DNA of 64,000 nucleotides, from positions 6,927 to 70,926 of the forward strand of contig JAGYJY010000026.1 in the NCBI GenBank assembly GCA_018401745.1, read 5' to 3'. The position numbers were made by a program, and so were the translations under genes. The stretch is from Pirellulales bacterium. GTDB lineage: Bacteria; Planctomycetota; Planctomycetia; Pirellulales; UBA1268. This document shows positions 1 to 64,000 of the stretch, piece after piece; position 1 is the stretch's first letter, and each line of letters begins with the position of its first letter. The notes beneath the pieces were generated by a model, which saw only the letters and a program-made list of their open reading frames with translations, ran no database searches and was not told the DNA's origin.

Positions 1-1
1 C

Positions 2-1201
2 AGTCTTCCCCCCCTCTCTGCACGAGCCGCAGCCTCGCGGGGAGCGGAACGGCCCCGATCCCTGATCACGCTCTGGATGGCCGGCGGGCCGAGCCAGCTC
101 GAGACGTGGGATCCTCATCCGGGCGGCCTGATCGGTGGCCCCACGCAGGCGATTGCGACCAGCGTGCCCGACCTGCAGATTGCCGCGGGGCTTCCCCTGA
201 TGGCCGAGCGGATGGATCGCGTTTCGCTGATCCGGTCGCTGGTCAGCAAAGAGGGCGACCACGAGCGGGGCACCTACTTTGTGAAAACCGGCTACAGGCC
301 TGATCCGACGGTCCAGCATCCGGCAATCGGCGCGGTTCTCCCCTATCAGCTCGATGGCGAGGCGATTGCCGCTGGGCTGCAGATGCCGCTCTACGTCTCG
401 ATCGGCAACGGACAGTGGCCTGGCCGCGGTGGCTACCTCGGCGAGAAGTTTGACGCCTTTCGTGTGCCGAGCCCCGGCCGAGGCGTCGACAACCTGCGGG
501 CCGATGTGGAAGCGACGCGCAACGCTCGCCGGCTGGCTGGCCTCGAGCTGCTCTCGGGAACCTTCCGCCAGGGCCGCGAAGGCCATCCTGCCGCCACTCG
601 CCATAGTGAAACGGTGCACGATGCGCTCTCGCTGATGGCCTCCGAGCACCTCGCCGCCTTCGAAATCGACGACGAGCCGAAAGAGGTTTTGGCTCGCTAT
701 GGCGACAGCGACTTTGGCCGCGGCTGCCTGGTGGCCCGCCGGCTCGTGGAGGTGGGCGTGCGGTCGGTTGAGGTGACCCTCGGCAACTTCGACAGCCACG
801 CGGCAAACTTTTCGATTCATGACCGGCTCGTGGGCATGCTCGATCCTGCCATGGCAGCCTTGCTCGACGACCTGCGGGAGCGCGACCTGGAAGCCTCCAC
901 GATGGTGCTCTGCATTGGGGAGTTTGGCCGCACACCGTGGATCAATCCGCTCGATGGGCGAGACCACTGGCCCAGCGGCTTTTCTGCTGTGGTTGCCGGT
1001 GGCGGCATGCCAGCGGGCCGGGTGATCGGCCACACCGATCCCGAGGGCGGCGACAAACCCACAGACCCGATTCCCGTGCAGGATCTCTACGCCACCATTC
1101 TCTCGAGGTTTGGCATCGATCCGGCAGTGGAGCTGATGACGCCGGTGGGTCGCCCGCTGGCGATCTCTGATGGAAAGCCGATCGGCAAGCTGATGTCCTG
1201 A
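2..1201 (+). CDS. DUF1501 domain-containing protein (sulfatase-fold family); 5' end lies outside the window
   Basis: Frame is open from base 2 (SLITLWMAGGPSQLETWDP...), upstream of the listed ATG at 77. Motifs GGPSQxETWDP, GEFGRTP and GRDHWP match DUF1501 and the paralogue at 57087..58433. Confidence 0.8.
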   Translation, partial: SLPPLSARAAASRGAERPRSLITLWMAGGPSQLETWDPHPGGLIGGPTQAIATSVPDLQIAAGLPLMAERMDRVSLIRSLVSKEGDHERGTYFVKTGYRPDPTVQHPAIGAVLPYQLDGEAIAAGLQMPLYVSIGNGQWPGRGGYLGEKFDAFRVPSPGRGVDNLRADVEATRNARRLAGLELLSGTFRQGREGHPAATRHSETVHDALSLMASEHLAAFEIDDEPKEVLARYGDSDFGRGCLVARRLVEVGVRSVEVTLGNFDSHAANFSIHDRLVGMLDPAMAALLDDLRERDLEASTMVLCIGEFGRTPWINPLDGRDHWPSGFSAVVAGGGMPAGRVIGHTDPEGGDKPTDPIPVQDLYATILSRFGIDPAVELMTPVGRPLAISDGKPIGKLMS

Positions 1202-1338
1202 CAGGTTGGCGGCCAGAGCGACGCGACCGTGCCGCCTCACACACGCCTCACATGCAGCTGGCGAGGTCTCGCGGTGCGAGAGTGTCCTCGTGTAGTCTAT
1301 GGGGTGGAACTCCCCTCCGCTGAGGCCACCCACGCACC

Positions 1339-3600
1339 ATGGCACCAGACCAGGACCACGACGAAGAAGCCGGAGCGGCAGCGCAGCCCGTTGGAGAGTC
1401 GCCTGCCTCCGAGCTGCTCTCGAGCGCGACAGGGCTGTCTGCCCATGCGACGGACTTCGGTCTTGCCCCAAGCACCGACCACGGCGGTGAATCCGACACG
1501 ATCGCACCCAGCGACGATGATCCCCTGCTCGGGGCGAGTGTCGGCGATGTGATCATCGAGTCGATGATCGCCGAAGGGGGCATGGGCCGCGTCTACCGAG
1601 GTCGACAGACGCTGCCACCCAGGCCAGTCGCCGTGAAGTTTATGCGGCACGCCCGCACGGCCGTGCTTGCCGATCGCTTCCGCCAGGAAGTCGAGGTTCT
1701 CGGCAGGCTGGTGCACCCCAACATCGCGCAGATCTTCACCGCTGGCGACCACCGGCTTGGGCTGGAGCGGCTGCCCTACTTCGTGATGGAGTTCATCCCC
1801 GATGCCAGGACGCTGCTGCGGCACTGCATCAGGGCAGACCTCGACATCGTGCCCCGCCTCGAGCTCTTCCTCGATGCCTGCGACGCGGTGGCAGCCGGCC
1901 ACCGGCAGGGCATCGTGCACCGCGACCTCAAGCCGGGCAATATCCTCGTCGCCGGCGAGGCTCCCAGCGGCGGCAGCACTTCGTCGGCAATGGCGAGCCT
2001 GACCTTGGCGACGCACACCGCTCCAGCTGAGCAAGCCCGGAGCAGGCCCCGAAGCGAGCGGCCGCGAGTGAAAGTCATCGACTTCGGCATCGCCAAGGCA
2101 GCCACACCGGAGGCGCCGCAGGCAACGGGCTTCACGCAGACAGGTGAGTTTCTTGGCACCCGGCAGTACATGAGCCCAGAGCAGTTTGACGGTCGACCGG
2201 CGGAGATCGATGCCCAGAGCGACGTCTACTCCCTCGGCGTCGTCCTCCAGGAGCTCCTCACCGGGCAGCTGCCCCACGACCTGGCTGGCTGCTCGCTGGT
2301 GGAAACCGCCCGCATCGTGCAGGAGAGGCCTCCGCGGCCGCTGCGGTTTGCTGGCAAAAACCTCGACCGCAGGCTCCGCCGCGGCCTCCACACGGTGGTC
2401 GCCCGCTGCCTGGAGAAAAACCCTGCGGATCGCTACCCCGATGCCGATGCCTTGGCAAGCGACCTGCGGAGGCTGCTGGGCGGTGAAGACCTCGCGACAG
2501 CAGGGCCCATCGCGCGGCTCCTGCGAAAGGCGAAGCGCAGACCCGTGGTGATCGCAGCCGCTGTGATGGTCGCCGTGGTCGGCGTCACGATTGCAGCCGT
2601 CAACCAGAACGCCTTGCGAACCGACAGCTCGGCAAGCGGTTCCCGACCATCCTCCTCAGCCTCGCCGGCGAGCCTCGTTCCTGGAGGGATTAACACCAAT
2701 GTCACCAGTGGTCGAACAACTCCGCTGGAGTGGATTCAGCTTCACTTCGAAGAACCGCTTGCTGCTCCACTCACCGCAGCCAATTTCGCGCTCAGCAGAA
2801 ACGGTGCGCCTGTTGCACTCACGGGCGTCACGCTGACGTTGGCAGGTGATCGCGACAAGATATGGTTTGTCGAAGGCCTCGGCCCCCTCAACGCTCAGGA
2901 GGGCGACTACGAACTCAGGCTCGTCGAGACGGCAACCGCGCCGCTCGATGCCGAGGGCCAGCGCTACGAGGGAGTCACCTCCGTCACGTGGACGATGCCC
3001 CCCTTCACCACCTTTCGCTTCAACCTCGAGGACGAGAACTGGGATGACCACGTTGTCTCGATCGAAGGGCTGGAGTGGTATCGTGAGCAGACAGCAAGAG
3101 TCCCCAACATTTTCATTCGCCCCACGGAAGTCGGTGTGGAGGGGACGATCGTGATGCGGTTTCCGGTCGACTTTCCGATCCACGCCGCATCGCTGACCGC
3201 CGTCGCAGACGTCTGGACCACCGGCGACCCATTCCCGTACGACCCGGGAGCCTGGGCCTTTCTCGATGTCTCGCCAGATGGCGAAACCTGGACCAACCTG
3301 ATCACCCGCGGGCCCAACCGCGGCCTTGATCGCCAGCCACCCTTCGACATCCTGCCCGCCGTAGAGGGCTCTCAGGAGGTGTGGGTGCGGGCCAAGCTGA
3401 CCGGCACCAAAGAATGGCCGGAAGATGGCATCACCTTTGCCCAGTTTCTCCGCACCAAAGTCGGGGATCCTCTGAAGGTGTTTCGGCTCGACCTCACAGG
3501 GCCGCATCCACCGGTCATCCCGCCACCGAAGAATCAGCCGAAACCAGCGAGCGAGCCCGCGGTCGCGGCGAGCGATGTGGCTGGCTCAAGCCCGCGCTGA
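1339..3600 (+). CDS. Serine/threonine protein kinase (Hanks type) with TM segment and large uncharacterised C-terminal domain
   Basis: Kinase motifs EGGMGRVY, VAVKF, HRDLKPGNIL, DFGIAK and SPEQ. A TM helix (VVIAAAVMVAVVGVTIAAV) is followed by about 330 aa with no motif I recognise. Confidence 0.85.
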   Translation: MAPDQDHDEEAGAAAQPVGESPASELLSSATGLSAHATDFGLAPSTDHGGESDTIAPSDDDPLLGASVGDVIIESMIAEGGMGRVYRGRQTLPPRPVAVKFMRHARTAVLADRFRQEVEVLGRLVHPNIAQIFTAGDHRLGLERLPYFVMEFIPDARTLLRHCIRADLDIVPRLELFLDACDAVAAGHRQGIVHRDLKPGNILVAGEAPSGGSTSSAMASLTLATHTAPAEQARSRPRSERPRVKVIDFGIAKAATPEAPQATGFTQTGEFLGTRQYMSPEQFDGRPAEIDAQSDVYSLGVVLQELLTGQLPHDLAGCSLVETARIVQERPPRPLRFAGKNLDRRLRRGLHTVVARCLEKNPADRYPDADALASDLRRLLGGEDLATAGPIARLLRKAKRRPVVIAAAVMVAVVGVTIAAVNQNALRTDSSASGSRPSSSASPASLVPGGINTNVTSGRTTPLEWIQLHFEEPLAAPLTAANFALSRNGAPVALTGVTLTLAGDRDKIWFVEGLGPLNAQEGDYELRLVETATAPLDAEGQRYEGVTSVTWTMPPFTTFRFNLEDENWDDHVVSIEGLEWYREQTARVPNIFIRPTEVGVEGTIVMRFPVDFPIHAASLTAVADVWTTGDPFPYDPGAWAFLDVSPDGETWTNLITRGPNRGLDRQPPFDILPAVEGSQEVWVRAKLTGTKEWPEDGITFAQFLRTKVGDPLKVFRLDLTGPHPPVIPPPKNQPKPASEPAVAASDVAGSSPR

Positions 3601-3675
3601 TTCCATCGGGCTCGACCGCCGCTGCTGCACCAGCACCGGCAGCGGCCGGCGGAAGCACCGGGTTGAAGCGATGTC

Positions 3676-4968
3676 TCAGCGGCCCGACGCCATCAACGCC
3701 TCGATGTCGTCGGCTTCCAGCGGAATATCCGCCATCAGGTCGACCGGCCCACCTTCGGTCACGAGGATGTCGTTCTCCAGCCGAATCCCGATGCCTTCCT
3801 CAGGAAGATAGAGCCCCGGCTCCACGGTCAGCACCCAGCCGGGCTCAAACCGCTGCTCGCGGGGCACCACATCGTGCACATCAAGCCCCATCGAGTGGCC
3901 GAGGCCGTGCATGAAAAACTTGAAGCAGGCGGGCTTCTCCTCGGTCGCCTTGGCGACATCCTCAGCCGTGATCATCCCCAGCTCAAGCAGCTCTTCGGTC
4001 ATCTGCTCCCGCGCCGCCCGCGTCCAGTCGCGGTGCAGCGTGCCCACCGTGGCCCTGGCAATCGACGACACCAGCACCCGCCGCACCGCCTCGTAGAGCT
4101 CCCGCTGGCGTGGGCTGAAGCGGCCGTTCACCGGCAGCACCCGCGTCAGGTCAGCGCAGTAGTTGGCGTAGCTCGCCCCCACATCCACCAGCAGCAGGTC
4201 GCCATCGCAGCACTCGCCATCATTGGCGATGTAGTGCAAGACGCAGGCATGGCCGCCACTCGCCACGATCGGCGTGTAGGCCATCTTGGCCTTTTGCCGC
4301 GTGAACTCATGGAGATATTCCGCCTCCACCTCATGCTCGCCAACACCCGGCTTGAGCATCCGGGCCACCCGTTCGAAGCCGTCTTTGGTGATCGCACAGG
4401 CTCGCTTGATCAGTTCGATCTCAACGGGGCTCTTCACCGCCCGCAGCCGGTGCAGGAGCGGAGCCAGCCGCTCGTAGCGGTGCAGGGGATACCGCTGCAT
4501 CAGCCTGCGGCCCAGCCGTTCATCTCGCGACTCGACCTCGACCGCCGCACGATCGTGCTCGTTGGCATTGAGAAACACCGTGTCGCTCGTGCACATCAGC
4601 CGATGCAGCACGCCAGGCAGCTCCTCGATCCAGCGGATCTTCTCAATGCCCGAGATCGCGGTCGCCTCGTCTTTGCTGTGGGAATGGCCATCCCAGAGAG
4701 CCTTTGTCTCTGACGGCTGCCGCACGAAGAGCATCTCGCGGAGCGACGGCTCGGTGGCATCGGGGGCCAGCACCAACACGCTCTCCTCCTGCTCGATGCC
4801 GGTGAGATAGAAGAGATCGGGGGCGGGATGCAGCGGCCGCACGCCGTCCGCCGAGGTCGGCACGGTGTCGGCGGCATGCACGATGACGACCGCATGCGGC
4901 GGCAGCAGAGCCCGCAGCCGGTCTCGGTGGCTTGTGAAGACCTGAGAGTCGATGGGTGCATGGCGCAT
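3676..4968 (-). CDS. pepP: Xaa-Pro aminopeptidase (peptidase M24B)
   Basis: M24 metal-ligand motifs (LLLVDVGASY, HGLGHSMGLDVHD, VEPGLYLPE, ENDILV). Start placed at ATG 4968 (MRHAPIDSQVF) because the 63 upstream codons of the 3676..5157 ORF are Arg/Gly-rich filler. Confidence 0.8.
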   Translation of the reverse strand: MRHAPIDSQVFTSHRDRLRALLPPHAVVIVHAADTVPTSADGVRPLHPAPDLFYLTGIEQEESVLVLAPDATEPSLREMLFVRQPSETKALWDGHSHSKDEATAISGIEKIRWIEELPGVLHRLMCTSDTVFLNANEHDRAAVEVESRDERLGRRLMQRYPLHRYERLAPLLHRLRAVKSPVEIELIKRACAITKDGFERVARMLKPGVGEHEVEAEYLHEFTRQKAKMAYTPIVASGGHACVLHYIANDGECCDGDLLLVDVGASYANYCADLTRVLPVNGRFSPRQRELYEAVRRVLVSSIARATVGTLHRDWTRAAREQMTEELLELGMITAEDVAKATEEKPACFKFFMHGLGHSMGLDVHDVVPREQRFEPGWVLTVEPGLYLPEEGIGIRLENDILVTEGGPVDLMADIPLEADDIEALMASGR

Positions 4969-5083
4969 GATGGTCAGCAGGCCTCCAAACGGATGACGTC
5001 GTCTTGGTATGCTCAGAGCAAGGAAGCCACCGTGCGGGGCGGTGGCTCGCTCATGCTGCTGGAGTGTGGCGAAACCCCTGCCG

Positions 5084-6091
5084 ATGTCAACGCACCGAAA
5101 CCCTGATCCACGGCGGCGGATGCCCGCGCCGCCCGGCAGACGCCCATCGCCAGTCACCGCTTCCCGGCATCAGCCGGCAGTCAACCAAGCGACCAGGCCA
5201 CCCCCGCCACCTCCGGCCGCTCACGGGATACCTGAGAACGTGCCCGTGGTGCCTGCCGTTCGTCCCCGTCGACGACGGCGGTCCCGGGGCAGCCCGGCGG
5301 CGACCGCCGTGATCGGGCTGGCGATCGCCGTGACAGCCTTTGGATTGTGGGTGGTGTGGCGACAGGTGCAGCCACCCGCACCGCAAGCCCCATCCGCTAC
5401 CGCTCCGCCGGCCGACGCTGTGGCCGCACACACACCGGGCACGGCCGCTCGAGCCCCCGATGCTGCTCCCGACGTGGGCACACAGGTTCCGTCACCTCCG
5501 CGGATGGCTCGCCCTCCCCGCACGCCGCCACCACCTCCCCCACCTGCTGCGCAGCCCGTTCCGCCGCCACTGCCAGCGGTCGACGACGAGATTGCCGCAG
5601 CGTTCGCCGCCATGAAGGCGGGTGACTTCACGGCAGCCGATCAGGCGTTGCAGGCAGCGGACGCGAAAGCCGGCCAGAGCTCCGCTGCTGAGCGTGTGGC
5701 CGCCTGGAAAGAACTGCTGCACCACGCCCGTGGCTACAAAGACCTGCAGACGCAGGCCCTCGACGATGTCGCCAGCGGCAACGAATACGACATCGACTCA
5801 GGAAAGCTCGCCATCGTGGAGAGCACGGCAGACCGGCTCGTCTACCTCTACAAGGGCACCACCCAGCGGCTCGACCGCGACAAACTTCCATCGCAGGTCG
5901 TCAACGCCATCGTCAGCGATTGGCTCGACGATCGCCCTGCCAACATGCTCTACGTCGGAGCCCACGAGTTTACGAAGCAGCCGCCCGACCTCGCTGCCGC
6001 ACGGCAGGCCTGGGACACGGCGGCGGGCGGCGGAGCCGAGGCCTCCTTGTTGCGCTCACTTCTCGACGATCCAGCGGTCGCTGCCCCTTGA
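5084..6091 (+). CDS. Hypothetical proline-rich, membrane-anchored protein
   Basis: ORF 5009..6091. It has a basic/Pro-rich N-terminus, one TM helix (AVIGLAIAVTAFGLWVVW), a poly-Pro linker, then a normally composed C-terminal domain of about 170 aa. Start (ATG 5084 or 5120) is uncertain. Confidence 0.45.
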   Translation: MSTHRNPDPRRRMPAPPGRRPSPVTASRHQPAVNQATRPPPPPPAAHGIPENVPVVPAVRPRRRRRSRGSPAATAVIGLAIAVTAFGLWVVWRQVQPPAPQAPSATAPPADAVAAHTPGTAARAPDAAPDVGTQVPSPPRMARPPRTPPPPPPPAAQPVPPPLPAVDDEIAAAFAAMKAGDFTAADQALQAADAKAGQSSAAERVAAWKELLHHARGYKDLQTQALDDVASGNEYDIDSGKLAIVESTADRLVYLYKGTTQRLDRDKLPSQVVNAIVSDWLDDRPANMLYVGAHEFTKQPPDLAAARQAWDTAAGGGAEASLLRSLLDDPAVAAP

Positions 6092-6104
6092 GCCGCGACT
6101 CCGG

Positions 6105-7412
6105 CTACAGCATCGCTTCGAGCACTGGCGTCAGGCTCTCCGCGGTCATCTCCACAGGATTGCCCCGCATGCTGTTGCCGCCGGAGTTTTCCGCGAGCCA
6201 GGTGATCATCGAAGGCTCCACGCCCACCGCCGAGAGCCGCCGCGGCCCCCCCACCGCATCGCAGAGTCGCTCGATGCGATCCAGAAAACGGGTGGCCGCA
6301 GCGAGGTCATCCTGCGGTGCGTTCCCTCCCATCAGCCGTTCCAGCGCGGCATAGTCGCCGGCGGCCTGCTTCAGATTGACGCGAATCGACGCCGGCAGCA
6401 TCACCGCACAGGCCTCGCCATGCGACGCGCCGCAGGCAATCCCGAGGGCCGCGGCAACGCCATGCGCCATCCCGAGCCCAGCGTTGGCAAGCGCAATCCC
6501 TGAGAGCAACGCTGCATGGCTCATCGCTTCCCGGGCGGCCCGCTCGGCCTCGCTGACAGCTCTCCCTGCCTCTGGTGTCGCTGCCGCCGCCACAACCACC
6601 GGCAGCGCCCGCAGGGCATCGGCGAGGGCCGACTGGGCGATCGCACGGGTCACCGGCGTCGCACGCCGGCAGACAAACGACTCCACCAGCTGCGTGATGG
6701 CATCCAGCCCAGACGCTGCCGCCACGCGAGCAGGACTCGAGAGCGTCAGCTGCGGATCCACGAGCACTGCCCGCGGAACCATCAACGGACTGCGAAGGCT
6801 CTTTTTGAAGCCACGACGCGGGCATGAGATGACCGCATTGCGAGTGGCCTCGGCCCCGGTGCCAGCCGTCGTGGGAACAGCCACCAACGGCGGTGGCGGA
6901 CAACGAATCGGCAGCCCCCGACCGACGCCCTCCAGATGGTCCACAACAAAGTCTTCCCAGGCGTCGCGATGCTGAGGTGGGTTGGCCGCATCGACATTCG
7001 CTGCCAGGGCTGCCGCGGCCTTGGCCAGATCGATCGTGGCCCCGCCGCCAACGGCGACCACCACGGCCCCGTTGAGATCCCGTGCCGCAAGCTCGCTGGC
7101 CGCGGCGGCAGTGTCTGCCACAGTTGGCTCAAAAGCAGAGCGGGCCACCACCTCCCACTCGATACCAGCCTGGGGCAGGATCTCCGCCACCACCGCCTCC
7201 GCGCCGCTCTCCTGAAAGCTCGTTCGACCCACCACAAACACCGCCCGCCTGCCGAGCGCCGCGATCACCTCCGCAAGCTCCGCGAGCCGGCCCCAGCCGA
7301 AGCGGATCGACGGCGGAAAGGCGAGGTCGTAGCGGCCGAGAGCTGCCAGCGGTTCGTGTCGTTCGTGTGCTGCCTGGAGCGGGCTGGGCTGAGGCGAGTG
7401 GGGATCGTGCAT
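6105..7412 (-). CDS. Iron-containing alcohol dehydrogenase family oxidoreductase
   Basis: Fe-ADH motifs VAVGGGATIDLAKAAA, VPTTAGTGAEATRNAV and GMAHGVAAALG..SHGEA. Start set to ATG 7412 (MHDPHSP). Divergent from aroA. Confidence 0.75.
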   Translation of the reverse strand: MHDPHSPQPSPLQAAHERHEPLAALGRYDLAFPPSIRFGWGRLAELAEVIAALGRRAVFVVGRTSFQESGAEAVVAEILPQAGIEWEVVARSAFEPTVADTAAAASELAARDLNGAVVVAVGGGATIDLAKAAAALAANVDAANPPQHRDAWEDFVVDHLEGVGRGLPIRCPPPPLVAVPTTAGTGAEATRNAVISCPRRGFKKSLRSPLMVPRAVLVDPQLTLSSPARVAAASGLDAITQLVESFVCRRATPVTRAIAQSALADALRALPVVVAAAATPEAGRAVSEAERAAREAMSHAALLSGIALANAGLGMAHGVAAALGIACGASHGEACAVMLPASIRVNLKQAAGDYAALERLMGGNAPQDDLAAATRFLDRIERLCDAVGGPRRLSAVGVEPSMITWLAENSGGNSMRGNPVEMTAESLTPVLEAML

Positions 7413-7488
7413 GGGCGTATGGGATCTCCTCGGAGGCTGCTGGAGGCTACTATGTCGGCTTCGCGGAGTTCGTCCACCCTCCCCCAGC

Positions 7489-8796
7489 ATGCCACCGATG
7501 CCCGACGCTGTTCTGATCCCCACGATTCCTCATCCCATCACGGGCCGCTTTCAGCCTCCCGGCTCCAAAAGCATCACAAACCGGGCTGTCATCGTGGCTG
7601 CCGCGGCCACGGGAACAAGCCAGCTCACCGGCGTGCTCGACAGTGACGACACCCGCGTAATGGCTGCCGGCCTCGCCCAGCTTGGGGTCGCTATCGAGAC
7701 CGATTGGCCTGCGGCCCGGATGACGATTGAGGGCTGCGGCGGCAGGCTCCCGGCAGCCACCGCCGTGATCGACTGCCGCGCCAGTGGAACCACGATGCGG
7801 TTTCTCACGGCCCTCTGCAGCCTGGGCACAGGCCCCTATCGGCTCGACGGCACCGCCCGCATGCGACAGCGGCCGATCGGTGACCTGCTCGACGCCCTCG
7901 GCCAGCTCGGCCTCCAGGCCCGCGCCGAAAGCCCAGGTCGCTGCCCGCCGGTTACCATTGCCGGAGGGCCACCCACAGCAGTTGAAACAGCTGGCCTGAC
8001 CGTCCGCGGCGACATCTCCAGCCAGTTTGCCAGCGGCCTGGCGATGATCGGCCCCTGCCTGGCTGGCGGCCTGCGGATCTCCTTTGCCGGTGAGCTCGTG
8101 TCGTGGCCCTACCTGGAGATGACCGACCGGGTGATGCACGCCTTTGGCAGCAGCTCGACCCTCAGCCACGACACCTGGGATATTCAGGCTTCTGGCTACC
8201 GCGGCCGCGACTACGCGATCGAGCCCGACGCCTCGGCGGCCAGCTATTTTCTCGCAATGGCCGCACTCACTGGCGGCAGCATGCGGATTGATGGCCTCGG
8301 CAGGGAGAGCCTCCAGGGAGACGTTGGCTTTGCCGAAGCCCTCGGCGAGATGGGCTGCGAGGTCCTCTGGCATGCCAACGCGATCGAGATTCGCGGCCGA
8401 GCCTCCCGCGGCATCGAGATCGACATGAACGCGATCAGCGACACGGTTCCTACGCTCGCCGTGGTCGCCTGCTTCGCTGAAAGCCCCACGGTGATTCGCA
8501 ACGTGCGGCACATCCGCGACAAGGAAACCGACCGGATCAGCGACCTCGCCCGCGAACTCCGCAAGCTTGGCGGCAACATCGACGAACACGACGACGGACT
8601 GCAGATCACACCCGCTCCGCTGCACGCCGCTCGCCTTGCCACCTACGACGACCATCGCATGGCGATGAGCCTCTCGCTGGCCGGCCTCCGCACCGAGGGT
8701 GTCGTCATTGAAGATCCGGCCTGCGTTGGCAAGACCTTCCCTGGCTACTGGGAAGCGTTCGCGGCAGTTACCGGAAAGCCGTGCTTGCCGGCGTAG
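7489..8796 (+). CDS. aroA: 3-phosphoshikimate 1-carboxyvinyltransferase (EPSP synthase)
   Basis: Motifs PGSKSITNRA, GTTMRFL, DHRMAMSLSLAGL and full-length collinearity with EPSP synthases. Start at ATG 7489 (MPPMPDAVLIP) inside ORF 7411..8796. Confidence 0.9.
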   Translation: MPPMPDAVLIPTIPHPITGRFQPPGSKSITNRAVIVAAAATGTSQLTGVLDSDDTRVMAAGLAQLGVAIETDWPAARMTIEGCGGRLPAATAVIDCRASGTTMRFLTALCSLGTGPYRLDGTARMRQRPIGDLLDALGQLGLQARAESPGRCPPVTIAGGPPTAVETAGLTVRGDISSQFASGLAMIGPCLAGGLRISFAGELVSWPYLEMTDRVMHAFGSSSTLSHDTWDIQASGYRGRDYAIEPDASAASYFLAMAALTGGSMRIDGLGRESLQGDVGFAEALGEMGCEVLWHANAIEIRGRASRGIEIDMNAISDTVPTLAVVACFAESPTVIRNVRHIRDKETDRISDLARELRKLGGNIDEHDDGLQITPAPLHAARLATYDDHRMAMSLSLAGLRTEGVVIEDPACVGKTFPGYWEAFAAVTGKPCLPA

Positions 8797-9127
8797 CGAT
8801 CGCCGCCGCGGGCTCCTCAGCATCGACAGATGACCGAGCCCGTGCCAGCAGGTCGTTGGCTCGCTCGATCAGGTCATCGACGAGAGGAACCGAAGCGGCT
8901 GGCTCACCGTCGGCCATCGACGGGTCGGTCGCGACGAAACTCCCCTGGCAGTGCTGGCAATACACCTGGCGGCCCAGCAATGAAACGCGGACCCGAACAA
9001 CGCGGCCACACACCGGGCAATGCTGATGGAAAAAGACTGGAGACCTTACCATGCCACCCTCCGTGCTCGATGCCTCGACGACTCGATTCGCAACTGAAAT
9101 CACCACGCTCGCCATCTGCCAGAGCAA
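8768..9127 (-). CDS. Hypothetical zinc-ribbon protein
   Basis: CPVCG...17 aa...CQHCQG zinc-ribbon pattern followed by an acidic helical tail. Overlaps the aroA 3' end by 29 nt (convergent). The start may instead be ATG 9052. Confidence 0.4.
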   Translation of the reverse strand: MLWQMASVVISVANRVVEASSTEGGMVRSPVFFHQHCPVCGRVVRVRVSLLGRQVYCQHCQGSFVATDPSMADGEPAASVPLVDDLIERANDLLARARSSVDAEEPAAAIATPASTAFR

Positions 9128-9422
9128 ACTCCCACAGCAATGGCAAACAGCGATCCCAGATGCGTTCGGTGATGGTTCCCTCCCAACGAAGAGACATCCT
9201 CTCTTCGCCGCTGCGTACTGTACCGAGTTGGAACCAATCTGCCAAACAGGATTTCCTCAACCGCCCCTTCCTGACGTGTTCTAGGCAGGTCTTTCAGATC
9301 TGACCACGGTTGGAGCCTGTCCGCCCTTGTGGACGAGGCGGTACCATGCGTCGGTCATGCCGCAGCCTGAAAACCACCGCTGCCATGCGTCCCGTTGAAA
9401 CTTGCCGTGTGGATGCCCTGCG

Positions 9423-10346
9423 ATGCTGCGAAGGCCCTGGATCGCAACGCTTGTCGTCATCTTTTGGGCTGCGTCGACCGGCTGGCTGGTGAGCCAGAAG
9501 ATTGCCCCGCTCCTTTTCACCGGAGATCCGCCAACGACGCACTTCGTTCCTGAAGACCGCGACGCCCCCGTGGCATGGACCGTGTTTTGGAACGACGAGA
9601 TTGTGGGCTGGGCGTTGAGCGAGTGTCAGCCACGGGAGCCGGCGACAAACGGCTGGGTGATCACCACGCGGCTGCGTCTTGACGATCTTCCGCTGGAGGA
9701 GCTTCTGCCAGACTGGGTGAAAAAGCTCGCTGGGGCCTCGCTTGCCGCGGAAACGCCCCTCGTCCTCGATACAGCCGGAGAGCTCTGGCTCGCCCCCGAC
9801 GGCAACCTGGAGCAGTTTGAATCGAAGGTGTTTCTCCCTGAGCTCGGCCAGCGGGTGGTGATTCGAGGGGCTGTCGAGGGCCAGGACGTCGCCATCACGG
9901 TGCGGAGCCGAGATTTTATGTACGAGACCAAACGCCAGCTGCCGGAGAGCGGCATGCTCGGCGATGAACTCTCACCACAGGCCATGCTGCCGGGGCTGAC
10001 CGTCGGCCGACGCTGGACGGTGCCCGTGTACAACCCGCTGAGCTTTACCGGCTCACCGCTGTCCGTGCTGCATGCTCATGTCGAGGGCGAGGTCACACTG
10101 TTCTGGGAAGATCGCATTGTGCGTCCGCTGCTCGTTGCCTATCGCGACGATCCAGCGGCCTACCGCGAACCCCGCGTGCGGCTGTGGGTGGACCGCGACG
10201 GCCGAGTGCTCAAGCAGGAGTCGTTGATGCTCGGCTCAACCCTCGCCTTCGTACGGCGCAGCGACAACGATGCCCGCATGCTCGCTCGCACCGCACCGCC
10301 TGTCGCATCCGGCCGCCCGGGCAGTGGCATCAGGGGGTCGCCATGA
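9423..10346 (+). CDS. Hypothetical N-terminally membrane-anchored protein, first gene of an ABC-exporter-like operon
   Basis: ATG 9423 (MLRRPWIATLVVIFWAASTGWLV = signal anchor). Its stop overlaps the ATG of the ABC ATPase gene (ATGA at 10343-10346). Confidence 0.55.
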   Translation: MLRRPWIATLVVIFWAASTGWLVSQKIAPLLFTGDPPTTHFVPEDRDAPVAWTVFWNDEIVGWALSECQPREPATNGWVITTRLRLDDLPLEELLPDWVKKLAGASLAAETPLVLDTAGELWLAPDGNLEQFESKVFLPELGQRVVIRGAVEGQDVAITVRSRDFMYETKRQLPESGMLGDELSPQAMLPGLTVGRRWTVPVYNPLSFTGSPLSVLHAHVEGEVTLFWEDRIVRPLLVAYRDDPAAYREPRVRLWVDRDGRVLKQESLMLGSTLAFVRRSDNDARMLARTAPPVASGRPGSGIRGSP

Positions 10347-11098
10347 TCGAGTTTGACCATGCCTCCCGCACCTACGGCACCAAAGAAGCGGTCTGCGACC
10401 TGAGCCTGACAATCCCGGCGGGAGAACTCTTCGCACTCCTCGGCCCGAGCGGCGCCGGCAAGACGACCAGCATCAAGATGCTCGTCGGCCTGCTGCAGCC
10501 GTCGCAGGGCACAGTCCGCGTCTGCGGCCATGACGTCGTCCGCGACCCCCGCTCTGCCCATCAGCGGCTCGGCTACGTGCCTGACGAAGCGATCCTCTAC
10601 GACAAGCTCAGTGGACGTGAGTTTCTCTGGTTTATCGCCGACATGTTTGGCATGGACCGCGGCGTCACCGCAGCACGGATTGAAGACGAAATCGTGGCGT
10701 TCGAGCTCGGCGAGTTTGTCGACGATCTCGCCGAAAGCTATTCCCTTGGCATGAAGCAACGGCTCGTCTTTGCAGCTGCCCTGCTGCATGCTCCAGACGT
10801 GCTCGTGCTCGATGAGCCGATGGTGGGCCTCGACCCCCGCACGGTACGAATCGTCAAAGACCTGATTCGCTCGCGCACCCGCGACGGCATGACGGTTTTC
10901 ATGTCGACCCACACCCTGGCCATGGCGGAGGAGCTGGCCGATCGGGTGGCGATCATGGTCAAAGGAAGTCTGCAGTTTCTGGGCACTGTCGGCGAGCTCC
11001 GGCAACAGCTCTCGGTCGAGGAGTCGTCGCTGGAAGACCTCTACCTGCAGCTCACCGGCCGCGGGATCGGGCTCCCTGCGGCCTCAGAAAACGCCTGA
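10343..11098 (+). CDS. ABC transporter ATP-binding protein
   Basis: Walker A GPSGAGKTT, Q-loop, signature LSLGMKQRL, Walker B VLVLDEP and H-loop STH. Start at ATG 10343 (MIEFDHASRTYG). Confidence 0.9.
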   Translation: MIEFDHASRTYGTKEAVCDLSLTIPAGELFALLGPSGAGKTTSIKMLVGLLQPSQGTVRVCGHDVVRDPRSAHQRLGYVPDEAILYDKLSGREFLWFIADMFGMDRGVTAARIEDEIVAFELGEFVDDLAESYSLGMKQRLVFAAALLHAPDVLVLDEPMVGLDPRTVRIVKDLIRSRTRDGMTVFMSTHTLAMAEELADRVAIMVKGSLQFLGTVGELRQQLSVEESSLEDLYLQLTGRGIGLPAASENA

Positions 11099-11099
11099 C

Positions 11100-12905
11100 A
11101 TGCCTCCCATCCCCTCGCACGCATCGCCTTCGGAGCAGCCATCTGCAGCCCCGCAAGACTCGCTCCCGCGGGCCATTTCCCCGCAGGATGAGTCGCGACT
11201 TTTTCTCCGGCTGCGACGCCGCATGGTGGCATCCACGCTCGGCCACATGCTGCAGACCGCTCGCCTGCGGATCACGCTCGTGGCGCTGCTCAGCCTGGTT
11301 TTCTGGGGCTCGCTCTTTGGCATCTTCTACGAGGCATTCCACTTCCTGGAAGACCTGCACGCCGACGTGATCCCGATGCTCTTCAATGCCTTCTTTCTTT
11401 CCCTGATGGTGATGCTCGTCTTCTCCAGCGGCATCCTCCTCTATTCCGGCCTCTTCACCTCCCGCGAGGCTCGGCTGCTGCTCACACTGCCGGCAACGCC
11501 CGATGCGATCTTTGCACACGTGTTCCGGGAGTCGATCTGGTTTTCAAGCTGGGGCTTCGTGCTGCTCGGCAGCCCCATGCTGGTCGCCTACGGTCTCGTG
11601 CACGGAGCCTCTCTCGCCTACTACCTGCTGATGCTCCCCTTGATGGTGTCGTTTGCGATCATTCCGGCAACTCTTGGCGGCATGCTCTGCCTCACGCTCG
11701 TTCGTTTTCTCCCCAGGCTGCGGCTGCATGTGCTCTCAATGGCCGGCGTGCTCGCGGTAGCGCTCGGCGGCTGGCTCGGCTGGTCAGCCTTCAGCCAAAA
11801 CGACGCAGACCGGCTCACGACAAGCTGGTTTGAGCAGGCCTTCAGCAGACTTGCCGTCACCGAGCAGCGGTTTCTGCCGAGCTGGTGGCTGACCAGCGGC
11901 CTGATGGAAGCGAGCCGCTCCTCGAGCGATCCTCAGCAGCAGTGGGCTGCCCTTGCCGAAGCCGGGGCGTTTCTCGCGGTGCTTGTGGCCAACGGACTGT
12001 TTCTTCAGCTGCTTGCGGGGCTGCTGGCTCGGGCCTGGTATCGCCGCGGCTACGGACTGCTGGCCGGTGAATACACAGCCCGCCGAGCGCCGCAGGCCAG
12101 CTGGGTCGACCATGCCATCGAACGGCTCGGCTCCAAGCAGGGCCTCCCGCTGCGACTGCTGCTGGTGAAAGACCTGCGGCTTTTTCGCCGCGACATCGCC
12201 CAGTGGTCGCAGTTTGCAATCTTCTTCGGCCTGCTCGCGATCTACTTCGTCAATCTCCGCTCGTTCCACTACGACAGCTCCTACGCTTCGCTGATCGGCT
12301 CGCTCAATCTGGGCGTCGTGGGGCTGATTCTCTCCACATTCACAACCCGCTTCGTCTATCCGATGATCAGTCTGGAAGGCCGTCGCTTCTGGATCCTCGG
12401 CCTGTTGCCGCTGCGTCGCGACCAGATCGTCTGGTCGAAGTTTCTCTTCTCCGTGGCAGGCTCACTGCCGCCCTGCTGCCTGCTGATCCTGCTGAGCGAC
12501 CGGATGCTTGGGCTGCCCGGCAAGGCCATCCTGCTGCATGAAATCGCCTGCGTGACGCTCTGCATCGGGCTTTCCGGGATCGCCGTGGGCCTCGGAGCCC
12601 TGATTCCCGACCTTCGCGAGGCGTCGCCCTCAAAAATCGCTGCGGGGTTCGGCGGCACGCTGAGCCTCGTGCTCAGTTCGCTCTTCATCATGCCGGTTGT
12701 CCTCGCGGCCGGCCTGCCCTTCCATGCTGAGGCTGCCATCACTGCCCTCGGCAGCTCGTGGCCCTGGCTGGCGGCTCTCCTTGGCATCTTTACTGGGGGC
12801 AGTGGGGTCGCCGTGTCGGTCGGCATCCTCTGCGTTCTCGGCCTGTTTGCTGGTGGAACGCCGCTGATGCTGGGAATCCGTTCGTTTCGCCGCTTGGAGG
12901 CGTAG
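11100..12905 (+). CDS. Polytopic membrane protein, putative ABC exporter permease
   Basis: ATG lies 1 nt after the ATPase stop. About 12 hydrophobic helices spread over 601 aa. No specific family motif recognised. Confidence 0.65.
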   Translation: MPPIPSHASPSEQPSAAPQDSLPRAISPQDESRLFLRLRRRMVASTLGHMLQTARLRITLVALLSLVFWGSLFGIFYEAFHFLEDLHADVIPMLFNAFFLSLMVMLVFSSGILLYSGLFTSREARLLLTLPATPDAIFAHVFRESIWFSSWGFVLLGSPMLVAYGLVHGASLAYYLLMLPLMVSFAIIPATLGGMLCLTLVRFLPRLRLHVLSMAGVLAVALGGWLGWSAFSQNDADRLTTSWFEQAFSRLAVTEQRFLPSWWLTSGLMEASRSSSDPQQQWAALAEAGAFLAVLVANGLFLQLLAGLLARAWYRRGYGLLAGEYTARRAPQASWVDHAIERLGSKQGLPLRLLLVKDLRLFRRDIAQWSQFAIFFGLLAIYFVNLRSFHYDSSYASLIGSLNLGVVGLILSTFTTRFVYPMISLEGRRFWILGLLPLRRDQIVWSKFLFSVAGSLPPCCLLILLSDRMLGLPGKAILLHEIACVTLCIGLSGIAVGLGALIPDLREASPSKIAAGFGGTLSLVLSSLFIMPVVLAAGLPFHAEAAITALGSSWPWLAALLGIFTGGSGVAVSVGILCVLGLFAGGTPLMLGIRSFRRLEA

Positions 12906-12985
12906 CGTGCGAGGCCTCCGACCGCGTTACCTCTGGTGCTCAGCTGCGGTTTTTCCTAGAGACGCTTCGAGAAAGGCAATCGACG

Positions 12986-13966
12986 ATGCGCCGCCGCCCA
13001 TCACACAACCTACGCAGCGATCTCGCAAAACTCGCGGGATGTGGACTCGCTGCGGCAGCCCGACCGGCTGGGGATGTGGGCGGCAGGGCTGTACGCGTGG
13101 GTGCGGTGCAATACCTCAACACGAAGCCGCTCGTGCATGGACTCGCCTCGTCTCATGCTGGCAAAAACAGCGGTCTCAACCTCTCTTACGACCTGCCCAG
13201 TCGGCTTGCTGACCAGCTCTCGTCGTCGGCTCTCGATGTGGCCCTGATCCCGATTGTTGAGGTCTTTCGGGGCGGCTGGCGGGTGATCACCGACGCCTGC
13301 ATCGGCTGCCGCGGGCCAGTGATGAGCGTGAAACTGTTTTTCCGGACGGCCCCCCAGCGGGTCACCCGAATCGCTCTTGATGAGGGGTCGCGGACAAGCG
13401 CAGCCCTCGCGCAGGTGCTGCTCGCGGAGCGGTTTGGCGTGCGGCCGGCTGTTGAGCCACTCCCCATCGGCAGCGGAGTCGACGCGACCGATGCCGATGC
13501 GGTTCTCCTTATTGGTGACCGAGCCATCGGCCCCAATGGCGGCCCCGCCGACGGGCATTCCGCGGCCCAGCCGAGAAAAAACGGCAGTTTTCAGCTCGTC
13601 TGGGATCTGGGCGATGAGTGGTGCCGCTGGACCGGGCTGCCCTTCGTCTTTGCTGCCTGGGCCGCCCGGCCCGGTGTCAACACTGAGGCCCTCGAACCGC
13701 TGCTGACGGCCGCGCGGGATCGAGGCGTGGCGAATCTTGCGGCCATCGCGGCCGCCGAGGCTCCCAGGCACGGGCTGACGGTTCCGCAGTGCCTGAGTTA
13801 CTTTCGCGACAATCTGCACTATCGTATCGGCTCGGCCGAACGCGAAGCGATGCACCGATTCCGCGAACTGGTCGGGGCGATCGGGCTGCTCTCCACAGGG
13901 CAGCCACAGTCTGTTCAGAAGCCCAGCCGACCGCACGCAGGCGCCCGCATGGAGACACAGGAGTAG
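12986..13966 (+). CDS. mqnA: Chorismate dehydratase (futalosine pathway MqnA)
   Basis: VRVGAVQYLNTKPLVHGL..YDLPSRLADQL..LDVALIPIVE matches the MqnA (periplasmic-binding-protein-like) family. Start at the first ATG downstream of the permease stop. Adjacent to another futalosine-pathway gene. Confidence 0.8.
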   Translation: MRRRPSHNLRSDLAKLAGCGLAAAARPAGDVGGRAVRVGAVQYLNTKPLVHGLASSHAGKNSGLNLSYDLPSRLADQLSSSALDVALIPIVEVFRGGWRVITDACIGCRGPVMSVKLFFRTAPQRVTRIALDEGSRTSAALAQVLLAERFGVRPAVEPLPIGSGVDATDADAVLLIGDRAIGPNGGPADGHSAAQPRKNGSFQLVWDLGDEWCRWTGLPFVFAAWAARPGVNTEALEPLLTAARDRGVANLAAIAAAEAPRHGLTVPQCLSYFRDNLHYRIGSAEREAMHRFRELVGAIGLLSTGQPQSVQKPSRPHAGARMETQE

Positions 13967-13972
13967 ACCGGC

Positions 13973-15171
13973 ATGGCCCGCAGCACCCGCACGATTCTCG
14001 CAGACACCCTCGCTGGGCAGCGGCTCGGCTTTGATGATGCGGTTGCGCTCCTCTCGTCGCCTGAGCTCGCCTCGATCGGCCACGCCGCCGACACCGTCAC
14101 TCGCCGGCTGCATCCGGAGCCTTGGCGAACCTACAACATCGACCGCAACATCAACTACACGAACGTCTGTACGGCTGTCTGCGATTTCTGCGCGTTCTAC
14201 CGTCCGCCAAAGCATGCCGAGGGCTACGTCCTTGAGCGGGCCGAGCTCTATGCCAAAATCGAGGAAACGGTGGCCCTTGGAGGCGACCAGATCTTGATGC
14301 AAGGTGGCCTGCATCCCACGCTGACCCTCGAGTGGTATGAGGAACTGCTCCGCGATCTCAAGGAGCGGTTTCCACAGGTCAACATCCACGGTTTCTCGCC
14401 GCCTGAGATCTACCACTTCACCAAGGTTTCGAAGCGACCGCTCAAAGAAGTGCTTGAAAGGCTGGCCGCTGCAGGGCTCGGCTCGCTGCCAGGGGGCGGT
14501 GGTGAGATCCTTGTCGACCGCGTGCGAGCCGCGATGACTCGCGGCAAGGTGATGACCGACGACTGGCTGGAGGTGCACCGCGTGTGGCATCAGCTTGGCG
14601 GCCGCAGCACGGCCACCATGATGTACGGCCATATCGAAACGCTGGCTGAGCGGGTCGAGCACCTCGAGCGGCTGCGGCAACTGCAGGACGAAACCGGCGG
14701 CTTTACGGCCTTCATCTGCTGGTCGTTTCAACCCGACAACACGGAGATGGACCACATCCCCCCACCGGTCCTTTTGAATACCTCCGCACCCAGGCGGTGG
14801 CCCGGCTGTATCTCGATAACTTTCCGAGCATCCAATCGAGCTGGGTGACTCAGGGCCGCGAGGTCGGCCAGCTGGCTCTGCTCTACGGTGCCAACGACAT
14901 GGGCAGCCTGATGATCGAGGAAAACGTCGTCAGTGCTGCTGGCACCGTGCACCACCTCACACTCGAGCAGATGCGGTCGGCCATCTCCGAACTCGGCTAT
15001 GAGCCGAAGCGCCGCAACGTCTTCTACGAGACCTACGACGAGGATCCTGCAGTGGCCCTGCATGCCAGCCCGCAGCCGCTGGGCTGCTGCGGTGGGAGCT
15101 CACACTGCGACTCGCAGCCGTCGTCTACCTTCACAGCCTCCCAACTGCCGGTCCTTCCATCCGTCACCTGA
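13973..15171 (+). CDS. Radical SAM menaquinone biosynthesis enzyme, MqnC/MqnE family (cyclic dehypoxanthinyl futalosine or aminofutalosine synthase), interrupted by an apparent 1-nt frameshift
   Basis: ORF 13973..14848 (frame 2: NYTNVCTAVCDFCAFYRP radical-SAM cluster, GGGEILV, MMYGHIET) and ORF 14797..15171 (frame 1: FEYLRTQAVARLYLDNFPSIQSSWVTQG, GANDMGSLMIEENV) are the N- and C-terminal parts of one protein. The frames join at the C6 run 14758-14763. Confidence 0.8.
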
Positions 15172-15172
15172 A

Positions 15173-16453
15173 GTGCAGGAAGCGGACTTGCCACTCTCAG
15201 AGCCTCCGTTCGCTGGCCTCGCCGCTGCATCCAAAGGGGCAACGCTCACGCTGCGTGCTCGCACCGTGCTCCCGATGCAGGGGCCGCCGCTTGATGGTGG
15301 CTGGCTGAGGCTTGTTCGTGGTCGCATCGTGGCCGTGGGTCGGCGGGAGCCGCCAGGCAGGGTGGTGGATCTTGGCGACACGCTGCTTCTTCCTGGGCTT
15401 GTCAACCCGCACTGCCACCTTGAGTTTTCCGGAATCCCAACGCCGCTTGTGCCGCAGCAGCCGCCTGGCGGGCTCGCCGGCTGGATTCCTGCGGTGATGG
15501 GGGCCCGCCAGCAGCCCGGCTGCAGCGACGTCGCGGCAGCGATCCGTGTTGGCCTTCGCGAATCGGCTGCTGCAGGCGTCACGCTCATCGGTGAGATTGC
15601 CACAGCCGACCCGTCATGTTCCTACCCACAGCAGGGCGTTCCTCGGCTGCGGGTGTATCGGGAGTGCCTCGGCTTGAGCGACGCCCGTGCTCGCGGGTCG
15701 CTCACGAGCCTTCGCCGCGGCCTTGATCGGCTGCCGTCGCGGGCCGCCGGCATTTCCCCGCACGCACCCTACTCGGTGCGGGCCTCGCTCGCTGCCGAGC
15801 TGCTGCGGATCGCGGCCAGACGGCGGCTCCCGGTGGCCGTGCATCTAGCGGAGAGCCGTGAGGAGCAGGAGCTCATCCAAACGCAGGGTGGCGCCTTTCG
15901 CCAGCTGCTCGACAGCCTGGCCGCCTGGCCATCCCCTGCCCCCCGCCTGCTGACCGCTGCCGACTGGGTGTCGCTGGCATGCCGAGCACCGCGAGCGGCA
16001 TTCATCCATGCATCGTTTCTCGACCACACGGCGTTCGCCAGGCTTGCCCGCCACCGCAACCGGGCGGCTGTCGTCGTCTGCCCGCGAACGGCTGCGCTGA
16101 TTTCCGGCAGCCTCGCTCCGGTCCGCCAGCTCCTCGGCGCCGGCATCCGCGTGGCCATCGGCACCGACGGCCGCGGCTCAGCGCCGGATCTCTCCCCGCG
16201 ACATGAGGCTGCCTGGCTCGTTGACCGCGGGCTCGTCTCTCCGGCCGAAGCCCTCATGATGCTGACGACCTCTGCCGCGTGGGCGGTCGGCTGCGAGCAT
16301 GCAGCGGGGCGGCTCATTCCCGGCCGCCCTGCCGACCTCACCATCCTGGCTCCAGAGAGCGTCTCAGCCGATCCCCATGCCGACGTTCTCGCTCCATCGA
16401 CCCGCGTCGTCGCCACCCTTCGCAGCGGCAAGCCAATCTTCCTCTCCGCCTGA
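15173..16453 (+). CDS. Amidohydrolase family protein, candidate aminodeoxyfutalosine deaminase
   Basis: Metal-dependent hydrolase signature LLLPGLVNPHCHLEFS, later HLAES and a GTDG-containing C-terminus. Start is probably GTG 15173 or TTG 15188, just after the upstream stop; the listed ORF start at 14933 overlaps the previous gene. The function follows from context with mqnA and mqnC/E (inference). Confidence 0.65.
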   Translation: MQEADLPLSEPPFAGLAAASKGATLTLRARTVLPMQGPPLDGGWLRLVRGRIVAVGRREPPGRVVDLGDTLLLPGLVNPHCHLEFSGIPTPLVPQQPPGGLAGWIPAVMGARQQPGCSDVAAAIRVGLRESAAAGVTLIGEIATADPSCSYPQQGVPRLRVYRECLGLSDARARGSLTSLRRGLDRLPSRAAGISPHAPYSVRASLAAELLRIAARRRLPVAVHLAESREEQELIQTQGGAFRQLLDSLAAWPSPAPRLLTAADWVSLACRAPRAAFIHASFLDHTAFARLARHRNRAAVVVCPRTAALISGSLAPVRQLLGAGIRVAIGTDGRGSAPDLSPRHEAAWLVDRGLVSPAEALMMLTTSAAWAVGCEHAAGRLIPGRPADLTILAPESVSADPHADVLAPSTRVVATLRSGKPIFLSA

Positions 16454-16470
16454 GCAGGTCGCGGGCCGCC

Positions 16471-17343
16471 TCACAGGCGACAGTTCGAGATGAACGTCTC
16501 CACGATTGCCGAAGCGCCGATCGCATCGAGCCGCTCCATGATTGCGTGCACCTCGCCTCGTCGCACCATGGCGCGAACGGCGCACCACTCGGAGTCTTCA
16601 AGGGCGCTGATTGTCGGCGAGTTGAAGCCGGGCGTGATCTGCTCAGCCTCGGGCAGCGACGACCGGGGAATGTTGTATTCCAGCAGCGAATAGGTGCGAG
16701 CGATCACCACGCCCTCCAGCCGGCGGACGATCCGCTCCACCATGTCGGTGTGTCGGAGCTGGCGGTTTTGCACGAGCACCGTCTCATAACGGCCAAGTTC
16801 GTCGAGCACTCGAAGCCTGTTGGCGGCGAGCGTGCTGCCGGTTTCCACCAGGTCGACGATCGCATCGGCCACACCGAGGGCGATCATGATCTCCACGCTG
16901 CCGGAGAGCTCCACGAGATGACAGGTGGCTCCACGCTCGGCGAGCCACGCCTTGGTGATCGCCGGAAAGCTCGTCGCGAGCCGTTTGCCGTCGAGGGCTG
17001 ATGCATCGGTGAGGTCGGCATCCACGTCGACGCAGAGGGCGAGCCGGCAGCTGCCAACGCCGAGGTCGAGATGGTGGACGAGATCGGCACCACTCTCGGC
17101 GACGAGATCTGCGCCGGTGATCCCCAGATCGATCGCCCCTTCGGCGGCAAGCACTGGGATGTCGGCCGTACGCAAAAACACAATCTCCACGGGGAGATCA
17201 CGACAGCGTGCAAAGAGGCTCCGCTCCGGGCGGCGAAACGTGAGGCCAGCGTCGTGCAGCAGCGTGGAGGCAAGCTCGGAGAGGCGGCCCTTGCTGGGCA
17301 CGCCGATCCTCAGCAGATCGGCATCAGGACGGTGATCGGCCAT
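16471..17343 (-). CDS. hisG: ATP phosphoribosyltransferase (long form)
   Basis: LRIGVPSKGRLSE, DIPVLAAEGAIDLGITG and a C-terminal regulatory domain. 290 aa. Lies 3 nt downstream of hisE. Confidence 0.9.
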   Translation of the reverse strand: MADHRPDADLLRIGVPSKGRLSELASTLLHDAGLTFRRPERSLFARCRDLPVEIVFLRTADIPVLAAEGAIDLGITGADLVAESGADLVHHLDLGVGSCRLALCVDVDADLTDASALDGKRLATSFPAITKAWLAERGATCHLVELSGSVEIMIALGVADAIVDLVETGSTLAANRLRVLDELGRYETVLVQNRQLRHTDMVERIVRRLEGVVIARTYSLLEYNIPRSSLPEAEQITPGFNSPTISALEDSEWCAVRAMVRRGEVHAIMERLDAIGASAIVETFISNCRL

Positions 17344-17346
17344 GGC

Positions 17347-17694
17347 TCAGCTCGTGCCTCCGTTGGTCGTGGCCCCGCGCGAGGCCTTCTCTTCAATCCC
17401 CGACACGCCGAATCGTCGCGCGAGCTCGCCTTCCACCTCGCTGAGCGTCAGCCCACGTGAGGCCAAGAGCACGAGCGTGTGGTAGAGCAGATCGGCGGTC
17501 TCCGCGACGACCCGTTCGTCTGTCTCGCCGGTGGCAGCCGCCACAAGCTCACCGGCCTCTTCGGTCACCTTGCGGCCAACCGCTTCCGGGCCGCCGGCGA
17601 GCAGCCGGCTGGTGTACGATTTCTCAACAGAACCCCCACGCCGCGACTCGATCACGTCACCGAGGGCTGCCAGAACTGTTCCCCTTTCGGGCAT
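17347..17694 (-). CDS. hisE: Phosphoribosyl-ATP pyrophosphatase
   Basis: EKSYTSRLLAGGPEAVGRKVTEEAGELVAAA..ETADLLYHTLVLL is the HisE/MazG-like signature. Start set to ATG 17694 (MPERGTVLAALGDVIESRR); the upstream 114 codons of ORF 17347..18036 are rejected. Confidence 0.8.
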   Translation of the reverse strand: MPERGTVLAALGDVIESRRGGSVEKSYTSRLLAGGPEAVGRKVTEEAGELVAAATGETDERVVAETADLLYHTLVLLASRGLTLSEVEGELARRFGVSGIEEKASRGATTNGGTS

Positions 17695-17711
17695 CCGACG
17701 AAACTCCTGCA

Positions 17712-18716
17712 ATGTCTTGCGATTCTCAGGGATCTGGGCCTGCCAGCGACGAAACCGGCCACGCCAGAGCAGCGGCCGGTCGTCTGGATGAGGCTTCCAG
17801 GCCCCCAACTCTAGCATCCGTAACAGCACGCGCACCCTGTCCTCCCCTGCTGGCGGACGACTGCCTGATCCTGGCAGGGCCGACCGCTGCCGGAAAAACG
17901 GCGATCGCCCTGCCCCTGGCAACACGGCTGGGGGCCGAGATCGTGAGCGTCGACTCGATGGCCGTCTATCGCACGCTCGATATCGGCACGGCAAAGCCTT
18001 CGGCGGCCGAGCAGCAGCAGATTCCTCACCACGCAATCGACCTGGTCGAGCCCAGCGAGCCGTTTAGCGTGGCAGCCTGGCTCAGCGAGGCCGGCCGGGC
18101 GGTGGACAGGATTCGAGCCCGCGGACGCCGCGTGCTCTTCGTGGGCGGCACCCCGCTCTATCTCAAAGCGCTGCGTGAGGGGCTTGCGGCGGGCCCTGCA
18201 GCCGACCCCGCCCTGCGAGAATCGCTCGCGGTCCGTCTGGAGCGTGAAGGAGCTGCCGCCCTGCACCGTGAACTGGCCACACTCGATCCAGGAGCAGCCG
18301 CTCGGATCCACCCCAATGACTGGCGGCGGACTCTCCGTGGCATCGAGGTGGCCACGGTGGCGCCGGCATCCCACGGCCGAGAAGCTACCTGGGAAAGGGG
18401 CGGCACGCACGCGTCGACAGCGCCCATGCTGATTGTCGATGTGCCCAGAAAGCTCCTCAACGAACGGATCGCCGCCCGTGTCCAGAAGATGTTTTCCGCC
18501 GGTCTGGTTGAAGAGGTGCGTGCGGCCGAAGCCAACGGCGGCATCGGAGCCACAGCCGGGCAGGCTGCTGGCTACAGCGAGGTTTTGGCGATGCTTGCCG
18601 GCAGAAGCACGCTTTCAGACGCGATTGAGCAGACGATTCGCCGCACCCGGCAGCTGGCCAAGCGGCAGCGGACCTGGCTTCGGAGCTTCGGTGATGCCGT
18701 CTGGATCTGCAGTTGA
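17712..18716 (+). CDS. miaA: tRNA dimethylallyltransferase
   Basis: P-loop GPTAAGKT, DSMAVYRTLDIGTAKPS, IPHHAIDLVEP and RQLAKRQRTWLR. ATG 17712 gives an unusually long N-terminal leader of about 48 aa, so the true start is uncertain. Confidence 0.85.
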   Translation: MSCDSQGSGPASDETGHARAAAGRLDEASRPPTLASVTARAPCPPLLADDCLILAGPTAAGKTAIALPLATRLGAEIVSVDSMAVYRTLDIGTAKPSAAEQQQIPHHAIDLVEPSEPFSVAAWLSEAGRAVDRIRARGRRVLFVGGTPLYLKALREGLAAGPAADPALRESLAVRLEREGAAALHRELATLDPGAAARIHPNDWRRTLRGIEVATVAPASHGREATWERGGTHASTAPMLIVDVPRKLLNERIAARVQKMFSAGLVEEVRAAEANGGIGATAGQAAGYSEVLAMLAGRSTLSDAIEQTIRRTRQLAKRQRTWLRSFGDAVWICS

Positions 18717-19293
18717 GGGGTGCTGTCAGGAGCGTGCTAGCACCCTATCTTGGGCCCCCCCCTCGCTCCCACCACAAAATCATGTCTTTTGCTTGCCATT
18801 GCTGTCTCCATCGCTAACCTCTGCCCATTGCGGTTGTCGGCCGTCCGGAACGGGGGCAACCGCGAGACCAGCTCGATGACGGTATTGGCCTGCTCTCACA
18901 CATGTCAGTGAGAGTGGCCCGGCATCCAAGGATGGATCCGACCGGTAACGAGGCGCGGTCGCTGATTCGTTTCGCCATCCGGCGACTCGAGATGCGGTCG
19001 TTGGGGCACAGAGCCTTGCATGCGACTGAGCATGCGGGGCAAAACGGCATCAACGAGGATCAGCGTGAAGGATTACGCTATCGAACGTGTGGAGGCAATC
19101 GAAGAAGCCAGTGGTTTCGGCCGCTGGCGGGTTCGATGTGTCGCCATTTTCTTGCCGCTGCACATGCATGTGCCGCCTGCCCATTTTCTCTCCGCGTCGC
19201 GTTCTCTCCTGGGCCTACGCCGGGGGTCGTTTCGACCACCCCGTTTTCTGGCACCGCAGAGGCACCCGGACGGTGCCTGGAGGACAGAAGGAC

Positions 19294-20040
19294 ATGGCAG
19301 GAAAACCGCTGATTGGCATCACCATGGACTATCGAGCGTCGCGGAAGGAGCACGCGGCCCTCTCGTTCGTCGCGGCCGGCTACTATGACGGCGTGATTGC
19401 CTCAGGCGGCATTCCGATCGCGCTTCCCCCGATCGCAGAGGAAGACGATCTCGTGCGGCTGCTGGACATGCTCGATGGTGTGGTGCTCATCGGCGGCGGC
19501 GATCTCGATCCCCGTCGCGATGGCTACATGCCCCATCCTGCCACACGGACGATGGACGCCCGTCGTGAAGACTTCGACCGCATGCTCATGTCGGAAATCT
19601 GTCGCCGGCAGATGCCGGTCTTGGCCATCGGCAGCGGCATGCAGCTGCTCAACATCACCGAAGGCGGCACGGTCTTCCTTCACATCCCTGAGGATCTCCC
19701 CAAGGCCATGCCCCACAAGGATCCGATCGACATGTCCCATCGACACGCCCTCGAGGTCGTTCCGGGCACGGTCATGGAGCGGGTCTATGGCGACGGCGAG
19801 ATCCGCGTCAACAGCATGCACCACATGGCCATCGACGACCTCGCGGCAAACTTCCGCGTGGCCGCCCGCTCGCCCGACGGTGTGATCGAAGCGATCGAGA
19901 GCACCGTCGAAAGCTGGGTGGCCATCGGCACGCAGTTCCACCCCGAGGCCGAAAACGCCTCCGCCCTCGACGCCAAGATCTTCGAGGAGTTTGTGATCGG
20001 CATCACTGGCGAAGTGCCTGCCGTGAAGCTCGTGGCCTAA
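19294..20040 (+). CDS. Peptidase C26 / class I glutamine amidotransferase-like protein (gamma-glutamyl-GABA hydrolase family), nucleophile Cys absent
   Basis: LIGITMDY, VVLIGGGDLDP and GTQFHPE are family motifs, but the canonical (G/A)ICRGxQ is AIGSGMQ here. ATG 19294 is preceded by GGAGGA. Confidence 0.8.
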   Translation: MAGKPLIGITMDYRASRKEHAALSFVAAGYYDGVIASGGIPIALPPIAEEDDLVRLLDMLDGVVLIGGGDLDPRRDGYMPHPATRTMDARREDFDRMLMSEICRRQMPVLAIGSGMQLLNITEGGTVFLHIPEDLPKAMPHKDPIDMSHRHALEVVPGTVMERVYGDGEIRVNSMHHMAIDDLAANFRVAARSPDGVIEAIESTVESWVAIGTQFHPEAENASALDAKIFEEFVIGITGEVPAVKLVA

Positions 20041-20070
20041 GCCACCGCGACCTCTCAAGACCATCACAAA

Positions 20071-20109
20071 CCCTCCCCGGGCGGCCCACTGCCCGGGGAG
20101 GGTTTTTTT
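20071..20109 (+). terminator. Rho-independent terminator downstream of the C26 gene
   Basis: Perfect 12-bp GC stem CCCTCCCCGGGC / GCCCGGGGAGGG with an 8-nt loop, followed by T7 (20103-20109). It starts 31 nt after the stop codon. Confidence 0.8.
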
Positions 20110-20115
20110 CGGCAA

Positions 20116-20687
20116 GGAAACGGGACGGGTCCTCGGGCCGCGAAGCGGCCTCGGCGAAGCCGAGGTGCCTGCGGCACCCGAAGACCCGTCCCGCTTGCGC
20201 AGCACCCGCGCGCTGACGCCCACCGCACCGCCCCCCGCCCCGCTGCCCCCCGGCCGCAGACCGACGCGCAGCGGCGGACAGAAAAGGAAACGGGACGGGT
20301 CCTCGGGCCGCGAAGCGGCCTCGGCGGAGCCGAGGTGCCTGCGGCACCCGAAGACCCGTCCCGCTTGCGCAGCACCCGCGCGCTGACGCCCACCGCCCCG
20401 CTGCCCCCCGGCCGCAGACCGACGCGCAGCGGCGGACAGGCCGGCCCTTAAAACCGTAAGCGAGGGGTGAGCCCGGGCCGAATGAGCCGGCCTTGCAGTC
20501 GAGCGCAGCCCGGAGGGCGAAAGCGAGAATGCACGAGTGAGCGAAGCCAGGATGGCGAAGCGAACGCTCGGCGAATCGGCTTGGGCTCACCCCGAGCGAC
20601 CCCGAACGCTCGGCGAATCGGCTTGGGCTCACCCCGAGCGACCCCGAACGCTCGGCTCATCGGCTTAGGCTCACCCCGAGCGCCCCC
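20116..20687 (+). repeat. Composite structured intergenic repeat element, copy A (2 x ~170-nt hairpin modules + conserved core + 3 x 42-nt hairpin units)
   Basis: Module 20116-20285 is duplicated at 20286-~20443. The core 20447-20687 matches 28418-28658 with 6 mismatches in 241 nt by my count. Tandem 42-nt units lie at 20562-20603, 20604-20645 and 20646-20687. Confidence 0.9.
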
Positions 20688-20786
20688 AACCGTTAAAAGC
20701 CGAAACCTCAACGCGGCATGCCAAACGGCGGGCTAAGGTAGAGCAGGCACAAGATGGTCTCGGTTGCTCCCCGGCATTGCAAACCC

Positions 20787-22673
20787 ATGCTCACTGATTT
20801 CGACCTGCACCTCCTCGGCGAGGGCCGCCACTGGAAAAGCTACGAGAAGCTCGGCAGCCAGCTGACGGACGTGGATGGCGTGGCGGGCACCAGTTTCGCG
20901 GTCTGGGCACCGAATGCCGACATGGTCAGCGTGGTGGGCGACTTCAATGGCTGGGACGGTCGCAGCCATGCAATGCACAAACGGATTCCCTCGGGCTTTT
21001 GGGAGCTGTTTGTGCCCGGGGCGGGCGTGGGGACGGCCTACAAGTTTCGCGTGTTCTCCGGTGGCGGCTTCACGGATCGTACCGACCCCTACGGCTTTGC
21101 AGCAGAGGTGCCGCCGAGGACCGCGTCGCTGGTGGCCGACCTCAGTGCCTACACATGGCGAGACGCCGACTGGATGGCGGCCCGTGCCCAGCGGGATCCG
21201 CTGACGACGGCGATGACCACCTACGAGGTGCACCTCGGCAGCTGGCGGCGGCCGGGCGACAATCCTACGCGATGGCTGACCTATCAGGACCTGGAGCGAG
21301 AGCTGGTGCCCTATGTGGCGGAGATGGGCTTCACGCACGTGGAGTTTCTGCCGCCGACGGAGCATCCGCTCTCGGCGAGCTGGGGCTACCAGACGATCGG
21401 GCTGTTTGCAGCAACGAGCCGGTTTGGCACGCCGCAAGACTTCATGTCGCTGGTGGATGCCTTCCACCGGGCTGGTATCGCCGTGGTCATCGACTGGGTG
21501 CCGGCGCACTTTCCGCGTGATGGCCATGGCCTGAGGCGGTTTGATGGCACCGCGCTCTACGAGCATGAAGACCCCCGCAAGGGCGAGCATCCCGACTGGG
21601 GCACGATGATCTTCAACTACGGCCGCAACGAGGTGGCCAACTATCTGATCTCGTCGGCGCTCTTCTGGCTCGACAAGTATCACATCGACGGGCTGCGGGT
21701 CGATGCGGTGGCCTCGATGCTCTATCTCGACTACAGCCGCGAGGAGGGGCAGTGGGTGCCCAACCGTCATGGCGGCCGCGAGAACCTTGAGGCGATCGAG
21801 CTGCTGAAGACCTTCAACATCCAGGTGCACGAGCAGTTTCCCGGTGCGGTCACGATTGCCGAAGAATCGACCGCCTGGGGCGGCGTGTCACGGCCAACCT
21901 ACGACGGCGGGCTTGGGTTCACGTTTAAGTGGAACATGGGCTGGATGAACGACACGCGTCGGTACATGCGGCATGATCCCGTGCATCGCAAGTATCACCA
22001 CGATGAGCTGACCTTCAGCCTGATCTACTCGTTCCACGAAAACTTTGTTTTACCGCTCTCCCACGACGAAGTGGTGCACGGCAAAGGCTCACTGATCGAT
22101 CAGATGCCCGGCGATACCTGGCAGAAGTTTGCCAACCTGCGGCTGCTCTACACCTACATGTGGTGCCATCCCGGCAAGAAGCTGCTCTTTATGGGCGGCG
22201 AGTTTGGGCAGTGGCAGGAGTGGAACTTCGACGAGAGCCTGCATTGGCACCTGCTGCAGTGGGACAGCCACCGAGGGCTCAAGCGGGCTGTGGCCGACCT
22301 CAATGCCCTCGTCCGCGATGAGCCTTCGCTGCATGAGGTCGACTTCGATCCGGCGGGCTTTGAATGGATCGACTGCCACAACTGGCAAGACAGCATTCTC
22401 GCCTTCGTCCGCCGCGGACGCCGCCCGGAAGACTTCGTGGTGGTGGTCTGCAACTTTACGCCGGTCGTGCGACAGGGCTACCGGCTCGGAGTGCCGCACG
22501 AGGGACCGTATCAGGAGCGGTTCAACAGCGACTCCCGCTACTACGACGGCAGCAACGTGGGCAACATCGGCACGCTGATGGCGACCACAACCCGTCATCA
22601 CGGGAGGCCGGCAAGCCTAACGCTCACGCTTCCGCCGCTGGCTGCCATCGTGCTCACGCCCTGGCGCGGCTGA
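20787..22673 (+). CDS. glgB: 1,4-alpha-glucan branching enzyme
   Basis: GH13 branching-enzyme motifs ([43 protein letters not shown]). Start at ATG 20787 ([13 protein letters not shown]). Confidence 0.9.
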
Positions 22674-22700
22674 ACCGGCGAAAAACTCGTCGGCTTGCGA

Positions 22701-25040
22701 TCAGCGGCCGGGCATGCGGGGCTGCCGCTCCCAGCGGAGCTGATACCGGTCTTCCAGACCCTCGATCCACCGCTCAAACACGCCGGCATACGACTGCTGG
22801 GCAACCTGGTCGATCGGCATGGTGTCGTCACGACGGACGAGAAACTGCGCTCGAAGTTCTGAGTCGGGGGGCGATAGCGAGAGCAGTCGGATGCAGTAGC
22901 AGACCGTCTGCGGCTCGTTGAAGGCGGCGGCCGTTTCACCAGGGGCGAGCGAAAACGCTGCCTTCATAAAGTCGTTGCCCGGCAGGAAGGCTCCAGGCGG
23001 CTGCGACAGCTGCGGCATGCCGCTGGCCACGTCGTACCAGGCAAACGGTCCAACCTGCGTCATGGTGACATCGCCGCGGTCGGTCGCGAGCTGCTCAAGC
23101 GAGACGTCGCGGCTCCGGGCCTGCTCGGCAAGTTCTTCAGCCTCTTTGCGGGCCAGGTCGCGGGCCTCCATGATTCGCCAGGCCTTTTCGACGTTGTCTC
23201 GGGCAGCCGCGAAGGTGGGGACAAACTCCGGCTGATCCTGAGTCTTCCAGGAGAGGAAACGGGCTCCGAGCATGTCGCGAGACGTCTGCGGCCGGAGCGT
23301 CATGGAGTTCTCACCAAACATCATCTCCAGCCATGACCTCTGGCGAATCCCAAACCGGCTGCCTGGATCGGGCACGAGCTCAAAGCTCCGGCCAATACCA
23401 GGCTCCTCGGCTGCATCGACAGGGGCCACGAGCTCGGATCGCCCGGCCGTGAGGCCCTGCGTCTCGGCAATCTTGTCGAAATCGGGCGGCGTGGGAGGCT
23501 CTGTGCCGGTTTCGCCGCGTGCCTGCCAGAGGGCGTAGTCTTCTCCGTAGGCTGTCAGGTCGGCTGCCACGGCCGAAAAGATGGCGTCAATCTGGGCTTC
23601 GGCCTTCTCGGCCGCGAGCAGGTCGCGAATCTCTTCGGTGACCTCAGCCAAGGGCCTGAATCCGTCGTTGGCAAGAGGATCTGCGGCAGGGGGCTCAGCC
23701 TCACTCGTCGCTTCAGCAGCAGGCTCGGCAGCAGGCTCGGCAGCAGGCTCGGCAGCAGGCTCGGCAGCAGGCTCGGCAGCAGGCTCGGCAGCAGGCTCGG
23801 CAGCAGGCTCGGCAGCAGGCTCGGCAGCTTCTGCCGCTTCAGTTGATTCGACGGGAGGCGACGACTCGCTGGCAGCAGCCTCCTCCTCGCCGTCAGCCTG
23901 CCGGGCCGATGTCAGCACAAACGGCGACCTCCTGCGAGGCAGCGCAGCCCCGTCTGTTGTTTCAGCAGCAGGTTCCTCAGCAGCAGGTTCCTCAGCAGCA
24001 GGTTCCTCAGCAGCAGGTTCCTCAGCAGCAGGTTCCTCAGCAGCAGGTTCCTCAGCAGCAGGCTCCTCAGCAGCAGGCTCCTCAGCAGCAGGCTCCTCAG
24101 CAGCAGGAGCCTCAGCAGCAGGAGCCTCAGCAGCAGGAGCCTCAGCAGCAGGTGCCTCAGCAGCAGGGGCCGTTCCGGCAGCAGCCCGGTAGCGAGTCGC
24201 CTTGTTTTGTTCGTAGTAGGCGGCGATCTCCTCGTCAGTTACGTCTGGCTTGAAACGATCCACAAACGCTGTGCGATCTGCCGTGAGATACTCAAACGCC
24301 ACGCGATGAGGCTCGCGGAAGCCCGGATTCGCGCTTGAGGGCTCCGGCAGCAGCTCCTTGTAGTCGTCGTACAGTGCCTCCAGGACGGAATCCGAGGGAG
24401 CCTCAACGCGGTCGGCCAGCGACTCGCAGGTGACCGGGATCACCTCGACGATCGCCTTCTGCTCGAGCCGGCGAAATGCATCCCACCGCCAGCCGGGCGG
24501 GTCTCCGGAAAAGCCAGTCTGGAAAAGCAGGAGCATGTTGCGGGCCGTGAGCTCATACCGCAGCGCCTCGAAGACATCGGGCTCTGAAACGCTGAGCCTA
24601 CCCAGTTGCAAACTGCCGAGGATCTGATTGAACTGCTCTGCCCGCACCTGGCTGTTGGTCCATTCAGCCAGAAAATCGTTGACGGAGCGGTCGGTCACCA
24701 CGATCCCGACGTTTCGTGCTTCTTCCACGAGCAGCCGCGTGCGAACAACAGCGTCTTCACTTTCAGGAAAGAGGGGCAGCCTCGATGGGTCGCGGCCCGC
24801 CTGCACAGCCGCTTCCAGCAGGAAGCGGTTGAGCACCGCCCGCATCGTGACCGACCGTTCGAGATCACTCTCTCGGATCTCGCCACCGCTCCAGCGGGCG
24901 ACCAGCGGATCGCCTGCCAGCGTGCTGCTTCCCATCTGCAGAAACGGAGGCAACACAAAGAAGGCGAGCATCGCCATGATGGCCACAAAGACCAGCAACG
25001 ACTTTTGATAGCGGCGAAAAACGTCGAACGAACCGGCCAT
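22701..25040 (-). CDS. Membrane-anchored periplasmic chaperone-like protein (PpiD/SurA N-terminal-domain-like) with long acidic Ala/Glu/Pro repeat linker
   Basis: N-terminal signal anchor (LLVFVAIMAMLAFFVLPPF), followed by a SurA_N-like region. The centre has 13 x (AAE[A/E]P) and 9 x (EPAA). The CDS is solid; the functional call is tentative. Confidence 0.5.
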   Translation of the reverse strand: MAGSFDVFRRYQKSLLVFVAIMAMLAFFVLPPFLQMGSSTLAGDPLVARWSGGEIRESDLERSVTMRAVLNRFLLEAAVQAGRDPSRLPLFPESEDAVVRTRLLVEEARNVGIVVTDRSVNDFLAEWTNSQVRAEQFNQILGSLQLGRLSVSEPDVFEALRYELTARNMLLLFQTGFSGDPPGWRWDAFRRLEQKAIVEVIPVTCESLADRVEAPSDSVLEALYDDYKELLPEPSSANPGFREPHRVAFEYLTADRTAFVDRFKPDVTDEEIAAYYEQNKATRYRAAAGTAPAAEAPAAEAPAAEAPAAEAPAAEEPAAEEPAAEEPAAEEPAAEEPAAEEPAAEEPAAEEPAAEEPAAETTDGAALPRRRSPFVLTSARQADGEEEAAASESSPPVESTEAAEAAEPAAEPAAEPAAEPAAEPAAEPAAEPAAEPAAEPAAEATSEAEPPAADPLANDGFRPLAEVTEEIRDLLAAEKAEAQIDAIFSAVAADLTAYGEDYALWQARGETGTEPPTPPDFDKIAETQGLTAGRSELVAPVDAAEEPGIGRSFELVPDPGSRFGIRQRSWLEMMFGENSMTLRPQTSRDMLGARFLSWKTQDQPEFVPTFAAARDNVEKAWRIMEARDLARKEAEELAEQARSRDVSLEQLATDRGDVTMTQVGPFAWYDVASGMPQLSQPPGAFLPGNDFMKAAFSLAPGETAAAFNEPQTVCYCIRLLSLSPPDSELRAQFLVRRDDTMPIDQVAQQSYAGVFERWIEGLEDRYQLRWERQPRMPGR
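23715..23826 (-). repeat. In-frame tandem repeat, about 9 x 12 bp (encodes EPAA)
   Basis: Unit gcagcaggctcg is repeated head-to-tail on the + strand inside CDS 22701..25040. Confidence 0.9.
23950..24165 (-). repeat. In-frame tandem repeat, about 13 x 15 bp (encodes AAEEP / AAEAP)
   Basis: Units cagcaggttcctcag, cagcaggctcctcag and cagcaggagcctcag are repeated head-to-tail. The three sequence variants are clustered in blocks. Confidence 0.9.
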
Positions 25041-25089
25041 GAGATCACCTGAGTCGGGCCGGCAAGATGCCGACAGGAGCCGAGGAGGC

Positions 25090-25117
25090 TTGACAAGAAA
25101 AACGTGGGGACGATATC
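25090..25117 (+). promoter_or_regulatory. Candidate sigma70-like promoter upstream of topA
   Basis: Perfect -35 TTGACA (25090-25095), a 16-nt spacer, then GATATC. About 165 nt upstream of the topA ATG in an AT-richer divergent intergenic region. Confidence 0.3.
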
Positions 25118-25279
25118 GGTCAGAAGCGGCTGAGCGTCATCCAACGGATCCAGAAAATCTCCACGAAGTGTGGCAGGATTTCCCTAGGGAGTGAAAGCGG
25201 AGATTGTAGCGCCCCTGGTGGAAGCTGCAATCCCGGTTCGGCGTGACGGAGCGAGCCCCCAGGCAGAGAACCATCGAGC

Positions 25280-28042
25280 ATGGCGAAAAAACCCTCCGCT
25301 GGCGGCAAACCGTTGGTGATCGTCGAGTCTCCCGCGAAGGCTCGCACCATCTCGAAGTTTCTCGGAGGCAGCTACAACGTCGAGGCCAGCGTGGGGCACA
25401 TCCGCGACCTGCCGCACAACGCGGCGGAGGTGCCTGCCGCGATGCGAGGCAAGCCCTGGGCAAGAATGGGCGTCAACATCGATGAGGATTTTGCCCCGAT
25501 CTACATCGTGTCGCCGCAGAAGAAGAAGCAGGTTGACAAGCTCAAGGCCCTCCTCGCCCAGGCCCCTGCCCTCTATCTGGCAACAGACGAAGACCGCGAG
25601 GGCGAGGCCATTAGCTGGCATCTGACCGAGGTGCTCAAGCCGCGGGTGGAGGTGCACCGGCTCGTGTTTCACGAGATCACGAGGTCGGCCATCGAGGCTG
25701 CCCTGGAGCATCCACGAACGATCAACACGTCGCTCGTCGATGCGCAAGAGACCCGACGCATTCTCGACCGGCTCTACGGCTACGAGGTCTCACCTCTGCT
25801 CTGGAAGAAGGTGGGCCCTAAGCTCTCGGCGGGCCGTGTGCAGAGCGTGGCGGTGCGGCTGCTCGTGGAGCGGGAGCGGGCTCGGATGGCCTTTCGTTCC
25901 GGCACCTGGTGGGATCTTTCGGCGGTGTTTGCCGCGAGGCCACCGCACCCGTCGGCAGGCTTTGACGCCCGGCTCACCAGCCTCGCCGGCCGCCCGTTGG
26001 CCAAGGGGAGCGACTTCGATTCAGCGACCGGCCGATTGAAAAACGAGCGTGCGCTGCTCCTCGACGAGCAGGCCGCAGTCGACCTGCGAAACCAGTTGGA
26101 AACGGCGTCGTTTCGGGTGGCTGCCCGGGAAGACAAGCCCTTCACCCAGCGGCCGAGCCCACCGTTCACCACCAGCTCGCTGCAGCAGGAGGCCAACCGC
26201 AAGTGCGGCTTCACCGCCCGCCGCACGATGCAGGTGGCCCAGTCGCTCTATGAAAACGGCCACATCACCTACATGCGAACCGACTCAACGTCGCTGGCGG
26301 GCGAGGCGATCGCCGCCATCCGCAGGACGGTGGAGAAGCTCTACGGGGCCAGCCACCTGCCTGCCTCGCCACGGACCTACCGCACGAAAGTCGCCAACGC
26401 CCAGGAAGCCCACGAAGCGATCCGACCGGCCGGCACGGGCATGCCCACGCCTGAGTCGCTTCGCGGTCGGGTCGACGCCGACGGCCTGCGGCTCTACTCG
26501 CTGATCTGGAAGCGGACGATCGCCTGCCAGATGGCAGAGGCCCGCGGCCAGCAGACCACGCTCTGCATCGAGGCCGATCTCGCCGACGGCACACAGGCCC
26601 GCTTCACCGCCAGCGGCAAGACGATCGAGTTTGCCGGTTTTCTGCGAGCCTACGTGGAGGGCTCCGACGATCCTGCCGCAGACCTGGCCGACAAGGAGAC
26701 CATCCTGCCGCCGCTGGCGGTGGGAGATGCTGTCGACTGCCGCCTGCTGGAAGCCGCCAGCCACACCACGCAGCCGCCCGCCCGCTACACCGAAGCGACG
26801 CTGACAAAAGCCCTGGAAGAAAAGGGTATCGGCCGACCCAGCACCTACGCCGCCACGATCGACACGATCCAGCGGAGAGCGTATTGCTGCAAACGGGGCA
26901 ACGCGCTCGTGCCCACCTGGGTGGGCTTTGCCGTCTGCCAGCTCCTGGAGCAGAGCCTGCCAACCCTGATCGACTACGCCTTCACCGCAGGGATGGAAGA
27001 CGAGCTCGACGGCATCAGCCGAGGAGAAGGTGAGAAGGTCGGCTACCTCAAGAAGTTTTACTTCGGCAACGGCAAGCCCGGCCTCAAGAAACTGCTTGAA
27101 GACGCGGAGACCAAGATCGATCCCCGAAAAGCGAGCAGCATTCCGATCACAGACGACGTGGTGGTGCGTGTCGGCCGGTATGGCCCGTTCATTGAAGATG
27201 CCGAAGGCCGCCGGGCGACGCTGCCTCCCGAAGAGAAGCTCGCCCCGGATGAGCTCACAGCAGAGCGGTGTGCGGAGCTGCTGTCGAAGTCGTCGCAGGC
27301 GGATGAGCCGCTCGGGCATTGCCCCAAGACGGGGCTCCCCGTGTATGCCAAGAACGGCCGCTTCGGGCCGTATGTGCAGCTCGGCGATGCGGAAGAAGGC
27401 GGCTCCAAGCCGAAGTCGGCGTCGCTGCTCAAGGGCATGTCGCTGGAAACGATCGACCTGATCACCGCGGTTCGGCTGCTCGAACTCCCCCGTTCGCTCG
27501 GAGTGCATCCACAGAGCGGCAAGGAGATCACCGCCCTCAACGGTCGTTACGGCCCCTACATCACCTGCGATGGCGACTCGCGGAGCCTGCCAGACAATCT
27601 CTCGCCCCTGGACATCACCCTTCCCGAAGCCGTGCACCTGCTCAAGCAGCCAAAGGCCCGCGGCACGCGATCAGCCCCCGCAACATTGCAGACCCTCGGC
27701 ACGTCCCCGGTCACCGCCAAACCGGTCGTGCTCCTCAACGGCCGCTACGGCCCCTACGTCAGCGACGGTGAAACCAACGCCTCCCTTCCCAAGGGCACCG
27801 CGAGCAACGCCATGACCCTCAACAGCGCCCTCGCCCTACTCGCCACCCGCGCCGCCGCCGGCCCCCGTCGCGGCCGTGGCGGCAGAAGGACGGCCGCAAA
27901 GAAAGCCACCTCGAAAGCAGCAGCCAAAAAGGCCGCCATCAAAAAATCGGCCCCGAAAAAAGCCGCAAAGACAAAGGTCGCAAAGAAGAAGGCGACCACC
28001 AAGAAAACAGCCACAAAGAAAACGGCCAAGAAAGAAAGCTGA
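25280..28042 (+). CDS. topA: DNA topoisomerase I (type IA) with zinc-free repeat C-terminal domain and lysine-rich tail
   Basis: TOPRIM LVIVESPAKARTISKFLG and active-site region GHITYMRTDS. Four G(R)(Y/F)GP(Y/F) C-terminal repeats (VGRYGPFIE, NGRFGPYVQ, NGRYGPYIT, NGRYGPYVS). The tail is AAKKATSKAAAKKAAIKKSAPKKAAKTKVAKKKATTKKTATKKTAKK. Confidence 0.92.
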   Translation: MAKKPSAGGKPLVIVESPAKARTISKFLGGSYNVEASVGHIRDLPHNAAEVPAAMRGKPWARMGVNIDEDFAPIYIVSPQKKKQVDKLKALLAQAPALYLATDEDREGEAISWHLTEVLKPRVEVHRLVFHEITRSAIEAALEHPRTINTSLVDAQETRRILDRLYGYEVSPLLWKKVGPKLSAGRVQSVAVRLLVERERARMAFRSGTWWDLSAVFAARPPHPSAGFDARLTSLAGRPLAKGSDFDSATGRLKNERALLLDEQAAVDLRNQLETASFRVAAREDKPFTQRPSPPFTTSSLQQEANRKCGFTARRTMQVAQSLYENGHITYMRTDSTSLAGEAIAAIRRTVEKLYGASHLPASPRTYRTKVANAQEAHEAIRPAGTGMPTPESLRGRVDADGLRLYSLIWKRTIACQMAEARGQQTTLCIEADLADGTQARFTASGKTIEFAGFLRAYVEGSDDPAADLADKETILPPLAVGDAVDCRLLEAASHTTQPPARYTEATLTKALEEKGIGRPSTYAATIDTIQRRAYCCKRGNALVPTWVGFAVCQLLEQSLPTLIDYAFTAGMEDELDGISRGEGEKVGYLKKFYFGNGKPGLKKLLEDAETKIDPRKASSIPITDDVVVRVGRYGPFIEDAEGRRATLPPEEKLAPDELTAERCAELLSKSSQADEPLGHCPKTGLPVYAKNGRFGPYVQLGDAEEGGSKPKSASLLKGMSLETIDLITAVRLLELPRSLGVHPQSGKEITALNGRYGPYITCDGDSRSLPDNLSPLDITLPEAVHLLKQPKARGTRSAPATLQTLGTSPVTAKPVVLLNGRYGPYVSDGETNASLPKGTASNAMTLNSALALLATRAAAGPRRGRGGRRTAAKKATSKAAAKKAAIKKSAPKKAAKTKVAKKKATTKKTATKKTAKKES

Positions 28043-28180
28043 AAATAAGGGGAGACCGCGCGCGGGTGGTCCGGCTCGGCAGGCGGCAAAAGTCGCGTCG
28101 CTGGGCCAGGATAGGCCAAACGCTCCGCGAGCGTTCGCCGACCCGCCGAGCCTCCCCTTTCCTGTCAATGAGCGAACGCA

Positions 28181-28658
28181 GGAAACGGGACGGGTCCTCG
28201 GGCCGCGAAGCGGCCTCGGCGAAGCCGAGGTGCCTGCGGCACCCGAAGACCCGTCCCGCTTGCGGCCGAACCGGTCCCGGCCGCGAGACCGACGCCGAAG
28301 CCGGCGGCCTGCGGCACCCGAAGACCCGTCCCGCTTGCGCAGCCCTACCCCGCGCCCACCCCGCCCAGCCCCGCCTTCCCCGGCCGCAGATCGCCGCGAA
28401 GCGGCGAACAGGCCGTCCTTAAACCCGTAAGCGAGGGGTGAGCCCGGGCCGAATGAGCCGGCCTTGCAGTCGAGCGAAGCCCGGAGGGCGAAAGCGAGAA
28501 TGCACGAGTGAGCGAAGCCAGGATGGCGAAGCGAACGCTCGGCGAATCGGCTTGGGCTCACCCCGAGCGACCCCGAACGCTCGGCGAATCGGCTTGGGCT
28601 CACCCCGAGCGACCCCGAACGCTCGGCTCATCGGCCCGGGCTCACCCCGAGCGACCCC
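28181..28658 (+). repeat. Composite structured intergenic repeat element, copy B
   Basis: Same hairpin module (28181-~28265, partial second copy ~28307-28345), same core (28418-28658) and the same 3 x 42-nt units (28533-28574, 28575-28616, 28617-28658) as copy A. Lies between the convergent topA and acpS genes. Confidence 0.9.
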
Positions 28659-28673
28659 TTGGAGCTCGGCGAC

Positions 28674-29072
28674 TCACTCACCTCCAGGCAGCTCATCCAG
28701 GGCCACCGCGTAGGCCGTGGCATGCGAGCGACAGTGCGAGATACTCACCAGAACGCAGCGAATGCCGAGTTTCTCGGCGATCTCCAGGGTGCCTCCCTGG
28801 AGCCGAGCCACAGGCCGGCCAGCGGCGGTGTTGCGAACCTCGATGTCTCTCCAGCTGATACCCCGCCGCCAGCCTGTGCCAATCGCCTTGAGCACGGCCT
28901 CTTTGGCAGCCCAGCGTCCGGCGAAGTGCTGGGTGGCCATGCGACGGCTGCGGCAGTAGTCGATTTCGTGCGGCGTATACACGCGGCTGACGAAGAGCTC
29001 GCCGTGCCGCTCAATCATCTGGGCGATCCGCAGGCATTCGGTGATGTCGGTGCCGATTCCGAGCACACTCAT
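28674..29072 (-). CDS. acpS: Holo-[acyl-carrier-protein] synthase
   Basis: [26 protein letters not shown] and 132 aa. Its start overlaps the trpS stop by 4 nt. Confidence 0.88.
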
Positions 29073-30091
29073 GATCGAGCCCCCGCGCGACGGCTGAGGC
29101 CGCAGGCGGCACGAGCACGATCGAGCACCTGCTGTGCCTGCTCGCGGGCCCGGGCGGCACCGTCGTCGAGGATGCCGGCGATGGTGGCTGGGTCGGCTGC
29201 GAGTTCGGCCCGACGGCCGCGGGCGTCGGCGAAGAACTGCTCCGCGGCTGCGTGCAGGGCCTTCTTGATCTCACCGTAACCGAAGCCGCCGCGGCGATAG
29301 GTTTCCGCCATGGAAGCGGTTTCTTCGGGCGAGGCCATCAAGCGATAGAGCTCGAAGAGGTGGTCGGTCTCAGGATCCTTTGGATCTTCCATCGGGCGGG
29401 AGTCGGTGGTGATCCGCATGATCTTTTTCTTGACTTTCGAGGGCTCCTCAAACACCTGGATCGTGTTGTCGTAGCTCTTGCTCATCTTCTGGCCGTCGGT
29501 GCCGGGCACCCGTGCGGCCGTCTCCAGCACGCGGGCCTTGGGGAGCGTGAAGACATCGCCGTAGAGGTGGTTGAAGGTGCCGGCGAGATCGCGGCAGACC
29601 TCCACATGCTGCACCTGGTCGTCGCCGACGGGAACGGTGGTCGCGTCGTAGGCCAGGATGTCGGCCGCCATGAGCACGGGGTAGGTGAAGAGCCCCGCGT
29701 CGGCCGGCAGCCCCTTGGCCTTCTTTTCTTTGTAGGCGTGGCACCGCTCGAGAAGGCCCATCGGCGTGACCGTCAGGAGCAGCCAGGTGAGTTCTGTGAC
29801 CTCAGGCACGTCCGACTGCACAAACAGCGTGGCCCGGGCAGGGTCGAGGCCGAGGGCGACGAGATCGAGTGCCGCATCGTGGACGTATTCCCTCAGCAGC
29901 TGCGGATCGCGGACCGTGGTCAACGCGTGCAGGTCGGCAATGAAGTAGTAGGCGTCGCCGGCATGCTGGAGGTCGATGTATTGCCGGATGGCACCAAAGT
30001 AGTTGCCCCAGTGGAAGCGGCCCGTCGGCTGGATGCCGGAGAGCACTCGCAGCCGGTCAGGCTCCTGGGAGGTGGGCTCGGGGGTGGTCAT
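29069..30091 (-). CDS. trpS: Tryptophan--tRNA ligase
   Basis: Class I synthetase motifs: [15 protein letters not shown] (HIGH-type) and KMSKS. 340 aa. Confidence 0.92.
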
Positions 30092-30109
30092 GATTCTCTC
30101 TTGAGGTGA

Positions 30110-31108
30110 TCAGCGAGGAGGCGCCGCGGCAGCCGACGTGGCTCCTGGGGGAGTGAGGCTGCCGATCAGGTCGGTAGCCGCTGAGACACCCGCCTCGGCA
30201 AGGGCGGAGGGAAGCTGGTCGAGCAGCCGCCCCGCCACTGATGGATCGGTGAAACTGACGGTGCCGACCTGTACGGCCGAGGCGCCGGTGACGAGAAACT
30301 CCATCACGTCGTCGAGCGTGGCAATGCCACCGACACCCACGATCGGCACATCGACTGCCTGCGCGACCTGATAGACGCACCGCAGAGCGATCGGCTTGAT
30401 CGCCGGCCCGCTCAGCCCGCCCATGCCATTGCCGAGCATGGTGCGACGGCGACGCCAGTCGACGACGATTCCCAGGCAGGTGTTGACGAGCGTCACGGCA
30501 TCGGCCCCGCCATCAGCCGCGGCCCGGGCGATGGCCACGATGCTTGTGACATTGGGGGAGAGCTTGGCAAGCACCGGCAGGCGTGTCGCCTCACGGACGC
30601 CCGCCACCACCCGTCGACACATCTCCGGATCGCTGGCGAGATCGACGCCATGGCTGACGTTGGGGCAGGAGATGTTGAGTTCGAGAGCCGCGATGCCAGG
30701 CACACCGTCGAGCCGGGCGGCCAGCCCAACAAACTCCTCGGCACTGCCTCCGGCGATGCTCACCACGACCGGAGCCCCGCAGTCGGCAAGCCAGGGCAGC
30801 TGCTTCTCGAGAAACGCCTCGACCCCATCGTTGTCGAGGCCAATCGAGTTGAGCAGGCCGCCGGTGGTTTCCACGGTTCGCCAGGGATGGTTGCCCCGCC
30901 GGGGAAGCAGCGTGATTGTTTTGGGCACAACGGCCCCAAGCCGACCGACCGGAACATAGTCGGTCATTTCGCGGCCGTAGCCGAAGGTGCCCGAAGCGAC
31001 CATGATCGGGTTGGGAAGCTCAAGCCGACCAAGCTTGACCTGCAGCGACGCTGCGGGCGGGGCATCGATGCGGCCAGAAACACCGGCAGATGTTGCGGAG
31101 AGAGACAT
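30110..31108 (-). CDS. pyrD: Dihydroorotate dehydrogenase, class 1 catalytic subunit
   Basis: LELPNPIMVASGTFGYG, ELNISCPN, NTCLG and IVGVGGI are characteristic of class 1 DHODH. Confidence 0.88.
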   Translation of the reverse strand: MSLSATSAGVSGRIDAPPAASLQVKLGRLELPNPIMVASGTFGYGREMTDYVPVGRLGAVVPKTITLLPRRGNHPWRTVETTGGLLNSIGLDNDGVEAFLEKQLPWLADCGAPVVVSIAGGSAEEFVGLAARLDGVPGIAALELNISCPNVSHGVDLASDPEMCRRVVAGVREATRLPVLAKLSPNVTSIVAIARAAADGGADAVTLVNTCLGIVVDWRRRRTMLGNGMGGLSGPAIKPIALRCVYQVAQAVDVPIVGVGGIATLDDVMEFLVTGASAVQVGTVSFTDPSVAGRLLDQLPSALAEAGVSAATDLIGSLTPPGATSAAAAPPR

Positions 31109-31412
31109 GACGCTCCAGGGAATCGCGGCGGCCCGTGGACCGCGGAAAGATGGCGTGCACAGTCGGAGTGTAGCCGGTTTTCCCAGAGCCCCCAGCCCCG
31201 CCCGGCCGTGCGGGGCATGACAAAAAAACGGATTGAATCAAGTTTGCCGGTCGCATCGGTCGATGCAGTTCTCGGATGTCAGCGTGCAGGTCTGATGAGC
31301 CCTCGGCTTATTTGACTGAAAACCGTTGGCAGTACTAGGCTTCGGGCGTTTTTCGCGTTTCTTGAGCGTCGCCGAAAGGCTGCGTCGAGCAGATGCCGGG
31401 AGGGCCCGAGGC

Positions 31413-31751
31413 GTGACCAAAAAGGACATCGTTCGAACGATCGCGGAGGCGACCGGACTCCCCCACAAAGAAGCCAGGCAACTGGTCCAAACGACGTTTG
31501 ACACGCTTGTCGACACGCTCGTGCGGGAAGGCCGAATCGAACTGCGAAACTTCGGTGTTTTTGAGATCAAGCAACGCAAGGCAAGAATCGGCCGCAACCC
31601 GCGAACCGGCGTCGAAGTGCCGGTGATGGCAAGACGGGTCGTGGTGTTCAAACCTGGCAAGCAGATGGAAGCGAAGGTGCAGGCAGCGGGAGATCCCGGC
31701 CAGCCTGCACCGGATGATGACCCGGGCGAGCCTGAAAGCGACGGCTCATAA
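31413..31751 (+). CDS. HU/IHF family DNA-binding protein
   Basis: TKKDIVRTIAE..RIELRNFGVFEIKQRKARIGRNPRTGVEVPV.ARRVVVFKPGK is the HU/IHF fold signature. GTG 31413 is preceded by GGGAGGG; the listed ORF start at 31326 is probably too far upstream. Acidic Pro-rich tail. Confidence 0.8.
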   Translation: MTKKDIVRTIAEATGLPHKEARQLVQTTFDTLVDTLVREGRIELRNFGVFEIKQRKARIGRNPRTGVEVPVMARRVVVFKPGKQMEAKVQAAGDPGQPAPDDDPGEPESDGS

Positions 31752-31945
31752 CCCCTCACCCCGCCAGGGGCCGAGGGCATCGACGCAGGATGCAGGAGAT
31801 GCACAGGATGGACGGATTCATCAGCCGCTTCGCCAACCGTACTTCGAAGCCGCACGCCCGCCAGCCGTTTGTTCGTGAAACTGGCGGCGCGTGCACGAGT
31901 GAAAAAGGTGGCCACCCCACGCCATCTGTCATGGAGGATCGGCTG

Positions 31946-32179
31946 ATGCGGACAACGCCTAGGTTCACCTTCACGTGGCTGATGCTCGTCGCCACGGTGC
32001 TTTCGACCAGCACCGGCTGCCTGATTCCCATGTATTCAGGAGACCCGGTGCGACGCGCCAAGCAGCTGATCCACACATCTGAGGATCTGCGGGCCATCAC
32101 CGACGAGTGGGAGCGGATCTGGTTCCTCGACCAGCCCTCGCACATGAAGCCCTACCGCACCCACGGCGGCATCCTCTGA
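31946..32179 (+). CDS. Small hypothetical lipoprotein
   Basis: ATG 31946 gives MRTTPRFTFTWLMLVATVLSTSTGC, a signal peptide with a lipobox-like STGC. 77 aa. Confidence 0.5.
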   Translation: MRTTPRFTFTWLMLVATVLSTSTGCLIPMYSGDPVRRAKQLIHTSEDLRAITDEWERIWFLDQPSHMKPYRTHGGIL

Positions 32180-32192
32180 TCTGCGTCGCCGT

Positions 32193-32675
32193 TTAGAGCC
32201 TGATCTTCGAGGCCTGCTCGACAATCTGCTCGAGCGGCACGAGGTCGCCCTTGTTGCACCCGGGACAGGCTTCCGCCGCCTCGTCCCAGGCCTCACGGCT
32301 GCGAAGATTGGAGTTCCAAAACGGCCAGGTTCGGCACTGCCGCGGCCGCGTGTCGTACACGGTGCAGCGTCGCGTCTCCTTGTCGAGCAACACGCAATCA
32401 CCGCCGGCCCGTTCCTTGAGCGAGCGGCGAATCCCAACCCGCTTCACATATCGCCGCTCGAAGGTCTCCTGCTTCATGCCGAGGGCTGCGGAGATCGCCT
32501 CGACCTCCTCCTGATTGACCCAGACGTAGCCCTCAGCACCGGTGCAGCAATCGCCACACTGCGTGCAGCGAAATCGCAGCCCATCGGCATACCAAGGCTC
32601 GCTCGTCGCTTGTGATGCTTTTCCAGACGTCGCCATTGCTTCCCTCCAGCAGTGTTCCAGCACTCGTCGCGACAC
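32193..32675 (-). CDS. YkgJ family cysteine-cluster protein (CxxCxxCC putative Fe/Zn-binding)
   Basis: FRCTQCGDCCTG, plus downstream C..C pairs (RRCTVY, RQCRTWPFW, CPGC), is typical of UPF0153/YkgJ. Confidence 0.75.
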   Translation of the reverse strand: MSRRVLEHCWREAMATSGKASQATSEPWYADGLRFRCTQCGDCCTGAEGYVWVNQEEVEAISAALGMKQETFERRYVKRVGIRRSLKERAGGDCVLLDKETRRCTVYDTRPRQCRTWPFWNSNLRSREAWDEAAEACPGCNKGDLVPLEQIVEQASKIRL

Positions 32676-32684
32676 CTCGGGGGG

Positions 32685-33866
32685 TCAGCTCGGAGCCATG
32701 CTGGCAAGCTCCCCGACCGTCTCCACGATCATCCGCACATCGTCATGGCTGTTGAAGAGGCCGAAACTGGCCCGCACGGTGCCCTCGGGCGTGCCGAGCC
32801 AGCGGTGGATCTCAGCGGCGCAGTGAAAACCGCTCCGCACCTGCACACCAGCCGCCACCTCCAAGGCCGCCGCCACTTCCGCCGGAGCATAGTGCTCCAC
32901 CAAAAAACTCACAATCGGCGGGCCGCCCTCAGCAGCCACCACCCGCACGCCAGCGATCGACGCAAGCTCCGAGCGACAGTCTGCTGCCAGCTGCCTGCCC
33001 GCTGCCTGCGACGGCTCCGTCGTGTCCTGCAGCCGCCACCAGCGTTCCGCAGCCACGAGCCCGGCGGCTGCTGCCAGGTCGGACGTGCCCGCCTCATGGC
33101 GAGCGGCAAACGCCTCCGGCATCTCCAGCGTGTCGCTGTGCAGCCCGGTTCCTCCCTGTACCAACGGCTCAGGCTCCACGCCCTCGCGACACCAGAGGCA
33201 GGCATTGCCATGCGGAGCGAGCAGCCACTTGTGGGCCGGGGCCACGATCACATCTGCCAGCTGCTCGGCCTCGAGGGGCAGCACGCCGGCGGTCTGAGCC
33301 GCATCGAGGACAACAAGGCCGTCGCGTTCTCGGGCGATCCTCGTGATCGCTCGGGCATCCTGCACGGCGCCGGTGACGTTGGACGCATGCGACATCACCA
33401 GCAGCCGCGTGCTCGGCCGCCAGCTACGGGCGATGGCATCTGGGTCAACCAGCCCCGCAGCATCACACGGCACCACCGTCATCTCGATCAGACCGCGGCG
33501 AGCAAGCCAAGCGAGCGGACGCAGCGTGGCGTTGTGGTCGGCAGCGGAGGCGATCACATGATCGCCCTCCGCAACGAGCCCATGGATGGCGATGTTGAGC
33601 CCAAGCGTCGCGGTGGGGGGCATCGCAATCCGCTGTGGGTCGACACCGCCAAGCAGCCGCGACCATGCCCGCCGGGCCTCCTCGATCACGCCAGCGGCCT
33701 CCACCGCCTCGCGGTAGCCGCCGCGGCCCGCCGCGACACCAAGTTCGCTGGCCGCTCGCTGCCAGGCGGCCAGCACCTCAGGCGGCTTCGGCCAGCTGGT
33801 GGCTGCCTGATCGCAGTAGCGGCGCGGTGGCCGTGGCGGCGGAGTCACATCAGCCTCCGATCTCAT
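32685..33866 (-). CDS. Aminotransferase class V / cysteine desulfurase family protein
   Basis: PLP fold-type I class V features: ADHNATLRP, MSHASNVTG, and PAHKWLLAPHG (Lys of HK as the Schiff-base candidate). Start ATG 33866 overlaps the moaA 3' end by 17 nt. Confidence 0.75.
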   Translation of the reverse strand: MRSEADVTPPPRPPRRYCDQAATSWPKPPEVLAAWQRAASELGVAAGRGGYREAVEAAGVIEEARRAWSRLLGGVDPQRIAMPPTATLGLNIAIHGLVAEGDHVIASAADHNATLRPLAWLARRGLIEMTVVPCDAAGLVDPDAIARSWRPSTRLLVMSHASNVTGAVQDARAITRIARERDGLVVLDAAQTAGVLPLEAEQLADVIVAPAHKWLLAPHGNACLWCREGVEPEPLVQGGTGLHSDTLEMPEAFAARHEAGTSDLAAAAGLVAAERWWRLQDTTEPSQAAGRQLAADCRSELASIAGVRVVAAEGGPPIVSFLVEHYAPAEVAAALEVAAGVQVRSGFHCAAEIHRWLGTPEGTVRASFGLFNSHDDVRMIVETVGELASMAPS

Positions 33867-34869
33867 ACATCGACCGCTGCGGCCGCTCGAAACTCGGCGT
33901 GCCGATCCCATGGGCCGCCCGTTTGGCGGCAACGCAGGCCGCCATCAGCTCGGCGATCGCCGCATTGTCGCCTCCCTCGCGGAGCAGTCGCCGCACGTCC
34001 CACTCCTCGATGGAGAAGAGGCAGTTGCGAAACTGCCCGTCGGCGGTCAGCCGCAGGCGATCGCAGCGATCGCAAAACGGCTGCGTCACCGGATCGATGA
34101 ATCCCACCAGGCTCCCCGCGGCACCCTCGGCAACGTCGCTGTAGCGGTAGTCGACTGCGGGCTGCCCCGGGTCGGCGACGTCGATCGGCAGCAGCGGTCC
34201 AAACGCTCCTTCGAGCAGGCCGCGCACCTCCAGGCCCGAGAGCACCTGCGGCTCCGACCAGCGGTGGTCGGCATCGAGCGGCATAAACTCAATGAACCGC
34301 AGGTGAAAGCCCTCGCGGCGGGCAAAGGCCGCCAGCGGCACGATCTCACCTTCGGAGAGCCCGCGGATGGAGACGGCGTTGAGCCGAATCTCCGCAAAGC
34401 CCACCCGCTTTGCTTCGGCAAGCCCGGCGAGCACCTGCTCCAGCCCCTTGCTCCGTGCGATCTCCTGAAACACCTCCTCGCTCAGGCTGTCGAGACTGAC
34501 GTTGAGTCGCATCAGCCCGGCTGCTGCGAGCCCCGCCGCCTGCTGGCCGAGGAGTATGCCATTGGTCGTCAGCGCCACCTCGTCGATGCCGTCGATCGCG
34601 ACAAGGCGGCGGACCAGGTCGTCGATATCCCGCCGCACGAGGGGCTCACCGCCGGTCAGCCGCACGCTCCGCACGCCCAGCCCGGCCGCCACGGCGACCA
34701 CGCGAGCAATCTCCTCAAATGTCAGCAGCTCTTCCCTCGGCTTGAATGTCACATCCAGCGGCATGCAGTAGCTGCAGCGGATGTTGCAGCGATCCGTCAC
34801 GCTCACCCGAAGATCGGTGTGGAGGCGGCCGAACCGGTCACGGAGCTGAGTATGTGTGGAGCCGTTCAT
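33850..34869 (-). CDS. moaA: GTP 3',8-cyclase
   Basis: Radical SAM cluster VTDRCNIRCSYCMP, LTGGEPL and a C-terminal CDRCDRLRLTADG cluster. ATG 34869 overlaps the moaE stop (ATGA). Confidence 0.9.
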   Translation of the reverse strand: MNGSTHTQLRDRFGRLHTDLRVSVTDRCNIRCSYCMPLDVTFKPREELLTFEEIARVVAVAAGLGVRSVRLTGGEPLVRRDIDDLVRRLVAIDGIDEVALTTNGILLGQQAAGLAAAGLMRLNVSLDSLSEEVFQEIARSKGLEQVLAGLAEAKRVGFAEIRLNAVSIRGLSEGEIVPLAAFARREGFHLRFIEFMPLDADHRWSEPQVLSGLEVRGLLEGAFGPLLPIDVADPGQPAVDYRYSDVAEGAAGSLVGFIDPVTQPFCDRCDRLRLTADGQFRNCLFSIEEWDVRRLLREGGDNAAIAELMAACVAAKRAAHGIGTPSFERPQRSMYEIGG

Positions 34870-35390
34870 AGGCCGGGCCGCTCCTCTCCGTGCACCCAGC
34901 ACGGCTTTGCGTTGGCGGTGTGCTCTCGCTTCCAGACAGGCACACTCGTCTTGAGGCGGTCCATCAGCCAGGCCGTGGCCGCGAAGGCTGCGGCCCGATG
35001 CTGGCTGGCCACCACCACCGCCACACTCGCCTCGCCCACCTCGACCACGCCGAGCCGGTGCACGATGCCACAGCCCTCGAGTGAAAACCGCTGCAGAGCC
35101 TCATTCTGCAGACGAGCCAGGCAGGCGATGGCCAGCGGCCGGTGCGCCTCATACTCCAGCCGCTCGGTGATCACGTCGCCCGTCGCACGGCGTGTGGTGC
35201 CCACAAAGACGACCACAGCCCCTGCAGTGTCTGCTGCCACCTGCCGCCTCAACAGCTCAACATCGATCGGGCCATCGACCAGCTGCGGGGCCAGGCCATG
35301 CCGGCGATCATGCGCGTCGGTGGCCAGGGGGCCTGCTGCCTGTCTCTGCGGCATTGCTGCCTCCGCCATCTCAGCGCCTCCTTCGTTCAT
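34866..35390 (-). CDS. moaE: Molybdopterin synthase catalytic subunit
   Basis: GAVVVFVGTTR..LEYEAHRPLA..VHRLG.VEVGE.SV.VVVAS.HR..AF..WLMDRLK..VP.WK matches the MoaE family. Its start overlaps the moaD stop (ATGA 35387-35390). Confidence 0.85.
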   Translation of the reverse strand: MNEGGAEMAEAAMPQRQAAGPLATDAHDRRHGLAPQLVDGPIDVELLRRQVAADTAGAVVVFVGTTRRATGDVITERLEYEAHRPLAIACLARLQNEALQRFSLEGCGIVHRLGVVEVGEASVAVVVASQHRAAAFAATAWLMDRLKTSVPVWKREHTANAKPCWVHGEERPGL

Positions 35391-35638
35391 CCACCGCTGA
35401 CGGGCGGGATCACAGCCACGTCGGCCTCTGGAGGCACCTGGTCCTCATCGCGGCAGTACCTCTCCCCGACCGCAATCGCGCTGCGATCAAGCAGCGACGC
35501 TGCAGCAGGATAGCGGTCTCGCAGCTGCCCTCGGAGTTCGGCAGCCGTCCCGCCCTGCCAGGCAAGTTCCACCTCCCGCTGGCCAACGCATTCAGCCACT
35601 CCGGCAAAGAGCATGATCGTGAGCGGACGACCGTCCAT
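35387..35638 (-). CDS. moaD: Molybdopterin synthase sulfur carrier subunit
   Basis: Ubiquitin-like small protein ending in the diagnostic ...VAVIPPVSGG. Start is ATG 35638 or 35614. Confidence 0.8.
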   Translation of the reverse strand: MDGRPLTIMLFAGVAECVGQREVELAWQGGTAAELRGQLRDRYPAAASLLDRSAIAVGERYCRDEDQVPPEADVAVIPPVSGG

Positions 35639-35708
35639 CAGAAACCCATCTGGGATGCAGGAAAAACGGGGCTGGCGAACCCCCAGCATGTCTTGAGTGT
35701 ACCGACAG

Positions 35709-38663
35709 CTAGCTCGTCATCAGTCGGCCGCTGGTCGTCGAGAGCAACCCTTCGAGCCCATCGAGGCAGCCATACGACATGGCCAACAGCTTGATCGGAT
35801 GCACGGTCGGCTTGGTGGTGCCCTGCTCCATCTGCATCCGGCAGGCGGAGCACTCCGTGACCCCTGCGGCAATCCGCGCCTCCCGCATCGCCTTGGCCAG
35901 CCGGTAGCCGGCCCGCAGGCTCGTGCGGTAGTTGTCGCGAGACAGTCCAAACGTGCCGGCCATCCCCGAGCAGCCCCGGTCTTCGGCATCGACCAGCAGC
36001 CCAGGAATCAGCCTCAGCAGGTGCTCCGACGGGCTCGTGAGGCTGCGGACCCGCACGTGGCAGGGCATGTGGTAGAGCAGCCGTGCCGACACCGGATGGA
36101 AGTCGAGCCGCAGGCGGCCATCGCGATGCAGCTCCCAGAGATACGTGGTGGCATCGGTGGTGGCTGCCGCGACACGGCTCGCCTCGTCATCGTCGAGCAG
36201 CAGCGGGTAGTCGTGGGTCAGGCACGTGACGGCGGCCGGCTCGGTGCTGATGATCCGGTAGCCCTGCCGCACGGCCTCCGAGAGCACCCGCACGTTGCGA
36301 CGGGCCAGGCGTCGCGCGGCGACAAGATCCCCCTCCGACACCAGCGGCATCCCCGAGGCCACCTGCCGCGGATCGATCCAGACGCCGATCCCGTTGTGCT
36401 CAAGCACCCGGACAAGCGCTTTGGTGAGCAGAGGGTCGTGACGACGGGCGAAGGTGTCGAGAAACAACAACACCCGCGGGCCGCCGTGGCGTGAGGGCCG
36501 CGTGTAGCCCCTGCGGGCGGCCCAGCGGAGCAGCTGACTGCCGGCAAAGGCGGGCAGCTTTCGCCCACGGGCGATTCCCAACGTTTTCTCCAACAGCCAG
36601 CGGGTCTGGGTGCCGGAGAGGGCCGCGTTTGCCAGCGGCCGCATCGCGCCGCCGATCGCCGACAGCATGTCGACGCGGGCCCGCATCCAGCGGCCCCAGC
36701 CGAGTCCGTTGGTGGCCACGTGGGCTGCCTTGATCTCGGTCACGATCGCTGGAATATCGACGCTCGTGGGGCAGTCGATGCGGCACTGGTGGCAGTTGAA
36801 GCAGTGGTCGGCAACCGTGCGGGCGGCCTCGCTCTCCAAGGCGGCTGGGGCCAGGTCGCCATCGAGCACCTGGGCAAGCAGCGAAGCCTTGGCCCGCGGC
36901 GATGCCTCCTCGCTCGGCTGCTCGCGAAACAGCGGGCACATCCGTGAACCAGGATCGCGGCTGCGGCAGCTCCCGCAGCCATTGCACGAGGTCACTTCGC
37001 CGGCCATGGCCGCCGGCTCCCAGGTCAGCTGGGGCTCAAGCACATCCAGCGAAAAAGGCTTTCTCGCATGCCGGGCGAGCGGCTGCGCCGGCTTCCCCAC
37101 GATGATGCCGGGGTTGAGCGTGCCGGCGGGATCGAGGCAGTTCTTGAGTTCGGCAAACACAACGGCAAGTTCGGGAAACAACCGACCAAACAGGGCTGTC
37201 CGCGAGAGGCCCAGCCCCTGCTCACCGCCGATTGTGCCGCCGAGCGTCGCCACATGGCCCGCAAGCTGCTCGGCAAAATCCTCCAGCCGAGCCCGCTCTT
37301 CGGGATCATGCACGTCGACAAAGGGCCTGATGTGCAGCTCGCCATGGCCGGCGTGCCCAAAAAGCATGGCCGTCACAGACGTCTGCTTCATGGCCGTCTG
37401 AAAACCGCTGAGAAACTCCGGCAGCAGTTTGGGGGGCACGACCACGTCTTCGATGAAGGGCACCGCCGGTGTCGAGCCCTGCACGCCGTGCAGTGTGGAA
37501 ACCACATTCCGCGAGAGCCGCCAGGCCAGCCGCGTGTCGTCGTCGTCTTCCGCGCGATGCACAGCGACGTTGAGCCCGGGAGTGGCCTGAAGCCTGTCGA
37601 CGGCAACCCCCAGCTGCCGGCGGGCCTCTCGCCGTGTGTCGGCTGCAAACTCAACCAGCAGACAGGCGTCGGCCCACCGCGGAATAATCAGGTCGAAGGC
37701 GACCTCGCTGGAGCGGGCGAGGGTGAGATGGCGGCGATCGAAGAGGTCGCAGCAGCTCGGGCCATCGGCGAGCAGCTGCGGAACTGTGGCGGCGGCCTTC
37801 TCAAGCGAATCGAAAAACACCAGGGCCACAGCGGCCGCCTGGTCGCACGGCAGAGTCTCGAGCGTGACCTCCGTGATGATGCCGAGGGTTCCTTCACTGC
37901 CGCAGATGAGTCGAGCCAGATCGATCCCGCCGTCCCGCCGCAGGTCGTGGAGTCGATACCCACCATGCAGCCGACGGCTGGCAGGCTGGCCTCGGGCGAT
38001 GACCGTCTCATGCCGCGCGAGCAGCCCGCCCACCGCTGCCGCTAGCGTGGCCGGCGTGGGCTTGAGGTCGTCGGTAGGCTCCCCGGGAGGCGGCAGGCAT
38101 CGCGGCAGCCCGCTGGGCCGCGTGGTCTCGAGGGTCACCACCGTCCCATCGGCCAAGACCACCTCCACCGAGAGCACCCGCTGTCGAATCGAGCCGTGCC
38201 GCAGGAAACGGCTTCCGGAGAGATCGCGGCCGATCATCCCACCGATGGTGGTCACGGCCGTCGTCGCCGGGTCGGGGCCGAGCATCCGTCCGAAATCGCC
38301 AAGCCGCCGGTCGAGTTCGGCAGCCACCACCCCCGGCTGCACCCGCACGATCCCGGCCGACTCGTCGATTTTCACCACTCGACGCATCAGCCGCGAAGTG
38401 TCAATCACGATGCCAGGCCCGATGGCCGACCCAACCAGATTCGTGCCGGCCCCGCGGGGATGCACCGTCAGGCCCTGCTCTCCGGCCCAGCGAACTGTGG
38501 CCGACACATCCGCTGCCGTTCGCGGCCGCACCACGCCCAGCGGCATCCGTTCAAACAGGCTTGCATCGGTGGCATACAGCGAGCGGGTGACCTCGTCGCA
38601 GGAGACCTCCCCAGAGACGATCCCCCGCAGGTCTTCCTCGATCCGCTGGGGTTCGTGTTCCAT
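35709..38663 (-). CDS. FAD-linked oxidase fused to 4Fe-4S and CCG cysteine-rich domains (GlcD-GlcF fusion, E. coli YdiJ-like)
   Basis: N-terminal FAD-binding PCMH domain (VHPRGAGTNLVG), central 2 x CxxCxxC(P) ferredoxin motifs (CNGCGSCRS; CFNCHQCRIDCP), and C-terminal CCG-like repeats (MPCH, GCSGMAG, ECSACRMQ). About 985 aa, like YdiJ. Confidence 0.8.
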   Translation of the reverse strand: MEHEPQRIEEDLRGIVSGEVSCDEVTRSLYATDASLFERMPLGVVRPRTAADVSATVRWAGEQGLTVHPRGAGTNLVGSAIGPGIVIDTSRLMRRVVKIDESAGIVRVQPGVVAAELDRRLGDFGRMLGPDPATTAVTTIGGMIGRDLSGSRFLRHGSIRQRVLSVEVVLADGTVVTLETTRPSGLPRCLPPPGEPTDDLKPTPATLAAAVGGLLARHETVIARGQPASRRLHGGYRLHDLRRDGGIDLARLICGSEGTLGIITEVTLETLPCDQAAAVALVFFDSLEKAAATVPQLLADGPSCCDLFDRRHLTLARSSEVAFDLIIPRWADACLLVEFAADTRREARRQLGVAVDRLQATPGLNVAVHRAEDDDDTRLAWRLSRNVVSTLHGVQGSTPAVPFIEDVVVPPKLLPEFLSGFQTAMKQTSVTAMLFGHAGHGELHIRPFVDVHDPEERARLEDFAEQLAGHVATLGGTIGGEQGLGLSRTALFGRLFPELAVVFAELKNCLDPAGTLNPGIIVGKPAQPLARHARKPFSLDVLEPQLTWEPAAMAGEVTSCNGCGSCRSRDPGSRMCPLFREQPSEEASPRAKASLLAQVLDGDLAPAALESEAARTVADHCFNCHQCRIDCPTSVDIPAIVTEIKAAHVATNGLGWGRWMRARVDMLSAIGGAMRPLANAALSGTQTRWLLEKTLGIARGRKLPAFAGSQLLRWAARRGYTRPSRHGGPRVLLFLDTFARRHDPLLTKALVRVLEHNGIGVWIDPRQVASGMPLVSEGDLVAARRLARRNVRVLSEAVRQGYRIISTEPAAVTCLTHDYPLLLDDDEASRVAAATTDATTYLWELHRDGRLRLDFHPVSARLLYHMPCHVRVRSLTSPSEHLLRLIPGLLVDAEDRGCSGMAGTFGLSRDNYRTSLRAGYRLAKAMREARIAAGVTECSACRMQMEQGTTKPTVHPIKLLAMSYGCLDGLEGLLSTTSGRLMTS

Positions 38664-38709
38664 GCGATTACGTGGCCGTCGGGAGCGTCGGGCCGCCGGG
38701 TGGTGAGAC

Positions 38710-39219
38710 TCAGTCGGAAGAAGGCTGGGGAGCCAGCTCATTCACGGCAGCTGATGCCGTGGCCGCCCCGCCGCTGCGGGCTGTCATCTGCCGATGCTTC
38801 TCGTGCGTTTCGAGGTCGAACGGCTGATGCCGCTGCGTCACCCCAGGGCCGCCATAGCGGGCGCCGCAGCGGTAGCAGGTCAGGCAATCGGTGAAAATCA
38901 GAGAGAGCACCGCGTCGATCGCCGCGGTGGCAAAGAGAATCCCGTAGGTCCAGAAGTGGTAGGCGAAGCCCCAGGCCACGCAGCTCGCCGCCAGCCCCGC
39001 CACAACAATCCCCACGCCCAGCTTCTGCGGAAAATCCTTCCTCACAAACAGCTCGTGGCTGGGGCAGACGATGCACCGGCGAACGCTGCTCCCCTCGATC
39101 GCCTGGGGCGGAATCGCGATTCCATGCCCGCAGCTGCGGCAGACGAGCGAGTCCTGCTGCTCGATCTCATCGGCTCGGTTGTCCCGCCCACACTCGGGGC
39201 AGCGGTAGGTGATCTGCAT
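38710..39219 (-). CDS. Hypothetical zinc-ribbon membrane protein
   Basis: N-terminal CPECG..CRSCGH, a second pair CIVC, two TM helices, and a C-terminal CLTCYRCG. Confidence 0.55.
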   Translation of the reverse strand: MQITYRCPECGRDNRADEIEQQDSLVCRSCGHGIAIPPQAIEGSSVRRCIVCPSHELFVRKDFPQKLGVGIVVAGLAASCVAWGFAYHFWTYGILFATAAIDAVLSLIFTDCLTCYRCGARYGGPGVTQRHQPFDLETHEKHRQMTARSGGAATASAAVNELAPQPSSD

Positions 39220-39257
39220 CGCAAGGTCCGAAAAAGGCAGCCCGAGGCCGCAGGGTG

Positions 39258-40004
39258 TCAGACTGCCCAACGAGCACGTTCGCTCAACAACTGGGCCGTG
39301 AGCTCACCGACAATCGCCGCCAGGCAGGCGACATACAGAATACCCGTGGCACTCTGGGTGTTGGGGATCTCCAAGGTTCGGCGGCTCATCACCAGCAGCA
39401 CCGGGAGCCCCAGCAGCCCGGCAATCCACCGGAGACCGGCGAGAGCCGCCGTGGCCGGATCTGCAAGGAGCCCCAGGAGCGTGGGCAGCCCCGCGACGGC
39501 GATCACCATCTCCAGCCCCCAGGCGGCGAGCGTCCAGAGCACCATCGTCTGCAGGATGTCGACCCGCATACCAGGGGCATTGAGATACCAGTGGCCCAGC
39601 AGCATCGCATGCACGCTCAAGCCGATCACCAGGCCGGCTGAGAGCGACGCGACAGCCCCGACCAGGCCCTCCGCAGCCGTTTCTGCAGCAGCCCCAGAGG
39701 CGACCGTCGCAGCAGCCAGGGCCAGCATCACGACCGCCGTGCAGCCGATGGCAAACCCTCGTCGCGCAGCAAGCCAGCCGATGCCTCCCAGCCATGCAGC
39801 CACCGCTGCCACGGCACAGACACCACACACGATGCCCAACGGCCAGGCCGTTGCCGCGGCCAGCGCCGCAAGCGTCGCCAGGCCCATCACCACCAGCAGG
39901 TTCACGCGGAAAAATCCAGCAGGCACGTCACCAGATGGGGTGAGCAAGAGGCCCACCGCCATGCCCCAGCCGAAGCGGCAGAGAAACGACACCAGCAAGG
40001 TCAT
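39258..40004 (-). CDS. Hypothetical polytopic membrane protein
   Basis: Seven to eight hydrophobic helices, Ala/Gly/Leu-rich. Start ATG 40004 (MTLLVSFLCRFGWGMAV) lies just downstream of folE. Confidence 0.5.
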   Translation of the reverse strand: MTLLVSFLCRFGWGMAVGLLLTPSGDVPAGFFRVNLLVVMGLATLAALAAATAWPLGIVCGVCAVAAVAAWLGGIGWLAARRGFAIGCTAVVMLALAAATVASGAAAETAAEGLVGAVASLSAGLVIGLSVHAMLLGHWYLNAPGMRVDILQTMVLWTLAAWGLEMVIAVAGLPTLLGLLADPATAALAGLRWIAGLLGLPVLLVMSRRTLEIPNTQSATGILYVACLAAIVGELTAQLLSERARWAV

Positions 40005-40062
40005 CGCCGCTCCTCTCCAGCAGCCGCTGCATGCCAGCGGGTCGTCGCCGCAGCCTGGCGGC

Positions 40063-40614
40063 TCATCCGCCACGCCCCCCGTAGATCAGGGCCATCACCT
40101 CGGAACGGCTGGAAAGGTTGGAGCGGAAGATGCCCTTCATTGCCGAGGTCACGCAGAGGCTCCCGGGTTTCCGCACCCCGCGGATCGTCATGCAGGTGTG
40201 CGAGGCTTCCACCACCACTGCCGCCCCACGAGCGCCGAGTTCGTCAATGATCAGGTCGGCAATCGTTTCGGTCATCCGCTCCTGCACCTGAGGCCGGCGG
40301 GAAACCACCTCCACCACGCGGGCGAGCTTGCTCAGGCCGACCACCCTGCCCTCCGGCATGTAGCCGATGTGGGCTTTGCCCATGAAGGGCAGCAGGTGGT
40401 GCTCGCAGATGCTGTTGAAGGAGATGTCGCGAACCAGCACGATCTCGTCATACTTCTCGGTGAAGGCCTTCTGCATGTGCACGCGTGGATCGTCGTGCAG
40501 CCCTGAGAAGAGTTCGGCATACATCCGAGCCACGCGGGCCGGCGTCTCCAGCAGGCCCTCGCGGTCTGGGTCTTCACCGACCGCCAGCAAGATTTCCCGG
40601 ACGGCTCGCTCCAC
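40063..40614 (-). CDS. folE: GTP cyclohydrolase I
   Basis: [34 protein letters not shown] and [11 protein letters not shown] start at 40614. Confidence 0.92.
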
Positions 40615-40637
40615 CCGCGGCTGATCAACACCCGCGC

Positions 40638-40682
40638 GCTGTCAGCCCCGCCGCTGTCAGCCCCGCCGCTGTCAGCCCCGCC
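40638..40682. repeat. 3 x 15-bp perfect tandem repeat (gctgtcagccccgcc) in the folE upstream region
   Basis: Units at 40638-40652, 40653-40667 and 40668-40682, beginning 24 nt upstream of the folE GTG. Confidence 0.9.
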
Positions 40683-40920
40683 GCCGCCAGTTTGTTCTCG
40701 TCGCTCACCGCCATGCCTATCTCTCTGACCTCTGGGTGCTCTGGCGGCCACCCGCCCTCCTTGTGGGCAGCATGCAGGCCCACCGCAAGCCAGGAGCCTA
40801 GCAGACTGTGGAACAGTTCTGCAGCCGTCGGATGCGGCGCACGGCGACCCCCAACAACCTCAGCTTCTTGGGGCGTCGCTTGAGTGGGAAAGGGCCATGG
40901 ATGGCTTTTTCCACGGACAG

Positions 40921-41613
40921 CTAGTTCACACTGAACCGCGGAGGAAACGTCCGCAACACAGCCCCGGTAGGACGGCCATCAATAGCCTGGAGCAGCAGTT
41001 CGGCTCGCCGCATCACGTCGACTTCCGCGAGCAGCCGCACCTTGCTCTCGAGGTCGAGGTTGATGGTGTAGGCAACGATATCGCAGAGCATCCCGAGGGT
41101 GATCTGCGTTCCCAGCAGCTGGTCAAGCTGCTCGAAGGCGTCGGGCATTTTCGGCAGCGATCGCTTGAAGCTCGCCAGCAGCGTCTGCTGCAGTTCCCCC
41201 AGCTCATCCTCGCCGATGTCCGCAGGCATCAGGTCTTCGAGGATCTCTGATTCCACCACCCGGAAGAGCTTCTTCGGTGGCAGTTCCTTAACCAGCCGCA
41301 GACGTCGCACTCCAAGCATCAGCACGTTGTAGGTGTTTTTTTCGGTCTGCTGATAGGTGGCCACGCGACACAGGCAGGCGGTGTTGCGGAGGGTGGGCCG
41401 CCCCTCCTGCTGCTGCTCCCATCCCGGAGCGAGCAGCCCCATGGCGATCAGCCGATCGTCTTCGAGGGCCTCCTCGAGCATCGCCCGATACCGCGGCTCA
41501 AAGATGTGGAGCGGCTGCATGACATGCGGAAACATCACCAGATTGGGCAAGGGAAAAACCCGCGCCTGCCCTGAAAACTGCTCCGCCGAAAAGGAAAAAG
41601 ACTCGTCAGACAT
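40921..41613 (-). CDS. LON peptidase substrate-binding (Lon N-terminal) domain protein
   Basis: VFPLPNLVMFPHVMQPLHIFEPRYRAMLEEAL is the LON_substr_bdg signature. No ATPase or protease domain. Confidence 0.8.
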   Translation of the reverse strand: MSDESFSFSAEQFSGQARVFPLPNLVMFPHVMQPLHIFEPRYRAMLEEALEDDRLIAMGLLAPGWEQQQEGRPTLRNTACLCRVATYQQTEKNTYNVLMLGVRRLRLVKELPPKKLFRVVESEILEDLMPADIGEDELGELQQTLLASFKRSLPKMPDAFEQLDQLLGTQITLGMLCDIVAYTINLDLESKVRLLAEVDVMRRAELLLQAIDGRPTGAVLRTFPPRFSVN

Positions 41614-42058
41614 GGGGGAGTGCTCGCGTCAGGCCTCGCTGCCATGCGTCTGAGGGCATGGCCGGATAGGGTGGGTCGAGATGGATTTCAGGCAGCAGTT
41701 CTGGGTTGAGCTCGATGTCAGGAAAGTTGTCCTCGCTCGCGGCAACCTCTGCGAGGCAGCGGTCGAACGAAGCGAGAAAAGCCGCGAGATCGAGCCCCAG
41801 ATGCTGCGGGGCGTAGGGGAGCAGGTAGTCTCGAGCGGAGGCGTGCAGTTTGCGGGCTCCGTGGATGTTGCCGTTTCCAAAATGGTAGAGGGCCACCGCT
41901 GCTTGGATGAGCCCCTGGTAGAACTTTCGCGAAGGGCTGCGGTCGTCTGTCCAGAGTTCTTCCCAGAGCTCATGGCTCTCGTAGTAGTCACACGCGTTGA
42001 AGGCGACGATGCCCTGCAGGTAGAGCGGGTCGTAGGGCTCGCCCGGTGTTTCGGTCAT
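41606..42058 (-). CDS. DUF309 domain-containing protein
   Basis: FNACDYYESHELWEELW...FYQGLIQAAVALYHFGNGN..GA is typical of DUF309. Only the last 150 codons of ORF 41606..43000 are credible. Confidence 0.7.
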   Translation of the reverse strand: MTETPGEPYDPLYLQGIVAFNACDYYESHELWEELWTDDRSPSRKFYQGLIQAAVALYHFGNGNIHGARKLHASARDYLLPYAPQHLGLDLAAFLASFDRCLAEVAASEDNFPDIELNPELLPEIHLDPPYPAMPSDAWQRGLTRALPHV

Positions 42059-42187
42059 GCCATTTCCTCTCCAGAGAAGCGTACCACCCTCGGATCGCGG
42101 CAGGTGCTGCCCGCAAAAGGCTTCTTTGTGGTAGTATGAGTTTTGTGCGAGGAGGCCTGCCCTCGCCAACCTCCCCGGGAGTCCGCC

Positions 42188-43123
42188 ATGATCCTCTCCG
42201 GCCACGAGATCAAGCAGCAGTTGGGCTCCAACATTCTCATCGACCCGTTCGATGAGGAGCGGCTGAATCCCAACAGCTACAACCTCTCGCTCCACGACGA
42301 GCTGCTCGTCTACGAGGAGGTCGTGCTCGACATGCGGAAGAGCAACCGCGTTCATCGGGTGTCGATCCCCGACGATGGATTGGTGCTCACGCCCAACCAG
42401 CTCTATCTGGGCCGCACGGTCGAGCGGACTGAAACCCACAACCTTGTGCCGATGATCGAGGGCCGCAGTTCCGTCGGCAGGCTCGGGCTGTTTGTGCATG
42501 TGACGGCCGGCTTCGGCGACGTCGGCTTCTCCGGCTACTGGACGCTCGAAATGTTTGCCGTGCAGCCGGTGAAGATCTATCCCGGCGTGCCGATCTGCCA
42601 GATCTTCTTCCACCAGATCACCGGCGACATCACCGAATACGCCAGCGAGAAATACCAGCACAACCACGACATCCAGCCCAGCCTGCTGTTTCGTGAACTC
42701 GACCCCGGCTGCGATGCCGATGAACAGATGGAGTTCTCCTTTGAGGGAGAGCGGTTTTGGGACCGGCCACCGGTCCGCTCCGTTCCGCGGGGTGATCATG
42801 CGCAACATGCTTGCTTGGCTGTCGGCCGGCCTGATGCTTGGGTTCGCCGGGGCCTCGCTGACGGCCCTCTTCATGAATGCCTCCCTGGGGGCCTCGCTGC
42901 CTCTCGTGATCTGGGTCGGCTTCGGTTTGCTCGGCCTCGCCGTGCTTCTGACGGTGGTTATCCTCGTGACGGCCTCGATCGGGTAGCATCCCCGCATCAC
43001 GACCCTGCGAGGAGCCCTTCATGCTACGCACCCACACCTGTGGTGAACTCCGTCCCGAACATGCCGGCACCGCCGCCACCCTGGCTGGCTGGGTCGATCG
43101 CGTCCGCGACCACAAGGGCGTGA
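42188..43123 (+). CDS. dcd: dCTP deaminase; 3' end unreliable (no stop at the expected position)
   Basis: [41 protein letters not shown] and KYQ are Dcd/dUTPase-superfamily motifs. Similarity ends near codon 175 (~42710), but the frame stays open to 43123, running across a small TM ORF and into the aspS 5' end. Confidence 0.75.
42798..42986 (+). CDS. Small hypothetical two-TM membrane protein
   Basis: [62 protein letters not shown]: two clean hydrophobic helices, in a different frame from the dcd read-through. Confidence 0.45.
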
Positions 43124-44827
43124 TCTTTCATCGATCTCCGCGACCGCTACGGCCGCACCCAGGTGGTGGTCGGCCCGGAGAGCGGAGAGGCCAACCTCGC
43201 GGCGGCCAAGAAGGTGCGTCCTGAGTGGGTGCTGCAGGTCACCGGCCGCATCTCGCCGCGGCCCGAGGGCACGGTCAACGCCAAGCTGCCCACCGGTGGC
43301 ATTGAGCTTGCTTGCGAGCAGCTGGTCGTCTTCAGCGAGGCCGAAACGCCCGTCTTCCAGCCGGGAGCCGTGGAGCTGCCCGGCGAAGAGGTGCGGCTTG
43401 CCCACCGCTGGCTCGACCTGCGGCGGCAGGCGATGCAAGACAACCTGATGCTGCGGCATCGGATGGTGAAGCTGATGCGCGACCACTTCGACGAGGCCGG
43501 CTTCATCGAGGTGGAAACCCCGATGCTCGGCCGCAGCACCCCCGAAGGCGCCCGCGACTTCCTCGTGCCGAGCCGCCTCGACCACGGCAGCTTCTTCGCC
43601 CTGCCGCAGTCGCCGCAGCTCTATAAGCAGCTGCTGATGATGGCGGGCTTCGACCGCTACGTGCAGGTGGCCAAGTGCTTCCGCGACGAAGACCTGCGGG
43701 CTGACCGCCAGCCGGAGTTCACCCAGCTCGATGTGGAGATGTCGTTTGTTGAGGCCGACGACGTGATGGGGGTGATCGATAGCCTGGTGCAGAAGACGGC
43801 CCGCGAGGTCCTCGGGCTGGAGATCCCGCTGCCGCTGCCAAGGCTCAGCTGGGACGAGGCGATGGAGCGGTTTGGCCACGATGCCCCCGACCAGCGGTTT
43901 GGCCTGGAAATCACCGACTGCACCGACATCGCAGCCGACTCCGAGTTTCGGGTGTTTCGCGGGGCTGTCGAAGCGGGGGGCCGCGTGCGGGGCATCCGCG
44001 TTGCCGAGGCAGCTTCCCGCTTCTCGCGGAAAGATCTCGACACCCTCACCCAGATGGCTGTCGATGCCGGGGCGAAGGGGCTTGTCTGGCTCAAGGTGGA
44101 AGAAGGGAGCTCGCTCGCCGGCCCCGTCGCCAAAAATCTCACCGGCGGGATCGACGCCCGGCTCATTGAGCGGCTCGGCGGCACGGCTGGCGATCTGCTG
44201 CTGCTGGTGGCCGATAGTTTCGAGGTCAGCTGCAAGGCCCTGCACACGCTCCGCAAGCACCTCGGGGCCACGCTTGAGCTCTACGATCCGAAAACGCTCC
44301 ACTGCTCGTGGGTCGTCGACTTTCCGATGTTTGCCCACGACGCTGAGACCGGCGGCTGGGCGGCCATGCACCATCCCTTCACCGCTCCCCGGCCACAGGA
44401 TATCCCGCTGCTGGAGAGCGACCCGGCGGCCTGCCGGGCCGTTGCCTATGACCTGGTGATCAACGGCTCCGAAGCCGGTGGCGGCACGATCCGAATCCAC
44501 GATTCAGGCGTGCAACAGAAGGTGTTTGAGCTGATCGGCCTCTCCCCAGAGGTGGCCCGCGAGCAGTTTGGCTTCCTGCTTGATGCCCTCGCCAGCGGGG
44601 CTCCGCCACACGGCGGCATCGCCCTGGGCATCGACCGCTGGGTGATGCTCTTCGCCAGGCTCGACAACATCCGCGACGTGATCGCCTTCCCCAAGACGCA
44701 GCGGGCCAGCGACCTGCTCACCGGCGCTCCCGGCGAGGTCGATGCCAAGCAGCTTGAGGAGCTCGGCATCCGCGTGGTCACGCCTCCGGCGGCAGTGGCA
44801 CCAGGCGGAACCGCACCGTCGCCGTGA
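43021..44827 (+). CDS. aspS: Aspartate--tRNA ligase, interrupted by an apparent 1-nt insertion
   Basis: N-terminus [11 protein letters not shown]...[14 protein letters not shown] (frame 1) continues as [14 protein letters not shown]... in frame 2 (ORF 43163..44827). Class II motifs are present: [18 protein letters not shown] and GGIALGIDR. The frames join at the TTT run 43126-43128. Confidence 0.88.
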
Positions 44828-53144: not shown

Positions 53145-53570
53145 TCATTCGCCCTCAGGTGCGTCGGCGGGCAGCATGCCGGCCTTGAGGCGATCGCCAA
53201 AGGTCTTGCCGTCGGGGCCTTCCATCGCGGCAACCTTCTCGAGCGCTTCGCGGATCTTCTCCACGTTGTCCTTGTCTTCCTTCTTGTCGAGCAGCTCGGT
53301 GAGGGCTGAGCCGTAGTCGTTCTTGTTTTTCTTGCTCTTGCCGTAGTGGCAGACGTTGCACTTGGCGGTCCCGACCGCCTCGGCCAGGGCCTTCTCAGCA
53401 TCGCTGCCTTCAGCATTCACATAGACTTCTTTGAACTGATCAAAGAACTGCTTGATCGCGAACGCGGGACGGGCCGCCGTCGTCGCCACGACGGCCACAG
53501 ACAGGCCGGCAATGATCGTCAGCAGACGACGCGAACGGGTGGGCTTGGTGGACTGCATGCCATGCAACAT
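53145..53570 (-). CDS. Small secreted monoheme cytochrome c-like protein
   Basis: Single CNVCH (CxxCH) motif. N-terminus MLHGMQSTKPTRSRRLLTIIAGLSVAVVATTAARPAFA has a Tat-like SRRxL signal and an A-x-A site. Confidence 0.55.
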   Translation of the reverse strand: MLHGMQSTKPTRSRRLLTIIAGLSVAVVATTAARPAFAIKQFFDQFKEVYVNAEGSDAEKALAEAVGTAKCNVCHYGKSKKNKNDYGSALTELLDKKEDKDNVEKIREALEKVAAMEGPDGKTFGDRLKAGMLPADAPEGE

Positions 53571-53740
53571 CGGTGATGCTCTCCAAGGGTTTGTCGACGC
53601 CCGCCGGTCCAAAACTCGTTTCCGGCACGCGGCGGGCCTGCGATGCCCGCGTTTCTTCGTCACAAAGAGAATCGAGACATGAGGCCATGTCAAGCAACAT
53701 TCTGCCTGTTTTAGGCTCAAAAACAGGCCAGTTCGTCTGT

Positions 53741-56236
53741 TCACGGCGTCTGCGACGATTCCTCGGGAAGCCTCCCAGGTGGGGATGATTCCGAGGCACC
53801 GGCGGCCTCACCAGCCGGTGCGACAGCCGCCTCCGCGTCGTTGGAAGTGTCGTCGCTCGGCCACTGGTCGATCTGTGGCACAAACTGCAGAGGCTGGGCA
53901 AGCGCGCTGAAATCGATCTCCACGCGTTCGGCAGCCCCATCGATGCGACGAAAGATCGGGCTTCCCTCGTAGCGGCTGCCAGCATCCGTCCAGCGGACGC
54001 GGCCGCGATAGACCTCCGGGTCTTCGATGCCCGACTGCTCGATCAGCGGCACGCCCTCCGGCGTGAGGAAGCGGCATCCCGTGGCGGTCACCTCCAGACG
54101 TGGCTCGGTTGGCCGTGCGGGTGAATCGAGAAGACAGGCAAACCCAGCGCGGCAGGCAAAGATCCCCTGCCGCAGCGTTGCTGCCAGCAGCGTCCCGTTC
54201 TCGACATCGCGGGCAGCGCCCTCAACGATCAGCCCCCGGCCGTTGGTGGCGAGCGACCCTCCGGACCAGCTGAGATCGACCCGTCTCTCGCCAGCCACTT
54301 CCAAAAAGTTCATGTCGCCGCGGACAACGGTGTCGATCAGGTCGATCCGCGTGGATGATGCCCCTGCGGGCTCGCCTGCACTCGGTGCGGGCGTCTCTCG
54401 ATCCAGCTCGCTGTTTGTGTCGACGGCAGCTGCCGCGGCGAGCACCTCGATGCACCGTGGTCGCGTCGATTCCACGAGGCTGCCTGCAAGCCCCTCAATC
54501 CCCACGCGACACCGCAGCAGGGCCAGCTGGCTTCCTCCCCGCAGGAGAAAGAGCTTTGCCGCAGGCTCAGGCGACTCCGACGACATGGCAAGCGTGAGGG
54601 TGAGGTTTTCAAAGGTGATGCCAGCAGCGTCACACACCACCCCCGCCCGCTCGCGGGCCAGCGACTCCATGGCAAAGCCGCTGAAGCGAACCTCCGGCCG
54701 AAAGCCCTCGGCAGCGCGGATCGTCAGCCGCTTCCCGGCAATCGCAATCGGCGGCTCATCCCGCACCGCTGAAAAAGCCAGCTCAATGCGATCGCCATCC
54801 GACGCCGCCGCCACCGCTTCCGCGAGGGAGACATGTTCCGTCCAGCCTTCGGACGCTGCGTCGGGTGCGTCAACGACGCGATGCAGTGTGCCCGTCATCT
54901 CAGTCGGCCGCTCCCCGGCTGCGGTGATGCCGACTGGATCCGCAGAAGCCAGCCGACGCTCCTCCCGCTCGGCTCGCCCTGCCGAATATTTCAGAGCCAC
55001 CACAATGGCCGCAAAGGCAAGCAGGGGCACAAGCCACGGCACATGGTCTGCCAGCCTGAGGGAACGCCTTCGCCGCCGCGGTGCAGGCCCGCTGGAAGTC
55101 AGCGGCAGTTCGATGCCGCGTTCGGCAGCCACGGCAGCCAGGGCCGCCACCAGCTCAGTGGGGTGCTGATACCGGTCGGCTGGATCCTTCTCCATCAGAC
55201 GGCCGATCACCTGGGCCAGCTGCCGGGGAACGTCCTGCCGGATGCGATCCACGGGCGTGGCCTGCTGCTGCTGGTGCTGCAGCAGCTTCTGCACCATCGT
55301 GCCCTCGGCAAACGGCGGACGGCCGATGAGCGTGAAATAGGCGGTGCAGCCGAGCGAATAGAGGTCGCTGCGAACATCGGCAAGCCGCGGGTCGCGGGCC
55401 TGCTCAGGCGAGATGTAGTCGAAGGTGCCAAGCGTCATGCCGCTGACGGTGAGATCCCGATCGCCGGTCATCTGGTGGAGTCGGGCCAGGCCCATGTCCA
55501 CCAGCCGCGCTCGTCCCGCCGGCGTGATGATCACGTTGGAAGGTTTGATGTCGCGATGCACGACGTTGCGGGTTTCCGCATGGGCCAGGGCGTCGGCGAG
55601 CTGCGAGGTGATCGTGATGGTGCGGGCCACATCGAAGGGGCCGGTGTCCTGCACGAGGTCCCGCAGGTTCACGCCCTCGATAAACTCGAAGACGATGTAG
55701 TGCCAGCCCTCTTCGCTGCCGACGGCATACACGCGGCCGATGTTTTCATGGTCGAGCCGGGCAGCAGACTGGGCCTCATTCTTGAAGCGTCGCAACAGGT
55801 CGGCATCGTCGGTGCGGTGTTGGAAGAGCACCTTGACGGCAACCGTGCGGTCGAGCGTCGTGTCGCGGCCGCGAAACACGGCCCCCATGCCGCCACCACC
55901 GACAAACTTCTCCAGCTCGTAGACCCCGAGCCGCTTGCCCTCAAGGGCCCGGCCAACGTCGGCCACGCCGGTGTGGAGCGGCCGGCCTTCGGCCTGCGGC
56001 TGCTCGACGTTGACGGCGACTGCAGCCGAACTGCCCTGAGGACTTTGTGAGATGACCGTTGCCTCGCCCCCGTTGTCTGCGAGGGCTGCCCCATCACCGG
56101 AGGCCTGCGGATACACCACAGGGCGAGCAGGCTGGAGCCGAGGCGCCGCCACGCTCTGCGTGGAGTCGTCGGTGGCATGATGCACCCGCACATGCGGTTG
56201 GTCCGCCGCGAAGCCAGGCGGTGCGAGCGATGTCAT
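53741..56236 (-). CDS. Serine/threonine protein kinase with TM segment and large extracytoplasmic C-terminal region
   Basis: GGGGMGAVFRG, VAVKVL, HRDIKPSNVII, DMGLAR and SPEQ, then a TM helix (VPWLVPLLAFAAIVVAL) and about 400 aa unassigned. Start ATG 56236 or 56278. Confidence 0.85.
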   Translation of the reverse strand: MTSLAPPGFAADQPHVRVHHATDDSTQSVAAPRLQPARPVVYPQASGDGAALADNGGEATVISQSPQGSSAAVAVNVEQPQAEGRPLHTGVADVGRALEGKRLGVYELEKFVGGGGMGAVFRGRDTTLDRTVAVKVLFQHRTDDADLLRRFKNEAQSAARLDHENIGRVYAVGSEEGWHYIVFEFIEGVNLRDLVQDTGPFDVARTITITSQLADALAHAETRNVVHRDIKPSNVIITPAGRARLVDMGLARLHQMTGDRDLTVSGMTLGTFDYISPEQARDPRLADVRSDLYSLGCTAYFTLIGRPPFAEGTMVQKLLQHQQQQATPVDRIRQDVPRQLAQVIGRLMEKDPADRYQHPTELVAALAAVAAERGIELPLTSSGPAPRRRRRSLRLADHVPWLVPLLAFAAIVVALKYSAGRAEREERRLASADPVGITAAGERPTEMTGTLHRVVDAPDAASEGWTEHVSLAEAVAAASDGDRIELAFSAVRDEPPIAIAGKRLTIRAAEGFRPEVRFSGFAMESLARERAGVVCDAAGITFENLTLTLAMSSESPEPAAKLFLLRGGSQLALLRCRVGIEGLAGSLVESTRPRCIEVLAAAAAVDTNSELDRETPAPSAGEPAGASSTRIDLIDTVVRGDMNFLEVAGERRVDLSWSGGSLATNGRGLIVEGAARDVENGTLLAATLRQGIFACRAGFACLLDSPARPTEPRLEVTATGCRFLTPEGVPLIEQSGIEDPEVYRGRVRWTDAGSRYEGSPIFRRIDGAAERVEIDFSALAQPLQFVPQIDQWPSDDTSNDAEAAVAPAGEAAGASESSPPGRLPEESSQTP

Positions 56237-56384
56237 CCTCCATCTCCTTTGCTCGACACTAGCACGCGTTGCAACCAAGGGTCAACGAAACCGCGAACAC
56301 CACGAGCCATGTTTGCAGCGGCCCGCCACCGCTCCCTACACTTCTCCAGGTGTAGTTGCCTTGTTCCCGGCCCGGAGCCCTCCC

Positions 56385-56955
56385 ATGAGCCTCTCTCCGC
56401 ACCTTGAAGAATCCCCCCCATCGGTGCTCGTGCGGCTGGCCACCTGGTCGATGGGCCTTGGGGGTGTGCTGATCGTGCTGGGCCTGGCAGCAATCGCCGC
56501 CCCCTGGGTGGCCGCAGCAGCTGTGGCCGCCTTCTGCGGCGTCACGCTGGTTGCCGGCGGCGTTTCCCAGGTGGCGATGACGGCCGGCACCTTCACCTGG
56601 CGGGGCTTCTGGCTGACGCTCGTCTCGGGCGTGTTGGCCATCATGCTCGGCGTGGCAATGCTGCTGATGCCCCACGAGGCGGCTGGAGCCCTGGTGATCT
56701 TCCTGGCGATCATGCTGCTGCTCGAGGCAACGGCGAAGCTCTCGGCCGCGATGCTCCTGGGCAGCGACTTTCCCCGCGGCTGGCTGCTCTTCGACGGGCT
56801 GATCACGACCGTGCTTGGGCGTCGTGCTGCTGGTCAGCGAGCCCGCGGCGAAAGAGGTGCTGCTCGGCCTCTTTGTAGGCATCAACCTGCTCTCCAGCGG
56901 TATCACCTTCGCGGCTGCCGGCTGGTCGCTGCGGAGCCGCCTGATGAGCGGCTAG
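56385..56955 (+). CDS. HdeD/DUF308 family membrane protein, interrupted by an apparent 1-nt insertion
   Basis: Frame 3 reads MSLSPHLEE...FDGLITTVLG, then frame 1 continues VVLLVSEPAAKEVLLGLFVGINLLSSGITFAAAGWSLRSRLMSG*. The junction is at GGGC 56817-56820. The shift makes the listed ORF 56313..58433 read through into the next gene. Confidence 0.65.
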
Positions 56956-57086
56956 GCTTTCTGTCGGCCGCGGCGTTGGCCAGTTCCCCCTGTTGTCTTG
57001 TAGACTGTTGTAAGTTGTCGACAGTTTCGGCGTCAGGCCCTGACGCAGGCGGAGTGCCTGTTCGGCCGACCGCGTGGGAGGACATC

Positions 57087-58433
57087 ATGCTCTCGATCTT
57101 TGGCGGCAAGCAAACGCTCTGTACGGGGAGTCGTCGCGACTTCCTCACGATCGGCGGCCTTTCGTTTGGCTGCGGAGGGCTTTCCCTCGCCGGCGTGCTG
57201 CGGCAGGCGGAGGCGGCCTCCACGCCGCCGGCACAGCGGCACAAGTCGGTGATCAACATCTTTCTCGGCGGTGGGCCGCCGCATCAGGATCTCTGGGATC
57301 TCAAGCCCGACGCTCCCAGCGAGATCCGGGGAGAGTTTCGCCCGATCGGCACCAACGTTCCGGGCATTGAGATCTGCGAGGTCTTTCCGCAGCTCGCCCA
57401 GCGGATGGACCGCTGCGCGATCATTCGCTCGGTCGTTGGCTGCGAGGGAGCCCACGCTTCGTTTCAGTGCATGACAGGCTGGTCGGAGAGCAGCCTCCGC
57501 ACAATCGGCGGGCGGCCGTCGATGGGCGCCGTGGTGTCGCGGCTGAAAGGCCCGGTCGATCCAGCGGTGCCTCCATTTGTGGGCCTTGCGGCTCCCACCA
57601 GCCATCGCCCTTGGTCCGATTCCGGCACACCAGGCTTCCTGGGGCCTGCCTACTCCCCCTTCAAGCCGGAGGGCCGCGACCTTGAGAACATGACGCTCCG
57701 CTCCATGTCGCTCGACCGTCTCCACGACCGCCAGCGGCTGCTGGCGGAGATCGACACCCTCCGTCGTGATGTCGATGCCACGGGCATCCTCGACGGTATG
57801 GACAGCTTCGGGCAGCGGGCCTTCGATGTGCTCACCGGCAGTCGGCTGCTCGATGCGCTCGACCTGGAGAAGGAGGATCCCGACGTCCGCGCCGCCTACG
57901 GCGATGGGAAGCCTTACCAGTATCAGTATGACGGCGCGCCGACCTGCAACGACCACCTGCTGATCGCCCGCAGGCTGATTGAGGCAGGGGTGCGGGTGGT
58001 GAGCCTCAGCTACGGCCGCTGGGACAGCCACGGGCAAAACTTCAACCTTGTCCGCGACCATGGCGGCAAACTCGACCAGTGCCTCTCGGCCCTGATCGAC
58101 GACCTCACCGAGCGAGGCATGATCGACGATGTGGCGATTGTTGTCTGGGGAGAGTTTGGCCGCACGCCAAAGATCAATCCCCAGGCAGGTCGCGACCACT
58201 GGCCGCAGGTGAGCACCGCGCTGCTTGCCGGCGGCGGCCTGCGGACAGGCCAGGTGATCGGCGCCACCAACAAGCTTGGCGAGCATGCCACCGACCGCCC
58301 GGTGCACATGCAGGAAATCACCGCCACCCTCTACCACGCCCTCGGCATCTCCACCGCCGACACCACGATCATCGACATGACCGGCCGGCCACAGTTCCTC
58401 GTCGAACACCAGCCCATCGCCGAACTGGTCTGA
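57087..58433 (+). CDS. DUF1501 domain-containing protein with Tat signal
   Basis: ATG 57087 MLSIFGGKQTLCTGSRRDFLTIGG (twin-arginine signal), GGGPPHQDLWDLKP and GEFGRTPKINPQAGRDHWP. Confidence 0.88.
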   Translation: MLSIFGGKQTLCTGSRRDFLTIGGLSFGCGGLSLAGVLRQAEAASTPPAQRHKSVINIFLGGGPPHQDLWDLKPDAPSEIRGEFRPIGTNVPGIEICEVFPQLAQRMDRCAIIRSVVGCEGAHASFQCMTGWSESSLRTIGGRPSMGAVVSRLKGPVDPAVPPFVGLAAPTSHRPWSDSGTPGFLGPAYSPFKPEGRDLENMTLRSMSLDRLHDRQRLLAEIDTLRRDVDATGILDGMDSFGQRAFDVLTGSRLLDALDLEKEDPDVRAAYGDGKPYQYQYDGAPTCNDHLLIARRLIEAGVRVVSLSYGRWDSHGQNFNLVRDHGGKLDQCLSALIDDLTERGMIDDVAIVVWGEFGRTPKINPQAGRDHWPQVSTALLAGGGLRTGQVIGATNKLGEHATDRPVHMQEITATLYHALGISTADTTIIDMTGRPQFLVEHQPIAELV

Positions 58434-58440
58434 GCGGACC

Positions 58441-61400
58441 CTACGGAGCCGGCGAAGGCTCCAGGGTGTGCAGCGGCTGCGGGTTGGCCACATCCCAGAT
58501 CAGCATGCGGCCGTCTTGGCTGCCGGCCGCGAGCGTCGTGCCGGCAACCGCCACCGACTGAACAAAGTCGCCCGCGCCCTGCAGACGCCGCACCTCACCG
58601 CCGGAGGCGACGTTAAACACGCGGACCGTTGCATCCCCCGAGGTCGCGGCAATCTCGTCGCCTTCGCCGATGAAGCGAACCCCCGTCACCTCGCGGCCCA
58701 GGCCGCCGATCGTGCGTTGCTGCTCGCCTGAGGTCGAGTCCCAGATCTTGAGCACGTTGTCGGCGCCGGCCGTGGCCAGCCGTCGGCCATTGGCCTGCCA
58801 GGCGACGCCCAGCACATGGCCCGTGTGGCCCTCAAAGCTCCGCACGGTCGAGCCGGTGGCCACCTCGTGCATCTTTGCCAGGCGGTCGGTGCCGCCCGAG
58901 GCGAGCCATGTGCCATCTCGCGAAAAAGCGAGCGCGACAACCGTATCGGAATGCGGCTGCTCGACGGAGCGAACAAGCTGGCCATCGGCCGTGCTCCAGA
59001 GCTTGATTTCTCCGCCTCGGCTTGCCCGACCGCTGCCGGAGGCCAGCAGCGAGCCGTCGGGGAGAAGGTCAGTGCCAGCACCGCATCGACCGGTGGCCCT
59101 TCCGGCTCATCGTCGAGGGCTGGCGGCAGCTGTTCTCCACCGATCGTGCGAACGAGGGTCCAGCGGTCGGCGGCCCCCCAGATGGAAGCGATGTCTTTTC
59201 CACCGCAGAGGAGCAGGCGATCGCCGTTGACTGCAGCGAGTGCTGTGGCTCCGGGCGTCGTGGAGAAACGACGGCGAGGCAGGCCGTCGCCGCCACCACA
59301 CACCACGACCCCGCCCTGGGCATCAAGGCAGCTCAGCTGGCTGCCATCAGGGCTGAAGGCCACCGCCAGAAGCGGCTGCTGGGAGGCTTTGAGGCTTTCA
59401 TCCAGCTGTCCACGACGGGCCTGGGTGTCGGCCAGCGTCTGCTCCGTGGCGGCGAGCTCTGCCTGCCGCTGCGGCAGCGCCTCGTCGGCGCGTGCCACCT
59501 GATTGGTGGCGAAATCGTGATCGCGACGAGCGGCCGTGAGCACCGTCTCTGCTGCCTTCGACGCCTCGGCGGCCGCCGACTCGGCCTTCTTCTGCTCGTC
59601 GACCTTCTTGGCAGCCTCCTCAACCCGAGGTTTGGCTCGCTCCACTTGTGAGCTGGCCGCCACCACCGCAGCCTCGGCGGCGGCCTTGGCAGCGACAGCG
59701 GCCGCCTCAACGGCGGCGTCGAGCTGCGTGGCCGCGTCTGCGGCAGCCTCGTCGCCCTCGGCAGCCTTGGCAAAGGCGGCCCGGCTGGCCTCGGCCGCTT
59801 CAGCGACGGCGGCCGCCTGGGTGACGACCCCCTTGGCCGCCTCCACGGCAGCTTCTGCCAACGGCACCGCTGCGGCAACCGTCGCCGCAATCCGCTCGGC
59901 TTCCTCGCGAGCCGCAACCGCTGCTGTGGCGGCGGCGGCTTTTTCGCTGGCGTCTTTCTCCGCCGCCGCCAGCTTTTCCTGCATCTTTGTGAGTTCCTCG
60001 GCAGCTTTCTTCGTGGCCTCCTCGGCAGCGGTCACCTGGGCCTTCCCGTGCTCCACATCCTGGCCCTGCACCCGCAGGTCGGCATCGATCGCGGCGAGGG
60101 CGTCGGCCAGCCGATGGTCGCCCTGTGTGTGAGACACGACCGCCCCATCGGCAAGATTCCAGACCTTCACCCCAGCCACGCCGCCGACCGTCGCCAGCCG
60201 TGTGCCGTCGGGATTCACGGCCAGCCCCGCCACCGGCCCACCATGGGCGAACTCCCGCACCACGGCCGCCGTCCTCAAGGTTCCAGAGCCGGACGACGCC
60301 GTCGTGGCAGCCCACCAGCAGGTGGCCGCTCACCACCGGCAACTCCTGCATCGCCGTCACCGGAGCCGCCGCCCCGCTGATCTCCCGCTCCGGAGCGGCT
60401 GCCGACGCGGTTTCCGTGGCCGCGGGCAGAGGCAGCGGCCACACACGGGCCACACCGTCGGCTTCCGCTGTGACCAGCCGGGTCCCACCGGACGCCAAGG
60501 CAACAGCACTGATCGCCAGCGGTCGCACAAGGCGGCCCACCACCTCACCATCCTCAAGCCGGTAGGCGGTGACGCTGCTGTCGGCCGCGGCCACGAAGAG
60601 CGCTGTGGCATCGGCCGAAAGGGCGGCAGCCACGGCGGCAGGGCCAGGGCTGCCGATGATCCGCAGTGTGGCCGCAACATCAGCGGCGGCAGGGTCGGTG
60701 AGGGCAATCCGGCCATCCGAGAGCCCCACCGCCATCAGGCTGCTCGGGCTGGCCGCAGCAGCCAGCAGCACGCCTCCTGCCGAACCGGGGATGTCGGCGA
60801 TTCGTTCGGCGGGCTGCCGTCCCCAGAGCTTGATCGTGCGGAACGAGCCCGTGGCGAGCATGTCGTCGGAGGGCGAAAAGGCCATGGCCGTGACCACGTC
60901 GGCGTGGGCAAGCGTTTCGCCGCTGCCTGCCGCGGCGACCGTCAGCGTCGGATCCGCGAGGCTCGACACCGCCGCTGGCTCGCCGGCTACCCGGGGAAGC
61001 AGCTGCCCGGAGCCCGTGTCGAAGAGTGTCACCCGACCGCCCCGGGCGGCAGCCGTCACGCGACCATCGGCCGAGAGGGCCACGGCCAGCACGCCCCCCA
61101 CGCCCGGAGGCAGGGGCTTCCAGTCCACCGGTCGCATCGCCAGCGGCCCAGCCTTGGCGCCCTCATCGATCCACCGCTTGAGCAGTCCGAGCTGTTCCGG
61201 CGTGAGGTTCACCGCCCCCACGCTGTTGTCTTCCGGAGGCATCGCATCTTCATCGAGCTGGTGGGCCGCCCGCAGAAAGAGCAGGCTCTCCGCCGCGTTG
61301 CCCGCCACAATGCCTGGCCCTGAATCGCCTCCTGCCATGATCCGCTCGAGGCTGTCCATCGAGAAGCCGCCTTCGGTCACCTTTTCGTTGTGGCAGGCGG

Positions 61401-61614
61401 TGCAGCTGGCGGAGAGCATCGGCATGATCTCGTCCTGATACCGCACCGGTGTCTCGCGAAGACTCTCCGCCACAGGCAGGCCTGCCGCGTCCTCGGCTGC
61501 TGCAGAGGGCAGCCCGCTGCATGCACTGCCTGCCATCGCGGCGATCGCCAGCCATGCCGACAGCCTCACACGGCGTGTCGCCTGAGGGCCGCGTGGACTC
61601 ATGGTGTGTCTCAT
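58441..61614 (-). CDS. PSCyt1 (planctomycete cytochrome c) - WD40 - coiled coil - WD40 giant protein, interrupted by two apparent frameshifts
   Basis: Three ORFs (59800..61614, 58686..60278, 58441..58872) are collinear parts of one gene. It has a signal peptide, IMPMLSASCTACHNEKVTEGGFSMDSL..GGDSGPGIVAG (PSCyt1 with CxxCH), WD40-like blades, an Ala/Glu coiled coil of about 270 aa, then canonical WD40 blades (LAFSRDGTWLASGG, VLGVAWQANGRRLATAG..IWD). Junctions lie near 60262-60272 and at G4 59059-59062. Confidence 0.75.

Positions 61615-64000: not shown

Follow-up and report, generated by a model that had tools for sequence, protein, structure and literature searches.

Two copies of one intergenic element were found in the window, by which we mean the whole 64,000-nucleotide stretch of Pirellulales DNA that was analysed. 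Copy A (20116-20687) occupies the spacer between the gene of a Peptidase_C26 protein and glgB, and is composed of two modules of ~170 nt, an 18-nt arm and three 42-nt units. It starts ~10 nt past the intrinsic terminator of the Peptidase_C26 gene; an earlier, sequence-only reading had placed a terminator there, and a perfect stem followed by a T-run was indeed present (Table 1). The tandem modules, offset by 170 nt, are 96% identical (20114-20239 vs 20284-20409) and their tails 98% identical (20229-20281 vs 20387-20439). In module 1 the segment GGGACGGGT (20122-20130) pairs with ACCCGTCCC (20184-20192) and the hairpins H1 to H3 are enclosed. The left arm of the core, GGGGTGAGCCCGGGCCGA (20464-20481), is 83-89% complementary to each of the three units, each of which carries its own CGCTCGG/CCGAGCG stem, and the tandem array as a whole (20561-20687) holds 3.0 copies of 42 nt with 95% matches. 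Repeat and inverted-repeat analysis agreed with the earlier description of these modules, arm and units, and the claim of a composite, strongly structured and repeated intergenic element held in position as well as in form.

Table 1. Positions of the element modules and of the preceding terminator in the window.
Feature	Position	Strand	Description
Intrinsic terminator of the upstream Peptidase_C26 gene	20068-20112	+	15-bp perfect stem, 8-nt loop, T7
Copy A, cloverleaf (four-way-junction) module 1	20116-20200	+	outer 16-bp stem, 20122-20137 with 20177-20192
Module 1 hairpin H1	20138-20148	+	CCGC-GAA-GCGG
Module 1 hairpin H2	20149-20165	+	CCTCGGC-GAA-GCCGAGG
Module 1 hairpin H3	20166-20176	+	TGCC-TGC-GGCA
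C-rich, G-poor spacer 1	20201-20250	+	sequence and length differ among copies
Mini-hairpin 1	20251-20281	+	CCGACGC-GCA-GCGGCGG
Cloverleaf module 2	20286-20370	+	outer stem 20292-20307 with 20347-20362; tandem duplicate of module 1
C-rich spacer 2	20371-20408	+	C:G bias
Mini-hairpin 2	20409-20443	+	outer CGGCC/GGCCG stem; two covarying pairs
A/T-rich linker	20444-20457	+	fastest-evolving part of the element
Core, 145 nt	20458-20602	+	left arm 20464-20481, interior 20486-20565, unit 1 (20561-20602) bearing the right arm
Tandem 42-nt units 2 and 3	20603-20686	+	unit 3 of the 'TCA' type, extending arm complementarity
Copy B, extra 5' hairpin module M0	28047-28178	+	arms GGCTCGGCAGGCGG and CCGACCCGCCGAGCC
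Copy B, cloverleaf module	28181-28265	+	cloverleaf 28187-28257; identical to copy A module 1
Copy B, short hairpins, 3' half-cloverleaf, C-rich spacer and mini-hairpin	28266-28416	+	half-cloverleaf at 28307-28339
Copy B, mini-hairpin	28381-28415	+	TCGCCGC-GAA-GCGGCGA
Copy B, core and units 2 and 3	28429-28657	+	core 28429-28573, units 28574-28657

Copy B (~28047-28657) lies 8 kb away on the same strand, and its core is 98% identical to that of copy A, which itself scored 173 bits against our covariance model R1. The additional module M0 of copy B starts 5 nt past the stop codon of topA. M0 was common to five further loci (L010, L011, L012, L013 and L077), and by inspection it stands, with arm-like sequence, at the 5' end of the long copies. 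Unit 3 of copy B is a perfect complement of the arm. In almost every copy, the + strand of the C-rich spacer has a C:G ratio of ~2:1.

No credible open reading frame had been seen in the element at first reading, and six-frame translation revealed neither a frame conserved with sensible ends nor an ORF shared between the copies. High GC content gives rise to many spurious stems and long ORFs, and several reading frames run through the core without a stop, so that chance structure, an assembly artefact or a small protein gene had to be weighed. However, the + frame gains a stop in two loci (L014 and L022) and the frames run on into unrelated flanks. Only 11 predicted proteins matched among 1.8 billion cluster representatives. 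All eight that were retrieved had the look of spurious read-through ORFs or of simple repeats unrelated to the element, and a protein query chimerised from the six frames gave one read-through ORF. Against dinucleotide-preserving shuffles the fold z-scores were -4.1 for the core and -3.7 for the modules with RNA parameters, -4.9 to -5.4 for the cloverleaf as DNA, and -5.6 for the whole of copy B. Compensatory changes were seen in the stems (below), and the same element was recovered in independent assemblies from several studies. Together these observations leave this explanation with practically no probability.

The first reading had found no named non-coding RNA, and the searches of RNA families led to the same result. 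Rfam 15 at the gathering threshold, applied to the window and 12 loci, reported only a tRNA elsewhere in the window; in E-value mode the best matches of both copies were microRNA models at 22-25 bits, far below the cut-offs of 78-196, and were taken as noise. We concluded that the element is not a recognisable RNA gene. No sigma-70-like promoter was detected in either copy, and inspection of the interior by eye gave no convincing sigma-54 or ECF-type promoter. With blastn, copy A had no match in plasmid and phage collections. Among viral contigs a 20-mer had 0 hits; two 16-mers had 18 and 20, with matches of 23 nt at most, which we took as chance. An Acidobacteria match (L001) consisting of a bare 20-mer was dropped. 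Relationship to a retron/msDNA, an attC site, a CRISPR array or a group II intron fragment was discarded as well: no reverse transcriptase or integrase was nearby, there were no spacers, and Rfam lent no support.

Each ~170-nt module had been described as a long imperfect hairpin. The pairing proposed for it is present, but a four-way junction describes the 85-nt module better. RNAfold returns the long rod as its minimum-energy structure, but the rod is disrupted in variant copies and was rejected in favour of the cloverleaf; under DNA parameters, module 1 reaches its minimum energy as the cloverleaf itself (z -4.9). Across the aligned copies 97.4% of the cells in the cloverleaf were paired and seven pairs had changed on both sides, a score that was reached by none of 500 shuffles. 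Two pairs covaried in the mini-hairpin (C-G/U-A and C-G/A-U), and in the arm helix six pairs had changes on both sides, the two arms of diverged cores changing together. Compensatory changes, the covariation asked for by the sequence-only reading, thus support the cloverleaf hairpins, the mini-hairpin and the arm helix; the interior helices were invariant in the core set used for covariation. Loops and linkers drifted, but compensatory change preserved the stems.

The ~80-nt interior was the most constant part. It differed at 0-3 of 80 positions in all copies except the two of L078 (10-11), and in L077 there were two differences in 80 interior positions vs 19 in 65 arm positions. One orthologous pair of copies (L008 and L014) differed at 8 of 206 element positions, five of them in the A/T-rich linker and none in the stems supported by covariation (cloverleaf, mini-hairpin, arm), whereas the neighbouring intergenic DNA differed at 13 of 129 positions (Fisher p = 0.0009, linker excluded). 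In this pair the structured parts evolved ~6 times more slowly than the adjacent intergenic DNA.

Approx. 25 further copies were found at unrelated loci in related metagenomes, on seven contigs of one Planctomycetaceae MAG and on 14 other metagenome contigs. Most were situated at contig ends, as expected for repeats that break assemblies. The flanking genes were unrelated housekeeping genes, for example GluRS-, LysRS- and glycosyltransferase-like ones, as judged by eye from conserved motifs. In a fully syntenic relative with a 90% identical GlgB (L028) the C26-glgB spacer measured 191 nt vs 713 nt in the window, and the topA-acpS spacer 39 nt vs ~630 nt; no module of the element occurred anywhere in L028-L034 (~22 kb). 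Since both sites of the window are empty in this relative, copies A and B are insertions. The Peptidase_C26 terminator was present at the empty site too. In relatives with 99% (TrpS) and 97% (GlgB) identity the sites were occupied.

Modules were gained, lost, duplicated and swapped among the copies. The number of cloverleafs ranged from 0 to 2 with partial tandem 5' duplications, the core occurred without other modules in L073, and L077 contained three left arms together with three right units. At the copy A locus of the 97% relative, units of ~100 nt stood in place of the 42-nt units. A copy may be pictured as a string of modules, namely an optional M0, the cloverleafs, the C-rich spacer, the mini-hairpin, the A/T-rich linker, the core and its units. 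In the core a long arm helix closes the sequence-invariant interior, and the 42-nt units bearing the right arm were counted from 1 to at least 4 per copy.

The insertion polymorphism, the inverted repeats of 18-25 nt that bound the core even where it stands alone, and the joint change of both arms, as if one protein bound the two ends, would suit a classical MITE with terminal inverted repeats (TIRs). Such an element would be moved by the DDE transposase of a resident IS, with the arms as TIRs and the other modules as nested or neighbouring insertions. The sequences AGCGA and GAGCGA, which bracket every core examined (~20), could be read in its favour as well. However, this bracket is identical at every core and therefore behaves as part of the element, and comparison with the empty sites of L028 gave no target-site duplication at copy A or copy B, at 10% divergence and with junctions good to a few bases. 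Further, the tandem 42-nt unit takes in sequence beyond the supposed TIR, the interior and not the termini is most conserved, recognition of TIRs does not explain the covarying cloverleaf hairpins of 4-7 bp, and no IS with matching ends was seen near the copies. We consider a classical MITE improbable.

Other junction motifs were recorded. The cloverleaf was preceded by GAAC or AAAC and followed by GCTTGC in all 12 occurrences listed, and RAAC stood before every cloverleaf; the empty site of copy A in L028 contains GCAAC, although this junction is not base-exact. GTAAG preceded the core, with CTCAG or TCCAG in its place in half of the copies. Neither a transposase nor a partner gene was detected beside any copy, using Pfam at the loci of the relatives and inspection of ten flanking ORFs by eye, and the two ORFs adjoining the L077 copy belonged to no Pfam family.

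The sequence-only reading had argued for a + strand RNA from arm mismatches that were mostly G opposite T. The count itself was reproduced, with 8 G-T vs 3 A-C mismatches as distinct states, but the G-T cases stem from C/T polymorphism at two adjacent positions of one CCCGGG motif. In the standard cloverleaf the mismatches are A-C on the + strand, corresponding to G-U on the - strand, and the cloverleaf folds equally well on both strands; the + strand core, in turn, folds better than the - strand core. The ratio of G-U to A-C was accordingly set aside as not decisive for the functional strand, and with equal cloverleaf folding and no promoter-like site the inference of a + strand RNA was not established.

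Co-orientation with the upstream gene, also claimed at first, was inconsistent: by our own reading of the flanking ORFs, the upstream gene was co-oriented at eight and divergent at four of the 12 scorable loci. An earlier tally of 6 to 3 gave a binomial p of 0.5, and for 8 to 4 we estimate ~0.4. Relative to the downstream gene the early tally was 6 to 6. The GC skew of the flanks, taken in the orientation of the element, was negative at 10 of 18 loci with a mean of 0, a weak test as the contigs were 1-7 kb long. No orientation bias thus shows with respect to the upstream gene, the downstream gene or GC skew.

A structured + strand RNA family, with its own promoter or as part of the 3' UTR of the upstream gene, would account for some of these data. 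In cis it might stabilise 3' ends or cause termination, the C-rich tract possibly loading Rho; in trans it might be an sRNA or a ribozyme encoded in many copies. The strong folds with supported covariation, the excess of G-U-compatible arm mismatches, the better folding of the + strand core, the C-rich and G-poor spacer on this strand, and a near-invariant interior suggestive of sequence-specific function are consistent with it, as are the eight copies just 3' of a co-oriented gene; in other bacteria, REP-type repeats mostly follow genes, and action as RNA is plausible for them (PMC3733652). On the other hand, no Rfam family was hit even at permissive thresholds, neither copy A nor copy B has a sigma-70-like promoter, and copy A sits behind an efficient-looking terminator. 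With a divergent upstream gene at four loci, and with the L077 copy placed between two genes of the opposite strand, + strand read-through would not occur there. The G-U signal comes from two adjacent sites only, the cloverleaf shows A-C mismatches on the + strand at equal stability on both strands, the module content is too variable for one defined RNA, and RNA makes much weaker GNA triloops than DNA does (PMC13037366). On balance we regard a + strand RNA family as unlikely.

The + strand is distinguished in another way. In 22 copies the motif GCGNAGC occurred 94 times on the + strand vs 9 times on the - strand, a + strand density of ~8.8 per kb compared with a background of 0.5 per kb per strand (~17-fold). 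The interior of copy A contains four GCGNAGC or GCGNNAGC motifs (at 20503, 20517, 20541 and 20555), and the two polymorphic interior sites of the close copies coincide with the N of GCGNAGC motifs. GNA loops are enriched and not obligatory, as ATA, ACA and TCCT loops occur in many copies. As DNA, mini-hairpins of the GCGNAGC type are exceptionally stable, nuclease-resistant and poorly bound by SSB; d(GCGAAGC) melts at 76 °C, whereas the sole reported RNA version, r(GCGAAAGC), melts at 39 °C (PMC13037366). The motifs are known from the primase start sites of G4-type phages, from ssiA and from the hairpin promoters of N4 (PMC13037366).

This enrichment on one strand could point to a single-stranded DNA signal that is used by the host and was spread and kept by host selection, its + strand hairpins and interior working once the duplex is opened, e.g. 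an SSB-excluding entry site for primase or primosome, a recombinase or topoisomerase site as in BIMEs, or a site of fork pausing. The interior conserved beyond the arms and the slow evolution of the structured parts in the orthologous pair fit such a signal. But the element is missing from the 90% GlgB relative at both sites and over ~22 kb, and hence is dispensable; no orientation bias vs GC skew was seen and the architecture of the copies is highly variable. Moreover the + strand is the C-rich strand of the window and, if it is the leading-strand template, would be less exposed as ssDNA. We judge a host-used signal to be very improbable.

The reading that we prefer, and hold to be likely but by no means certain, is that copies A and B belong to a lineage-restricted, noncoding, mosaic family of interspersed repeats that is non-autonomous and whose modules fold when single-stranded. 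The family is previously undescribed, comes from an uncultured lineage of Pirellulales (Planctomycetota) and is akin to the mosaic intergenic repeats of other bacteria, with a resemblance to BIME, BOX or MITE elements. We infer that it spreads as a mobile element which is non-autonomous and has to fold when single-stranded, and that the folding strand is the + strand, DNA being at least as likely as RNA; this strand is packed with GCGNAGC motifs that are very stable as DNA. Mobilisation would occur in trans by an enzyme encoded outside the window, and as no target-site duplication was found, a single-strand-specific transposase of the HUH type is the leading candidate. Against this stands the lack of an orientation bias relative to GC skew, which would be expected of IS200/IS605-type elements, although the test on short contigs is weak. 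The numbers of units and modules would shift by slippage or unequal recombination at the hairpins, and any effect on the host would be secondary, for instance where transcripts are insulated or ended near the ends of genes. Instead of selfish propagation, a function for the host or gene conversion could be the reason why stems are conserved between orthologous copies.

An interior more conserved than the termini suggests a sequence-specific function, which is left unaccounted for by the mobile-repeat explanation. The invariant interior might be a functional single-stranded nucleic-acid device, either an ssDNA platform for a primase, recombinase or HUH enzyme or the RNA scaffold of a mobile guide or ribozyme, and to this we assign a low probability. 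Its four GCGNAGC-type mini-hairpins would then form the device, with the cloverleaf and tandem arms serving as accessories in folding or processing. If this were true, it would represent an undescribed class of chromosomal element built around DNA mini-hairpins.

A literature search yielded no comparable element in Planctomycetota, the sole mention being a survey of simple GTAG-tagged REPs in the phylum. The present work adds a well-documented case from an uncultured lineage that has received little study, namely a mosaic repeat under structural constraint. For a natural sequence it is unusually dense in d(GCGNAGC), on one strand only, and its interior is more conserved than its ends. The element breaks short-read assemblies and spawns spurious ORF calls, and a model of it is useful for annotation. 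If an enzyme or transcript reading it were found, it could offer a handle on ssDNA transactions or gene-end regulation in Planctomycetota.

Among known systems, PATEs are non-autonomous derivatives of IS200/IS605 that lack TIRs with target-site duplication and have strand-specific subterminal hairpins, a conserved 5' motif and a variable 3' flank. The element resembles them in the absence of a TIR-plus-TSD signature, in its strand-specific hairpins, perhaps in the 5' motif RAAC, and in a variable 3' flank. It differs in that its left- and right-end structures are unrelated, no GC-skew bias was detected on contigs of 1-7 kb and no TnpA or TnpB gene is nearby. The origins of phages G4, St-1 and alpha3, ssiA and the promoters of the N4 vRNAP share with it GCGNAGC or GCGNNAGC in clustered hairpins on one strand (PMC13037366). 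Those are single sites in phage or plasmid replicons with priming or promoter activity, which is not known for the element; the latter is a multicopy chromosomal repeat with the motif scattered along it.

REPs are simple imperfect palindromes of 20-40 nt with an unpaired GTAG or CGTC at one end, and their hairpin is recognised as ssDNA by a Y1 HUH transposase (RAYT) without target-site duplication (PMC3733652). Like REPs, BIMEs and REPINs, the present element consists of hairpin-forming extragenic repeats in mosaics, located in gaps between unidirectional or convergent genes and mostly downstream of coding regions. Reduction to an ordinary REP, which the first reading had allowed for, is not warranted by the definition cited: the modules measure 35-145 nt (a two-tier hairpin of 35 nt, a four-way junction of 85 nt and a core of 145 nt), and RAAC is found on the 5' side in place of a GTAG or CGTC tag. 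The spacer of a REPIN is less conserved than its REPs, whereas in the present element the arms vary more than the interior, and no RAYT gene was seen beside the copies. MITEs such as Correia, ERIC, RUP and Nezha are small, noncoding and highly paired; their ends are inverted repeats, their insertions are polymorphic and they may influence neighbouring transcripts (PMC3049150). The inverted core arms, the lack of coding capacity and the presence/absence polymorphism are shared features. Unlike typical MITEs, in which the termini are most conserved, the element is most conserved in its interior; it is GC-rich and not AT-rich, has mosaic, variable modules, and is without target-site duplication or an identified cognate IS.

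BOX of Streptococcus pneumoniae (boxA, n x boxB, boxC) is a modular noncoding intergenic repeat whose end modules pair as a stem-loop; a module of ~45 nt is repeated in tandem in numbers that vary by locus and strain, related species have extra modules, target-site duplications are not apparent, and it is uncertain which enzyme mobilises BOX (PMC3049150). The pairing end modules (arm and unit) and the tandem 42-nt unit are close parallels. Sequence homology to streptococcal boxA, boxB or boxC is very unlikely given GC content and phylum, BOX having been compared by description. The 42-nt unit is the right arm with its flank and not an internal spacer, and L077 repeats the left arm as well. To the general plan of BOX the element adds the cloverleaf, M0, the mini-hairpin and the C-rich spacer, together with an invariant interior, in a high-GC planctomycete host.

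Copy A lies directly behind the gene scoring as Peptidase_C26, which is closed by a stem and T-run, and ends 67 nt before the start of glgB. The sequence-only reading had placed it after an intrinsic terminator of the C26 gene and had described two tandem modules, an 18-nt arm and three 42-nt units bearing the complement of that arm. All of this was confirmed; the tails of the two modules are 98% identical, with lengths that differ by 12 nt. Copy B was found 7971 bp further downstream in the same orientation. It takes up the whole topA-acpS spacer, starting 5 nt after the topA stop codon. Compared to copy A, it has a 5' hairpin module and a half-cloverleaf as extra parts.

Coordinates of the repeat copies and other features (window positions unless a locus from a relative is named)
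Feature	Position	Observation
Stem and T-run	20068-20112	perfect 15-bp stem, directly 5' of copy A
Copy A tandem modules	20114-20239, 20284-20409	96% identity
Copy A arm	20464-20481	GGGGTGAGCCCGGGCCGA
Copy A interior	20486-20565	about 80 nt, closed by the arm helix, almost invariant
Copy A 42-nt units (three, tandem)	20561-20687	each 83-89% complementary to the arm
Polymorphic interior sites of close copies	20506, 20558	each the N of a GCGNAGC motif
Copy B start	~28047	
Copy B core	28417-28658	98% identity to copy A
topA 3' end	27955-28037	15-nt repeats encoding a Lys/Ala-rich C-terminal tail
ORF of 779 aa, - strand	22701-25040	SurA_N-like N-terminus
Perfect tandem repeats in this ORF	23716-24167	in-frame, 12-nt (9.4 copies) and 15-nt (13.7 copies)
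tRNA gene	45923-45996	the only one in the window
Low-GC segment	45923-48000	GC 0.54 vs 0.61-0.72 elsewhere
Two ORFs, - strand	46421-47170, 47646-48131	no Pfam match
56-nt direct repeat	917-972, 58149-58204	79% identity, 57 kb apart
Copy A orthologous locus	L027:1-172	at least two ~100-nt 'type 2' units instead of 42-nt units
Diverged member	L077:2789-3110	left arm (45-nt unit) triplicated like the right unit
Two copies on one contig	L073:1349-1501, 2503-2647	one 94% identical, the other barely recognisable (nhmmer E = 0.001)

Other features were noted in the window. The low-GC segment adjoins the 3' side of the tRNA gene, is about 2 kb long and may be a small foreign islet inserted there. The repeat-containing 779-aa ORF is in conserved synteny, with a counterpart of 683 aa in L028, the relative with approx. 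90% identical GlgB. The 56-nt direct repeat has no relation to the element and probably reflects a motif conserved between paralogous genes.

From a comparison of about 25 copies we distinguished seven kinds of module. M0, a 5' hairpin, is present in copy B and in loci L012, L011, L013 and L077 of relatives, and truncated in L010. It is followed in our list by an 85-nt cloverleaf, a C-rich, G-poor spacer of variable sequence and length, a two-tier mini-hairpin with two covarying pairs, an A/T-rich linker of about 13 nt that is the fastest-changing part of the element, a 145-nt core, and the 42-nt unit, which consists of the right arm and its flank. The covariance model R1 of the core recovered all copies at 145-176 bits. 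Most copies have a single 42-nt unit; L011, L020 and L022 have two, the window copies three and L025 at least four. Further hairpin modules, M3 and M4, are gained and lost between copies, and in L073 the core stands alone directly 3' of a stop codon. Both L073 copies lie 3' of genes with what appears to be a PEP-CTERM-like C-terminal sorting signal, and the well-conserved one starts inside the gene's apparent stop codon. In L077 a single interior is flanked by three left and three right arms; M0-, M3- and M4-type modules lie upstream, and there is no cloverleaf. The L025 copy (FUWD013101052.1) also has no cloverleaf; the approx. 350 nt upstream of it contained no ORF and gave no Rfam match.

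All folds tested were far better than those of dinucleotide-preserving shuffles. The core and the modules had z of -4.1 and -3.7, respectively, as RNA, and the cloverleaf as DNA had -4.9 (+ strand) and -5.4 (- strand); for the entire copy B z was -5.6. In the cloverleaf, three hairpins follow one another without linker bases inside a 16-bp outer stem. Among its nine distinct versions 97.4% of the cells were paired, as compared to only 34-45% when the partners were slid, and both sides had changed in seven pairs; the observed score was reached by none of 500 shuffles. One position of the outer stem is imperfect in all versions. The module had previously been drawn as one long imperfect hairpin; its enclosing stem and mini-hairpins are retained in our model, but the alternative rod fold, the preference of RNAfold for the window copy, was rejected. 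It is broken by the L026 and L019 variants, whose H1 and H3 stems are wholly different in sequence and still self-complementary. In the long arm helix of the core six pairs had changed on both sides, e.g. U-A to C-G in L078 and C-G to U-A in L077. Covariation across copies, which the sequence-only reading had named as a check, was thus present in the cloverleaf, the mini-hairpin and the arm helix. The few changes in the interior would fit its predicted helices, being U-G wobbles or, in L078, a putative short hairpin with one base less on each side.

The exact arm 20-mer was found on seven contigs of one uncultured Planctomycetaceae MAG, and an interior 20-mer on 18 metagenome contigs, four of them duplicates of MAG contigs. 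Most matches were less than 100 nt from a contig end, as is typical of repeats that interrupt short-read assembly. The flanks are mutually unrelated and hold ordinary-looking genes, by eye and without family search (GluRS, LysRS, a glycosyltransferase, a DUF1553-like protein). In the relative with approx. 90% identical GlgB, a member of the Pirellulales according to NCBI, synteny with the window is complete, but the C26-glgB spacer is 191 nt instead of 713 nt, the topA-acpS spacer 39 nt instead of approx. 630 nt, and no element module was detected anywhere in its loci. Copies A and B are therefore both insertions. The copy B site is occupied, with the same three-unit layout, in relatives from three samples whose TrpS is 99% identical; their contigs end inside it. 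The copy A site of the relative with 97% identical GlgB (L027) is likewise filled and has an identical 3' junction, but the array next to this junction is built of ~100-nt units that match the 3' half of the core. Structure can therefore turn over rapidly while the insertion stays fixed.

The insertions occupy spacers at gene ends or between operons. Copy A follows a terminator, copy B separates convergent genes, and the copies elsewhere lie 0-30 nt from stop codons. This placement fits survival where insertion is harmless. Comparison of the window copies with the empty sites showed no target-site duplication, although the 10% divergence of the empty-site relative limits the resolution of the junctions to a few bases. 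The inverted ends, small size, lack of an ORF and insertion polymorphism are those of a TIR-type MITE; as the duplication expected of one was not seen, we regard this assignment as quite improbable.

A + strand RNA had been proposed from G-U-compatible mismatches. This argument proved weak: the nine distinct arm/unit states contain 8 G-T, 3 A-C and 3 other mismatches, and the G-T cases come down to a C/T polymorphism at two adjacent positions. The standard cloverleaf carries A-C mismatches on the + strand and folds equally on either strand. Copy A sits behind a terminator, no promoter-like site was found in the element, and the upstream gene, from our reading of the flanking ORFs, is divergent in 4 loci as against co-oriented in 8. 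A family of + strand ncRNAs is thus unlikely.

The heptamer GCGNAGC is the stronger strand signal. It occurs 18 times in the two window copies versus 33 times in the other 62.8 kb, and its reverse complement once. Over 22 copies, which are homologous so that counts are not independent, the + strand carried 94 and the - strand 9, with a background of 0.5 per kb per strand; the consensus holds about seven distinct sites, all on the same strand. Many copies also contain non-GNA loops (ATA, ACA, TCCT). No bias of orientation with respect to local GC skew was found. The cumulative skew falls steadily over window 1-64000 (C > G on the + strand), which suggests that the whole window belongs to one replichore and that the + strand is the C-rich one. 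The mini-hairpins formed by d(GCGNAGC) and d(GCGNNAGC) are extraordinarily stable, resist nucleases and are poorly bound by SSB (Kimoto and Hirao, PMC13037366). The Tm of d(GCGAAGC) is 76 °C, compared to 39 °C for r(GCGAAAGC), the single RNA version reported, and such motifs are known at G4-type phage primase sites, ssiA and N4 hairpin promoters (PMC13037366). Given the strand bias and this published stability, folding of the + strand as single-stranded DNA is at least as plausible as folding as RNA.

Two orthologous copies, L008 and L014, differed at 7/383 positions in the coding flank, 13/129 in non-element intergenic DNA and 8/206 in the element. Of these eight, five fell in the linker, two changed hairpin loops and one changed a variable interior site, whereas the covariation-supported stems of cloverleaf, mini-hairpin and arm were free of differences (intergenic DNA vs element minus linker, Fisher p = 0.0009). 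In diverged copies the interior was best conserved, with 2/80 differences in L077 compared to 19/65 in arms and unit, the opposite of the pattern in typical MITEs and REPINs. Mobility alone does not explain this. Candidate causes are gene conversion between copies and a sequence-specific reader, and with such invariance a functional reading stays conceivable. Use by the host as a single-stranded-DNA signal is very improbable in our judgement.

A non-autonomous, mosaic interspersed repeat that folds as a single strand is the best-supported interpretation. The element is dispersed, polymorphic in insertion and subject to module turnover, and its structure is maintained by compensatory changes. 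Some enzyme would mobilise it in trans, an HUH-type single-strand transposase being our leading guess because no target-site duplication was found and the hairpins are strand-specific. Units may expand by slippage or unequal recombination, and effects on neighbouring transcripts would be only secondary.

The feature is real, and its family appears to be undescribed. In line with the sequence-only reading, which recognised no named ncRNA in it, it matched no Rfam family. We found no comparable planctomycete element in the literature, and the one relevant paper reports simple GTAG-tagged REPs alone for Planctomycetota (PMC3733652). By type we classify the family among the mosaic interspersed intergenic repeats. 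Its unusual traits are a four-way junction supported by covariation, the density of DNA mini-hairpin motifs on one strand, and an interior conserved above its ends. Its genomic habitat and single-strand hairpins are also those of REP/BIME elements, but it is neither a simple palindrome of 20-40 nt nor tagged with GTAG or CGTC, the features that define REPs (PMC3733652). The closest architectural analogue is the pneumococcal BOX, whose two end modules pair with each other and enclose a ~45-nt module present in a variable number of tandem copies (PMC3049150), whereas in the Pirellulales element the repeated unit is the arm itself.

Follow-up and report, generated by a model that had tools for sequence, protein, structure and literature searches.

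A multi-copy, Y-shaped structured repeat element in the topA–acpS spacer of a Pirellulales bacterium

Two copies of a composite repeat

The window analysed here is a stretch of 64,000 nt from a Pirellulales bacterium (assembly GCA_018401745.1, contig JAGYJY010000026.1, positions 6,927-70,926 of the forward strand), and coordinates are window positions unless a locus is named. The spacer between topA (25280-28042, + strand; Pfam Topoisom_bac, Toprim and Toprim_C_rpt) and the convergent acpS gene downstream (28674-29072, − strand; Pfam ACPS) holds one copy of a repeated element, copy B (region 28418-28658). Copy A (region 20447-20687) lies between two co-directional genes, a peptidase C26 gene upstream (19087-20040, + strand) and a glgB-like gene downstream (20754-22673, + strand); both gene contexts had been described correctly in an earlier note on this DNA. 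Aligned without gaps, the two regions differ at 6 of 241 positions (28424, 28477, 28636-28638 and 28654 in copy B), the number counted in that note, and are thus 97.5% identical. The note's further claim that the flanks are unrelated is true of the sequence directly after the last 42-nt unit and of that beyond about 240 nt upstream, where the copies diverge, but the intervening ~240 nt share a cloverleaf, a C-rich tract and a mini-hairpin at 66-98% identity, in rearranged form.

Each copy contains a canonical Y element on the + strand, at 28429-28570 in copy B (85 bits, E=3.2e-16, model positions 1-145) and at 20458-20599 in copy A (84.5 bits, E=4.1e-16), as scored with covariance model R1, which was trained on 14 copies, all from other organisms and without the window copies. 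Five ORFs overlap the two copies, and none of them matched Pfam. A sigma-70 promoter scan around both copies, with a consensus that is uninformative for this phylum, found no promoter. An intrinsic-terminator-like hairpin with a T7 run (AAACCCTCCCCGGGC...GCCCGGGGAGGGTTTTTTT, 20069-20110, + strand; perfect 15-nt arms at 20068-20082 and 20091-20105) stands 3' of the peptidase C26 gene and upstream of the entire copy A array, so read-through transcription into that array is not assured.

The 3' part of each copy consists of three tandem 42-nt units, each of which repeats the 3' strands of stem P2 and the outer stem P1. They span 28532-28658 in copy B (+ strand; Tandem Repeats Finder period 42, 3.0 copies, 95% matches) and 20561-20687 in copy A (+ strand), where the third unit carries T, T and A at its three variable positions, as previously read. 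The 5' arm of P1 in copy B (GGGGTGAGCCCGGGCCGA, 28435-28452, + strand) can pair with any of the three 3' arms, forming 16 Watson-Crick pairs and two G·U pairs with each of 28547-28564 and 28589-28606, and pairing perfectly with TCGGCCCGGGCTCACCCC (28631-28648), which had rightly been recognised as its exact reverse complement. Arm-pairing energies for units 1 to 3 are −52.2, −52.2 and −63.5 kcal/mol. Unit 1 closes the canonical fold, while unit 3 (28616-28658) supplies the perfect complement of the 5' arm; the canonical family fold needs one 3' arm, and units 2 and 3 are lineage-specific extras. Unit number varies, with two or three units in strains whose AcpS is 99% identical, and metagenome contigs encoding exactly this AcpS all terminate within the units.

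Several companion modules lie upstream of the Y elements. The mini-hairpin module of copy B (28384-28414, + strand, −14.1 kcal/mol), composed of CCGCAG, the hairpin itself (28391-28407) and ACAGGCC, is located 14 nt 5' of the Y element. Its hairpin reads TCGCCGC-GAA-GCGGCGA and that of copy A CCGACGC-GCA-GCGGCGG (20419-20435), the closing pair being T-A in one and C-G in the other. The earlier note took this difference for a compensatory change that preserves pairing, a view favoured by the recurrence of the same closing-pair change in other copies and weakened by an internal A·G mismatch in the copy A hairpin. The copy A hairpin is also no stabler than shuffled sequence (z = 0.27). A mini-hairpin is found directly upstream of Y elements at nine loci of the clade, one of which (L048) shows a C-G to A-T double change, and the module carries compensatory and G·U changes across the clade loci. 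Between the mini-hairpin and a cloverleaf remnant runs a C-rich, G-poor tract (28339-28383, + strand), which belongs to repeat families D5 and D6 and is shared with 20198-20257 and 20368-20415. The cloverleaf module (28181-28266, + strand; families D4 and D5), in which an outer stem GGGACGGGTC/GACCCGTCCC surrounds three short hairpins, has a predicted fold of −60 kcal/mol (z = −5.5), and its 3' half recurs as a partial second copy at 28307-28338. All three inner cloverleaf hairpins show compensatory changes at locus L017, and at L064:880-950 and L053:68-138 the module stands alone, with no Y element. Upstream of copy A, at 20114-20453 (+ strand), the set of cloverleaf, C-rich tract and mini-hairpin is present twice in tandem, each time 170 nt long, with 96% identity between 20114-20239 and 20284-20409 (family D4).

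A wider family with a covarying, strand-specific fold

The window copies are members of a large family. A genome scan with an exact pattern matched ~23 contigs from a single Planctomycetaceae MAG, most matches lying at the ends of the contigs, as well as two further planctomycete MAGs, and a pattern scan of metagenomes returned at least 120 loci. With the covariance model, 123 copies of the Y element were detected at E<1e-5 in sampled metagenome and MAG contigs; family members score 40-157 bits, and their opposite strand ~20 bits. Two matches to the conserved 24-nt motif lie in the window, compared to 0.02 expected. Density reaches 5 Y-element copies per 11 kb, and at one locus (L132) almost every spacer contains one. 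The hosts are Pirellulales (Planctomycetota), with many copies per genome, and, for a soil subfamily, likely Eremiobacterota.

We also searched existing catalogues. At gathering thresholds, Rfam 15 gave a single match in the window, a tRNA away from the element, and no match at 14 other loci; in E-value mode, three copies returned chance-level microRNA-like hairpins and sub-threshold fragments of RsmW, M23 and Acido-1 only. Scans of viral contigs gave no matches, distant BLAST against plasmid and phage collections left the element unmatched, and a literature search on planctomycete repeats, structured RNAs and the core sequence found no description of it. The ~145-nt Y-shaped repeat was therefore previously uncatalogued, lying outside Rfam 15 in the searches run and undescribed in the literature searched.

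The core unit, about 145 nt long, is built from a long outer stem (P1), a short stem (P2) and a three-way junction from which two arms emerge, each ending in a conserved GGA-containing loop. In copy B, P1, P2, arm A (P3 and the P4 hairpin) and arm B (P5 and the P6 hairpin) are all present, and the minimum-free-energy fold (−80.1 kcal/mol) has the family architecture. The motif AGCGNAGCCCGGAGGGCGARAGCG is near-invariant across the family, and the near-invariant core located by pattern match in copy B (AGCGAAGCCCGGAGGGCGAAAGCG, 28473-28496, + strand) consists of columns that are invariant or at least 90% conserved among 122 distinct copies. It includes the P4 hairpin GCCC-GGA-GGGC (28479-28489), flanked by a purine-rich internal loop; the arm A consensus, AGCG-N-A-GCCC-GGA-GGGC-GARAGCG, is likewise near-invariant. 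In the P6 hairpin GCC-AGGAU-GGC (28517-28527, + strand; alignments A1 and A4), the stem covaries (GGCC/GGCC, GGGC/GCCC, GGUC/GACC) around an unchanged GGA(U) loop, and the GGAU loop of arm B is kept across the family. GGA is invariant in both terminal loops, which lie ~42 nt apart, and the junction strands AGNGA and GARCGUCC are conserved. P1, 18-33 bp long, is free in sequence and strict in pairing, its arms being the most variable part of the element and the interior the conserved part. The termini read GCGA-GGGG...CCCC-GAGC, and CGUAG and CGUC are confined to the interior, at the junction, with CGUAG in some subfamilies only. Clearly homologous copies range from ~129 to 175 nt and differ by indels that are not multiples of three, which, together with the absence of Pfam matches in the overlapping ORFs, indicates that the element is non-coding.

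The fold is supported by several lines of evidence. In an alignment fitted to the model's structure, 90.3% of cells at modelled pairs are paired, compared to 34-45% with slid partners, and both sides have changed in 44 of the 47 pairs. The covariation score was 0.519, while slid partners and shuffles reached no more than 0.072 and 0.124, respectively, and none of 500 shuffles matched the observed pairing and covariation values. Independent RNAfold predictions gave an identical architecture in 15 divergent copies. G·U-type pairs outnumber A·C-type pairs 208:53 overall and 131:14 in P1, which shows the fold to be strand-specific. This strong preservation of the fold by paired mutations identifies a real structured element. 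The earlier note's idea of a repeated element whose stems are functional is borne out: further copies exist, and their substitutions follow the stems and are not random.

Genomic setting and insertion history

Most copies (104 of 123) are intergenic. Based on gene calls from a crude GC3-based caller, 49 junctions comprised 25 convergent, 14+8 co-directional and 2 divergent ones. The earlier note's view that no single type of gene junction fixes the element's position is correct for the two window copies, but the family strongly avoids divergent junctions. Beside co-directional neighbours, 14 sense copies against 8 antisense copies do not amount to a significant bias, and antisense copies or close inverted pairs occur at five loci. 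Both observations weaken a simple 3'-UTR model and resemble DNA-level repeats. Copies concentrate at gene 3' ends and build mosaics with other hairpin modules, and short-read assemblies break at the element in many samples.

Comparison with relatives showed that both insertions are species-specific. The acpS–topA spacer measures 631 nt here versus 38-85 nt in lineages with 90-92% AcpS identity, and in a lineage with 86% AcpS identity it is 252 nt long and has no covariance-model match. Similarly, the peptidase C26–glgB spacer is 713 nt here versus 191-249 nt, without a model match, in relatives. The short, empty spacers at both loci (86-92% AcpS identity) indicate that neither insertion is shared, and the 97.5% identity of the window copies indicates a recent spread of the unit in this Pirellulales species. 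The empty spacers were too diverged to be aligned with the filled sites, leaving the insertion boundaries inexact. Target-site duplications, raised in the earlier note, were not seen: among 101 distinct flank pairs, whose boundaries are likewise inexact, the first 70 were inspected visually and showed no direct repeats.

Having collected the 313 ORFs within 2.5 kb of copies, we clustered them and found no transposase, reverse transcriptase or other partner family, nor a RAYT-like cluster, in these fragments of the carrier genomes. The largest cluster is a planctomycete PSCyt/PSD-type family that marks the host only, and no neighbouring gene family recurs beside the copies. In the same fragments no copy is split around an ORF, and all truncated model matches lie at contig ends. 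A group II intron was considered at locus L159, where the element is truncated by a sequence starting GTGCG, and was rejected for lack of Rfam support. In a marine subfamily, a same-sense hairpin followed by TTTTT lies 40-75 nt downstream of the element, a hint that the element there is RNA. Across the family, a terminator-like site occurs within 250 nt downstream in only 9 of 82 copies, and the window copies lack the T-run directly after P1 that would mark an intrinsic terminator.

Interpretation and comparison with known systems

We consider it fairly probable that the topA–acpS spacer carries one insertion of a dispersed, multi-copy, non-coding structured mobile or repeat element that acts as a folded single strand, probably RNA. 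The element is probably mobile, and its fold most likely acts as RNA rather than as single-stranded DNA. We think it is a selfish, non-autonomous element that comes to rest in the spacers behind genes, a place in which it would do little harm, and it might affect host genes. Its conserved core would form a recognition surface for a putative protein that copies, moves or binds it. Transcription, for example by read-through from topA, would produce a very stable structure (about −80 kcal/mol) displaying two GGA loops, which could serve as a protein-binding platform or as a barrier to 3' exonucleases. The 3' arm has been amplified into two or three tandem 42-nt units, which give the 5' arm a choice of closing partners. 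It is unlikely, though conceivable, that the Y unit belongs to a new, cross-phylum class of structured RNA and is itself the active component of a mobile system. It would then be copied via an RNA intermediate, or act as cofactor or guide of a putative recombinase, with catalysis or protein docking centred on the invariant core and GGA loops, and with the tandem 3' arms as footprints of the copying mechanism.

A possible reading, though one we lean against, is a DNA-level mobile repeat of the REPIN or PATE kind, whose fold would form in the single-stranded DNA of one strand, for example the lagging-strand template, where a HUH-type or REP-associated tyrosine transposase would recognise and move it; any RNA would be incidental. 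High copy number, near-identical copies within one genome, presence or absence between species, inconsistent orientation to genes, close inverted doublets as in BIMEs and REPINs, and mosaic arrays with other hairpin modules all fit such a repeat, as do outer stems that are very long and perfect (up to 33 bp); a top-strand DNA substrate would likewise give strand-specific G·T tolerance. Known single-stranded DNA transposase substrates, however, are short simple hairpins, whereas the element spans 145 nt, branches at a three-way junction and conserves purine-rich internal loops as well as loop motifs. Its conservation is the opposite of that in MITEs and REPs, the interior being kept across phyla and the termini variable; the hairpin foot has no GTAG or CGTC tag, no RAYT-, TnpA- or TnpB-like neighbour recurs among the 313 flanking ORFs, and one subfamily has a same-sense terminator after the element. 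PMC11109978 does say that such motifs may matter as DNA. The idea of a simple recent segmental duplication, unconstrained in structure and without a wider family, has next to no chance of being correct: the identity of copies A and B over 241 nt would suit it, but it is refuted by 123 homologous copies in many organisms with covariation, and the abrupt divergence after the last 42-nt unit and beyond ~240 nt upstream and the breakage of many samples' assemblies at the repeat speak against it as well.

Rather improbable, too, is a host regulatory RNA whose two GGA loops (P4 C-GGA-G and P6 CA-N-GGAU-G) bind a CsrA/RsmA-type protein, one dimer per element, with the copies acting as a sponge or placing the flanking mRNAs under CsrA control. 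Two invariant GGA loops ~42 nt apart favour it, the CsrA SELEX consensus is RUACARGGAUGU, which the P6 loop resembles, and the P6 hairpin matches RsmW of the Csr/Rsm clan weakly (16.4 bits, E=0.73), though far under the Rfam threshold. The P4 GGAGG could equally be a Shine-Dalgarno mimic, and the recent, species-specific insertions speak against any single locus having a host function that is conserved. CsrA has been reported together with FliW in Planctomycetes (PMC4682653), which favours this reading; tblastn found no csrA in 1.5 Mb of sampled sequence, an uninformative negative. We regard as very unlikely a new catalytic or guide RNA, either a self-cleaving ribozyme or the RNA part of an RNA-guided mobile system, which would explain a cross-phylum conserved core inside a proliferating element. 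The conserved three-way junction with its invariant junction purines, tandem G·A pairs beside arm B (G-A ... G-A-A) as in hammerhead stem II, and multi-copy proliferation in two phyla (the second likely Eremiobacterota) are compatible with it. Nevertheless, searches at E values up to 10 gave no Rfam match to hammerhead, twister, pistol, hatchet, HDV-like, HEARO or other such families, the CUGA box is missing, the hammerhead A14-equivalent position is A or G, and no nuclease or recombinase gene is associated among the neighbouring ORFs.

If the preferred reading of a structured mobile or repeat element is true, a non-coding element that is very abundant and well folded is present in Planctomycetota and in at least one unrelated phylum, which would explain the fragmentation of short-read assemblies at gene 3' ends in these organisms. 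The covariance model can be used to mask or annotate its sites. The family also supplies a large natural alignment in which a three-way junction keeps its purine-rich loops and both GGA loops, a concrete target for a partner-protein search in which CsrA is a testable first guess.

The element shares features with several known systems. Hammerhead cores consist of the strands CUGANGA, GAAA and NUH; here the junction strands are AGNGA and GARCGU, without CUGA and with a varying third A. Like the TwoAYGGAY RNA (RF01731) and the Csr/Rsm sRNAs, the element has hairpin loops with a conserved GGA, P6 often reading A-Y-GGA-U. It differs from them in architecture and size and has no Rfam match, only P6 being Rsm-like (E=0.73). 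In ERIC/IRU, Correia (CREE), RUP, BOX and other bacterial MITE-like repeats the terminal inverted repeats are conserved, a target-site duplication is usual (TA for Correia) and the host range is narrow; these repeats are often co-transcribed with adjacent genes, may alter the stability of the mRNA and can be substrates of RNase III. The element resembles these repeats in its intergenic position, its length of about 100-150 nt and its long stem-loops, and differs from them in its freely covarying termini, its likely presence in at least two phyla and the lack of a visible target-site duplication. Terminal inverted repeats conserved across the family, which in MITEs serve as transposase binding sites, are absent, the arms being inverted but most variable, and the lack of flanking target-site duplications is a weak negative given inexact boundaries.

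PMC11109978 describes the mobile/repeat sequence candidates (MRSC) of the Breaker-lab GC-IGR surveys, motifs that covary and occur in dozens of copies per genome. The element is similarly non-coding and strongly covarying, with inconsistent gene orientation and occurrence in several phyla, and thus has the multi-copy, covarying structure and gene-inconsistent orientation that define the category; our comparison covered part of its 250 unpublished motifs. MRSC-65-2, as described there, is a single long stem with repeated UYCCGG, sometimes beside a transposase gene, unlike the three-way junction found here with its different conserved core and no transposase neighbour. REPs are simple palindromes of 20-40 nt with an unpaired GTAG or CGTC tag, conserved within a genome and not across phyla (PMC3733652, PMC2817692). 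REP, BIME and REPIN repeats are also extragenic and high-copy, cluster at the 3' ends of genes and seldom separate divergent ones; they form mosaic arrays with other motifs and inverted doublets, keep a hairpin and interrupt short-read assemblies (PMC3733652, PMC2817692). The element matches them as a high-copy extragenic repeat with few divergent junctions and mosaic arrays, but it is no short palindrome and has no GTAG or CGTC end tag; it is ~145 nt long and branched, with 47 modelled pairs, a variable stem and a cross-phylum interior, and no RAYT was found among the neighbouring ORFs. On the preferred reading, its conserved interior and variable ends, the reverse of the pattern in MITEs and REPs, would point to propagation or recognition unlike classic terminal-repeat transposition.

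Two window copies and a wider family

An ungapped scripted comparison of 28418-28658 (core of copy B) with 20447-20687 (core of copy A) returned 6 differences in 241 positions, the count given in the earlier note. They lie at 28424, 28477, 28636-28638 and 28654 and are divided among the spacer that precedes the element (one), the variable N of the family core (one), the third extra arm (three) and the tail (one). All six leave untouched the canonical fold (28429-28570 in copy B, 20458-20599 in copy A), a three-armed structure of ~145 nt that we call the Y element. Three tandem 42-nt units, repeats of its 3′ arm, close each copy (28532-28658 and 20561-20687). As had been described, TCGGCCCGGGCTCACCCC (28631-28648) matches the reverse complement of 28435-28452 at every position, the three variable positions read CCG in copy B and TTA in copy A, and the upstream mini-hairpin sequences agree, with a closing pair of T-A in copy B and C-G in copy A; the copy A stem contains an internal A·G mismatch, and its stability is not above that of shuffles. 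Pfam confirmed the flanking genes, placing copy B between convergent topA and acpS and copy A between a co-directional peptidase C26 gene and glgB-like gene. The upstream flank had wrongly been called unrelated: the ~240 nt before each core are made up of repeat modules that the two copies share.

A covariance model built from 14 copies of one freshwater subfamily, with a hand-drawn structure of 47 pairs, scored the window cores at 85 bits (copy B) and 84.5 bits (copy A) and found only these two in the 64-kb window. Further copies exist, with 123 at E<1e-5 among the collected metagenome and MAG loci. An exact scan with 20 bases of the 42-nt unit, one genome per species, matched ~23 contigs of one Planctomycetaceae MAG (CALCGM01), mostly at contig ends, and interior copies in two further planctomycete MAGs; its other matches were single chance matches in high-GC genomes. 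BLAST with the window element on the matched loci gave copies 72-79% identical, with clear paired changes in the long stem (for example, GGGGTGAGCCC/GGGCTCACCCC to GGAGGGAGCCC/GGGCTCCCTCC) and the motif AGCGNNGCCYGGAGGGCNNNAGCG kept in all copies compared. This motif occurs twice in the window (0.02 expected) and at no fewer than 120 metagenome loci, with no match in viral contigs. All six metagenome contigs encoding exactly this AcpS end within 42-nt units, as expected when a repeat makes short-read assemblies collapse. A private duplication of the two window copies is ruled out by the copies in other MAGs and metagenomes.

AcpS homologues identify the host as a member of the Pirellulales and, because relatives have retained the gene order around acpS, filled and empty sites could be compared. 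The acpS-topA spacer is 631 nt in the window, 38-85 nt in relatives with 90-92% AcpS identity, and 252 nt without a model hit in a lineage with 86% identity; the peptidase C26-glgB spacer is 713 nt in the window and 191-249 nt in relatives, again without a model hit. Since the relatives' spacers are short or lack a model hit, both arrays were gained in this species' recent ancestry. In the 86% relative, near-identical palindromic hairpins GACAGGCTTCAGCCTGTC and GACAGGCTGAAGCCTGTC bracket the acpS-topA spacer (L200:6421-6672 and L202:6421-6671), which suggests that this relative has another REP-like repeat family.

In a soil subfamily, P2 is GGGG/CCCC and P1 stems reach 33 bp. The RpoB of one soil-type contig is closest to Eremiobacterota, so the family spans at least two phyla on the basis of this one contig and MAG-derived hit names. 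In L113 (1885-2500), on a likely Eremiobacterota contig, rpoB is followed directly by two opposite-orientation elements and one further long hairpin (2143-2322). Database entries for RpoB homologues from this group are often labelled partial, so contigs may break after rpoB.

A common fold under strand-specific constraint

Divergent copies have a single architecture. The long outer stem P1, free in sequence, is preceded by GCGA and followed by GAGC, which can enclose tandem G·A between two G-C pairs; an internal loop leads to P2, which is CCGG/CCGG in the planctomycete type and GGGG/CCCC in the soil type. Arm A runs from P3 through a purine-rich internal loop to the hairpin GCCC-GGA-GGGC, arm B from P5, often with purine-purine mismatches, to P6 with a GGAU loop, and the junction strands are AGNGA and GARCGU. 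Three mid-P5 pairs are mostly purine-purine and are better read as a conserved internal loop.

Substitutions respect the stems, as the earlier note's reading demanded. Across 122 distinct aligned copies, standard pairs fill 90.3% of pair cells, compared to 34-45% with partners slid by 1-3 columns, and 44 of the 47 pairs show both-sided changes. Covariation scored 0.519; slid partners gave no more than 0.072 and shuffles no more than 0.124, and 0/500 shuffles reached the observed value. The alignment is fitted to the model and therefore biased toward structure, though the true pairs lead by a very wide margin. The same shape came from folding 15 divergent copies as single sequences. Covariance scores are also strand-specific: 40-157 bits on one strand, ~20 bits on its complement. 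On any one strand, transitions are expected to yield G·U- and A·C-type pairs equally. Because G·U-type pairs exceed A·C-type pairs (208 vs 53 in all, 131 vs 14 in P1), the fold is selected on the window's plus strand, as RNA or as strand-specific single-stranded DNA.

Repeat units, modules and genomic setting

A single 3′ arm is usual in the family; the subfamily of this species has two or three repeats of the 3′ strand of P2 plus P1. Strains with 99% identical AcpS carry 2 or 3 units in differing combinations, which is the behaviour of a variable-number tandem repeat. Any unit can serve as pairing partner of the 5′ arm; the third is the best one in copy B (-63.5 vs -52.2 kcal/mol), and the three are about equal in copy A. 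The mini-hairpin module (CCGCAG-hairpin-ACAGGCC) lies upstream of Y elements in this clade and shows compensatory and G·U changes. A cloverleaf module, in which an outer stem GGGACGGGTC/GACCCGTCCC encloses three 6-bp hairpins, occurs in the window at 20114-20283, 20284-20453 and 28181-28266 and elsewhere at L064:880-950 and L053:68-138; it is a separate repeat family, found with or without the Y element, with compensatory changes in all three hairpins (L017). The arrays are therefore mosaics of independent hairpin modules.

Within these arrays, a hairpin GCCTGCGAAGCCATCCTGGCCTTCGCAGGC occurs in L048 (minus strand, first 260 nt), L118:2300-2340 and L174:4550-4590. Its loop (CCAUCCUGG) is complementary to the window-type P6 loop (CCAGGAUGG), and from these sequences it could potentially be an inverted element fragment or a kissing-loop partner. 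In one freshwater subfamily (L074, L090, L124, L170) the Y element sits inside a larger conserved unit, with GTTCGCTGCTGCGC upstream and GCCCCGCATCTGCCGTGCCGAACAGGATTG ~35 nt downstream, which indicates further mosaic modules peculiar to that lineage.

With genes called by a crude GC3-based caller, 104 of 123 copies were intergenic. Among the 49 whose two neighbours were both called no more than 600 nt away, 25 junctions were convergent, 22 co-directional (14 sense, 8 antisense) and 2 divergent; divergent junctions are strongly avoided (25 vs 2, p ~6e-6 by our own binomial estimate, made by hand), and orientation relative to transcription shows no significant bias (14 vs 8). On some contigs almost all spacers contain a copy, and closely spaced inverted pairs occur. 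The neighbours (313 ORFs within 2.5 kb of copies) include no recurring gene family or transposase-like cluster, and target-site duplications, a check proposed earlier, were not visible by eye in the first 70 of 101 distinct flank pairs. No U-tract was found after the element; in one marine subfamily a same-sense hairpin with TTTTT follows 40-75 nt downstream. A textbook intrinsic terminator (20069-20110), a 15-bp GC-rich stem then T7, directly follows the peptidase C26 gene and precedes the entire copy A array; a consensus scan missed it because the T-run is partly inside the stem.

Two damaged elements were seen. One (L159:12703-13123) is interrupted downstream of arm A, where sequence beginning GTGCG takes over; this resembles the 5′ end of a group II intron but has no Rfam support. 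In the other (L185:10460-10600) the break falls in the P6 loop, and coding-like sequence continues from there. Separately, a SurA_N-like ORF (22701-25040, minus strand) contains near-perfect tandem repeats of 12 nt x 9.4 (23716-23828) and 15 nt x 13.7 (23962-24167); as its orthologues range from 713 to 797 aa in relatives, these look like a fast-evolving low-complexity coding repeat.

Nature of the element and comparison with known repeats

The element is non-coding, multi-copy and recently gained here, with structural constraint on one strand and an interior conserved across phyla, a profile best fitted by a selfish, non-autonomous mobile/repeat element whose single-strand fold would be what a partner protein recognises. 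We favour RNA as the acting form because the fold is large and branched, its non-helical purine loops are conserved, it is rich in G·U pairs, one subfamily comes with a same-sense terminator of its own, and the single-stranded DNA transposase substrates known are small simple hairpins. A repeat acting at the DNA level, like REPs, BIMEs or REPINs, is a serious if less likely rival; the inconsistent orientation of copies, the inverted doublets and the mosaic arrays speak for it. For an element acting as RNA, one guess from sequence is that the two invariant GGA loops might bind a CsrA-type dimer, with which the P6 loop sequence is compatible; there is a sub-threshold RsmW match, and CsrA has been reported in Planctomycetes (PMC4682653). 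Ribozyme and guide-RNA readings found no positive support.

Rfam 15 holds no family for the element, and our literature search, which included the core sequence itself, found no description; it covered supplementary tables in part, and an earlier listing there is possible. The observation is confirmed, and the earlier interpretation is supported and extended. In distribution the element is like REPs and MITEs, but REPs are short, simple and GTAG- or CGTC-tagged and MITEs have conserved termini, features that it lacks, and the target-site duplication typical of MITEs was not visible in its flanks. It agrees with the published description of 'mobile/repeat sequence candidates' (PMC11109978), although the example there is a single stem with a UYCCGG repeat. 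We conclude that the element is real and strongly structured, belongs to a kind of repeat already known in outline, and is distinctive in architecture, conservation pattern and host range.
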